Shown: piece after piece, positions 1-43,915 of the stretch
Numbering within the stretch: the first letter of the stretch is position 1
How the letters are laid out: every line of letters starts with the position of its first letter
Translations under genes and position numbers: made by a program
Virus record (IMG/VR): IMGVR_UViG_3300026383_000001
Coordinates: 1-43,915 of that record
From: a virus
Strand: one strand, 5' to 3'
Length of the DNA stretch: 43,915 bases
The notes under the pieces: model-generated
Seen by the model: the letters and a program-made list of their open reading frames with translations, nothing else
Database searches by the model: none
What the model was told of the DNA's origin: nothing

Positions 1-127
1 GTCCAGCGCCTTGTTGCCAGTTGGTTTAACGGCAGCAGGAGCGGGCTTGTCTTTGTCCTCGGCGCTTGCAGGTACAGCCGGCACGTCGGCGGGCTTATCC
101 GCTGGCTTGTCTGCTGGTGTCTCGGTG
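1..127. repeat. Terminal overlap copy 1, identical to 43789..43915 (127 bp)
   Basis: Read by eye: bases 1-127 (gtccagcgccttgttgcc...gctggtgtctcggtg) recur exactly at the 3' end of the window. The repeat lies inside a coding region, so it is a circularisation overlap rather than a biological terminal repeat. Confidence 0.9.
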
Positions 128-276
128 TTACGAGCCTGCACTGCTTTCAGAATGTCATCCAGGGTAGGTTCCTTCGTCTGGACGGGAACATCGGGCACGC
201 CGGATACTTTCGTTTCCTGGAATGCGCCGGTACCTGGTTCTACTGGAGGCAGTTGGCCTGGTGCTAAATCACTCAT
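1..276 (-). CDS. Scaffolding protein, N-terminal segment (continues at 43788 downward through the circular junction)
   Basis: ATG at 276 overlaps the portal stop (ATGA). It translates MSDLAPGQLPPVEPGTGAFQETKVSG...PADKPADKPAD with no stop down to base 1. It is in frame (64 codons) with the ORF 43228..43872 through the 127-bp overlap, giving 278 aa in total. It sits between the portal and capsid genes, as in T7-like phages. Confidence 0.8.
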   Translation of the reverse strand, partial: MSDLAPGQLPPVEPGTGAFQETKVSGVPDVPVQTKEPTLDDILKAVQARNTETPADKPADKPADVPAVPASAEDKDKPAPAAVKPTGNKALD

Positions 277-1796
277 TGCATTTGTCCTTGAATTGCGTCG
301 GATACGTCCGCCAGGGAAGCATCGACTGGGTTAGGTTGTTGTTCTTGCGCTTGCTGCTTCTGCTGCAACTCTTCTTCGGTGTAGTAGAAGTCGTCCGGGT
401 TCAGCCCAACGCCCAGCAGCACCTTGTCCACAATCCTCTCCGGGTCGAACCGACCGCTCGATTGCGTGAGCGCAGGCATAACCACAGCCAGGACTTGAGC
501 AGCCTGTACCAGCTTATCGACATCAGCAGCGCGCCCCAGTGCCGCAGCACCAGTGAGTACGCTCAGCGTCAGACCGCCGGCCAGTAACTCCTCAATGAAT
601 TCAGGTGTATCTTCCCAGCACAGAATGTGTGCCAGTGGGATGTGCAGAGAATCTGCCAAGCTGGAGTACACGCCACCCAATGCGGATTCCGCCTCAGCTG
701 CGTTCTGCCGAATCTCTTCTGCAGTAACACGCTCGGCATCGCGCTGGTTAGCGACGTACAGGAACGAAGGGGAGATGCGATTGGTGATTGTCTCAAGTTC
801 GGCAGCCAGGGCCAGAATCTTGTTGTAGTCGCCAGCCTCATACGCTTGCACCGCGTTCGGGTCACCACTCACCCAGGCACCGGATTCCTCCTGCGCCATG
901 CTATCCACGTCAGCACCACTACCAGGTTTCGCCATGTGCAGGACGCGGCACGCCTCAATCTCATACAGCGCCAAGGCCTCAGAGAGGCTGGACAGCTTAG
1001 CGAAGTCGCCGGCGAAGTCTTCAATCAGACCGCGGCCGTAGGTTTCGCCTGTGATGAGGTTCCAGGTAACTGGGATGTACGGGCAGATAGCCTCGGGGTA
1101 TTCAGCAGTGCCACCCAGCATGATACCCTCAACCTGCTGCGTCACAACGAACACGTCGGTTACGGCTCGGGTCTGGCGGTGTATGCGGGTGTACAAGCAG
1201 ACGTTATCCGACAGGTCGCGCCCTTTGAAGTGCACGCCCAACTCTGCCGGCAGGCTACCGATGCTGATACGTTCCTTGAGAATCATATCGAGCACTTTAC
1301 CGGAGCCATCACGTAGCAGAGTGTACTGTCGGGTGCTGTAAGCGTGCAGGTTCCCTGTGTCGGAATCCCTGTACAGCAGCACGTTACCAGTTACAATCAG
1401 GAGTTTCATCGCTTGGACAAGCTGGTGATACGAGGACTTCAAGAAGATACGCTTATAGGCTCGGTTCTCCATTGCGGCCAGTGCGGAACCGACCTCTTTG
1501 GCTGTGACCGACAGGGCTGATGCCATGCCGTCAGTACCGATTGCGCTGTCAATGCGGAAGAAGGATTGCGTAGACGGGAACAGGATTCCCGCCAGCTTTG
1601 AAGCAAGATGATTTGAAAGTACAGCCCCAACGCTTTGGTAGTCTCGGGCTACGGTCTGACGCCTGCCATCAGTTCGCCAATCCTGGTCGGCGAAGAGAGC
1701 CGGTAAGCTCCACTTCGCGAACTCTTCGGTCTTGATGATATGCGTTTCGTCCTTGTACTTATCATAGAGACTTTCGTACGACCGGGCCCCGTTCAT
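273..1796 (-). CDS. Portal (head-tail connector) protein
   Basis: 507-aa ORF directly upstream of the scaffold and capsid genes, with the size and position of a T7 gp8-type connector. The start ATG shares a base with the upstream stop (TAATG). Confidence 0.85.
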   Translation of the reverse strand: MNGARSYESLYDKYKDETHIIKTEEFAKWSLPALFADQDWRTDGRRQTVARDYQSVGAVLSNHLASKLAGILFPSTQSFFRIDSAIGTDGMASALSVTAKEVGSALAAMENRAYKRIFLKSSYHQLVQAMKLLIVTGNVLLYRDSDTGNLHAYSTRQYTLLRDGSGKVLDMILKERISIGSLPAELGVHFKGRDLSDNVCLYTRIHRQTRAVTDVFVVTQQVEGIMLGGTAEYPEAICPYIPVTWNLITGETYGRGLIEDFAGDFAKLSSLSEALALYEIEACRVLHMAKPGSGADVDSMAQEESGAWVSGDPNAVQAYEAGDYNKILALAAELETITNRISPSFLYVANQRDAERVTAEEIRQNAAEAESALGGVYSSLADSLHIPLAHILCWEDTPEFIEELLAGGLTLSVLTGAAALGRAADVDKLVQAAQVLAVVMPALTQSSGRFDPERIVDKVLLGVGLNPDDFYYTEEELQQKQQAQEQQPNPVDASLADVSDAIQGQMQ

Positions 1797-2128
1797 TACA
1801 GGCCTAAGGAGGTTGAGATGCTACCGGCTCTGCGTTTCTTAACGGAGGTACCTGCAGCGTCCAATGCAGCAGCGGAGCCACCAGCATCGGTCTGTACGAT
1901 GTTCTCTGCCTGGGAATTCACGTCCAGGATGTTTGCGTTATTCTGTTGCGTCAGCTTGCGCTGGTTCGCATCACGGGCTGCTGCAGCGTCGCGCTCAGCG
2001 GCTGCTTTGTTGCCCAGGGTATCGGTACCCAGGTACTGGTCAAGGATACCGCCCGCGGTCTTACCCACGACTGGTACGTTCTTGACGACCTTACCGATGA
2101 TTTTACCTAATCCACCACCACCGCCCAT
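1796..2128 (-). CDS. Small Gly/Ala-rich protein upstream of the portal gene, probably virion-associated
   Basis: 110-aa ORF (MGGGGGLGKIIGK...KKRRAGSISTSLGL) coupled to the portal gene. Its position matches the small head/ejection proteins of T7-like phages. The function is inferred from position only. Confidence 0.5.
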   Translation of the reverse strand: MGGGGGLGKIIGKVVKNVPVVGKTAGGILDQYLGTDTLGNKAAAERDAAAARDANQRKLTQQNNANILDVNSQAENIVQTDAGGSAAALDAAGTSVKKRRAGSISTSLGL

Positions 2129-2129
2129 A

Positions 2130-2534
2130 TTAAATACTCCTGTATTCGATTTTAACTTCGCTGGGAGAGAGCCGCCGGGGAGTACTCACCCATGAACCAC
2201 CCTCAGCACGTATTAGCTCCTCGAGCGTTTTGGTTAGCTCTCGGAAAGCACCTGCCCTGCCTGGCACAACTGACATGGAGATTACGCTCCTGCCAGTGCC
2301 GGCATGATGCACGTCTCTCCGGGGAGGAGTGAACGTGATTGCCCCACAGTAAGTCTCTTCTTGGAAACAGGCGAGCAGAGGAATCTCTCCCTCATTCTCC
2401 AGGGTAGTCTCCAGGAACTCACGCTTGGTTAGCCCACAGCGGAGTTCCGGCCTGTAGTCCCATGCGATGCTTGCACCGAGCAATAAGCTGTGCAGGTCAC
2501 CCTCTGGGTAGTGAATTACCTTGAATTTCGACAA
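2130..2534 (-). CDS. Hypothetical protein, possibly GNAT-fold acetyltransferase
   Basis: 134-aa ORF with a TTG start 6 nt after AGGAG. The segment VVPGRAGAFRELTKTLEELIRAEGG weakly resembles GNAT motif A. The functional call is weak. Confidence 0.55.
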   Translation of the reverse strand: MSKFKVIHYPEGDLHSLLLGASIAWDYRPELRCGLTKREFLETTLENEGEIPLLACFQEETYCGAITFTPPRRDVHHAGTGRSVISMSVVPGRAGAFRELTKTLEELIRAEGGSWVSTPRRLSPSEVKIEYRSI

Positions 2535-2697
2535 TCTGAACTCCTATGTTACTCAACGTTTTAAGATGAGCTAACACGCTACGTTGTCCAGTATTGTACT
2601 GTAACTCACCATAACTCATACCCATAGAGGTTATCTCAGGGAACATCCTCTCTAAGTATGCTACTTGTTCAGCAGTGAATCTTACTCTCTTACTCAT
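2497..2697 (-). CDS. Hypothetical small protein, first gene after late promoter P1
   Basis: The ORF is open from 2778, but the ATG at 2697 (MSKRVRFTAEQVAYLERMF...) follows GAGG at good spacing, whereas the TTG/ATG at 2778/2775 has no SD. The start is uncertain. Confidence 0.5.
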   Translation of the reverse strand: MSKRVRFTAEQVAYLERMFPEITSMGMSYGELQYNTGQRSVLAHLKTLSNIGVQIVEIQGNSLPRG

Positions 2698-2793
2698 AGT
2701 TACCTCTGAGTCTGCGCTGACTCGTTCGCCCTTCATCTCAATAGATACATCACACTTGGAAGAGGGAAGCCGCATCAAGTACAGTCACTTCCC

Positions 2794-2820
2794 ATCTCCC
2801 CTTAGAGTGATACACTAAAT
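2794..2820 (-). promoter_or_regulatory. Phage RNAP promoter candidate P1 (late genes)
   Basis: The minus strand reads ATTTAGTGTATCACTCTAAGGGGAGAT. It is laid out like T7 promoters (…CACTATAGGGAGA), lies in the gap right after the RNAP gene, and shares a 13-15 nt core with two other copies. Confidence 0.7.
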
Positions 2821-2823
2821 ATT

Positions 2824-5277
2824 TTAGCACATAAAGAACTCAGAATCCAGTACCTTGCGAATGTCCAAAGTACCCTTGACCGGACGCTGAATCTCTTCAC
2901 CGGACATTGCTTCTACCGACTTCGACAAGTCCTCGATTGGGTCATGCTCCTGGTACATCCGAACGAACGTACTACGCAGCACAACGTGCATTGCATCGAC
3001 GTCACAGGCATGAGTAGCGAATGAGTCGTGAACAGGAATCAAGTCGGTGTCTTCGTCCACGAACTCATCTACCGTAAACACCAGGTGAGAGGAGTCCAAG
3101 CCGTGGGTGAAGTTCGGCGAGATACCGTTAATGCACTTGGCCCGGTTCAGCAGGCTGTCGTTGAAGCGGGTCATAACCAGCTGAGTGTTCGTACCGTGCA
3201 GGTGCACACGTACCGATTCCTCCTGGGCGTAGTGCTGCACCATCGGGAACCCGGCTGGAGAAATATGACGAATCGCTTCATTTGCCGGCATCTTCCCAGC
3301 AAGTTCACGCAAGTAACGCATCACTTCCGCTACTGCAGGAACCGCCTGCTCGATACCACTACGCAGGTTCCGGGACAGGTATGCGGCCAACTTGAACGGG
3401 CTGAACAGTTCCTCGGTCGGCAGCTCGCGCTCCACCATATCCAGGTACACGTACTCGGTGCAGCTCTGCAGCGTGCCACCGTATACGTACGTCATCACAG
3501 GGCGCTTAGCCATGCTACGCGGCACGCCGTTGTGTACCCAGTACTGGGCCTGGACTGCGTTATCCTTGTCCTTCTGGATGCGGCTCACAGCGATTGCTGC
3601 TACGCCGGCGTAAATGTCCTCTTTCTCGTCGCCATTGTTCGGCAGCAAGTTCGTGAACATACCACCAACCGTATCGCGCAGCGCGGCACTCAGGTGCTGC
3701 ATACCGGAACAGGTTGCATCCATCGCCACCGGTACATCCGACATGTGGTCTTCCGGGTTCCCGCTGTCCAGGGCTTCCAGCAAGTCCTTAGCGGCCACGT
3801 AGAAACACCACGGGGAGTCTGCACCCTTGAAGAAGTCCGAGTCGATGTGGTTCGCTACAGCATCTCGCAGCTGCTCGATGTGCTCGTCAGTCCAAGCGGC
3901 ACGCAGTACGTTCAGCTTCTTGTCGAAACCGTACGTCGTTGCTACGTGAACCTTCAACCAGAATAGGCCACGCTTACCCAGGCGCTTCTTACGAGCGAAA
4001 CGCAGAGCTGCTTTCACGCAGTCAGAACTCTGTGGGTTGATACGTGAACGGAAGTACAGGCGGCCGCGCCAGTCGAAGTACGTCGGGAAATACAGAGTGT
4101 CGTCGCTGTACTCACGCATGTACTTGATTGTCTGGCTAAAAGCAATGACGTGTGCTTTACGCTCACGCTCATCATTGTACGCCTGTCGGGCCAACGCCTT
4201 CCACATGTTGTGCTGCTCGTTCAGCTCCTCATCTTCCCTGTCCCAGTCTTTCGGCAGCGGATACTCCGGCGCTTTGATAGGAGTCATGGACGGGATGCCC
4301 ACTACAGCCTTTGTACGAGGCACAGCGAAGAGGTCACGCAGTAAGCTGACCAGCCCTACGTCTACCTTGTATGGCACCTGTGCGGCCTTGTTAGCGGCTC
4401 TCAGGGCCAGGTCAGAGATGTTCTCCCGGATGTACCGGCGGTGGTCGGCACGGCGGGTACGCAGACGGATGGTGCCGGATAGGTTTGCCATCTCTGGATG
4501 AACGTACGATGCGCCATTGAACAACGTCTCACGGGTGTGCTCACGCGGCCTAATCAGCATTGGCGGGAACTTCGTGAACGCTTTCAGTGAACCGGACAGC
4601 GAGTTGATTTGGTCAGCAATCAGGTCAGATGGGGTGACCACAACCCAGTGCTGGCCGCCGCCTTTCGGCACGTGCTCAAGCACCACCACGCCGGCGTTAA
4701 CCATCTGCTCCAGGATGAGCTTACCAACCGCATCGCGCTCGGCCGGTGACCACAGCACGTCTGTGCTTTCCAGGCCGACGTTGTTCGCTGACGCGGAGAA
4801 CGTACGCTTACGGTGGTTCGCGGAGCGGGTGTTCGCATCCCGCAGTGACTCTGCCACACGGCGCATGTACCCAGGGGCGGCCAGCGACAGCTTAGAGAAC
4901 ATGTGCTCCAGCTCAGCGTCTGCACCAGCCTTGCTGATGAACGCCTGGGCCAGCTCCGGCAGCGCCTGGGAGTTCGCTGTGCGAATCTTCCCGAACATAC
5001 CCAGCGCAGTACGGATGCCGATTACTGCAACCTTCTCCACGCCAATCTCCCGCAGGAGTTGGTTGTACTTCCCACCAATCCCGCGGGTTTTCTGTGCGAG
5101 GCGTTGCTCAACTGTACCCTTGACCAGCGTAAACAATTTCGCTGCAAGTACACGCCCCACGCCGGTATCGGCCATGCGGCCTGCTGCTTGCTCTTTCTCC
5201 CAGTGTGCCAGGGCATCTGCGATACCCTGCGTTGTGTACTCTTGCTCAATCTCGAACTGACGCTGCTCTAAAGTCAT
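2824..5277 (-). CDS. Single-subunit DNA-directed RNA polymerase (T7-like)
   Basis: 817 aa. Motifs DATCSGMQH (T7 DGSCSGIQH), RSMAKRPVMTYVYGGT (T7 RSVTKRSVMTLAYGS) and PVHDSFATH (T7 IHDSFGT). Located at the end of the DNA-metabolism block, as in phiKMV-like phages. Confidence 0.97.
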   Translation of the reverse strand: MTLEQRQFEIEQEYTTQGIADALAHWEKEQAAGRMADTGVGRVLAAKLFTLVKGTVEQRLAQKTRGIGGKYNQLLREIGVEKVAVIGIRTALGMFGKIRTANSQALPELAQAFISKAGADAELEHMFSKLSLAAPGYMRRVAESLRDANTRSANHRKRTFSASANNVGLESTDVLWSPAERDAVGKLILEQMVNAGVVVLEHVPKGGGQHWVVVTPSDLIADQINSLSGSLKAFTKFPPMLIRPREHTRETLFNGASYVHPEMANLSGTIRLRTRRADHRRYIRENISDLALRAANKAAQVPYKVDVGLVSLLRDLFAVPRTKAVVGIPSMTPIKAPEYPLPKDWDREDEELNEQHNMWKALARQAYNDERERKAHVIAFSQTIKYMREYSDDTLYFPTYFDWRGRLYFRSRINPQSSDCVKAALRFARKKRLGKRGLFWLKVHVATTYGFDKKLNVLRAAWTDEHIEQLRDAVANHIDSDFFKGADSPWCFYVAAKDLLEALDSGNPEDHMSDVPVAMDATCSGMQHLSAALRDTVGGMFTNLLPNNGDEKEDIYAGVAAIAVSRIQKDKDNAVQAQYWVHNGVPRSMAKRPVMTYVYGGTLQSCTEYVYLDMVERELPTEELFSPFKLAAYLSRNLRSGIEQAVPAVAEVMRYLRELAGKMPANEAIRHISPAGFPMVQHYAQEESVRVHLHGTNTQLVMTRFNDSLLNRAKCINGISPNFTHGLDSSHLVFTVDEFVDEDTDLIPVHDSFATHACDVDAMHVVLRSTFVRMYQEHDPIEDLSKSVEAMSGEEIQRPVKGTLDIRKVLDSEFFMC

Positions 5278-5284
5278 TACTACC

Positions 5285-5455
5285 TCACAGGAACAATGAA
5301 CGACGGGCCAGCACGGCCCGGTGCACTCTCACGTAATCTTTCGTCTTAGACGCCCGCATCAGCATACGGGCGGTGGTCAGGTCGCCCTGGTCAACCAGGG
5401 CTAACACTTTATCTAGTAACTCATCAGTGCCTTTCTCGTCATCAAACTTTAACAC
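5285..5455 (-). CDS. Hypothetical small protein
   Basis: The ORF is open from 5497, but the GTG at 5455 lies 6 nt after GGAGG and reduces the overlap with the upstream gene to 14 nt. Confidence 0.5.
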   Translation of the reverse strand: MLKFDDEKGTDELLDKVLALVDQGDLTTARMLMRASKTKDYVRVHRAVLARRSLFL

Positions 5456-5780
5456 GCCGCGCCTCCAGTTCCAGAATGAATAGGGCATTACAGGCAACGT
5501 GCGCCAGGTGGCTCATACCACTTTCCGGGTCAGTAGCTTCCCCTTTACCAATTGCGGTCAGATGACGCAGCAGTGCGGCCAGGTACCGGTCATCACCATT
5601 AGGTACAGTCTGCCAGCTATGGGCAGCGTACTTCTTGGCTCCGAAGGTTAGGACGCTGGCTACCTGCTCTAGGGCGTTAGGGCAGCCCTGCACCAGCAGC
5701 TCCATACGTGGTTTGTCGCCATCGTACTTCATACCCGTGCCAGTGAAGTTGTCGCCTTTGAGGTTATAAGGTGCTGTCAT
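5442..5780 (-). CDS. dATP/dGTP pyrophosphohydrolase-type (MazG-like) domain protein
   Basis: 112 aa with KYDGDKPRMELL...LTFGAKKYAAHSW...DRYLAALLRHL...ESGMSHLAHVACNALF, the pattern of the phage dNTP pyrophosphohydrolase family. ATGA coupling with the upstream gene. Confidence 0.7.
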   Translation of the reverse strand: MTAPYNLKGDNFTGTGMKYDGDKPRMELLVQGCPNALEQVASVLTFGAKKYAAHSWQTVPNGDDRYLAALLRHLTAIGKGEATDPESGMSHLAHVACNALFILELEARRVKV

Positions 5781-6259
5781 TTGTCTACTCCATGTGATTT
5801 AAGGTCGTTACGCTGCTCAGTGTACTCGGTAACCAGGTGGCATGTCAAGCCCAGGCTACGCATGTGACTGGCTACCTGTGGTAGGTCGTCGAAGCAGCAT
5901 AGGATACGGTCGAGGCCTAGCTTGCGCAGGTATTCTTCCTTGATTACTGTGTCCTTGCGGTTGTCGGTTGCCTCACGCATCTTCATGTGGTCGTACTGGA
6001 TACCGTGTTTGTCCAGCCAATCCTCGGTCATGTCGCGGGCAATATCGCTCCGGCCTGTCAGGATTACCGTGATGTACCCGGCCTTGTGCAGTTCCTGCAT
6101 TAGCCGGATGTTATCCTGGATTGGGTTGTCGGCCCAACTGGCTAAGTTGAACTCTTCCCAACTTTCGGTCAGGTGTAAGTCCTCAGTAGGCAACAGGTGC
6201 AGGCGGTGTTTACCACAAGCCAGGGTACCGTCCAAATCCCAAATGATAATGTCTTTCAT
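5777..6259 (-). CDS. HAD-superfamily phosphatase (5'-nucleotidase / polynucleotide 3'-phosphatase-like)
   Basis: Motifs IWDLDGTL (motif I), ILTGRS (motif II) and CFDDLP (motif IV). The ATG at 6259 follows GGAAGGAA. The track ORF extends to 6277. Confidence 0.75.
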   Translation of the reverse strand: MKDIIIWDLDGTLACGKHRLHLLPTEDLHLTESWEEFNLASWADNPIQDNIRLMQELHKAGYITVILTGRSDIARDMTEDWLDKHGIQYDHMKMREATDNRKDTVIKEEYLRKLGLDRILCCFDDLPQVASHMRSLGLTCHLVTEYTEQRNDLKSHGVDK

Positions 6260-6366
6260 AAACCGCGTTCCTTCCACATAGTATACAGGGTGATGTAGTC
6301 AGGGTTGAGTGTGGCGTCGTACTGCGCACGGCACCACTCAGAAGGCAGGATGTACTCAGGCACCAA
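6256..6366 (-). CDS. Candidate 36-aa ORF filling the 6278-6355 gap
   Basis: TTG (6366) or GTG (6363) start 7 nt after GAGGGG. Translates (M)VPEYILPSEWCRAQYDATLNPDYITLYTMWKERGL. Its TGA overlaps the ATG of the HAD gene (ATGA). Below the 60-aa cutoff of the ORF track. Confidence 0.4.
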   Translation of the reverse strand: MVPEYILPSEWCRAQYDATLNPDYITLYTMWKERGL

Positions 6367-7315
6367 TCCAGCGCCCCTCAGAATCTAAAACCATAGGGAT
6401 GTTCACTGGTACGCCGTCGATAATCATGAGCACGCCCAGGATAGGCTTGCGTGGGAACACTCGGCCATAAGCGAACGCCAGGCTGTCCTTGTCAATCAAG
6501 CAGCCGGTGTACGCCCCGAAGAACAGACGCATGGATGTAGCGCCGTATGAGCTGCCAAATTTCCCATGCTCGTGCCCGACCACAAGGTTGCAGCCCTCCG
6601 CAGCCGCAGCAGTGAGGGCATCACCACCACCGGTCTGGTGACGGAACAAGACTGGGCCAGCAGGAGTATTGATTTTCCAGTTGAATGACCACGACCAATC
6701 GCGAGCCGAATGCTCAGGGAATAGGATTTCCCGATACGATTTGATGAACTGTACAGGTAGCCCCGAGAACTTAGCACGTCGATATACAAGCGAGCCATGA
6801 TTGGAGTGACATACCAGCATTTGCGGAAATTCATCATGGAGCTCCTTGAGTTGTGCCTTGGCTTTCTCCAGCTCTACGCCGGCACTGTCAAGGTTCGGGT
6901 CAGATTCGTGGAAGCTGATTGCGTGGCCGTCGGTTTCATCACCAACCTGCACGAAGCAATCCGGGTTGTACTCATGCTTGATGTGACGCAGAAACGCCAT
7001 CGTGTCTGGGTGCCAGTACGGGCAGTGCAGGTCACCGATAACCATCAGGCGGCGCGCTGTATCCGGTACCCAGGCAGTGTTGCCAACATCATCACCCGGC
7101 GACGGGGTACGCAGCTCACGGTTGCTCATGATTGCTGCATCAGCCTTCGCCTTCGTACCGACATCCAGGAAGATTTTACGCCAGTATGTGCAGTTTTGGC
7201 GGGTGACGGGTTGCTGCATTGCAGCAGAGTAAATCTCAGCAGCGTCCGCGTCGTTAGGGTAGCGAGTCAGGATGTCAACGTGTTGCTCTTTAGTTACCAT
7301 TTTGATTAAGCGCAT
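6356..7315 (-). CDS. Calcineurin-like metallophosphoesterase (putative DNA exonuclease)
   Basis: 319 aa with GDLHCPYWH, VGDETDGH, HSNHG and GHEHG, the metal-binding motif series of the metallophosphoesterase/Mre11-like fold. Confidence 0.75.
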   Translation of the reverse strand: MRLIKMVTKEQHVDILTRYPNDADAAEIYSAAMQQPVTRQNCTYWRKIFLDVGTKAKADAAIMSNRELRTPSPGDDVGNTAWVPDTARRLMVIGDLHCPYWHPDTMAFLRHIKHEYNPDCFVQVGDETDGHAISFHESDPNLDSAGVELEKAKAQLKELHDEFPQMLVCHSNHGSLVYRRAKFSGLPVQFIKSYREILFPEHSARDWSWSFNWKINTPAGPVLFRHQTGGGDALTAAAAEGCNLVVGHEHGKFGSSYGATSMRLFFGAYTGCLIDKDSLAFAYGRVFPRKPILGVLMIIDGVPVNIPMVLDSEGRWIGA

Positions 7316-7316
7316 A

Positions 7317-7763
7317 TTATTTCCATACTTGATTTAATATGATTGCCGACACCAGTTGTGGCGACACATTGAAACGACGGGCCATAGCGGCGCGGCCGAA
7401 CTCTCTACTCCGAGAAACGCAGTGCTCTCGGATGTACTGAACCTCTTCTGCAGTAAGCGTTGCACGGTAGTGCTGCTCACCACGAGGCCCTGCCCAGGTG
7501 GCTCCGTGCGGATGGCGGCCTTTCTGTACCTTGTCGGCCACGTTGTCCGCGTGGGTGCCCAAGGACAGGTGCAGCGGGTTTACGCATAGCTTGTTGTCGC
7601 AGCTGTGCATAACCACACCACCCATAGAGAACACATCCAGACCGTTTGCCTGGGCATAGGCTAATCTATGCGCCAGGACTTGCTTGTTCTGATGTTGGGT
7701 GTAGCAGTAGCCGTGTGTGCCTGGTTTCCCCGGCCCGTTTATACAAGGCTCAATCAATCGCAT
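7317..7763 (-). CDS. HNH homing endonuclease (HNH_3 type)
   Basis: Motifs HRLAY...HSCDNKLCVNPLHLSLGTHADN. Free-standing between replication genes. SD GAGGG. Confidence 0.8.
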   Translation of the reverse strand: MRLIEPCINGPGKPGTHGYCYTQHQNKQVLAHRLAYAQANGLDVFSMGGVVMHSCDNKLCVNPLHLSLGTHADNVADKVQKGRHPHGATWAGPRGEQHYRATLTAEEVQYIREHCVSRSREFGRAAMARRFNVSPQLVSAIILNQVWK

Positions 7764-7968
7764 GGATACCCTCGTTACGTAGAATTGCTTTCGCGTATTT
7801 AATTGCTTGTTGTTTGTTCAAGTACACATCGTGCGTGCCGACTCCCCCAAGGGACACGCCTGGCCTATCCGTCTGATGCAGGCTGTAATCTCCGTCGGAG
7901 TACCCATGCAGCCGGGTGGCGTACAATTCGCTTCCTGTGACGTATTCGTCATCAATTCGTACTGTCAT
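7750..7968 (-). CDS. Hypothetical protein
   Basis: 72-aa ORF with SD AAGGAAA and an ATGA overlap with the endonuclease VII stop. Confidence 0.6.
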   Translation of the reverse strand: MTVRIDDEYVTGSELYATRLHGYSDGDYSLHQTDRPGVSLGGVGTHDVYLNKQQAIKYAKAILRNEGIHAID

Positions 7969-8387
7969 GCGGATTTCCTTACCACCTGCCGAGCCTTGCG
8001 CTCTGCACGCCGGCGACGCTCTGTAGCGTTCCGGGCGACACGCTGCTCATCGGCGGTCTTGTGGGTTGGGTAAATGTAAGGGTGCTCTGGGAGTTTGTAG
8101 TAGGCTACAGCGCGCTCTATCCAAGGCACCATAGCCTCATAGGTCATAGACTTACAACCCCAACGCCCTACAGCGTGCTCCATCTTACCGAGGGCCGCAT
8201 TGCAGGAGCGGTGTAAGACACCCCGCACTCTGCCTGTGATGTGGTTGTGGTCGCAGACTGCCTCGCCCTTTATACTCATATCAATGGGCAGGGCACAGAC
8301 GGGGCAGTTCCCGCCCTGCTCTTTCAGTAGCCGCATTACCAGCGGCCTCAGTTGGCTACGGGTTAACTTGCGTGCGTTGTTGTCCAT
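7965..8387 (-). CDS. Endonuclease VII (Holliday-junction resolvase type)
   Basis: Motifs CPVCALP...CDHNHITGRVRGVLHRSCNAALGK, the endonuclease VII Zn/HNH signature. The ATG at 8387 follows AGGA. The track ORF begins at the TTG at 8393. Confidence 0.85.
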   Translation of the reverse strand: MDNNARKLTRSQLRPLVMRLLKEQGGNCPVCALPIDMSIKGEAVCDHNHITGRVRGVLHRSCNAALGKMEHAVGRWGCKSMTYEAMVPWIERAVAYYKLPEHPYIYPTHKTADEQRVARNATERRRRAERKARQVVRKSA

Positions 8388-8793
8388 GTACAATCCTGAA
8401 TACTTGTGAAGTGCTCAAGCCGTAACAGCGTGCCAGTGACGGCAAACCATGCTCACGACTACCCTTTACATAGCGCTGGCGGATACGCTGTACTATATCG
8501 TCCTCTACCACTGTACGCCCGTTAGCTGCGCCAAAGTTCCGGTTATCACCCTGCCGGCCTCGCTCCCGGCAATCCCTCATGTTGTCTATTTGAGTACCGC
8601 CAACTAGGTGCTCTGGGTTGATACAACGTGGGTTATCGCAGGTGTGGCGAACCACCTCAGGCAGCTCACCGGTGTGCTGGTAGTAGACTGCGCGGTGCTT
8701 GGTAGTGGTGAACTTCCGCCCATTTACTGTAAGCCAGGCGGTTGCATAACCCATACCGTACCCCTTGCAGCCGTGGTCTTTACACTCGGTCAT
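8356..8793 (-). CDS. HNH homing endonuclease (HNH_3 type)
   Basis: Motifs HRAVY...HTCDNPRCINPEHLVGGTQIDN, with the same architecture as 7317..7763. SD GAGGA. Confidence 0.8.
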   Translation of the reverse strand: MTECKDHGCKGYGMGYATAWLTVNGRKFTTTKHRAVYYQHTGELPEVVRHTCDNPRCINPEHLVGGTQIDNMRDCRERGRQGDNRNFGAANGRTVVEDDIVQRIRQRYVKGSREHGLPSLARCYGLSTSQVFRIVHGQQRTQVNP

Positions 8794-9022
8794 GAATATC
8801 CTCAGCTAACTGGTTCTTGATTTCACGGTAGTGATAAGGGGATTCCCGGCGCAGCACTAATAGCGCGTCCTCTACCGCCACGAAATCGTTGTTGTAGTAA
8901 GCCGCCCACACACTATCGATAGCATTCTGGCGTGCACGTGTGATTCCACGGTGGACAGTCGCGCCCGGCAGTCCCTGGTGTTTCAGTTCCCGTGCTTGTG
9001 CTCGACTCAGACGTTTGACCAT
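8780..9022 (-). CDS. Hypothetical protein
   Basis: The ATG at 9022 lies 8 nt after GAGGGA (MVKRLSRAQARELKHQGLPG...). It overlaps the 3' tail of the exonuclease ORF out of frame. Confidence 0.6.
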   Translation of the reverse strand: MVKRLSRAQARELKHQGLPGATVHRGITRARQNAIDSVWAAYYNNDFVAVEDALLVLRRESPYHYREIKNQLAEDIHDRV

Positions 9023-9932
9023 TCTCAAAATCCCTCATTGCTGCGTTGTACGCCAGCACCTCAATGTGGTACTGGTTCAGTGCATCCAACCATTGCTGGA
9101 TGTTGTCGGGCAAGCCCAACTCGGACAGATACTTATAAGCGGAGTCATCTGGCGTACGGCGTAACCACAAGCACTCGGCTTCAGCCAATGGGTTCTGCCC
9201 ACCCTCCATATAACCGCGTAGAACGAACTCTGCTGCGTCGTACTCCGAAGTAATACCATTAAGTGCCTGGTACGCGCCAACAGCGCCACAGGCCCTCCCA
9301 TGCAGCTTAACGATACCCTTCACGTTATCTGCAGCGTCGCCCATCAGCATCTGCGCCCAGAAGAACTTGGTACCGTGCCCGACTGTCTTGGTCTGGCTGG
9401 TCAGTTCTTTCTGCGCTATCCAGCCGAATCGGCCATCAATCACATCGATGCGCCCCTCCTCTGCAATCCAGAGTGGGCCAGGCGTAATGTTCAAGTCCTT
9501 ATCGCCGGACACCATGACAGCCTTGTCGCCGAAGTACAGAGCGTCCTGCATCAGCCCGTCGTCCGCTTCCCGGTCAATCCAGTTGAATACCGACCAGTGC
9601 CCTGGCCAGTCGTGGGACGGGATGGCGAGACGCAGAGGTGCAAGCAGAGGTGGCTTAGGCTTGTTCTTTCGGTTCCCTTGGTACGGCAGCACCGTGGGGT
9701 AGTCATCACGCCGGCACTTCAAACAACCAGAGTCCGTGATGTGCACCCTCACTAACTCGGAGTCGGTGAGGAAGCGCTCAGTCTCTACCAGTGTTTGGTA
9801 CCGGGTGATAGCCGTGGGCAGTTTCTTCACAGTGGCAGCTGCTTGATACGCGGGGAAGTCCCCGTCCAGCAGCATGATGCGACCCTCAACCTGTGAAGTG
9901 AACTGCGTAGGTAAATCACCAAAGTCAATCAT
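8913..9932 (-). CDS. 5'-3' exonuclease (FEN / T7 gp6-like)
   Basis: Motifs LLDGDFPAYQAA and VMVSGDKDL, typical of the FEN/5'-3' exonuclease family. The ATG at 9932 follows GGAGAG. The last ~36 codons are low-complexity and overlap the next gene. Confidence 0.85.
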   Translation of the reverse strand: MIDFGDLPTQFTSQVEGRIMLLDGDFPAYQAAATVKKLPTAITRYQTLVETERFLTDSELVRVHITDSGCLKCRRDDYPTVLPYQGNRKNKPKPPLLAPLRLAIPSHDWPGHWSVFNWIDREADDGLMQDALYFGDKAVMVSGDKDLNITPGPLWIAEEGRIDVIDGRFGWIAQKELTSQTKTVGHGTKFFWAQMLMGDAADNVKGIVKLHGRACGAVGAYQALNGITSEYDAAEFVLRGYMEGGQNPLAEAECLWLRRTPDDSAYKYLSELGLPDNIQQWLDALNQYHIEVLAYNAAMRDFENGQTSESSTSTGTETPGTAGRDCPPWNHTCTPECYR

Positions 9933-9985
9933 CAATCTCTCCTGAGCTACCCCGCTCAGTTGAACGGGTAGTCGGTAAAGTCATT

Positions 9986-10846
9986 TCAGGATGGCATTAC
10001 AGGCGCCGCAGGCATCGCTGGCATTACCGGAGCCGCCGGTGCGGCCGGCATAACAGGTGCTGCTGGAGCTACTGCTGCAGGTACCTCCGGGGCGGCAGGT
10101 GCGGCCGGTGCCGGGCTTGCAGGAACCTCCGGTGCAGCTGGGGCTGCTACCGCGGCTGCCGGGTCAGGCAACACCACACCGGAAAGCAGCTGCTCCAACG
10201 GGGAGCCAGGGAAGTTGTTCGCGGTCATGATTTGTTCCTGGATACGGTTCTTGCTGTTGCCGTCGTCATAGCTACCTTCAACGAACAGGCTATCCCAGGT
10301 TTCCTTGGTCGGCTTATCGAAGAAGAAGTATTTCAGGTCAGCTGCAGTTACCTCCGGCACCGGGTACGGCGCTTTAGAAATAGTATCCATCGGCGGCAGG
10401 ATACCGTCCAGGTTGATACGGTTGCTCTCCTTGCCTGTATTCTTGCTCTTGGCGATGGTGATTGGAATCAGGTACGCACGGCCCAGCGCCTGAGCGAAGT
10501 GCTTAATGTCACCAGCCCAGTTCAGACGGTTGAACAGCTTCTTCGCGTTCGCCTTGGTGTTGTTGCTAATACCCAGGTCGAAAGTGCTGATGAAGCGCCC
10601 ATCGTAGCAGTTGTCCTGGCCACCGAACAGCTTGAAGCCAATCTTCACCATATCGGTAGGTGCTTTGGTTTCGCCATTCACCACGGGGGTGTGGTTGCCC
10701 AGCTCGATGTACGACACACAGCGCGCCATCGCATAACCCTCTGGCATCAGACCACCGCCACCGCCGGTGTTCTCTTCGGTCATGTCAACAGTTTGGGTTG
10801 CCAGCACGTCGTTAATCAGGCTGCTCAGGATGTTCATATCGGACAT
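9986..10846 (-). CDS. Hypothetical replication-module protein with an Ala/Pro-repeat C-terminal tail
   Basis: 286-aa ORF between the DNAP and exonuclease genes. It has a G5 loop (TGGGGGLMPEGY) and a 59-aa C-terminal A/P tail. An ssDNA-binding role is only a positional guess. Confidence 0.6.
   Translation of the reverse strand: MSDMNILSSLINDVLATQTVDMTEENTGGGGGLMPEGYAMARCVSYIELGNHTPVVNGETKAPTDMVKIGFKLFGGQDNCYDGRFISTFDLGISNNTKANAKKLFNRLNWAGDIKHFAQALGRAYLIPITIAKSKNTGKESNRINLDGILPPMDTISKAPYPVPEVTAADLKYFFFDKPTKETWDSLFVEGSYDDGNSKNRIQEQIMTANNFPGSPLEQLLSGVVLPDPAAAVAAPAAPEVPASPAPAAPAAPEVPAAVAPAAPVMPAAPAAPVMPAMPAAPVMPS
9989..10165 (-). repeat. Coding low-complexity repeat (AAPAAPEVPA x2, AAPVMP x3)
   Basis: Translation ...AAPAAPEVPASPAPAAPAAPEVPAAVAPAAPVMPAAPAAPVMPAMPAAPVMPS. 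The DNA is built of reiterated GCN/CCN units. Confidence 0.8.
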
Positions 10847-10902
10847 AGTATTCTCGCTCTGTAATGAAAGGATTTAATGCGTTGCAAGTACAGACCGCGG
10901 GC

Positions 10903-11163
10903 TTACGCCAGCAGGTCGATGGTTTGGGTTACTACTCTGGTGCCGGTATCTGCATCAATGTTCCGGTGTCTAAGCGCACGCATAGCGACGTCAGCGCTTA
11001 AATGCTTCTTCTTGTGCCGGGCGAAAGCTTCCCGTGCCGCCGGTGTGTCGGGGGCCTCAGCAGCGTACAGAGCATCCGCAATGTATAACAGTTCTTCGTC
11101 GGTCAACGCACTGTTCGCTAATGCCAGGCTTGCCTGGCGTGGTGGGACTTGTACTTCGCTCAT
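10903..11163 (-). CDS. Hypothetical protein
   Basis: 86-aa ORF starting 2 nt after the DNAP stop. Confidence 0.6.
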   Translation of the reverse strand: MSEVQVPPRQASLALANSALTDEELLYIADALYAAEAPDTPAAREAFARHKKKHLSADVAMRALRHRNIDADTGTRVVTQTIDLLA

Positions 11164-11165
11164 AA

Positions 11166-13535
11166 TTACTCCACGTGTGATTTGTCGTACATGCTGCTGC
11201 CCATCTCGGCCGCAGCTGGGAAAGGCACATCCGCCATGTTGTACTCCGGCCAGATGTTCGTCATGTACCGCGGCGCGTCTTCCATGATTGCCTTCGCACC
11301 CAGGGCTGCCTCACGGCCTACCTCAGGGTTTGCTGCATCCATGTACGCTGCGTCGTGTACGTTGTTGATTAAGCATACCTGGTCGTCGAACCAATCTTTA
11401 CTGATTAGCCAGCGGCAGATACGCCCCATGCTCACGCTCATCATGAACCCGGCCTCACCCTGGAATGGATAGTTCGCCATCTGGGTAGGTTTATAATCCA
11501 TGACTTGCTTGCCGTCACGCCATTGGTCATGCTGGCGGAAGCTGTAACAGGTGGTGCTCGGCCCACGATAATAACCGCGACGATACACCCGCCACGTGCC
11601 ATTATCGGCCATCTCACGGTGGATGCTGCCCGGCAGTGCACCGGTGCGCTCTACCTCGTCAATAATGACTTGGCGGAACCCACGGGACGTTGGGAACATC
11701 TTCGCTTCGTTCGCCTGGAATTCCTCAGCGAACTCAATGGAACAACCGGTGTTGAACGCTAGCCCGGCGGCGGTAGCCCCGTACTGGTCAGCGAATGATA
11801 ACGGCTTAATGTCCGTTCGCATCTGCTTGTACTTCTTGTGCTCCGGGTGTGTCTCGTCGTGGCACTTCTTGAACACTTCCTCGTACGGCTCACCCAGGCG
11901 GTATGCCAGACGATAACAGTGCATGTCCGTATCAGCCTGCAGCAGCGCCAACAAGTCCATATCACGCGTCATCGCACACAGCATTACAACTTCCAGTGCC
12001 GAGTAGTCCACTTCAATGATGCGCCCACTCTCGCCGAATCGGCTGGTGAACATCTGCTTAACCTTGGACGTTCCATCACGCGGCAGGTTCTGCAGGTTCG
12101 GGTTGCTCGAGCTGAGTCGCGTCGTGACCGTTGCCGTAACGTTCAGACTGTGGTGCACGATGCTCTGGTCGTCGATGAACTGCATCATGCCCTTCTGCTC
12201 TTTCACTGTACCATCGGCGTTCAGGACTTGTCGGAGGTAGTACGTTCCGGTGTCCTTCTCGAGAGAGGCGAGCTTAACCATAAGCCCAACCTCAGGCACA
12301 AAGTTCTTGAGGCCTTTGAGTGCTTCTGTACTTGTTGAATACACTGGTGTAGTACCGTCACAAAGCGTGCGCGCTCCGACGTACTCCGCCCTGCGACCAA
12401 CATATTTCTCACGGATGCCTGGCGGCAGTCCATCGACCTTGACCAGTCCCGGTAGGACAACCGACGTGTCCGCCCACTTGAGTTTCTCTTCACTGGTATC
12501 CTCCCGGAATACCTTGATTGCGCCCTTGTTCTTACCCGAGGCATACCGCAGCGCCGGGCCGTACTCAACCTCGAGTGCCGCTACCTTGGTGAAGTCAAGC
12601 GCATCGTCTGTACTCACCTCCCGTACCGGCACCAGCTTCCCACTGGTGAACTTAACGAAGTCGTCCTTCACGTACTGCACCGGGTCGTACGGCACCTTGT
12701 GCTTGTACTTCACCGGGCCACCGTACACCAGAGCTGACATGTGGTAGTCACTGCCCCAGTTGAACTCCAGCTCCTCTGGTAAGTCCTTCGGCAGTAGCTC
12801 CTGCAGCTGCTCACGCAGCTCAGCAATCTCCGCCTCCTGCTCAGCCAGGTTCTTGTTCGCCACGTCCCGGTCTACGTACAGGCCGAAGAACTCGCAGTAA
12901 GCGAATGCCAGCAGCGCATCACAGCGCTCCCAGTACATGGCGGACATGCCCTCGGCAGCCAGCTTAGCCTGCTGACCGTAGAAGCACAGCGCGGTGTTCT
13001 CAATGTCCCCACTCTGCCCGGTAGTGGCCTTGGTGCCGGCCAGGTAGCGGATGAGCAAGTCCTTGTCAATCTGCGAAGTCAGGTGACCCTGTTCCCACAG
13101 AATCTTCACACCGTCAACCTTGTGGTCACCACCGTACAGCACCGCCGTCTCATCCAGGGATGGGTACAACGTCTGCTGGTGCGATACCAGGTACTCGCCC
13201 AGGGCGGTACAAGCCACACGACCACCGCGCTTGAGGAAGTCTTCCAGTATCTTCCGGTGGCGGGATAGTAACCACTTCAACTCGAATTGTGCGTTATGAC
13301 ATACCATGACACTGCAATCAGCAAGAACATTAAACCACCCGCTGGAGTTGGCCTCTTCCGCATTGTGGAAATAATCATACTTCACATCACCCTGCTCTAC
13401 TGTACCATCATCATTCACTGTATCCACTCGCCACCCTGGAGCTACTATGTAGTTAGCTGGGTTGAACGGTGAGGCCACCTGTCCATACCACGGGTGGTTC
13501 TCCGTCTCTAAGTCCACGTGGAGTATCTTGTACAT
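11166..13535 (-). CDS. DNA polymerase, family A (T7 gp5-like)
   Basis: 789 aa. Motifs HVDLETEN (Exo I), DYSALEVV (motif A), RTDIKPLSFADQYG (motif B) and NVHDAAY (motif C). Confidence 0.95.
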   Translation of the reverse strand: MYKILHVDLETENHPWYGQVASPFNPANYIVAPGWRVDTVNDDGTVEQGDVKYDYFHNAEEANSSGWFNVLADCSVMVCHNAQFELKWLLSRHRKILEDFLKRGGRVACTALGEYLVSHQQTLYPSLDETAVLYGGDHKVDGVKILWEQGHLTSQIDKDLLIRYLAGTKATTGQSGDIENTALCFYGQQAKLAAEGMSAMYWERCDALLAFAYCEFFGLYVDRDVANKNLAEQEAEIAELREQLQELLPKDLPEELEFNWGSDYHMSALVYGGPVKYKHKVPYDPVQYVKDDFVKFTSGKLVPVREVSTDDALDFTKVAALEVEYGPALRYASGKNKGAIKVFREDTSEEKLKWADTSVVLPGLVKVDGLPPGIREKYVGRRAEYVGARTLCDGTTPVYSTSTEALKGLKNFVPEVGLMVKLASLEKDTGTYYLRQVLNADGTVKEQKGMMQFIDDQSIVHHSLNVTATVTTRLSSSNPNLQNLPRDGTSKVKQMFTSRFGESGRIIEVDYSALEVVMLCAMTRDMDLLALLQADTDMHCYRLAYRLGEPYEEVFKKCHDETHPEHKKYKQMRTDIKPLSFADQYGATAAGLAFNTGCSIEFAEEFQANEAKMFPTSRGFRQVIIDEVERTGALPGSIHREMADNGTWRVYRRGYYRGPSTTCYSFRQHDQWRDGKQVMDYKPTQMANYPFQGEAGFMMSVSMGRICRWLISKDWFDDQVCLINNVHDAAYMDAANPEVGREAALGAKAIMEDAPRYMTNIWPEYNMADVPFPAAAEMGSSMYDKSHVE

Positions 13536-13557
13536 TTAGATTACCTGTATTTGGAGG

Positions 13558-13584
13558 GAGATACTGCATCTCCCCTTTGAGTGA
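13558..13584 (-). promoter_or_regulatory. Phage RNAP promoter candidate P2 (upstream of the DNAP gene)
   Basis: The minus strand reads AATTAGTGTATCACTCAAAGGGGAGAT in the ligase-DNAP gap. The predicted transcript 5' end GGGGAGAUgcaguAUCUCCC can fold into a 7-bp hairpin. Confidence 0.7.
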
Positions 13585-13592
13585 TACACTAA

Positions 13593-14537
13593 TTAAGCCT
13601 TGATGCCTGGAGCGTACTCTAAGTCCCTGAATCGTACGAAGTTTCCGTGTCTCAGGGAACCATCCTCGGTGTACTCCATGAACTCAATTTCAACGTATCT
13701 GTTTTGGTAGGGGTTCTTGCCGCCGGTACAGGAGAGCACTGTCGCTGTAAACTCCGCCATCTGCGCCTGTGTAATGCCGGTCACATTAGTGCGTACTCCG
13801 TTCTCTAAGAGAACCTCGAATCCGATAACTTTACCTGCATTGGCTAGTCCTTCGGTACCCCACACCAGACCTACAATGCGCCCGTCGCAGGTGTCCTCCG
13901 GCTTGAGCTTCCACCAGCCGGCCACCTTACCGTTCTTCGTACCGTCGTCGGGTGTCTTGATTACCGCGCCCTCCTTCTTCAAGCTGCGGGCGAACTCAAA
14001 GAACTCATGGCAGTCAGCGATGCTGCGAAGCTGGCGCGCCTCTACGTACCGAACGAAGATGCTCGGGTACGGAACCTCCTGCATCTTCCGCACCAGAAGC
14101 TGCTTGCGGAATGCGTACTCCAATGCGAAAGGCTTTTCGCCGGTCAGTGCCTCAATCGGTGCAGTGTCCCACACGTGGAACATCGTGATGTGGCCACCCT
14201 CTACAGGGAGTGCCTCAAAACGCCGCAGGATGCCGCTGGCTTCGCTGAAGGGAATACCCGGTATGGTGACTTCACCATCTACGTAGAAGCCCGCAGGGAG
14301 CGTCTCAAGCAGCCCACGGAGGTACCGCTTGCGGTTCTCCAGGGAGCGAATCTCAATACCCTCGCGGGTGATAACACGCACCTCGCCCTCGTGCATGTAC
14401 GCATGGAAGCGGAAGCCGTCTTCCTTAATCTCACCAAGTACGTACCCGCACCGGGTGATAGCCTTGGTAATCTGTGACTCGTTCCAGTTGCCTGGTTTCT
14501 GGCAGCGGGCCGCCAGTACACGGGGTTGCTTAGCCAT
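13593..14537 (-). CDS. ATP-dependent DNA ligase
   Basis: 314 aa with the adenylation motif EIKEDGFR (KxDG). Size and position are as in T7/phiKMV ligases. Confidence 0.9.
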   Translation of the reverse strand: MAKQPRVLAARCQKPGNWNESQITKAITRCGYVLGEIKEDGFRFHAYMHEGEVRVITREGIEIRSLENRKRYLRGLLETLPAGFYVDGEVTIPGIPFSEASGILRRFEALPVEGGHITMFHVWDTAPIEALTGEKPFALEYAFRKQLLVRKMQEVPYPSIFVRYVEARQLRSIADCHEFFEFARSLKKEGAVIKTPDDGTKNGKVAGWWKLKPEDTCDGRIVGLVWGTEGLANAGKVIGFEVLLENGVRTNVTGITQAQMAEFTATVLSCTGGKNPYQNRYVEIEFMEYTEDGSLRHGNFVRFRDLEYAPGIKA

Positions 14538-14757
14538 TGTCTTTTACCTCTTTCTGTTTACGTGGAGCACGTGCCGCTGGGGCTTGTAGCGCTGCGGTCT
14601 CCTTGCTCACGATGAGCATAACGCGGGCGGTTCTGAATGCACGCTGAATACGTTCTGCAAGTACAGCGTCCGTATCGTGCGGGGCCACCGGCGGCATCAC
14701 TGCCGCGGCGAACTGGTTAATCAAAGCCATGTCTTCACTGCTGTACAAATTACTCAC
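14530..14757 (-). CDS. Hypothetical protein
   Basis: 75-aa ORF with a GTG start overlapping the helicase stop (GTGA), preceded by GGAG. Confidence 0.55.
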   Translation of the reverse strand: MSNLYSSEDMALINQFAAAVMPPVAPHDTDAVLAERIQRAFRTARVMLIVSKETAALQAPAARAPRKQKEVKDNG

Positions 14758-16016
14758 GGTGCTCCATCCTCAAAAGTGCATCGCGGTGCATCGAAGAACA
14801 CCTGCGACTGTACGTTACTTGGTTTGCCCTGCATCTGGCGCTTGTTCTTCGGGGTACTGAATCCGCGAAGCTCAGCCATCTCTGCTGCGTTCAATGCGCC
14901 CATCATCAGGATTACATCCACCGCACCCTGTACACCCGTCTTGGAGTCTTTGAGCGCACTGTACGGTGGGAACAGCTGGTCATCACCATCGGCGGAGATT
15001 TGAATCGTAGGTATGCCCACAAAGTCGTGGCGCACAGCCATCTCACGCATCTCCTGATACTTCTGCTCCTCTGCATCCGTCTTATTCCCTCCGTTCACAC
15101 CGTTGATTCGGAAGTTCGCCATCATGTCGAACACCACCACACACGGGTTGAACTCCTCGATTACCTGCTCCAGCTGACCCAGGCTCATGCCGTGGCAGTC
15201 CTTGACGATAATCTTCTGACCGTCTACCGCTGCATTGTACCGGTCGGTTAACTCCCCGGCATTGCTCAGGCGCACCAGCTCGGCGAAGTCAATCTTTAAC
15301 GCTGCTTGGTACACACGCGGTACGATACGCTTACCGGAACCTTCGTTGTTCAGCCACAGCAACGGGCGTCCGTCAAGGCCGAGGTCTTTAAGCTGCGTGG
15401 CGAAGTACGCCAAATTCGCAGCCAGGAGGCTCGTCTTGCCCTTATCAGGTCGACCGGCTACCAGCAGGGTATCTCCACCTTGTAAGCCACCTACGGTCGA
15501 TTGAAGCGCTGTAGTGACCAGCTTCAAGCCACGGTCGTTCTCGTACTCAGCCAGCAGGTCAGCAATCGGGGTGTCGATGTACGCGCTAGGCGCACTCGCA
15601 TTCACACTCCGAGCGCTGTTGTCGGCCAGGCGCTTCACCTCGTACAAGAAGTCAACCTCGGCCCCGGAGTTGTACTGGTTCACCAGCGCAGCGATACGGC
15701 CGGCTGCATCACGTTCATACAACGTCTTGGTGATACCCTCAACTTCCTGCGGGTCTACCGGTTCGTCCAGCTTATTCATGAGCAACCGCATCACGGCCAG
15801 CTGCTCAGGTGTACTGGTGCTGCCGGCTCGCAGAGTGAAGAGGCTCCGCAGAGCCTCCGTGTCCACTACCTGGGCATCCGGGAACGCTTTGAAGTATGCA
15901 TCGAACCACGATAGCATGGCGACAGTCTCCTGCCCCATGAGGTCATCGGGGACAGCGCCACGCAGCTGGCGGAACTTGTTTCTGTCTCGCAATACTGCAA
16001 GCACTATCTTGTCCAT
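14754..16016 (-). CDS. Replicative DNA helicase (DnaB / T7 gp4 C-terminal-like)
   Basis: Walker A GRPDKGKTS and Walker B-like CVVVFDMM. The ATG at 16016 follows AAGGAGG. The track ORF starts at the TTG at 16019. Confidence 0.9.
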   Translation of the reverse strand: MDKIVLAVLRDRNKFRQLRGAVPDDLMGQETVAMLSWFDAYFKAFPDAQVVDTEALRSLFTLRAGSTSTPEQLAVMRLLMNKLDEPVDPQEVEGITKTLYERDAAGRIAALVNQYNSGAEVDFLYEVKRLADNSARSVNASAPSAYIDTPIADLLAEYENDRGLKLVTTALQSTVGGLQGGDTLLVAGRPDKGKTSLLAANLAYFATQLKDLGLDGRPLLWLNNEGSGKRIVPRVYQAALKIDFAELVRLSNAGELTDRYNAAVDGQKIIVKDCHGMSLGQLEQVIEEFNPCVVVFDMMANFRINGVNGGNKTDAEEQKYQEMREMAVRHDFVGIPTIQISADGDDQLFPPYSALKDSKTGVQGAVDVILMMGALNAAEMAELRGFSTPKNKRQMQGKPSNVQSQVFFDAPRCTFEDGAP

Positions 16017-16183
16017 CAATCCTCCTTATGTGCATCGGGCAGTTTGTACAGCACCCAGGTACCGACGATGTACGCCCACTCACCTATCGTGTGCAATACA
16101 GCGAAGGGAGTAACGAGCACGAACCGGAGTATCAGCCAGTGCCAGTGATAACGCTTATACCACGGTATGTTTAACTGTTTCAT
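16016..16183 (-). CDS. Candidate 55-aa membrane protein between the primase and helicase genes
   Basis: ATG at 16183, 7 nt after GGAG. Translates MKQLNIPWYKRYHWHWLILRFVLVTPFAVLHTIGEWAYIVGTWVLYKLPDAHKED, which contains two hydrophobic stretches. Its TGA overlaps the helicase ATG. Below the ORF-track cutoff. Confidence 0.5.
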   Translation of the reverse strand: MKQLNIPWYKRYHWHWLILRFVLVTPFAVLHTIGEWAYIVGTWVLYKLPDAHKED

Positions 16184-16958
16184 ACAAACTCTCCAGAGTC
16201 ATATCTTTTGGGTCTCCCGATACTGGTCGGGCCTCAATGAACTTACCGCCGAACACTGCCATACGCCGACGAATACCAGCGGCGCCATCGGCACCTGCTC
16301 TGTCACCGTCGTACATGCAGATTATATCACGACCGGCCAGACTAGGTATCAGGCCGGGCACGACCACGGTGCCCAGAGTAGCGAGCACGCTTACTGAACT
16401 TTCTGGCGCATAGTGTTCTATCGCCTTCGCCACTTTGTAGGAACTTAACGCATCCTCCACAAGTACCATCGGCCCGGCATCCCGGTATCTCGTCCACCAT
16501 GCTTTCGGCTGGCCGAACCACTTGCCGTACTCCAACCACTTGGGCGATTGCCTCAAGCTCAACGCTCTGCCTAAGGCTTGATTGCCCTGTCGCAGTAATA
16601 TCCGGTTCGCACTTGCGCTGAACCATACCGCCTCCTCGGGGATAATGCCCGGCGGGCACCCCTTCTGAACAAGCAATTCCCAAATACGTTGTTGCTCGTA
16701 CCGGCTTGCTTGGGTTATGTGAATTACGTCTGCAGGTACAGGCTGCACCCGGTCTGGTTCTACCCGTGCCTCCTGAATCCGTTGGTGCTGCTTGGGCATT
16801 CGCCCACCGTCATGGCAGCGAAAACACCAACAGCTCCAACCATCATCATTATTATATACATCTAATGATGCGGTACGTCCGCAACCGTGACGTATACGTT
16901 TCTTCTGCCCAACATGCAGTCGCTTCGCCTCTGATAACCACTCATCATAAGGTATCAT
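16155..16958 (-). CDS. DNA primase (zinc-finger + TOPRIM)
   Basis: 267 aa with the Cys/His cluster CWCFRCHDGG and TOPRIM-like VLVEDALS and MYDGDRAG. Immediately upstream of the helicase gene. Confidence 0.85.
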   Translation of the reverse strand: MIPYDEWLSEAKRLHVGQKKRIRHGCGRTASLDVYNNDDGWSCWCFRCHDGGRMPKQHQRIQEARVEPDRVQPVPADVIHITQASRYEQQRIWELLVQKGCPPGIIPEEAVWFSASANRILLRQGNQALGRALSLRQSPKWLEYGKWFGQPKAWWTRYRDAGPMVLVEDALSSYKVAKAIEHYAPESSVSVLATLGTVVVPGLIPSLAGRDIICMYDGDRAGADGAAGIRRRMAVFGGKFIEARPVSGDPKDMTLESLYETVKHTVV

Positions 16959-17335
16959 TCTAACCTCGCGAATTCGCCATGTTGGGATAAGGCAGCAGTC
17001 GCATACGCCGCATGTGCAGCCTCTTCACTTTCAAAAGTACCGAGATATATACGCTTACCTGCCACACGTATCATTGAGTACCACTGTTTCTTCTGCCGAT
17101 TATAGAAGGCGCCCTTCTTATTACCAACCTTGCTAGTACCTCTACGATTATACTGGTTCTCCGTGTTGGTAGCCGCCCGCAGGTTGCACCACCTATTGTC
17201 AGACCTGTCCCCGTTTATGTGGTCGACTTGTGGCGGCAATGACAAGCCCTGTAGCAGGTAGGCTAACCTATGGGCGCGTTCTACCCGACCGTTGAAGTTC
17301 ATGCGTACGTACCCGTCTTTCCCTACTGCACCCAT
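16955..17335 (-). CDS. HNH-AP2 homing endonuclease (N-terminal part lies in another frame; see findings)
   Basis: Motifs HRLAYLL...VDHINGDRSDNRWCNLRAATNTEN (HNH) followed by an AP2-like KKGAFYNRQKKQWYSMIRVAGKRIYLGTFESEEAAHAAY. Confidence 0.8.
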   Translation of the reverse strand: MGAVGKDGYVRMNFNGRVERAHRLAYLLQGLSLPPQVDHINGDRSDNRWCNLRAATNTENQYNRRGTSKVGNKKGAFYNRQKKQWYSMIRVAGKRIYLGTFESEEAAHAAYATAALSQHGEFARLE

Positions 17336-17385
17336 AGGGCGACCCCCCTTTATACACTACACCAGTATCCTTATCATAACACCAG

Positions 17386-17793
17386 TTAACCATCTTTCTT
17401 CTCCTGTCGTTTGATTTCCATCGCCATGCGGCGCAGGTCATGGCACAAATTCAGTGCATCATCCGGTTCGAGCACTGCGCATAACCCTGTCATCCCACCG
17501 AGGCCGATACGGATGCGCGCCGAGTACTGCTTGTTAGCCGGCAGGCTGCGCACCTCCAGTGTATTACCGTGGCCCTCGTTGTACTTCACTACAGTTGGTG
17601 CCGGTGGTAATGCAGGCTCATGTAGCAGCTCAAATTTACTAGCGTCGTGCCCGTTTCCATAGCCCAGGAGGGTCAGTGTTGTATCGTAGTCAAACATACG
17701 TACCTCGACAACCACATCCTCAAAACCGCGCATCATACCATTGTGGGAACCGCATACACGACGTACGCGGTCACCGGCTTTGAATTTAACCAT
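17386..17793 (-). CDS. Hypothetical protein
   Basis: 135-aa ORF with SD GAGGAG 7 nt upstream. Its start overlaps the peptidase stop. Confidence 0.65.
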   Translation of the reverse strand: MVKFKAGDRVRRVCGSHNGMMRGFEDVVVEVRMFDYDTTLTLLGYGNGHDASKFELLHEPALPPAPTVVKYNEGHGNTLEVRSLPANKQYSARIRIGLGGMTGLCAVLEPDDALNLCHDLRRMAMEIKRQEKKDG

Positions 17794-18757
17794 TCAGAAT
17801 CTCCTCTAATTCACACAGGAACTCACGCACATCATCCGGCATGGATGACCAGTGCGCTTCTAACAACTCGGTACAGCGGTCGCCTATAGCAACGTAAGGC
17901 GCAGGGGTATCGGGAATGCCGCGGTTCCAACCACTCAACCAATCGTCATCCTCAGCCGCCGGTACCCGCTTGATTGGCAGAAGCGTCCAATCGATTGCAA
18001 GTACAGCGTCACGCAGGGCGAGCAGGTGCTCGAGGTCGAGCCGCTCTCGGGTGGTGTGTTCGTCGAAGTAACCCACCGAGATATTCGTGCACTCCGGCAC
18101 GATGCCGGCGAACTCTTTCGAATCCGTGTACACACCGGTATCGCATGGTTTGTACTGGAATCCGAACCCGGTTTCATTCAGCGCACTGGACAAGGCCCTG
18201 GCGAACTCATCACTCGCAGTACGCCCCCACCCTTGATGCGTAATCACATCATTGTAGCCGCGCCGGTCAAATGACACGCACATGCTGGCGGATAAGTTCT
18301 GGTTACGGCGGATGAAGTCCGATGAACCTAACCCGCCTACTTCCTCGCCAAGAAAGAATGCGTAGTTACCCGGCTTACCTGCACGAATCATCTCAGTCAG
18401 CAGGTACACGCCGGCCGCATCATCAGCGCCCAGCACGCACGGCTTACCGTCGGCATCATCTGCCACCAGCATATCGGAATCCGCCAGCATTACCACAGAC
18501 TGGCGGGCATCCTGTCGGTGCACGGTATCGAGGTGTGCTGTGAACCACAGCCCATTATCCGCGGCACCAACACGCACAATGATGTTCCCAAAGGAATCAA
18601 CTGTAGAGGTGCACCATTCGCCGGTCAGGTGCTGCGACACTATCTGTGCTGCTATCCCCTCATTCATCCCGCCGTGGGGACGCTGCAATGACAATAGGCT
18701 CAGCAGCAGTGCCGGTACTTTCGGTTGTTTCATCTTCATCAGCATTGTACTCATCAT
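17786..18757 (-). CDS. M28/M20-like zinc metallopeptidase (aminopeptidase fold)
   Basis: Full ligand series: HLDTVH, GADDAAGV, GEEVGGLGS, FDRRG and GYFDEHT. The start is uncertain: ATGs at 18757, 18745, 18739 and 18733, and the track ORF runs to 18856. All candidates overlap the 3' end of the upstream gene. Confidence 0.7.
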   Translation of the reverse strand: MMSTMLMKMKQPKVPALLLSLLSLQRPHGGMNEGIAAQIVSQHLTGEWCTSTVDSFGNIIVRVGAADNGLWFTAHLDTVHRQDARQSVVMLADSDMLVADDADGKPCVLGADDAAGVYLLTEMIRAGKPGNYAFFLGEEVGGLGSSDFIRRNQNLSASMCVSFDRRGYNDVITHQGWGRTASDEFARALSSALNETGFGFQYKPCDTGVYTDSKEFAGIVPECTNISVGYFDEHTTRERLDLEHLLALRDAVLAIDWTLLPIKRVPAAEDDDWLSGWNRGIPDTPAPYVAIGDRCTELLEAHWSSMPDDVREFLCELEEILNG

Positions 18758-20315
18758 GTAAAATCCACGAACCGTCTTTCTTCTGACGGCAATCAATTTC
18801 TCGGTAGGTTCCAGTCGGGGTGTCCACCGAGTCGTATGCATTAGTCCAGTACACACCCTGGCCGTCTACCCACACAGCGCCATTCCCGATGCGTTTATCC
18901 AAGCGTTCATTGCCCACGCAGCGCCGCTGGCCGTCCAAGGTAATATATACAACGGACTCCTTGAGGTAGTACTGTCCGCTGAAGTAGCAGTAGCGCAGTT
19001 CGGTATAGTGCCGGTCATGCACCCACACATCATCACCACCGGCGTACGTGCAGTCTGAGCGCGGGTAGTACTCATCATCAATGTGGCACAGCTCTCGCTC
19101 TTCCAAACGCGATGAGCGGTACACGCCATCAGTATCGCTCAAGTTTACCCCGCCACTGGTGCACAGGTACACACGATTCTCATCTACCTCCACACGGCCC
19201 TCATCTACCGCTCCGTCTACGTACGGGGCGATAAATAATTCCCCATCATTAGCGTCAATGATGAGGGCGAGGAAGCTGCCGCTTAGTGCGTGGTCGTTTT
19301 GGGAGCAGCCCAGTGCATCCAGCGCCACGCTGTGCCGGTGCTTACCGTACCAGCGTACGTACTCCCAAGTGTGGGTGTTCAGAATACCGCGACTGGTGTA
19401 GTCCGCGCTTAGCACCAACACCAGCCCATTATCCCCGGTATTGTACGCCATGCTGGAGTACGCATTCACGGGGTGGTCGCTGCCATCATAACGGTCGCTC
19501 GGGCGGGACATACAGGAACCTTCGGTACACACATCAGTATAGACAGGTGCCCAGAGAACGTCGTTAGGGTACACGATGAAGTCCCCGGTGGCGGAGCGTT
19601 TCTTGGCCGACTCGACTGCCTCCCGAACATAATCATCATCCCGCCCCAGCGACGACAGGTATGCTCCCAGACGTTGGCGTATGAATTTAATCTTCTTTGG
19701 GTCGTCCATATTCAAGACACCCGCTATCATCGGAACGTCTCCCTCGGCGTAGGCAATCAGGAACTGCGCACCGCGCTCGCCCGCTGGTAAATCCCATGTG
19801 CGCCCATTGATACAGGCCACCTCGTTAAGCGAATACCCAAGGTACGTGTGCCTGGTTATTTCTTGTACCAGCAATCGGGCCGCTTGGTCAGTAGCTATCG
19901 TGGTATCACCTGGCACTTCCCAAACATCAGACCAAGATAAGACGGGATGTACCGGAAGTTTTTGGGTATGCATGATACGCTTGGCTTCTGACACCGCGCA
20001 CTCAAGTACGTACGTTAGTTGTTCCAGCTTGTCTTGACCTAGTTCAGCTACGGGGTACAGCTCGAAGTCATCATCAGGCGTGAACCACGCAGCGGCGGTA
20101 CGGATTCGAATTGCGAGGTCGCCCAAGCTAGTGACGGGCTTAGTGAACAGTTCATGGCGCACCTCGTCCTTAAGGGTCTTGATTTCTTCCTTGGAAAGGG
20201 AAGGCCGTATTTCCCCATTATCGAGGCGCGCCGCATTCTGTACCAATGTTTGTAAACGTTCACGGGTTTCTGTAGCTACATACTCAGGGTTGCTTGGTTC
20301 TATGATAGTAATCAT
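18660..20315 (-). CDS. Large early hypothetical protein (551 aa)
   Basis: Long ORF. The ATG at 20315 (MITIIEPSNPEY...) follows AGGTG and lies just after the methyltransferase stop. It has a Tyr/Asp/Gly-rich C-terminal third and an acidic tail. I recognise no family motif. Confidence 0.75.
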   Translation of the reverse strand: MITIIEPSNPEYVATETRERLQTLVQNAARLDNGEIRPSLSKEEIKTLKDEVRHELFTKPVTSLGDLAIRIRTAAAWFTPDDDFELYPVAELGQDKLEQLTYVLECAVSEAKRIMHTQKLPVHPVLSWSDVWEVPGDTTIATDQAARLLVQEITRHTYLGYSLNEVACINGRTWDLPAGERGAQFLIAYAEGDVPMIAGVLNMDDPKKIKFIRQRLGAYLSSLGRDDDYVREAVESAKKRSATGDFIVYPNDVLWAPVYTDVCTEGSCMSRPSDRYDGSDHPVNAYSSMAYNTGDNGLVLVLSADYTSRGILNTHTWEYVRWYGKHRHSVALDALGCSQNDHALSGSFLALIIDANDGELFIAPYVDGAVDEGRVEVDENRVYLCTSGGVNLSDTDGVYRSSRLEERELCHIDDEYYPRSDCTYAGGDDVWVHDRHYTELRYCYFSGQYYLKESVVYITLDGQRRCVGNERLDKRIGNGAVWVDGQGVYWTNAYDSVDTPTGTYREIDCRQKKDGSWILHDEYNADEDETTESTGTAAEPIVIAASPRRDE

Positions 20316-20322
20316 GATGCAC

Positions 20323-20880
20323 CTATTTAATCCACATAAGGCACAGGTCGTGGCCTTGGTTGAATACAAATGAATGACTCGGGGATGTTAAGCGCTTCCA
20401 ATCCTCAGGGGACATAAGCCGCTCATCTCCGAACGATGGGGTTTTGTACTTGTTCGTTGGAACGTACGCCACTACAGCATGGGTGGCTTCGTGCTGCTGG
20501 CGCTGGACAATCTGACGAATGTCCGCATCACAGAAGTGCTCGAGCACTCCGTGAGAATGAATCACATCGACCTTAGAGTGACACTCTAAGATGTTCCCCA
20601 CATCACAGAACAGCCCTGTGTTGTGGCGGGCAAGCGTCGCCTGCTCATAATCGCGGTCGAACATGTACAGGTCGGCACGGTAGTTTAAATCAGCGTGCAG
20701 GATAGCGGTAATAGTGCCGATACCTGCACCCTCTTCACGCAGTACTGGTCGATGCCCTCTACGGTGCACAGCAAGGCCGGAGTACGCAATCCCTTGGATA
20801 AACGGGGCGTACTTCTGGCGCGCGTACTCCTTGTACCGGGCATTACAGCGACCAGCGTAGAACTCAGACCACTGGGACAT
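20323..20880 (-). CDS. Class I SAM-dependent methyltransferase
   Basis: Motif I VLREEGAGIGT (ExGxGxG) and DVIHSHGVLEHF. No DPPY/NPPY or PCQ DNA-methylase motif was seen. The ATG at 20880 follows GGGAG and overlaps an upstream TAA (TAATG). Confidence 0.7.
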   Translation of the reverse strand: MSQWSEFYAGRCNARYKEYARQKYAPFIQGIAYSGLAVHRRGHRPVLREEGAGIGTITAILHADLNYRADLYMFDRDYEQATLARHNTGLFCDVGNILECHSKVDVIHSHGVLEHFCDADIRQIVQRQQHEATHAVVAYVPTNKYKTPSFGDERLMSPEDWKRLTSPSHSFVFNQGHDLCLMWIK

Positions 20881-21018
20881 TACTTCACTCCCATAATCAG
20901 GTTGCACACGAGGCCACACATACCCACGCCGAAGTACGGCTCATTACCGGACTCGGCCGCAGCCTTGAACAAGGCCACACCAAGCGGCTCGCCTTCGTCA
21001 CACGCCGTCTCAGCTGCA

Positions 21019-21249
21019 TCATACGATACCCCGGATGTTGAAGCGCCGGCAATACTCCGCCAGTGTCAAACCCACCAATGAAGCCTTAGCAATGTAATGC
21101 TCCTTCATGATGGCTCGTTTATTGCTGTTGTGTTCCGCAATGACATTCGCTGCCACGTCGACACAAAAGGCCAAGCCGTTGCAGCCCCGCTCTAAGGTGC
21201 GCACTGCGCGGCTTACAGGAATATGCGGGACGGGTGGTGTTAAAGCCAT
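21019..21249 (-). CDS. Hypothetical early protein (frame F1 of a frame-discontinuous region)
   Basis: 76-aa ORF with GGAGG 9 nt upstream. It overlaps 21119..21376 by 131 nt out of frame. Confidence 0.45.
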   Translation of the reverse strand: MALTPPVPHIPVSRAVRTLERGCNGLAFCVDVAANVIAEHNSNKRAIMKEHYIAKASLVGLTLAEYCRRFNIRGIV

Positions 21250-21376
21250 GGGATTCGGCCTCCATTTTAGCTGTGAGATACGACCGACGTAATGCGGTCA
21301 GGTAGAAGTCCCAGTCGTCGGCAGTGCCGAGCATGTACCGGGAGTACTTTATAGCCTTTAGGCTGGTTGGTGTCAT
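21119..21376 (-). CDS. Hypothetical early protein (frame X)
   Basis: The ATG at 21376 lies 7 nt after GAGGA (MTPTSLKAIKYSRYMLGTADDWDFYLTALRR...). The C-terminal half (RPAYSCKPRSAHLRAGLQRLGLL...) looks non-protein-like and overlaps F1. Confidence 0.4.
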   Translation of the reverse strand: MTPTSLKAIKYSRYMLGTADDWDFYLTALRRSYLTAKMEAESHGFNTTRPAYSCKPRSAHLRAGLQRLGLLCRRGSECHCGTQQQ

Positions 21377-21640
21377 CGTTCTGTCCTCAGTGATAACGAA
21401 CAAGGGCAGCACGCTACCCTTGGGCAAATCACTAATCGGCGGTCGCGGCTTGCTTGCTCACTTAAAGAAACCCTCCAATTGTTGCGCTTTGTTCACGAGA
21501 GACACGCTCTCTGCCAGTGTTTCCTCGCTGTTTTCCAGCGCGGCATCTGCGGCCGCCAGCATGGTATGTGCCGCGGCAGTGGTGTCCTCTGAGAAGCGCT
21601 TCAACTCAGCGGTCTTATCGGCCTTGCGCTGCCTTATCCA

Positions 21641-22204
21641 TTAGTGCTGGACGTGTTGGCTGGCTTCTGGCTGGGTGCTCGGCAGTACGCCCTTGAACAC
21701 ATCAGCCGCAGTCACGCCGCCATTGGCCGCTTTAAACTTGGTGAACAGCACTTCCAACTCGTGCATTGACAGGCCAGCGGCGAGTGCTTTCTCAAGCGAG
21801 CGCTGCACCGACTTGCTAGCATTCTGGCGCTTGGTCTGCGCATCCATTTCTTCGCCCTGAGCCGCTTGATGACCGTGCAACCACACGGCCAGCAACTTCT
21901 CAGCGAACTGCTCCCACTCAGTGGTCTGGAATTCGATACCCAGTTCACCGCGCACCTTCTCGGCTTTCTGTTTATCGAACACATAACCGCCTTGCTTCTG
22001 CTTGAACTGCACAGGCAGCATCTGGCGGAGAGTGGTGTCGAACATCGCTGCATCGGCCTTAGACATCCCAGCCATGTATGTTACATCGGCGTGAACCAAT
22101 GCAGCGAACAGTGCGGAGATTGTCAGGTCGCGGCGGGCAGTGTGCTGAGTGCGCAGAGCTTTAGCGATGTTCTTAGCGGCGGTTTGTTTAACGATTGTTG
22201 CCAT
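21641..22204 (-). CDS. Hypothetical early protein (187 aa)
   Basis: ATG at 22204 (MATIVKQTAAKNIAK...). The track ORF starts at a GTG at 22249 inside a hairpin. Confidence 0.7.
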   Translation of the reverse strand: MATIVKQTAAKNIAKALRTQHTARRDLTISALFAALVHADVTYMAGMSKADAAMFDTTLRQMLPVQFKQKQGGYVFDKQKAEKVRGELGIEFQTTEWEQFAEKLLAVWLHGHQAAQGEEMDAQTKRQNASKSVQRSLEKALAAGLSMHELEVLFTKFKAANGGVTAADVFKGVLPSTQPEASQHVQH

Positions 22205-22229
22205 GGTATGTACCTTCTCGGTTTGGTTA

Positions 22230-22273
22230 GGGTTAGGTGGGTAAGGCACTCGTTGAATGCCCTACCCTAACCC
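22230..22273 (-). promoter_or_regulatory. Bulged intergenic hairpin (candidate RNase III / processing site)
   Basis: Plus strand GGGTTAGGTGGGTAAGGCA-ctcgttgaa-TGCCCTACCCTAACCC. About 15 bp pair, with a 3-nt bulge and one mismatch. No U-tract follows on the mRNA strand. Confidence 0.4.
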
Positions 22274-22648
22274 TTATGGATGGTAGTACTCCCCGTGTAA
22301 CCGCACAGCTAGTGCGCAGCGTTCGGTGTAGGCATCTTCGGCGTTGTCGTGCCGTCCGGTGTAATACCATACACCGTCCAACTTAACCGCGCCGTAGTAC
22401 CTACCGGCCTTGCACCTCACACCTTTATAACCAGTGCTGTTGTTGCGTTGCACTGGTCTATTGCGGAGGTTCTCAGCCTGCGAGCATTCCCTTAGATTGA
22501 CTAGGCGGTTATCATCACGCTGCCTGTTAAGATGGTCAATAACACCCGGCCAATGGCCATGCGTTAAGAACCACGCTACGCGGTGACAGTAGAATCGCTT
22601 ACCTTGTAGCACAAATGTTAGATAACCCTCCTTGTCAACCGTACCCAT
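22274..22648 (-). CDS. HNH-AP2 homing endonuclease (first ORF of the early operon)
   Basis: Motifs HRVAWFL...IDHLNRQRDDNRLVNLRECSQAEN followed by an AP2-like GYKGVRCKAGRYYGAVKLDGVWYYTGRHDNAEDAY. Confidence 0.8.
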   Translation of the reverse strand: MGTVDKEGYLTFVLQGKRFYCHRVAWFLTHGHWPGVIDHLNRQRDDNRLVNLRECSQAENLRNRPVQRNNSTGYKGVRCKAGRYYGAVKLDGVWYYTGRHDNAEDAYTERCALAVRLHGEYYHP

Positions 22649-22970
22649 GAGAGCGCCTTGCTTTCTGTTACCTAGCCGTTGCTTAGCGGTTATAACACCG
22701 GTATGTGCATCGTAGGCAACATAGTTTGAGACGTTTATAATGTTCTCTCATTCCTCACACAGTACTCGTGAGGTAGTCCCTCTTCCTTGAGGAATTTCGC
22801 CTGTTTCCAAATTGTGTCCGTTCAATGCCAGCCGGAGCCGGAAAGAAGCAAGCTGCACACTCGTCATGGAACCCAGAAGGTTCTCGGAGCCACCAGAAGG
22901 CGTTAAGTGCTTGCTTCACACTGAATCGGATTTTTAAAGAGCGGTTGGCGTTGTTGCTGCCAGTGGTTGT

Positions 22971-22999
22971 ATCCTACGTTATTGCTGTGAGGGTGTCAA
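22971..22999 (-). promoter_or_regulatory. Sigma70-type early promoter PE2
   Basis: Minus strand TTGACA (22999-22994), a 17-nt spacer, then TAGGAT (22976-22971). Confidence 0.6.
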
Positions 23000-23123
23000 C
23001 CAGTTTGTTCATGCTATCCGGTTTAGTGTCCGGTCACCTCAGCTAAGCGGCTGGTGGAGAGTGTCCTATTTAATGACCTGTGCACTCACTATCCTGTCAT
23101 ACTGCTTGTGTTGCTTGAACTAC

Positions 23124-23152
23124 ATACTACGTTACTGCGCACTGCTTGTCAA
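23124..23152 (-). promoter_or_regulatory. Sigma70-type early promoter PE1
   Basis: Minus strand TTGACA (23152-23147), a 17-nt spacer, then TAGTAT (23129-23124). Confidence 0.6.
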
Positions 23153-23354
23153 CTCTGGTATCTTCATACGCCACCAGATAGCTACTTAACTCTAACCGAA
23201 CCACTCAGAGTAACTCGAAGTATTGCTCTGTGTACTGCTGTCCCGTTCAAGTGATTACAGTATGCCTACAGAATCCCAAGAAAGCAAGCATCAAAAGCAA
23301 GTATTTTCAGTACCCGAATACAGTACTTATAAACTCCTTATGAATCAGCTAGTT

Positions 23355-23381
23355 ATTTAGTGTATCACTATAAGGAGGAAC
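23355..23381 (+). promoter_or_regulatory. Third copy of the phage-promoter motif (P3), on the opposite strand to all genes
   Basis: Plus strand ATTTAGTGTATCACTATAAGGAGGAAC. The 15-nt core is identical to P1. It points into the T-depleted tract. Confidence 0.55.
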
Positions 23382-23860
23382 GACGTGATGAAAGAACGTT
23401 GAACCGACTGGGCGAGTGGTGTAATCCCGAGCAGAGAGCGAAGCGAGGCCCGAAGGGTGAGAGCCGGTGCTGAGCGTAACAGAGTGACCGGAGGTCGAGT
23501 GTCCCAGGAGGTGGTGAGAGTGAAGAAGGCAGGTACCCCTCCCGCAGCGAAGAAGGCAAGCGCGCACGAGAGCACACGCCAGCCAAGAGAGCGAGGAGAG
23601 CGGAGATGAGGCCCACGCAGCACGAGCGAGCGCAGCGAGTGAGGCCAAAGAGGAGAGGAGGAGAGGAACGGGCGCACGCGCGAGCAATCCATAGCACGCG
23701 CACGCACGCGGTAGAGAGGAGGGTGCACCCCACCCGCTGAGAAAGCCCCAGCAGGACACCCCACGGGGGACACGCGCGCTGCGTTGAGTGGAGGGACACC
23801 CTCGCATGAGCATAATAAAATTCCAGTGTGCGTAGAACGAGCACCCCAGAGCACCCACCC
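23382..23860. other. Strand-asymmetric non-coding tract (purine-rich and T-poor on the plus strand); probable concatemer-junction / terminal-repeat region
   Basis: Hand count: about 10 T in 240 nt for 23521-23760 and about 33 T in 420 nt for 23401-23820. Polypurine runs are present, for example AAAGAGGAGAGGAGGAGAGGAA. No SD-led ORF on either strand. Confidence 0.6.
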
Positions 23861-24144
23861 TACACCTGCAGCACAGCTCCTGAGTACTCCGGGTGCTGCA
23901 GCACTGCCTGGTAAGCCTGCTCCATGAACGCGGTACCATCCCGGTAATAGAACGGAACCTCATTCACTCGGTAGAACGTACCGCCCAGGGTGGTTACCAC
24001 TGTGGCTACTGCTGCACCGGTACCGGCTGTTACGCTAATACCAGTGACCTCGTGCAGGAACTGTACCTGCTCTTCCTGCTCACGCAGGAGGATACTGCCC
24101 AGTGTTACCTGGGCTTGTACCTTAGCTACTTCTGTCAGCTTCAT
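23860..24144 (-). CDS. Hypothetical protein (last late gene)
   Basis: 94-aa ORF with SD AGGAG 5 nt upstream, directly after the tailspike stop. Confidence 0.7.
   Translation of the reverse strand: MKLTEVAKVQAQVTLGSILLREQEEQVQFLHEVTGISVTAGTGAAVATVVTTLGGTFYRVNEVPFYYRDGTAFMEQAYQAVLQHPEYSGAVLQV
23866..23901 (-). terminator. 9-bp perfect hairpin at the 3' end of the last late gene (possible transcript 3'-end structure)
   Basis: CTGCAGCAC, an 18-nt loop, then GTGCTGCAG. It lies within the last 14 codons of 23860..24144. There is no adjacent U-tract, so function as a terminator is uncertain. Confidence 0.3.
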
Positions 24145-24152
24145 TCAGTCTC

Positions 24153-25964
24153 CTATGAAACGGTGATGGTTGGTTTAGCTACCAGGCGCCAGTTTGCACC
24201 ATCGCTGTAGCATACCTGGGTCTGCGGGGACTCTGTGGCGATGCCAGAGATGAGGCACACTACCCCGCGGTTATCGCTGGCAGGCGGTACACTACCCGAT
24301 GCGAAGATTCGCAGGGAAGCGCCAGCTGTACCCTCAACGCGGGAGATGACACCCCAGCCTACGTTCGTCCGTACCTGCTCTACGATACTGCCCAGGCCGG
24401 CCAGATTCGTGTTCCGCCAGCGGGAGCCGGCAGGGAAGGCACTGTCGTTAGTACCCGCGGGGACGGTGTTCCCAGCCTGCACATCCTTGAACTTCGCACC
24501 ACGTGGAGAGTAATCCACGCCGTTCTGGGTGTTCACCGTAGCGGTACCCAGGATGTCGATGTTCAGCCGGCAGGTAGGCGAGCCATCAAAGGTGACGTTC
24601 CCAGTTACCTGGCCGCCATCGAACCGCAGACCAGAGGAGCGTGCAGTTGTCAGAGAGGCGAAGGAACACTCTGTGAAGTTCACCAGGCAGTTCGCACCGG
24701 CATCGGAGATGCTCAGGGCACCGAACTCACACCCGCTGAAATCAGAGCGGTTACTCGGGAATGTCCAGGTTACGTCACCGAACCGGCACATGCTTGCGTA
24801 GATACGGTTCGTGGTGCGTGGAGCAGCCTTCGTGAACGCACACTGCGTCAGACGCCAGGTGTAGTTACCCAGCACAGGCATATCCCGGATACCACCTTGA
24901 CGGCCCCAGCCATGCACAGTCAGGCCACCATAACCCTCAGTCTCGATACCCCACTCGAACTGAGTAGCTTGCATGTCGATAATCTGCACGTCGCAGTTAC
25001 GTACGCGGATACTCGCACCGACAGGGGCAGCTGCAGCCAGGATACCGGAACGGTGCTCCATGTGCATACGCTCAACCCAGTACCCGATACCACCATTGAA
25101 CTTGATGTACGGGGTGACGTTGTTGTTCTCTACCTGGCCGCCGTAGAAGCGAATCATGTTCGGGGAGTTTCCGGTCACGCCGGCGGCATCAACATAGATA
25201 GGAGTGTGCGTCACCAGGTCACCGGTACAGTCAGCCACAGAGGTGTAGCTGCCCGAGGTACGCCCACAGCGCTGCACTTCGATGTCAACGTTCGATACGT
25301 CCTGAATCATGCGACCATAGAAGCCGTGACCGCGGAAGCCGATAACCCGCAGGCTGTTCGTGCGCAGGTACCCAGCGAACTCAATCACCACACCGTGGTT
25401 CACCGCATCACCACCAGTAACGGTGAAGTTGTTCAGGGTGATACCAGAGTACGTGAAGTCTGCTTGGGAACCGGTTAGTCGGATACAAGCATCATCCGGG
25501 CCAACACCAGGGCCAGGTTGCCATACGATGTTGGACTGTGTACCCTTCGCGGCATTACTGAACAGGGAAATACCCTTGTTCGGCTGCCACACGATTGGAG
25601 TCTTAACGACGAACCAACGGCGAGGGAACTCTACCGGGTGGTTAATCTTGTCGATGTTCTGGAACACCGGGCCATTGTCGTAATCGCCGGAACGGGCACC
25701 GCCGTCCCACAGACTTACGTGAGCACCAATGCTGCGTCGCCAAACAAGGCTCGGGCTAACGCGGACGTTCACATACCCACCGTCATCCACCGACGTGGTG
25801 TCAGCAACAGCTGTGAAGTGCCCACCACCCAGACCAACCTGCTCCGGCCAGTACTGACCCAGGGTAACTTCGATGCCGGCCGCTGCAGGGACGTACGCAC
25901 GCAGCTCCGCCATAGAGTTCAGGGTCGTGATTAGATGCGATGAAACTCGAGTGCTACCAGCCAT
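24153..25964 (-). CDS. Second receptor-binding protein: beta-helix tailspike, putative polysaccharide depolymerase
   Basis: 603 aa with many short G/N/T/V-rich strands typical of a right-handed parallel beta-helix (...NNFTVTGGDAVNHGVVIEFAGYLRTNSLRVIGFRGHGFYG...). It lacks a T7 gp17-type N-terminal adaptor. Located after the lysis cassette. Confidence 0.75.
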   Translation of the reverse strand: MAGSTRVSSHLITTLNSMAELRAYVPAAAGIEVTLGQYWPEQVGLGGGHFTAVADTTSVDDGGYVNVRVSPSLVWRRSIGAHVSLWDGGARSGDYDNGPVFQNIDKINHPVEFPRRWFVVKTPIVWQPNKGISLFSNAAKGTQSNIVWQPGPGVGPDDACIRLTGSQADFTYSGITLNNFTVTGGDAVNHGVVIEFAGYLRTNSLRVIGFRGHGFYGRMIQDVSNVDIEVQRCGRTSGSYTSVADCTGDLVTHTPIYVDAAGVTGNSPNMIRFYGGQVENNNVTPYIKFNGGIGYWVERMHMEHRSGILAAAAPVGASIRVRNCDVQIIDMQATQFEWGIETEGYGGLTVHGWGRQGGIRDMPVLGNYTWRLTQCAFTKAAPRTTNRIYASMCRFGDVTWTFPSNRSDFSGCEFGALSISDAGANCLVNFTECSFASLTTARSSGLRFDGGQVTGNVTFDGSPTCRLNIDILGTATVNTQNGVDYSPRGAKFKDVQAGNTVPAGTNDSAFPAGSRWRNTNLAGLGSIVEQVRTNVGWGVISRVEGTAGASLRIFASGSVPPASDNRGVVCLISGIATESPQTQVCYSDGANWRLVAKPTITVS

Positions 25965-25975
25965 GTGTGCTCCTA

Positions 25976-26515
25976 TTATGGAAGTGCCGCGATTGCTTCG
26001 GGCACAGATTTGAATTCATTATTTAACGCCTTGGACTCCCATAGGCGTCGCTTCCACAGCCCATAGCACACTTTGTTGCCAGGGGTGGAGCAGTCGTACT
26101 TCTTACCTTTGTACGTGATGTACCGGTACTTCAAGACGTTCTGTGCAGCCTGCCGGCCGCTACCCATCTTCAAGGCCGAGTACACGCTGCCGTTCCTGAA
26201 CTGGGGCACACCCACGTTGTACGCGAAGTCTGTCATACCCAGTATCTGGACGTCAGAGAAGCTCTCAGGAAGGCCGTCAAACGCTTTAGCGTGCTCGGCA
26301 ATGCTATCCCTCAGCTGAGCGTTGCACTCGGCTCTGGTGGCCGTCTGGCCCTTCCTGACGCCATTCGTTTCGCCATAGCAGATAGTCCACTTCCCGTCAC
26401 CAAGCCAGTACGCTTTCTCGGAGTATCCTTCATTGTGCTTCACCACAGAGATGATGCCGCCACCGAGGATGCCGGCAGCGGATACAGCAGCTATTACTTT
26501 ATTCCTTAGGCTCAC
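25976..26515 (-). CDS. SAR endolysin, lysozyme (GH24 / T4-lysozyme-like)
   Basis: EGYSEKAYWLGDGKWTICYGET lysozyme motif preceded by a Gly/Ala-rich weakly hydrophobic segment, VIAAVSAAGILGGGIISVV. The GTG at 26515 gives the N-terminus MSLRNK + TMD. The track ORF starts at a TTG at 26560 with a poorly spaced SD. Confidence 0.75.
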   Translation of the reverse strand: MSLRNKVIAAVSAAGILGGGIISVVKHNEGYSEKAYWLGDGKWTICYGETNGVRKGQTATRAECNAQLRDSIAEHAKAFDGLPESFSDVQILGMTDFAYNVGVPQFRNGSVYSALKMGSGRQAAQNVLKYRYITYKGKKYDCSTPGNKVCYGLWKRRLWESKALNNEFKSVPEAIAALP

Positions 26516-26759
26516 GTAGAATGTACCCCCGTTTCGCTGCCTCTTTGCTAGCCTGCTCAAACACCTTTGAGTTCTTGTGCTTGTAGTACCAGTTAATCAA
26601 TAGAGTCGCAAGGCCCATCAGGAAGCCGGCGACCATGAAAATCATATTCCAGTTCAAACTCCCCATGTACGTGACCAGACCAGACGTGCCCAGGGCGAGT
26701 CTGGTCGTGCCGTCCTGCACCAACTCACAGAGGTATGCCCAGATTTTACTCAGCATCAT
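26499..26759 (-). CDS. Holin (two predicted TMDs, pinholin-like)
   Basis: ATGATG at 26759/26756 follows GGAGG. 86 aa (MMLSKIWAYLCELVQDG...NMIFMVAGFLMGLATLLINWYY...) with a charged C-terminus. Sits between the spanin and endolysin genes. Confidence 0.7.
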   Translation of the reverse strand: MMLSKIWAYLCELVQDGTTRLALGTSGLVTYMGSLNWNMIFMVAGFLMGLATLLINWYYKHKNSKVFEQASKEAAKRGYILREPKE

Positions 26760-27132
26760 TCTTCCTCCGTCCCAGTGGCGAAGGAACGAACCAGAATACC
26801 AGGCCCAGGACACTTGCCATTCCAATACCGAAAGCCACCAGCATGGGCACAGGGGCGCCGTTGGTGACCTTAACCGTCTCAGCCTGTACATGCCCAGCCT
26901 GAACCTGCTGCCCCTGCTTAGAGGCGTTCACAGAGCCTTGGACGTCCTTGATGGTGGTAGTCTCCTCCACCTTCGAGTGCACGCCCAGGCCTTGCTTGAC
27001 ATTCTCCTTACCAACCTGCGCCGTCACATCAGGCTTGCCGCCGGTGACAGCAGAGACTGCGTTCAACGCAGACGTGGCACTACAGCCGCACAGGCTCAGC
27101 GCCAAGGCAGCGCTTACTAGCAGTCGTTTCAT
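26746..27132 (-). CDS. Unimolecular spanin (u-spanin, T1 gp11-like architecture)
   Basis: 128 aa with an N-terminal lipoprotein signal (MKRLLVSAALALSLCGCS), a polar middle region, and a C-terminal TMD (PMLVAFGIGMASVLGLVFWFV) followed by RRKNDAE. No embedded Rz1-type ORF is needed. Confidence 0.7.
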   Translation of the reverse strand: MKRLLVSAALALSLCGCSATSALNAVSAVTGGKPDVTAQVGKENVKQGLGVHSKVEETTTIKDVQGSVNASKQGQQVQAGHVQAETVKVTNGAPVPMLVAFGIGMASVLGLVFWFVPSPLGRRKNDAE

Positions 27133-27141
27133 GTTAGCCCC

Positions 27142-27459
27142 TTATGACAGGACAATCGCCGTAATCTTACCACCGGCCACGGTAAACGTAGCGGTAGTAC
27201 CCTCACCAGTTACCGTGACTCCGGTAACCGCATCACCACTCGCCACTACCACAGAGGTAGGTGGCAGCGGCTCAGCACCGCCGATACCGACCGCCAGCAG
27301 GGCAGCACTCGCCGCCTCCAGGGCCGGAGTAATCTTCGCCAGCTCAGCCGTGGTAGGCGCGCGCTGGGTCTGGGCAAACGGCTGAGTAGCCGCGTAGGAC
27401 TGCAGGGCAGTATCACGCACCTTCAAGCGTTGCGCTGGGGTTGCTGTACCAAAGCTCAT
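27142..27459 (-). CDS. Hypothetical protein, paralogous in its N-terminal half to 27471..27650
   Basis: 105-aa ORF with SD GGAGG. Its LKVRDTALQSY...TTAELAKITPALEAASAAL aligns with the upstream small ORF. The C-terminus (ATFTVAGGKITAIVLS) looks Ig-like. Confidence 0.65.
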   Translation of the reverse strand: MSFGTATPAQRLKVRDTALQSYAATQPFAQTQRAPTTAELAKITPALEAASAALLAVGIGGAEPLPPTSVVVASGDAVTGVTVTGEGTTATFTVAGGKITAIVLS

Positions 27460-27470
27460 TCAGTGCCTCC

Positions 27471-27650
27471 TTATGCGCCGGCCGCGGTCAGTGCTGCCTC
27501 GAGTGCATCTACCTTCGCCTGCAGAGCGGTCAACTCAGCTGCAGTGAACTGGGATGCGCTCTGGGTGATACGCTGGAAACCCTGGTACACGGCCAGAGAG
27601 GTGTCACGCACTTTCACGTTCTCGGTCACTTTAGTTGCTGCAATAGCCAT
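27471..27650 (-). CDS. Hypothetical 59-aa protein (below the ORF-track cutoff)
   Basis: ATG at 27650 after GAGGAG. Translates MAIAATKVTENVKVRDTSLAVYQGFQRITQSASQFTAAELTALQAKVDALEAALTAAGA. It fills the gap between the terminase gene and 27459. Confidence 0.6.
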   Translation of the reverse strand: MAIAATKVTENVKVRDTSLAVYQGFQRITQSASQFTAAELTALQAKVDALEAALTAAGA

Positions 27651-27652
27651 TC

Positions 27653-29470
27653 TTATCTCCTCATACGGCTACGGGTGCCCCGCGCCTTTCTAACTACGGA
27701 ATGAGCGTACCCCATTGGGTTCGCCAGGAATTGTTGCATGATGCTACGTTCTAACTTCTCAGCCTCCTTCTCCTCATCCACACTCAGGAATCCCTTCAAC
27801 TCATTAACCAGGTGCCCGATAGCATCAGCTCGGTCATCCTTAGCCAGTGAGCCGCGGTCGTACGTGATACCAGCCAACTGGAAGAAGGCGGAGTACACGC
27901 GGAACTTATCACGGGAGTACCGGGCGCAGTACTCGGCATCCATCTCGAGGGCACGCTCGTGAATCACGAACTTGTGCCGGCGGAACACCGGGCTGATGGA
28001 GTCGATGATACGGCGCTCCTTCTGGCCCTTGGCGTAAATATCCCGTACCCCGATGTTCGTGATACGTCGCTTAGCCAGGGCGTTCATCAGCAGCATACTC
28101 GCTGTGCCGTGGCCCATGTTGGACTCCATCACAATATCCTGGATACCGAACTCTTCAGCCAAGTCGATGAGCGTGTTCAAGTTCTCCTCCACCAAACCTC
28201 CCTGTAGACCACCAACACCGAACAGGTGGATGTACGAGTTCAGTGCACCACCGCACGCGAAGGCCACCTCATCACCGCCGCAACCAGCAGGGTCAATTAC
28301 CATGACCTTGTGCTGGTACGGTAGCAAGATATTCCCTGCGCCGGCCAGGTTGTACATGACCTCTTGCTCAATCACCTTAGGGAGGCTCTGTACGCGGTTC
28401 TGTGGCGTTGCTGCGTAGAACAGCATGTCTGGTGCAGCATCCGTACCCATAGCCGCCACGATGGCGTCTGAGAGCTTAATACGGGTGCGCTGTGCGTCGG
28501 CTAATGACGTATCCAGCATGTACTGCAGCTGGAACCCCTCAGGGCCGAAGTCAAGTTCCTTGCCGATTAAATCTTCTTCCGTGTACCGCATAGGGTCGGT
28601 TACCTCGCCACGGTTCCCGTCCAGGCCATAGCCGGTACGAGCCGCGCCGTTCCGAATCATCTCCTGAATCATCGGAGCCAGTGTTCCGGCGTAACGCTCT
28701 TCCTCTTCTACGGTAGGAACACGCCCAGGCCACACGCGAAGCTCAAACCCACGCGCTGCCAGAGTCTTGTAGATACTGTCCTTGGTCTGCGGCGTCCCCA
28801 GGTACAGGGTCTTCCCGTGCGTATTAATCGCGGAGAAGTCCTTGGAGCGCAGTAGTAGCACCTCACGGTTTGTGGCCGTCAGGCCGTTGTTCGTTGTCTC
28901 AATGTCATCGGGAATCAGCAGGTCAGCACGTTTACCCTGCAGCGATGCAGTGATACCCACGCAGGCCACGCTGGCCGATTTATCCAGCGGCTTCAAGTCA
29001 CAGTGTACGTCGTAGTTCGCGTACGATGTACGGTCGCCACGGGTGCTGTCCGGCCGGAGCCAGCACAGCAAACCCCACTGCTCAATCATACGGATGACCA
29101 GCAGCGCAACGTCGGAGGCCTGGGCCTCCCCACCGGAGACAAGCAGCACGCGGTACGACTGGTCACGAATCAGGTTCCACACAGCGAACAGCGCAGCCAG
29201 GGTGGACTTAGCCTCCCCACGCTGTGCTGCCACCATGCTGTTCCGTGGGCCGTGCTGCATGTACCAAGCAATGTCCCTCTGCATTGGCGTTAGTTCGAAG
29301 CCGAGGAAGCGCATCCCCAGCTCCGCGAAGTCGGTGAACTCGGTGAACACGCTGGATACCATCATAGCGAACTCTTCCCGCAGCTCCTTCTCCATTGCCT
29401 GGGGACGTTCCTTCCATTGACTAGTTCGCTCAGCGATTAAGCGCAGACGGTACAACGCGCGCTCATCCAT
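27653..29470 (-). CDS. Terminase large subunit (T7 gp19-like DNA maturase B)
   Basis: 605 aa with Walker A-like AAQRGEAKST, Walker B-like ADLLIPDD, and a C-terminal nuclease region (VMVIDPAGCGGDEVAF). SD AAGGAGG. Confidence 0.9.
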   Translation of the reverse strand: MDERALYRLRLIAERTSQWKERPQAMEKELREEFAMMVSSVFTEFTDFAELGMRFLGFELTPMQRDIAWYMQHGPRNSMVAAQRGEAKSTLAALFAVWNLIRDQSYRVLLVSGGEAQASDVALLVIRMIEQWGLLCWLRPDSTRGDRTSYANYDVHCDLKPLDKSASVACVGITASLQGKRADLLIPDDIETTNNGLTATNREVLLLRSKDFSAINTHGKTLYLGTPQTKDSIYKTLAARGFELRVWPGRVPTVEEEERYAGTLAPMIQEMIRNGAARTGYGLDGNRGEVTDPMRYTEEDLIGKELDFGPEGFQLQYMLDTSLADAQRTRIKLSDAIVAAMGTDAAPDMLFYAATPQNRVQSLPKVIEQEVMYNLAGAGNILLPYQHKVMVIDPAGCGGDEVAFACGGALNSYIHLFGVGGLQGGLVEENLNTLIDLAEEFGIQDIVMESNMGHGTASMLLMNALAKRRITNIGVRDIYAKGQKERRIIDSISPVFRRHKFVIHERALEMDAEYCARYSRDKFRVYSAFFQLAGITYDRGSLAKDDRADAIGHLVNELKGFLSVDEEKEAEKLERSIMQQFLANPMGYAHSVVRKARGTRSRMRR

Positions 29471-29479
29471 GTTACCTCC

Positions 29480-29776
29480 TTACTGTAGAATGTGGTTGTA
29501 GCTGTCGTCACTCAGGGATTGGGTCAGTGCCTTCTCCCGGCGAGCGGCACGGGCAGCCTCTCGTTCCTTAGCGAACTCATCGCGCAGCTGAACCATGTCA
29601 TCAGCGTCGATGCTCGCGGTAATCTCATTGTCTTTCAGGAACTGTCGGATAACGCCGAGGTTAGCCGCAGGAAGAGGAATCTTCTCCTCCTGCGACTGGC
29701 GCAGGTCGTCAATCAAGACCTGCGCCAACATCTCGTGCAGCTCCGCCAGCTTACTTACGCTAGCGCCTTTACTCAT
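29480..29776 (-). CDS. Terminase small subunit (T7 gp18-like DNA maturase A)
   Basis: 98-aa helical protein immediately upstream of the large subunit. SD AAGGAG. Confidence 0.75.
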   Translation of the reverse strand: MSKGASVSKLAELHEMLAQVLIDDLRQSQEEKIPLPAANLGVIRQFLKDNEITASIDADDMVQLRDEFAKEREAARAARREKALTQSLSDDSYNHILQ

Positions 29777-29785
29777 TCTATCTCC

Positions 29786-32215
29786 TTATACAACAGTGCC
29801 GTTGGCATTCACCCATACGTTCGGGCCGGTAGACTTCAGCCACAGTGGGATACCTGCGGTGATGTCGAAGAACATCATCCCCACATACCCACTGCTAGGG
29901 CGGGAAGTTGATGCCAGTGGGCGTGGAACCACACCCTGATAAGCACGCAGCTCCTGCCAGTCCACACCAACCACGTGGTTAGTACCATCCGTGTTAGGTG
30001 CAGTCATTCGCTGCCATCCAATAATGGAGTAGTCAGCCGAAGTCACAACCCCCAGGTTAGCCGGGTTAATCTTGAAGCACAGGTCACCTCTGGTATAGAA
30101 GTTGCCCGAGGCGGGCATAACATCGCTCCAGTAGATGTTGTTGTTGCTTGGCAAGAAACTCGCCGACGTTCTGGACTGCACCTCAATGACACAGTCGTGG
30201 GACACACTCAACTTGCTCATCCATCGGTAGCCTTCCAGGCCGGTACCAGTAATGCGGGTACCACCGAACAGTGCCAGCATACCCGTGTTGCCGTTATCGA
30301 ACACACCACGGTTGTTCGCGTTGTTCAGCACGATGTCAGTGCTACCGATACTCACACTGGCATTGGAGCCGGCGATAACCGTCACACCAGCACGCTGTGC
30401 ACCATCCATGCCAAAACCGTATAGATGACAGTTCAGTATACGGAGGTCAGAGCCGGTACGGATAACATCACTGGAGTAGTTGTTGAACGTGCAACGCTGC
30501 AACAGCACACGGGAGCGTGGGCTAGTCTGCGCGAAGCCGTTGAAGCCAGTGTTGGCAGGTTGAACGATACCACTCAGGTTACCGGCGTTCCCTGTGAACT
30601 TACCGCCATCCACGGTGAACACACCCATGTAGTTCACAATGTCGAACGGCTGAGCACAGATGTCAAAGTCACAGTCCACCAGGCGGAGGCTGTCAGACGC
30701 ACCAGTGTAACGCTCAGACCGCACGTACGCACCACGACGGAAGCCGAAACCGAACAGGCGATACAGTGCACCGAAGTCTACGCGACCAAAGTGGAATGCA
30801 ACGCCATTGTCCTGGATTTCCTGCTTGAGCGTGAGGTGGTACTCGTTCGGCAGGTTCAGGTAGATGTTGTAGTTGAAGTGAATGTCACTGACACGCGGCA
30901 CGTCCAGTACACGGTCGAGAGACAGACCGCGTCGAATAGGTGCGCCAAAGATATTGTACATCGTAATCTTCGAGGCACTCCCGTACGTGTCACCACCCAG
31001 AGCAAAGCCGTAGTAGGCGTTACCGATGTTGATGTCAGCAATCTCGGAGTAGAAGCCGGCACCCAGCATCAATGGGCCATACGCAATCAGAGGTTTCAAC
31101 GTGAGGTTGTACGTCTGCTGTGGGTACGACACTGCCAAGCCTTTGATGATGTTCTTACCACCCAGGCGGAACTGCGGCAGGGAGGTAATAGCGTGGTCGA
31201 TGACAATCTTGATAGCACCCAGGCCACCTTGCCCGACGAAGCACACGCCGCTCGGGATGCTGATGTCCGCAGTGGTAAACCGCAGTGTCGCACCGTTCGG
31301 GGCAGTGATGTACTTCCCAGTGCTAACCGCATCCAGTACCGCCGCCTTGAAGGCATCATCGGCCGGCTGTGTGCCTACCAGGTCATCCAGGTAGTCTGCC
31401 AGGTTGATGTACCCATCAGCGTACCGGCGTAACTGCGCAACCTCGTCAAAGGTTGGGTGGTCATCTGGCGCCGCTGCTGTGCTGCCCATAGCAATAAGCA
31501 CTTCCTCACCAACCATAAGAGGTTCGGCAAGTACAACAGTGTTATTCACTACGTCGAAGGCACCAGCGAGCTGGTACTGCATCACGCCATTACGCCACAC
31601 CCAGGCAGACTTGAACAGGAATGGAGGAGAGATTACAGTCTCTCCACCTACACCTACGTGGTACCAAGGTACGGTACGGGAGCTAACGTTGTCCACCATA
31701 CCAATCTTAATGGCTTCGATTTCGGCATCCTGCCGCTGGTTCCAGGCTGTCTGCTTGTCGTCGTAGAATTTGTCCTGCTTGTCCACGTACTGCTTATTTG
31801 CAGCATCCAGCGCATCGCGCGGGTCGCCCAGATTCACTACACGGTTACCGTGCATGTTCAAGTTACGGTACAGACCGGTAATACCAGAGCCTTCCGTGAA
31901 CTCCTGGGAGAGGTAGATTAGCTGTTTGAAGTTCTCGTCCAGCGTTGTACGGCTGAACGGCGCGCCACCATCATAGATGTTGAACGCGCGTTCCTTGTCA
32001 GTGTTACGATACACCAGGATTTGGTTACCTACAGGCTCTGCGCCCTTGAGCAGCACAATAGTACGGTCACCGTCCCACTGCCAATCGACGCCCAGTACTA
32101 GCGGCGTCTCGGCTTCGTTACGGTACACAGTAATATCGTCCTTTTCGAAGTACTCAATACCCAGGTTTACACGGGTGAGTGTACCGTCGGAAGTTTCAAT
32201 CTGTACTGAGTACAT
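29786..32215 (-). CDS. Tail fibre / tailspike with T7 gp17-type N-terminal adaptor and a beta-helix body (putative depolymerase)
   Basis: 809 aa. The N-terminus (MYSVQIETSDGTLTRVNLGIEYFEKDDITVYRN...ILVYRNTDKERAFNIYDGGAPFSRTTLDENFKQ) follows the pattern of the T7 tail-fibre N-terminal domain. Residues ~300-700 are beta-helix-like repeats. Confidence 0.85.
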   Translation of the reverse strand: MYSVQIETSDGTLTRVNLGIEYFEKDDITVYRNEAETPLVLGVDWQWDGDRTIVLLKGAEPVGNQILVYRNTDKERAFNIYDGGAPFSRTTLDENFKQLIYLSQEFTEGSGITGLYRNLNMHGNRVVNLGDPRDALDAANKQYVDKQDKFYDDKQTAWNQRQDAEIEAIKIGMVDNVSSRTVPWYHVGVGGETVISPPFLFKSAWVWRNGVMQYQLAGAFDVVNNTVVLAEPLMVGEEVLIAMGSTAAAPDDHPTFDEVAQLRRYADGYINLADYLDDLVGTQPADDAFKAAVLDAVSTGKYITAPNGATLRFTTADISIPSGVCFVGQGGLGAIKIVIDHAITSLPQFRLGGKNIIKGLAVSYPQQTYNLTLKPLIAYGPLMLGAGFYSEIADINIGNAYYGFALGGDTYGSASKITMYNIFGAPIRRGLSLDRVLDVPRVSDIHFNYNIYLNLPNEYHLTLKQEIQDNGVAFHFGRVDFGALYRLFGFGFRRGAYVRSERYTGASDSLRLVDCDFDICAQPFDIVNYMGVFTVDGGKFTGNAGNLSGIVQPANTGFNGFAQTSPRSRVLLQRCTFNNYSSDVIRTGSDLRILNCHLYGFGMDGAQRAGVTVIAGSNASVSIGSTDIVLNNANNRGVFDNGNTGMLALFGGTRITGTGLEGYRWMSKLSVSHDCVIEVQSRTSASFLPSNNNIYWSDVMPASGNFYTRGDLCFKINPANLGVVTSADYSIIGWQRMTAPNTDGTNHVVGVDWQELRAYQGVVPRPLASTSRPSSGYVGMMFFDITAGIPLWLKSTGPNVWVNANGTVV

Positions 32216-32224
32216 TCATTCTCC

Positions 32225-35200
32225 TTAGTTATCATCAGAAAGGCTTGCGCCCAGCAGACGCATTCCCGGCATGATGCCAAGGAACGGGACGGCTTTAATG
32301 AGTGATTCAGGTGATACATCACCCTTCGCGGCCGCAGAGGTTGCGGTGTACATCTTGTCAATAATGCTCAGTGCAGCGATGCTGTTCGTCGGCCCTTGGG
32401 TCACGAAGTCCACACCGAAGCCCAGCCAGCTCATCAGAGGCACCTGGGTGATGGCACGGGTTGCTACCTTCTGCGGGGTAACGTCCTGGCCGCCCAGCGT
32501 CAGACTTGCTGCAGACGCGATAGTTGCCAGAGGCAGCTGGTACGCGAACGCTAGGGCAATCCCGGTAGTCCCGTCGAGCTTAGCGGTACGGCGGAGAATC
32601 TTGTTCCAGGCACCGGCCACAAACGTCATGTACGGAAGCACCACCTTACCCACGGAGCTGAACTGCATCCAGGCAGGAATCTCGCCGAGGCGGTTCTCCA
32701 GCACGATACTGTCAGCCATGTTGTGCGCGATAGTCTCCATGTCCAGGCGGACGCTGGAGGGCCACTCACGCATGTCCGGGGTCTTAGCGGTAGCAGCACG
32801 CACCTGCTCAAGCACATCATCGGTCAGACCGAAGCGGCGCATGGCAGTGACGGCAGCAGCGTTACCCTTGATTGCATCATCCACAGTATCAGCGATTAGA
32901 CCGGCCACCATCTTGCTCTGAGCACGGCGTACGAACTCCATGCCGTTAGCGAAGCGGGTGCCTTGGCCCATCTGCTGGATGTACTGGTGTGCTACTCCTA
33001 GGTTCCCAATATCATGGTTGTCTTCGAGGTGAGTCAGGATGCTCCGGTACTTGCCGGACATTACGTTCCGTGCCTCAATGACATCCCGCAGGCGGGCGCC
33101 GTACTCGGCAGACTTAGCAATGTCCATAGCATCGCGACCGAACTTGGTACGGGCGAGAGCCTGCATAGACTTGGTGATGCCGAACTGCTGCACCATCAGG
33201 CCCATGTCCGATAACTGGTAGATACCGGAGTTAGCCAGGTTCACCGCAGAACCGACGATGCTCAGACTACGCAGGACGTCAGGTACGTTCTCCCCGGTAG
33301 GGTAGCCCAGTAGCTGGTTCACTGTGTTGTCCAGAGTACGCAGCGCCTCAGCAGGGTTCGCGCCCTGGGCAGCTGCCTCGTCAATCTGCTTGACCATATC
33401 CTTAATGTCAGCGAAGCCGGCACGTGCCAGACCGATACGACCGGACATACGCCGGCTGTAGCCTTCCATCAGACCCAGGGTGTCCGAGTTCACGAACATC
33501 TGTGGGTTAATGCTTCGGCCAGAGCTGGTGACATACTCTGCAGTCATGTCGAACTCTGCACGGCGGCGCAGGTTCCGCACGCGGTTAGCGTCGGTACCGG
33601 CAACCTTCACCTCACCCATGAACTGGGCAATCTTGTTCTCTTCCACACCAGCATTCACCAGCGCTTCCTGAATGTCGTCGTAGCTCATCCCAGCCACGGA
33701 CTGGCGGTAACCCTGGACGTGCGCAGCGCGCTGTTCCATGTTACGTACCATCTGAGTACCCAGCTTCTTAGCGGTAGCATCTTCAATTCCACTGTCAGCG
33801 AACATATGCTTGAACTGGGAGGTGTACATGCCAATCACATCGTCACGGGAAACGTCAGCGTTCTCACGCAGGAACCGGGACATTTTGTCACCGGAGTGCT
33901 GCCGCGGCAGGTAATACGGGGAAGCCTCAATGTTCTCGGCACCCTCTACGCCTGCAGCCTTGATACGAGCCAGGGAATCCTCAGCCCACTTACTATCGGC
34001 GAAGGACTTGACCACGGACTCAACACGCGGGTCGGCGTTCGGGATAATGGTATCCCCAGCACGGAACCGGGTATGGTTCTCGGCTAGCTGGTTGTACACC
34101 TTCTCGCTTAACTCACGCTGAGCCTGTTTGTACAGCACAGGATGGCGCATACGCTGGGCCAGGGGCCAGTCAGCACGCAGAGCCTGTGCCATAGCAGCAT
34201 CAACCTGTACGATAGCCGTGTTGGCCGCCAGGTGGGCTGTACGGGCGTAGTGCGCAGCGGAGTTAGCCTCAGTACCGGTAGCGTCCACCACCAGCTTGGA
34301 AGCCAGTTCGGAAGCCTTAGGCCCGATGCTCGCGATACGGTCGTGAAGAGAGAAGTTCCGGTTGATAGCATCCTGGGCGCGGTTCGAGTACTCCTGGGCG
34401 TTCTTCACACCCTTGAATACCGGAGACTGCAGCTCAGGCACCTCTGCCGGCGCACGCAGACGCACAGAGCGGTCTACCTGCGGGACTTGCATTAGGTTGT
34501 CGAATTCCTGCACCAGCGCATCAAATGCAGTACCCTCCGGTGCTTTACCGGTGAATGCCTGCACTACCTTGCGCACCAGCTCAGACCACACGGAACCTTC
34601 CGCACCGGGCATCTTGATGCTCTGCAGGTGCTTACGGAATTCGTCGGAGTTGAACATCTGGGCAATGAACTCGTCATCGTTCTGCAGACCGTACTTGACG
34701 TTGTACGCGCCTTTCTCGCCGTACAGGCCTTTCAGGTCTTGGGTAATGCTCTTGTCTTGGACATACTGCCGAATCTCACCAATCCGCTTGGCTGCGTCGA
34801 ACTGGGCACCCTCTGTGATGGTTCCGGCTCGGACTGCCTGCAGGGTACGCATAGTCTTGGCGTGGGCTGCTTCGTGCAGGAGGATGGTCTTGTCATAGGT
34901 ACTCATAGCCTTAACGTGAGAGGACAGGTCGACACCCAGGTCTGGATTAACCACAGAGGACTGCAGGTCACCATTCTGGGACAGGCGTACGGAGGAGCGC
35001 TCGCTCTGGGCACCCTTACGGAATACCACAGGGACAGCGTCATCAGCTCCCAGGGAGTCGGCCAGTGCACGGCCCAGGATACGCTGGCCCTCCGGCAAGT
35101 CGTCACCCAGGTTCACCACAGCACGCACAGCATTACCCATGTCAGTGTTAATCACATCACCACGGACGCCTCGAGAGGCACCCACTTCGATATGCTGCTT

Positions 35201-35935
35201 GGTTGTCGCTGTATCCATGCGTGGCGGCACGTAGTCCTCATCCGGGACGTACTTACTAGCTGCAGCAGCGGGGCGCGCCTCGGCCTCTACAGAGTCTTCT
35301 ACGAGCTTCTCAGCACGGCGTACCTTCGGGATTGCGCCCATCACTACACCCACGCTGGTACCGATAACATCCAGTGGGGTAATCTCACCGCCTTGGCTGG
35401 CTACTCCCAGGACTGCAGTGTTACTTGCCAGACCGATAGCCACACGGGCGGAGCGGGCCACCTTAGGCAGAGCACCTACGCCCATGCCCAGCACGGTGTC
35501 AATGTCCAGCATACTCGCTGCTACGGACACCGCCATGTTCTGGCCCATTGCTTTGTAGTTGTCACGGTCTACCTGCACCTGTGCCTGACGCTGTTTCAGC
35601 TCGGCAGCGCTGCGGGCGTCGGCCAGGAACTCCAGCTCATCGCCGGTGTACTGCGACGCACCATCGCCCAGGGCAGTGGTAACGTTGAACCCAGCCTCAT
35701 CCGGCATCGACATGTACTCGATACCGCGAATGGCCTTGGCTGCAATGCTCTCGTCGAGCGTTGCCTTAATTGAATCGGAAACAGACGCTTGATTCTGTTT
35801 GAGAGAATCAACCACGGCACTGGCTTGTGTAGCCTCCAGTACCGTGCCGGTTGCAGTGATACGTTCGCCTGCGCTATCTGGGATTACCGCGTCTGGTTTA
35901 GCATATGCTGTGCTCTCAGGGCGCAGACGAATCAT
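32225..35935 (-). CDS. Internal virion protein C (T7 gp16 / phiKMV gp37-like)
   Basis: 1236-aa ORF, third of three consecutive internal-core genes between the tail tubular B and tail fibre genes. Confidence 0.8.
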   Translation of the reverse strand: MIRLRPESTAYAKPDAVIPDSAGERITATGTVLEATQASAVVDSLKQNQASVSDSIKATLDESIAAKAIRGIEYMSMPDEAGFNVTTALGDGASQYTGDELEFLADARSAAELKQRQAQVQVDRDNYKAMGQNMAVSVAASMLDIDTVLGMGVGALPKVARSARVAIGLASNTAVLGVASQGGEITPLDVIGTSVGVVMGAIPKVRRAEKLVEDSVEAEARPAAAASKYVPDEDYVPPRMDTATTKQHIEVGASRGVRGDVINTDMGNAVRAVVNLGDDLPEGQRILGRALADSLGADDAVPVVFRKGAQSERSSVRLSQNGDLQSSVVNPDLGVDLSSHVKAMSTYDKTILLHEAAHAKTMRTLQAVRAGTITEGAQFDAAKRIGEIRQYVQDKSITQDLKGLYGEKGAYNVKYGLQNDDEFIAQMFNSDEFRKHLQSIKMPGAEGSVWSELVRKVVQAFTGKAPEGTAFDALVQEFDNLMQVPQVDRSVRLRAPAEVPELQSPVFKGVKNAQEYSNRAQDAINRNFSLHDRIASIGPKASELASKLVVDATGTEANSAAHYARTAHLAANTAIVQVDAAMAQALRADWPLAQRMRHPVLYKQAQRELSEKVYNQLAENHTRFRAGDTIIPNADPRVESVVKSFADSKWAEDSLARIKAAGVEGAENIEASPYYLPRQHSGDKMSRFLRENADVSRDDVIGMYTSQFKHMFADSGIEDATAKKLGTQMVRNMEQRAAHVQGYRQSVAGMSYDDIQEALVNAGVEENKIAQFMGEVKVAGTDANRVRNLRRRAEFDMTAEYVTSSGRSINPQMFVNSDTLGLMEGYSRRMSGRIGLARAGFADIKDMVKQIDEAAAQGANPAEALRTLDNTVNQLLGYPTGENVPDVLRSLSIVGSAVNLANSGIYQLSDMGLMVQQFGITKSMQALARTKFGRDAMDIAKSAEYGARLRDVIEARNVMSGKYRSILTHLEDNHDIGNLGVAHQYIQQMGQGTRFANGMEFVRRAQSKMVAGLIADTVDDAIKGNAAAVTAMRRFGLTDDVLEQVRAATAKTPDMREWPSSVRLDMETIAHNMADSIVLENRLGEIPAWMQFSSVGKVVLPYMTFVAGAWNKILRRTAKLDGTTGIALAFAYQLPLATIASAASLTLGGQDVTPQKVATRAITQVPLMSWLGFGVDFVTQGPTNSIAALSIIDKMYTATSAAAKGDVSPESLIKAVPFLGIMPGMRLLGASLSDDN

Positions 35936-35943
35936 ACTTCCTC

Positions 35944-38640
35944 CTAACCGTTGTTGATTCTGTAATTGTTCAGGGCAGCCAACAGGCTCATGCGGTCGCG
36001 GTTGCGACGAGAGCCGGCCCCTGCATCCTTGAACAGTGGTGAGTCTTTGAACTTGCTAACATCCAGCGTGCCGTCCAGCGCCGCGTCCATGAAGGCTGCG
36101 AATGCTGCAGGGTTGCCGGAGTGATACGTGGTCTCCACCAGTGCGTTGAACATCTCGGACTTGAGGTAGCTCGGCAGCTTGCTGTATTTCGGCATGGTAG
36201 CCATGACGCCAGGTAGTACCTTGTCGTTCATGTACATGCCCAGCTTCTGCGCAGCGACCTGAGTAGAGTCGCCCGGCTGCTTCACGTACTTCTCCTCGTT
36301 CAGCTTGGCTCCAGTCGTCGGGTGCGTAGCAAGGATGCTAAAGCCCTTCGTGCTGGTGTAACCCTCGTACCCCACGAGACGGCCGACGGCAGTCATCATG
36401 GTGTTCGGCGGGATACCGTACTTGTTCTCGGTGTCGTACTTAACGAAGCCTGCACCTGGAACGGAGAGGTTGCCGGTAGCCTGACCAGTGCCGCTGTTAG
36501 TGATACCCGCCTGCACTCCCTGCACCTTCTGGCGCATCTCAGAGGCTGGAATGCTCTCAGAGGACGTACCAATCTGGTTCTCGCCGTTCGCACCGCGGTA
36601 CACGAACTCCTGGGTCAGTGGGTCATAGTCCAGCTGCACAGTCGTAGCGGATGGGTACTTCTTCTTGAACTCCTTCACGTCGTCCTGCACAGCCTTGGCA
36701 ATGAGGGTATTATCCCCTGTGCCGAAGATGGCGGCTTTGTTCCCGACGTCCGGCAGAATCATCATAGCGTGCGCATCTGAGCCGTCATCGACCTGCACAG
36801 CGCGCTCACCAATCTTACCCACCAGCCAGTTCTTGAGGTCATCCCCAGACAGCGCCGGCAATGTGCCGTCCTGCTGCCGCTTCGTGTACTCTGCGTTCAG
36901 GGCACCGTTCAACTGGTTCATACGCACCTGGGCCGCTTTCTCATCCGCAGATGAGGTGAACACCCAGGACTGGATACCCAGCAGGTTCCTGTTACGGGCA
37001 CCCTGCGTAATACCGAAGTCCAGCATACCGGCCAGCACGTCGTCCTGCGTCAGCAGCATAGCATTAGGCATGGTTGGTGGCAGGGCCACTACCTTACCCG
37101 CAGCAATGTCCTGGGCGCGGTTCGACACAACGTTCACCAGCTCACGCTCATCAACGTTCTGCCGGATACCATACGCCACTGCGTCGGGCAGACCCGAGAG
37201 CAAGGCATTAGCCTGTACCTGGTTACCAGCAGCAATAGCGGAGTTGTACGCGGTGCGGATGTTCCCCAGGGAGGACACGACCGTAGCCGGGTACTCAGGG
37301 TTGCCATTCTGGTCTTTCTTCAAGTTCCGCCAGTCTACCGCAGCCAGGCTCTGTGCGTCCTGCTGGAGCATACCCACGCCGATGCTTGCAATATCCTGTG
37401 CACCGCTGCTCAGACCACGCTGCATCAAGGATAGACCGCCGGCTGAGTAACCACCGCCTTGTTGGGCGTACATCTTCTCCAGGTTGCTCTTAACCTTGTC
37501 CAGGCTCTCGCCGGTCTTGGAAGCAATGTCGGAGGAGGTAACACCATTGGCGTACGCCATCTCTGCGGTGGCCGCCTTCTGCAGCTTAGCACGCCGCTGT
37601 GCCTCTGCATCAATCATGTTGTACCCAGTGCTCGGAGCGATGTTCTTGGCCTGCACAGCGCCCATGACAGTGCTGATGTAGTCACCCATTGGGTAATCCT
37701 TCACGAGCTGGTCGTAGTCTGCCACAGAGCCAACCTTGGAGTTGTACTCGTACAGCTTAACGCTCTCGTCGGATGCGCGCTTCTCGTACTGATTCTGGGC
37801 CATGTTACGGAGCTGCGTCTGCAAATCCGTAGGCATGTGCTGGAACTCGCTCAGGGATTCCATGTAGCTGGACAAGCCGCTCACACCGCCGGTGCTGCTG
37901 GCTGCAGTGTACGTGTCCACCAGGAACTGTGAGGTGTACTGTGCTTTCTGCTGAACAGATAGCGTGTCGTCGTTGTTGATACGGGAGATGTGGGCGTTCA
38001 CGTTCTGGAGAGCCTGCTGTGGGTCACCAGAGGCGTCTGCAGTGGCGTACGCCGCTACTGCTGCGTTACCCTCAGCTGCGATACTCTGCTCACGCATGAA
38101 GTCTGCGCGCTTGAGGTTCTGGGCCTGGTAGTACTCGGCGGCGGTATCCCGCGCACCCTGTACCGTGCCCAGCCACGCCTGCCAGTCTTTATCATTCAGG
38201 TTCAGACCGGAGGAGCCGGCGGTAGCCAGCAGCTTGTTCGTCTCATCCTGAACGTACTGGTTGAACTCGTCCGGGGATTTACCGGCGTTCACATACTCCG
38301 TTGCCTTGGTCTGCAGGCCCAGCTGGAACTTCGCCAGGTCGGTGCTCACCGTAGCCTTGTTGTAACCTTGCTCATACTGCTCACGGGTTAACCACCCGCG
38401 TTCCTGCTTAGCGCGGCCTTCTAAGCTGTCTTGCTCACCCTCGAGGTACCCTCGGGCCGCCGCTTGCTGCATCTCCTCAATACCCTGCTTAACCGCAGAG
38501 CCGAGTAAACCATTCCAGAAAGCACTCCCGCTTGGTCGTTCTTGAGGCTGCCGGAACGTCGGTGCAGCCACACCGGCGCTCTGATACCCGGCCAGTTGTG
38601 GGGTCTGTACCCCGCCTTGCGTTGGTTGACGTACCGGCAT
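35944..38640 (-). CDS. Internal virion protein B, possibly with a C-terminal peptidoglycan-hydrolase domain
   Basis: 898-aa ORF in the gp15 / phiKMV gp36 position. The C-terminal ~150 aa (VGYEGYTSTKGFSIL...ETTYHSGNPAAF) could be lysozyme-like by analogy with phiKMV gp36. This was not verified. Confidence 0.75.
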   Translation of the reverse strand: MPVRQPTQGGVQTPQLAGYQSAGVAAPTFRQPQERPSGSAFWNGLLGSAVKQGIEEMQQAAARGYLEGEQDSLEGRAKQERGWLTREQYEQGYNKATVSTDLAKFQLGLQTKATEYVNAGKSPDEFNQYVQDETNKLLATAGSSGLNLNDKDWQAWLGTVQGARDTAAEYYQAQNLKRADFMREQSIAAEGNAAVAAYATADASGDPQQALQNVNAHISRINNDDTLSVQQKAQYTSQFLVDTYTAASSTGGVSGLSSYMESLSEFQHMPTDLQTQLRNMAQNQYEKRASDESVKLYEYNSKVGSVADYDQLVKDYPMGDYISTVMGAVQAKNIAPSTGYNMIDAEAQRRAKLQKAATAEMAYANGVTSSDIASKTGESLDKVKSNLEKMYAQQGGGYSAGGLSLMQRGLSSGAQDIASIGVGMLQQDAQSLAAVDWRNLKKDQNGNPEYPATVVSSLGNIRTAYNSAIAAGNQVQANALLSGLPDAVAYGIRQNVDERELVNVVSNRAQDIAAGKVVALPPTMPNAMLLTQDDVLAGMLDFGITQGARNRNLLGIQSWVFTSSADEKAAQVRMNQLNGALNAEYTKRQQDGTLPALSGDDLKNWLVGKIGERAVQVDDGSDAHAMMILPDVGNKAAIFGTGDNTLIAKAVQDDVKEFKKKYPSATTVQLDYDPLTQEFVYRGANGENQIGTSSESIPASEMRQKVQGVQAGITNSGTGQATGNLSVPGAGFVKYDTENKYGIPPNTMMTAVGRLVGYEGYTSTKGFSILATHPTTGAKLNEEKYVKQPGDSTQVAAQKLGMYMNDKVLPGVMATMPKYSKLPSYLKSEMFNALVETTYHSGNPAAFAAFMDAALDGTLDVSKFKDSPLFKDAGAGSRRNRDRMSLLAALNNYRINNG

Positions 38641-38649
38641 TATGCCTCC

Positions 38650-39264
38650 TTATAAACCAAAGAAGTTAGCCCAGCCCTGTTGGGATGGGGTTCGTGTACC
38701 TTTAGCGGCAGAGATGGGAGCGCCTTTCTTCTCGCCCATAGCTGTCTTCCCGCTGAGTTTATTCGCAATCATGCTTGTGCCAATCATACCGATAGCTGAG
38801 CCGAGGAATGCCGCCTGGGCATCATCACCAGCACCGTACTTCAAATCCTGCAGCTGCCCCATAGCGGTATCCGCCTGGCGCTGCACCGCAGAGTTAAAGG
38901 ACAGTTCCTGTAGCTCCTGGTTCTGCATCAAAGTACCCGTGGCCTGCTGCAGCTGCACATCGATTTCCTGGAGACCAGCATCAACGCTGGAACCCATTGT
39001 ATCAGCAGCCGCAGCCTGTAGGCCACGGTCGGACTTAGTCTGCATTGCCTGGCGTTTGCTGGCATCCAGCGCCTGGGCGGTCTGGGCACGGGAAGCAGTG
39101 CGCTGAATGTTAATCTCATTCATCGCCTTGGCATTCGAAGCAATCACAGACTTATTGAAAGCCTTGATGGATTCATTCTGAATGTCCTGCTGTCGCCGTG
39201 CCGCCGATGAGTCCATCCCAGTCTTGAGTGCCTGCGCAGCCAAGCTGGCGAACATCCAAATCAT
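38650..39264 (-). CDS. Internal virion protein A
   Basis: 204-aa ORF coupled (ATGA) to the tail tubular B stop, in the T7 gp14 position. Confidence 0.7.
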   Translation of the reverse strand: MIWMFASLAAQALKTGMDSSAARRQQDIQNESIKAFNKSVIASNAKAMNEINIQRTASRAQTAQALDASKRQAMQTKSDRGLQAAAADTMGSSVDAGLQEIDVQLQQATGTLMQNQELQELSFNSAVQRQADTAMGQLQDLKYGAGDDAQAAFLGSAIGMIGTSMIANKLSGKTAMGEKKGAPISAAKGTRTPSQQGWANFFGL

Positions 39265-41585
39265 GCTCGTCTCCTTAACGCTCTGAACTGCGTAACATAT
39301 TCAATATCGAGAATGCGCATATCAGTCTCCCGGTCACATCGGAATGTGGTCACGGTGTTCTGAGCCAGCGCGCGGACTGGGACAATAATCTTGCCCATGC
39401 TGGTTTCCAGCGCCTTGTCAGGCACCAGGTCAATGCTACTGTACAACAGACCAGAGAACTCACCGTCCTGAATCTCACGGGATGTATCCAACACCTCAAT
39501 GTCGAAGGCGCCAGTATCCTGCACCGTAAGCTCGTACCGGACAAGCAACGACTTACTGGTGCCGATAACCACGCCATTCTGGTCACGCATCAATGGCGGG
39601 GTGGGTGTGAGTACGCTAGCAAAGCGGAAACCTACCAGATACGTTCCATCCGGCACGTTCCTGACCATCTGCACTACCCAGGTGGTAGTATTGATACTCT
39701 CAATACCATTCCATTTATGCCCGTTGCCGCTTTGTACCACCAGCTGGTAGCCAGTCATGTACAAAGAGCGGAGGTACGGTGGTAGAATGAATTGTCCGTT
39801 AGAGACGGTCACCTGCTGGTACATATCCGAGAAGGGTCGTTGTAGCCCACCGACCGTTTCACCCGCCTGTGGCTCAATGGTTACCACCATAATGGTATTA
39901 TCCACACGTAGGCCGATGTAGATACGGTCACGTACGAACCAAGTAGTAGCAATAGGCGCAGGGAGTGTCCACTGGTGCCAGGCACTCTGTACTTTCTCAT
40001 CACCAGACCACAAGTAGTTCTGCACGAACAGACTCTGATTATCCCCCGTGCAGAGGAACAGTGCAGAGTTTGATGTGGTACTGGCTGTGATACTACGCAC
40101 ACGCCCTGGTAGGTACCTGGGAATGTGGGATGTAATATCATTCGAGGTGTACTGAGAGTCCGTGGTGTTGCTCGGAATCATCTCCAGGATACCGGCGTAC
40201 GCCTCAGTGCGGGGAATTCCGTACAGGACACTACGGCCGACTACGCCTGGTTGAGCAAGCACGTCGGTGCTGTACTGGCTAGTAATCACAATCTGCGCAG
40301 TCGCCGGGGTGATAGCAGCGTTGCCGCTCGGCACCACGGCCTGGCACGAGCGACTGAATAGCAGCAAGTCCTTGTTGAACTGCACACATGCTCGAAAGTC
40401 GGTGCTGGTAGCCGCGCCGGAGTAGATGCCGATAGGGTCGTCATTTACCAGCGAAGTTACCGTGCTACGCCACCAACGCAGCGGATGCCCAGCACCGGAC
40501 ATGGCAACCTCTGGGCCAGCCAGGATTACCAGGCGGCCTTGGAAGGCACCGAAGCCTGTAATGCCGTTCGTCAGGAAAGCGGGGTTCTCGTTTGTTGTGT
40601 CGGAACCTGCAAGGCGGCCCTCATACGTGGGGGTTTCTACAGTGAAGTTTCCATCAAGGGAGAACCGTATAGGCATATTCGCTAATCCGCTCGGGCTGTT
40701 GTACGCACCTACTTCCACCCACACGCTGGTGCTGTAATTGTATGCGTACCAGACAAAGTTGCGCTCTACCGTGCCTACCGCACACATCATACCATCACTA
40801 TCGGAGGGGAGGCGGGCAGGTAAGTCTGTGGTTAGGGCTACTCGGCTGTCGTTGCTCCAACCCACATAAGTGCTGCCGGAGTTGGATGTGGCGTTAACAG
40901 TAGCTACTGAGCTATGCAGACTCACGTATGAGTTGCGCACAACAACCAGCAGGTTAGCACCAGCCTTAGCTTCCAGGTCATTAGCAAGCTGCTGGGCGAT
41001 ATAAGCCGGCGTAGTCTTCTCGGCATCTCCCTCGGTTTGCCCATTAGGGGTTTGGTAAGTACCCGTCCAAGTACCCGCCGAGGTACTCACAGTAATATCA
41101 TACGCCTTATCGAACACACCCGTCTTTACGAAAAAGAAGCCAGTCATAGCAGGATTCTGCCTACCAGCGTTGTCGTAGGTTGCCGTAGGAACCTTGGAGG
41201 TGTTTGCAATGTACAGGTGCCCCCGTAGAGAGGCCGTCTGGATATTGCTGGCAGCAGGGGCCACCAGATAAGGGTTCGTGATATTCACGGGAACTACGCT
41301 GAAGTCCTCATTAAGAATAATCAAGCGCCCTGATGCTGTATTAATAATGACATGATAAACGGTATCTTCAACGTCCACATAGGTGCTGAAGACTTTATTC
41401 ACGTCGGATACGTCATCCATCAGTAGTTGGGAAACGAAGCGTGCGCCTGGTCGGCGCCGCATACCGTTCACCACATCGGATAACATGTTAACTTGGGTGG
41501 ACACTTGGCCGTCCAGACGTTCACGCGGAACCTGCTGGGACACGCCCTGCATCAGGGATTTAATCGCGCCGTCTAAGGCAGCCAT
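39261..41585 (-). CDS. Tail tubular protein B (T7 gp12-like)
   Basis: 774-aa ORF following tail tubular A. SD AAGGAG. Confidence 0.85.
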   Translation of the reverse strand: MAALDGAIKSLMQGVSQQVPRERLDGQVSTQVNMLSDVVNGMRRRPGARFVSQLLMDDVSDVNKVFSTYVDVEDTVYHVIINTASGRLIILNEDFSVVPVNITNPYLVAPAASNIQTASLRGHLYIANTSKVPTATYDNAGRQNPAMTGFFFVKTGVFDKAYDITVSTSAGTWTGTYQTPNGQTEGDAEKTTPAYIAQQLANDLEAKAGANLLVVVRNSYVSLHSSVATVNATSNSGSTYVGWSNDSRVALTTDLPARLPSDSDGMMCAVGTVERNFVWYAYNYSTSVWVEVGAYNSPSGLANMPIRFSLDGNFTVETPTYEGRLAGSDTTNENPAFLTNGITGFGAFQGRLVILAGPEVAMSGAGHPLRWWRSTVTSLVNDDPIGIYSGAATSTDFRACVQFNKDLLLFSRSCQAVVPSGNAAITPATAQIVITSQYSTDVLAQPGVVGRSVLYGIPRTEAYAGILEMIPSNTTDSQYTSNDITSHIPRYLPGRVRSITASTTSNSALFLCTGDNQSLFVQNYLWSGDEKVQSAWHQWTLPAPIATTWFVRDRIYIGLRVDNTIMVVTIEPQAGETVGGLQRPFSDMYQQVTVSNGQFILPPYLRSLYMTGYQLVVQSGNGHKWNGIESINTTTWVVQMVRNVPDGTYLVGFRFASVLTPTPPLMRDQNGVVIGTSKSLLVRYELTVQDTGAFDIEVLDTSREIQDGEFSGLLYSSIDLVPDKALETSMGKIIVPVRALAQNTVTTFRCDRETDMRILDIEYVTQFRALRRRA

Positions 41586-41594
41586 AGTATCTCC

Positions 41595-42152
41595 TTAACC
41601 TAATAGTGCGTTACGGTACTTACGGTAACCACGGCGGCTGCGGGTGTTGTACTGCATGTTCCGCATGTGCAGGGTTTCCATAGTCAGGTAAGCTGTTTGC
41701 TCGTTCTGGATGTGGTCGGATACGCTGGAGTCATTCCCGAAGTCACCCACGTACATAGCACGGACAGCGCGGTACGTTACCACGGTTGCCACGCACTCCG
41801 GCAGGTCTTCGAAGTCCACATCATACATTACGATGAGGTCTACGGGGCCGGGAAACAGCTGGGTGTTATCGGTGACGTTGAACAGCATACGCCCACGCAT
41901 TGTGTAAACTTTCATACCGCACGCGTCTTGTACGGTCAGTGCATCCACCGGATACTCCACACGCCCCTCGTCATTCGGGTACATACGGACGCGGGTGGTA
42001 TTGAACCACTTACCGGATTCAAGCAGAGCACGCTGCTTGATAGCGATAGTGCTCAGAGCCAGGTCAACGGTAGGGTGTCGAATGTCTGTGCTCGATACAC
42101 GGGTTTCCCCGAGTGCATGGAGGCACAGGTTAACGCTCTCTAGTAAAGTCAT
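41595..42152 (-). CDS. Tail tubular protein A (T7 gp11-like)
   Basis: 185-aa ORF downstream of the capsid gene. SD AGGAGG. Confidence 0.85.
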   Translation of the reverse strand: MTLLESVNLCLHALGETRVSSTDIRHPTVDLALSTIAIKQRALLESGKWFNTTRVRMYPNDEGRVEYPVDALTVQDACGMKVYTMRGRMLFNVTDNTQLFPGPVDLIVMYDVDFEDLPECVATVVTYRAVRAMYVGDFGNDSSVSDHIQNEQTAYLTMETLHMRNMQYNTRSRRGYRKYRNALLG

Positions 42153-42175
42153 AGTGCCTCCTGTAGTGTATAATC

Positions 42176-42198
42176 AAGCCCTCCCGCAGGAGAGCTTT
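42176..42198 (-). terminator. Hairpin terminator/attenuator candidate after the major capsid gene
   Basis: The mRNA strand reads AAGCUCUCC-ugcg-GGAGGGCUU (9 bp including one G-U) followed by GAUUAUAC. Its position is analogous to T7 Tphi after gene 10. Confidence 0.45.
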
Positions 42199-42206
42199 GT
42201 TATACC

Positions 42207-43214
42207 TTACGACTGAGGAACCAGCTTAACAGCGAAGCTGGTGTCTGGGCGGCGCTGGCCAATGGTGTACAGCGTGAAGGTGTCCAGAATGTCCGAGAAG
42301 TTCGGGTTGTCTGGGTACTTGTTGTGGGTCATTGGCTTGGCCTCAACAGTAACCAGGGTCATGCGCGGGTGGTACACTACCATCTCACATGCCACGTCGT
42401 CGGCGTCCACGTTGAAGGATGCGCCCAGTGGGTGGTTAGAGATAGCTGCTTTCGGGAAGCGAGCGGATTCGATGATACGAATGCCATTCAGCATACCAAC
42501 ACGACGTGCAGCGAAGTCGCCGTTACCTGCGGAGTAGTCCACGTTGATGAGCTTCTTGGAGTGCATCAGCACGCCGAACACACGCGGGGACACCACGGTG
42601 ATGAACTCAGTCAGGGAACCGCCCAGGTCGCGGTTAATCATCTCCTCTACGCCAGCAGCGTGAGCAGCAATCAGGTTAGAAGCGAACTTCTCCTTGTCTG
42701 CATCAGCATCCGCGGTGGCGGTAGGGATGATTGCGGTGTACTCTTTACCGTCGTAGAACGCCGGTTTCAGGTGTTCAGGGGCAATCCACTTACGGGCCTT
42801 CTGCAGCTGAATCAGGTGCGCCTGGTCGAACAGCTTCGCGTGCTCGGTACCGTGGTTGGTACCAATCTCAGACCAGCGGTCTGGCGAAGTCCAGTCATCC
42901 TGCCAGTCCATGACAGTACTTGCGTACGTCACGGTATCAACAGTGATAACCAGCTTGTCGTTCTTCACAGACTCACGTTCCAGCTTCTCACCGACACCAC
43001 GGCCCTTAACGGACACGGTGTTCATACGGTCGAGGCGAGCGGTGTTAGACGCGTCCTGCACCGAGATGAAACCGGAGTTGGAGCGGAAGAACGAGTTGTA
43101 CACGAACGCCGTGTCAACGTCGCCCTGGAATACCTCTAAGTGAATATCAGCGTCTGAATCCGGGCCAGCCCAGTGGGTACGAGTCAGGTCTGCTGCATAT
43201 GGGGTTTGTGCCAT
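42207..43214 (-). CDS. Major capsid protein (T7 gp10-like)
   Basis: 335-aa ORF after the scaffold gene, with a strong SD (AAGGAGA) and a hairpin downstream. Confidence 0.9.
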   Translation of the reverse strand: MAQTPYAADLTRTHWAGPDSDADIHLEVFQGDVDTAFVYNSFFRSNSGFISVQDASNTARLDRMNTVSVKGRGVGEKLERESVKNDKLVITVDTVTYASTVMDWQDDWTSPDRWSEIGTNHGTEHAKLFDQAHLIQLQKARKWIAPEHLKPAFYDGKEYTAIIPTATADADADKEKFASNLIAAHAAGVEEMINRDLGGSLTEFITVVSPRVFGVLMHSKKLINVDYSAGNGDFAARRVGMLNGIRIIESARFPKAAISNHPLGASFNVDADDVACEMVVYHPRMTLVTVEAKPMTHNKYPDNPNFSDILDTFTLYTIGQRRPDTSFAVKLVPQS

Positions 43215-43227
43215 GTTTTAAATCTCC

Positions 43228-43915
43228 TTATTTACCAAGTTGTTTGCCGATACGGCGTAAATCCATCAGGCGAGCCAGGTCTTGCTTGTGCGTGCGGGAC
43301 ATAGGGTTCAGCTTGCGACGGGCCTCAGTGAACTGCTCATAGCTCAGTCCTTGAGAATCCGCGATGCCTGCATCACCGATACGACGCTGCGCGCCCTGTA
43401 CCAGACCACCAGATGACTTGCCGTACTCCACAATCAACGAGGCTGCTTCTTTCACAGTATCTGCGTCGTTGGAGTCCAGCATCTGACGAATGACATTCTG
43501 CATACCCTGAGGAGCGTGCTCCTTGAATAATGCGACCGCCTTGGAGAATTGCTCCTCCCCACCACCAAGAGCATGTACCTCGGCCAGGAGCTTCTGCCCA
43601 GCTTCAATCTCATACTCCATTACTGCCTCGGCCAGGGCAATAGCCTGGTCAGAGTTCTCTCCGAAGCGTTCCTTCAGGAACGCACGGTCAATCAGTCGAG
43701 CATCACCAGAGGCGTATGCTTGCTCCAGAGCACGGCTAATGTCGTCCTCAGTAGCGCCTGCCACCTTAACGAAGGACTGCACAGCAATGTCCAGCGCCTT
43801 GTTGCCAGTTGGTTTAACGGCAGCAGGAGCGGGCTTGTCTTTGTCCTCGGCGCTTGCAGGTACAGCCGGCACGTCGGCGGGCTTATCCGCTGGCTTGTCT
43901 GCTGGTGTCTCGGTG
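43228..43915 (-). CDS. Scaffolding protein, C-terminal segment (the 5' end runs off the window and continues at 1..276)
   Basis: The reading frame is open to the window edge. The track ORF 43228..43872 starts at an internal GTG. The overlap with bases 1-127 joins it in frame to the ATG at 276. Confidence 0.8.
   Translation of the reverse strand, partial: TETPADKPADKPADVPAVPASAEDKDKPAPAAVKPTGNKALDIAVQSFVKVAGATEDDISRALEQAYASGDARLIDRAFLKERFGENSDQAIALAEAVMEYEIEAGQKLLAEVHALGGGEEQFSKAVALFKEHAPQGMQNVIRQMLDSNDADTVKEAASLIVEYGKSSGGLVQGAQRRIGDAGIADSQGLSYEQFTEARRKLNPMSRTHKQDLARLMDLRRIGKQLGK
43789..43915. repeat. Terminal overlap copy 2, identical to 1..127
   Basis: Exact 127-bp identity with the window start. 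Confidence 0.9.

Follow-up and report, generated by a model that had tools for sequence, protein, structure and literature searches.

The window, by which we mean the whole 43,915-nucleotide stretch of DNA that was analysed, is a complete, circularly permuted genome (~43.9 kb) of a phiKMV-like podovirus. In the ORF list of the window, all long open reading frames (ORFs) and all annotated functions lie on the minus strand, which is referred to below as the gene strand. A promoter motif is found directly behind the RNA polymerase gene, again ahead of the DNA polymerase gene and, in inverted orientation, beside the genome junction, where it is accompanied by sigma70-like early promoters, a T-depleted tract, a probable terminal repeat and a terminator-like hairpin (Table 1).

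Table 1. Positions and strands of the features discussed in the text, numbered along the window
Feature	Position	Strand	Remarks
Co-directional promoter, copy 1	2794..2820	-	Starts 4 nt past the RNA polymerase stop codon
Single-subunit RNA polymerase	2824..5277	-	817 aa; expected recogniser of the three promoters
Co-directional promoter, copy 2	13568..13594	-	Precedes the DNA polymerase start by 33 nt
Two sigma70-like early promoters	23152-23124 and 22999-22971	-	Consensus matches only; diverge from the inverted copy
Inverted promoter for the phage RNA polymerase (predicted)	23355..23381 (core 23357-23377)	+	Matches the co-directional copies; position and orientation conserved in L002 and L004
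Predicted leftward transcribed tract, promoter to genome end	23382..23794	+	8% T, GC 63-69%, purine-rich
Mini-ORF GTG ATG AAA GAA CGT TGA	23385..23402	+	Behind AAGGAGG
Direct terminal repeat, ~230-255 bp	23541..23794		Probable; one collapsed copy in the circularly permuted assembly
Conserved junction, GCGAGGGTGTC followed by CCTCCACTCAACGC	23781..23809	-	Predicted physical left terminus at 23794/23795
Terminator-like hairpin and UUUUAUUAU, for rightward late transcription	23812..23868	-	Just before the terminal repeat; predicted to act one way

The RNA polymerase is at most 58% identical to that of any GenBank or cultured phage. Its nearest counterparts belong to the Corkvirinae and are those of Pseudomonas phage YMC11/06/C171_PPU_BP, Pectobacterium phages PP16 and MA2, and Dickeya phage BF25/12. 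A megablast comparison of the junction region with GenBank phages gave no match, and the phage is placed by these comparisons in a lineage that has no close cultured relative. Using the large terminase (TerL) and the RNA polymerase as queries, we retrieved two relatives from IMG/VR, namely contig 3300018469_000002 (loci L002 and L010; TerL 91%, RNA polymerase 87%) and a phage from sample 3300034160 (loci L004 and L009; TerL 86%, RNA polymerase 78-79%). A further match, L008, is a fragment that holds the polymerase only. The tailspike, whose sequence is too variable for this purpose, found no relatives when used as the query.

A predicted phage promoter occurs three times, once against all genes

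The original prediction held that a core motif occurs three times in this genome and that the third copy, on the plus strand, opposes every gene; the motif search and the strands of the ORFs both agree with this. The extended motif TTAGTGTATCACTNNAAGGRG has exactly three matches with 0 mismatches, at 2798-2818(-), 13572-13592(-) and 23357-23377(+), whereas 0.01 matches are expected by chance from shuffled sequences, and none of 100 shuffles reached three. When up to five mismatches were allowed, the sole additional match was a weak palindromic site at about 20573-20589. The inverted copy, ATTTAGTGTATCACTATAAGGAGGAAC (23355-23381, + strand), shares 21 of the 21 specified positions with both co-directional copies and is identical to the two over 13 to 15 nt. 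Copy 2 had been rightly predicted to exist but was misplaced, since it lies at 13568-13594 and not at 13558-13584, and the 15-mer that it was said to carry unchanged differs at one base (AATTAGTG... instead of ATTTAGTG...).

The two co-directional copies have equivalents in other phages. A promoter behind the RNA polymerase gene is also present in L010, L008, L009, PP16, PhiM1 and KP34, and counterparts of the copy ahead of the DNA polymerase gene were found at L010 1327 and PP16 12146. Copy 1 is followed by a conserved 5' leader stem-loop (2740-2801; fold z = -2.87) in which compensatory changes are seen at 11 of 14 pairs. In the RNA predicted to arise from the inverted copy, the 5' end has no unusual structure (z = -0.37). 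By analogy with T7, in which CACTATA is followed by the initiating G, and with the LUZ19 motif (...ACAnnGG), this RNA would start at the GG at ~23374-23375. The distances between the inverted copy and the two sigma70-like promoters are 203 and 356 bp, and the nearer promoter fits the earlier description of diverging early promoters about 200 bp away.

A T-depleted tract extends from the inverted copy to the predicted genome end

Beyond the inverted copy, where a T-depleted tract had been predicted, we measured one of ~410 nt (23382-23794), in which T makes up 8% of the plus strand versus 23% genome-wide. No other 400-nt stretch of the genome is as extreme, the next lowest outside the junction having 15.8% T, and the depletion is strongest between 23541 and 23779, with 7 T in 239 nt. 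On the other side, upstream of the inverted promoter, lies an AT-rich stretch (GC 39.5%).

The far end of the tract coincides with a conserved junction. In the alignment, GCGAGGG(TG/CC)TC is followed by CCTCCACTCA, and the boundary between the two is the annotated start of the terminal repeat in PP16 and PhiM1. The same junction recurs where the right terminal repeat is annotated to start (PP16 43903, PhiM1 43535) and also agrees with the left ends of PP16 (CCTCCACTCACAC) and PhiM1 (CCCTCCACTCAACC). Because the conserved junction is the annotated repeat start in these two phages, we predict that the physical left end of the window genome lies at 23794/23795 (minus strand). As to the other boundary, the annotated repeats of PP16 (366 bp) and PhiM1 (293 bp) have the motif CTTGCyTTCTTCGC close to their right-hand limit. 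In the window this motif is found at 23541-23565, and the composition steps at the same site. The motif and the step together suggest a repeat of ~230-255 bp. The promoter would then lie ~160-180 bp outside the repeat boundary (~23541); for PP16 and PhiM1 the corresponding distances are ~150 and ~200 bp, and for LIMElight and LUZ19 ~260 bp each.

On the late side of the junction, the terminator-like hairpin folds with -23.6 kcal/mol as gene-strand RNA, compared with -8.5 kcal/mol and no U-run for the opposite strand. YMC11 has an equivalent hairpin plus AUUUUAUUAU, and L002 and L004 retain the TTTTATTAT block. Separately, TACTCCGG, a candidate for a phiKMV-type nick motif, occurs 7 times against 1.0 expected; it was rejected as such a motif, as it occurs on both strands, mostly inside genes, and shows no extended consensus.

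For comparison between phages, we used the A fraction on the gene strand from terminus to promoter, which equals the U fraction in the predicted RNA. This fraction is 0.080 in the window, 0.072 in L002, 0.066 in both PP16 and YMC11, 0.067 in LUZ19, 0.108 in PhiM1 and 0.158 in KP34, while whole genomes have 0.21-0.26. A composition step lies at the promoter position in the window, PP16, PhiM1, LUZ19 and YMC11, and in PP16, PhiM1 and LUZ19 it is the promoter, not the annotated end of the repeat, at which normal composition returns.

On unit-length DNA, transcription from the inverted copy would yield a U-poor RNA (8% U) of ~420 nt that runs through the terminal repeat. Past the junction, we found no terminator-like site on the plus strand over more than 5 kb. 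An Rfam search of the tract returned no match at E values up to 1, and the plus-strand ORFs in and behind the tract had no match in Pfam or PHROG. The ORFs inside the tract were rejected as genes and are better explained as low-complexity artefacts of composition, on a strand that lacks the letters of stop codons.

The inverted copy is conserved and varies in step with each phage's own promoter

Inverted copies are present at the equivalent place in L002, L004, PP16, PhiM1 (weaker), YMC11/06/C171, LIMElight and LUZ19. The conservation that the original prediction had proposed to check is therefore found, with the motif in the same position and orientation in relatives, and in these comparisons both are conserved across at least five genera plus the clade of the window. 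When the junctions of the window, L002 and L004 are aligned, the gene-strand block GTCGTTCCTCCTTATAGTG (the reverse complement of CACTATAAGGAGGAACGAC) is conserved, but the 10-12 nt adjoining it differ between the three, and the variable bases agree with the promoter that each phage has behind its own RNA polymerase gene. Thus, the inverted copy of the window, ATTTAGTGTATCACT, goes with the co-directional copies ATTTAGTGTATCACT and AATTAGTGTATCACT; that of L002/L010, TTAAGATGTCCACT, goes with TTAAGGTGTCCACT and ATTAGATGTCCACT; and that of L004/L009, AATAGACCTCCACT, goes with AATAGACCACCACT.

The more distant phages have the same layout, and in PP16, YMC11 and LIMElight, and less clearly in PhiM1, the inverted copy again agrees with the promoter of its own phage. 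PP16 (annotated terminal repeat 1-366) has four co-directional copies of CCATAGAACGACACT and, at 528-514(-), the inverted copy CCATAGGACGACACTATAAGAGAG, which matches the phage's own promoter at 14 of 15 positions. In YMC11/06/C171, where the repeat is not annotated, co-directional GACTCTGCACTTAG (37962+) is paired with inverted AGCTCTGCACTAGGTAGAGGAACGAG (15558-). PhiM1 (annotated repeat 1-293) has co-directional TTAGTATCTCACTCTAAAGGG (20951+) and a more diverged inverted copy, TTAGTTCCGCACTATACAGAGAGAGGAACGA, at 507-495(-). LIMElight (annotated repeat 1-277) has four annotated co-directional copies, and its inverted copy at 549-532(-) is not annotated. In a permutation test on the 12 nt upstream of CACT, pairing inverted copies with the promoters of their own phage gave 55 of 72 matching positions, a score that 1 of 720 permutations attained. 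For PhiM1, the inverted copy and the phage's own promoter agree at 6 of 12 positions, no better than the inverted copy agrees with the promoter of the window. In the inverted copies the initial transcribed sequence is of a common type, AG(A/G)GAACGA, whereas in the co-directional copies it is GGGGAGA.

The polymerases vary in parallel. The segment that aligns with the specificity loop of T7 RNA polymerase reads HGTN-TQLV in the window, GGTG-IKFN in L010 and L008, and DGIG-VKLV in L009. These differences run in step with the promoter cores, and L010 and L008 have both loop and core in common. An element that is kept retuned to the changing specificity of the polymerase is likely to be in use by it, and the fact that it has been kept and retuned across several genera argues that it does something important. 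Conservation in relatives and co-variation of the specificity region both support the earlier reading of the inverted copy as the phage's own promoter facing the genome-junction tract. Outside this group, the motif TTAGTGTATCACTNNAAGG had only a chance match in IMG/VR, which falls within an ORF on an AT-rich, unrelated contig (L001), and the conserved block CACTATAAGGAGKAACGAC found only the two known relatives and two unrelated chance matches in viral and metagenome collections.

For one of these phages, LUZ19, transcription start sites have been mapped by ONT-cappable-seq (Putzeys et al. 2024, PMC10914365). The authors describe four phage-specific promoters with the motif GgtTATGTCACacACAnnGG. 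One of them, P001, is an antisense promoter with a mapped start, whose transcripts reach the rightmost genes gp47-gp49, and the motif, including its antisense copy, is conserved in 15 further Phikmvvirus species. Our own search of NC_010326 places the LUZ19 motif at 751-732(-), with the annotated repeat at 1-472, an A-poor tract to ~730 and sigma70 promoters from 913.

Discussion

We consider it very probable that the inverted element is an active promoter for the phage's own RNA polymerase and is homologous to P001 of LUZ19; that it is active in the window phage we infer from its conservation and from the LUZ19 precedent. Leftward transcription would start near 23374 and run ~420 nt through the U-poor, terminator-free tract to 23794/5. 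On replicating concatemers, the RNA would cross the junction and continue antisense into a 94-aa ORF and the tailspike gene, as in LUZ19.

Several readings of what this transcription does can be weighed against the same data. That the element is a non-functional relic or a chance duplicate of the promoter is highly improbable: the chance expectation is 0.01 matches, position and orientation are conserved across genera together with the co-variation, and the LUZ19 counterpart is active according to the mapped start sites (PMC10914365). The comparative data bring this reading close to refutation. We give no more credence to a promoter that serves to express a small peptide from the mini-ORF, or some other plus-strand gene. 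The mini-ORF is present in the sequence as the original prediction described it, with a perfect AAGGAGG 6-9 nt before its GTG/ATG, and it recurs in both closest relatives. However, length and sequence vary among the three phages (MMKER, MMKERSTDA and MKNEQRTDA, each followed by a stop; the L004 and L002 versions have 9 codons), and the ORF is absent from PP16, PhiM1, YMC11 and LUZ19. A start at GG would moreover put the Shine-Dalgarno sequence at the very 5' end of the RNA, and the plus-strand ORFs behind the promoter lack Pfam and PHROG matches, as noted above. The mini-ORF is probably incidental and not the purpose of the element. Somewhat less remote, though still improbable, is an antisense regulator, in which the concatemer transcript would pair with the mRNA of the 94-aa ORF and the tailspike/depolymerase and tune its level. 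Antisense transcripts overlap gp47-gp49 in the LUZ19 map (PMC10914365), and the more than 5 kb without a plus-strand terminator past the junction would allow such transcripts here. Yet the tailspike is not conserved even in the closest relatives, while the promoter and the tract are, and what is conserved is the interval from promoter to terminus rather than an overlap with genes. Because the right-end genes are not conserved, antisense control is unlikely as the conserved function.

A transcriptional insulator, the role put forward by Putzeys et al. (2024), is a possibility to be taken seriously, even if we regard it as rather unlikely. Leftward middle/late transcription would stop read-through across the junction, by collision of polymerases or by cleavage of double-stranded RNA, with the consequence that early genes would not be re-expressed late. 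From mapped antisense transcripts over the right-end genes, the authors suggest that P001 keeps elongation from entering the early genes once the genome is circularised (PMC10914365). The inverted promoter of the window indeed occupies exactly the interval that separates the early promoters from the end of the late region, and convergent T7 promoters interfere in vitro (PMC12439596). On the other hand, a dedicated terminator-like late hairpin already precedes the repeat, and T7 and T3 polymerases that meet head-on in vitro can get past one another (Ma and McAllister 2009, cited in PMC12439596). At the equivalent site KP34, like T7, has a co-directional promoter that transcribes towards the early genes, which argues that insulation is not a general need of the phage family.

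We tentatively and only weakly favour over the insulator a cis-acting role at the level of the DNA, at the terminal repeat or the concatemer junction. Purine-rich RNA forms stable hybrids on a pyrimidine-rich template, and transcription through the repeat or junction would open the duplex or leave such a purine-RNA/pyrimidine-DNA hybrid. The hybrid might help to replicate, duplicate or cut the repeat, much as the end-proximal promoters and junction pausing do in T7. Consistent with this role, the strand skew runs exactly from terminus to promoter, beyond the annotated repeat, in PP16, PhiM1 and LUZ19; the antisense strand has no terminator for more than 5 kb, and its path is free of U-runs; and a one-way terminator ahead of the repeat already serves late transcription. 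Since T7 and KP34 keep a promoter at this place in the other orientation, the function appears tied to the place rather than to an antisense product. In T7, pausing of the RNA polymerase at the concatemer junction starts maturation and packaging (PMC3276506), which provides a precedent. Other observations speak against a DNA-level role. T7 origin promoters are followed by an AT-rich region, whereas the DNA downstream of the inverted promoter is GC-rich, and KP34 has an A-poor tract without leftward transcription. Because the KP34 tract ends at a co-directional promoter, the composition may serve something other than the leftward transcript. The authors of the LUZ19 mapping, moreover, favour a block to read-through into the early genes (PMC10914365).

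A more specific form of the DNA-level role, which we regard as speculative and on balance doubtful, would make the promoter and the purine-rich, U-poor tract one module that acts on the DNA through an R-loop over the repeat. The R-loop would expose the 3'-ended strand of the repeat or supply a primer, and would thereby drive concatemer formation, duplication of the repeat or cutting by terminase. If this were true, the module would be the answer of the phiKMV group to end replication and packaging, in place of the co-directional phiOR and junction-pause system of T7.

The original prediction that the arrangement lies outside the T7 scheme stands, but its apparent novelty does not, as the phenomenon has already been mapped and published for LUZ19 P001 (PMC10914365); the window is a further example, in a lineage without a cultured representative. 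The passages of the LUZ19 paper on conservation cover only Phikmvvirus. What may be new is the occurrence of the antisense promoter in Kotilavirus, Kantovirus, Phimunavirus, Limelightvirus and the clade of the window, the evidence from co-variation, the coincidence of the tract boundary with the promoter, and the contrast offered by KP34. The inverted promoter is one of only three that serve the phage's own polymerase in this genome. Co-variation, the exact span of the tract and the flipped orientation in KP34 and T7 turn its role into testable alternatives, DNA-end processing or priming versus insulation. Together with the conserved junction, the element also allows physical ends and polymerase-promoter pairs to be predicted in metagenomic phiKMV-like genomes.

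Comparison with known systems

The closest counterpart is LUZ19 P001. In both phages, a copy of the phage promoter opposes all genes and is located between the terminal repeat, on its left, and the sigma70 early promoters, 160-200 bp away on its right, and a tract depleted in A on the gene strand (6.7% in LUZ19, 8.0% in the window) extends to the genome end. Both genomes have only 3-5 phage promoters, another of which directly follows the polymerase gene, and the motifs are distantly alike (xTGTxxCACxxxAxGG). The window element follows its own phage's consensus, opposes the genes, occupies the P001 location and is conserved, so that at the sequence level it has every property of the P001 class. 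It differs in belonging to another lineage (nearest to Corkvirinae, not Krylovirinae), in its promoter sequence and in its shorter tract (~420 nt versus ~730 nt).

In T7, phiOL is a phage promoter between the terminal repeat and the host early promoters, and from phiOR phage transcription crosses the terminal repeat in concatemers; both are co-directional with the genes. The window shares with this type a phage promoter that adjoins the terminal repeat, but its copy is inverted. T7 origin promoters have AT-rich DNA downstream, whereas the DNA downstream of the inverted copy is purine-rich with 63-69% GC, and the T7 class II pause sequence ATCTGTT cannot occur in the T-poor tract. In the mitochondrial LSP/CSB system and in ColE1 RNA II, a promoter fires into a stretch that yields purine- or G-rich RNA, and the persistent hybrid can be extended by DNA polymerase. 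The likeness of the window to these R-loop primer systems is one of analogy only, and its tract lacks notable G-quadruplex-type runs.

KP34 has three strong promoters that are active in vitro (Lu et al. 2019, PMC6834552). All three, the left-end copy at 475-490 among them, are on the gene strand. The left-end copy is placed like the inverted copy of the window, between the 216-bp terminal repeat, ~260 bp to its left, and the host promoter, but it is co-directional with the genes, and no inverted copy was found at up to five mismatches in the first 1400 nt. The A-poor tract of KP34 likewise ends at its promoter and is weaker (A 15.8%). A position beside the repeat is common to KP34, T7 phiOL and the window, and the orientation of the promoter differs between the lineages.

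Leader stem-loop behind the polymerase gene and the polymerase segment aligned with the specificity loop

The RNA expected from the promoter behind the phage RNA polymerase gene opens with a stable stem-loop (−20.8 kcal/mol, z = −2.87) that is retained, with a conserved GATGCG loop motif, in five related phages besides the window. Both-sided changes were found at 11 of its 14 pairs in the alignment with these phages. The leader of Pantoea phage LIMElight was also taken into the alignment and did not fit. The element may be a leader structure for the stability or processing of late mRNA.

Residues ~690 to 720 of the polymerase (window 2824-5277, minus strand) align with the T7 specificity loop. 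This segment is a hot spot of difference among polymerases that are otherwise 79 to 87% identical, and it varies in step with the promoter core sequence in the window, in the closest metagenomic relative (L010) and the separate polymerase-only fragment L008, and in the relative from sample 3300034160 (L009). Such tracking yields natural polymerase-promoter pairs, possibly orthogonal ones.

Additional promoter-like copies

Locus L002 of the closest relative carries a co-directional promoter-like copy, TAAGGTGTCCGCTCTAAGGGAAC (16440-16475, plus strand), with one mismatch in the CACT core and followed by a ribosome-binding site and ATG. In the window a sigma70-like promoter takes this position; two phage promoters may thus stand back to back in this relative. 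LIMElight contains an inverted copy of its annotated phage-specific promoter; the record leaves this copy unannotated and lists two putative host promoters that overlap it. An early/middle ORF of the window contains the perfect palindrome CTTAGAGTG(A/T)CACTCTAAG (20572-20590), which is similar to the phage promoter's 3' half and, read on either strand, differs from the 21-nt motif at 4 to 5 positions. This palindrome may act as a weak site in both directions, or the likeness may be due to chance.

Early region, predicted left end and repeated motif

The first sizeable ORF downstream of the early promoters encodes an HNH endonuclease, and the intervening 350 to 700 nt hold no gene-strand ORF of at least 60 aa. 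The gene strand forms a strong version of the terminator-like hairpin before the terminal repeat (−23.6 kcal/mol), the opposite strand a weak one (−8.5 kcal/mol); the block is conserved in L002, L004 (the sample 3300034160 relative) and Pseudomonas phage YMC11/06/C171.

Homology to the annotated ends of the cultured phages PP16 and PhiM1 puts the predicted physical left end at 23794/23795 (GAGGGTGTC|CCTCCACTCA), with a putative terminal repeat of ~230 to 255 bp.

Features located in the window and in related phages
Feature	Location	Strand	Remark
Leader stem-loop	window 2740-2801	minus	
Leader stem-loop	L010 12460-12520		
Leader stem-loop	L009 1769-1830		
Leader stem-loop	L013 22449-22510		
Leader stem-loop	L015 20969-21030		
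Leader stem-loop	L014 37978-38040		
HNH endonuclease ORF	window 22274-22648	minus	PHROG 99, E = 4e-43
Predicted terminal repeat	window 23541-23794		homology with PP16, PhiM1 ends
Junction sequence	window 23781-23809		homology with PP16, PhiM1 ends
Terminator-like hairpin and UUUUAUUAU	window 23812-23868	minus	immediately precedes terminal repeat
TACTCCGG copies	window 4262, 11242, 16124, 20777, 23885, 27324, 40417	both	
Inverted promoter copy, AATTATGATTGACGTTATAGAGTGAGG	LIMElight (NC_019454) 532-549	minus	

The motif TACTCCGG occurs seven times on both strands of the window, against 1.0 expected. Most copies are intragenic, and the seven share no extended consensus. The motif has 8 nt in common with the nick-associated motif of phiKMV and LUZ19, CCTACTCCGG. 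About 35 nt inward of the predicted left end lies the palindrome CCCCCGTGGGG, which is similar to CCCCCATAGGGGG, a sequence that KP34 and T7 both carry close to their left ends.
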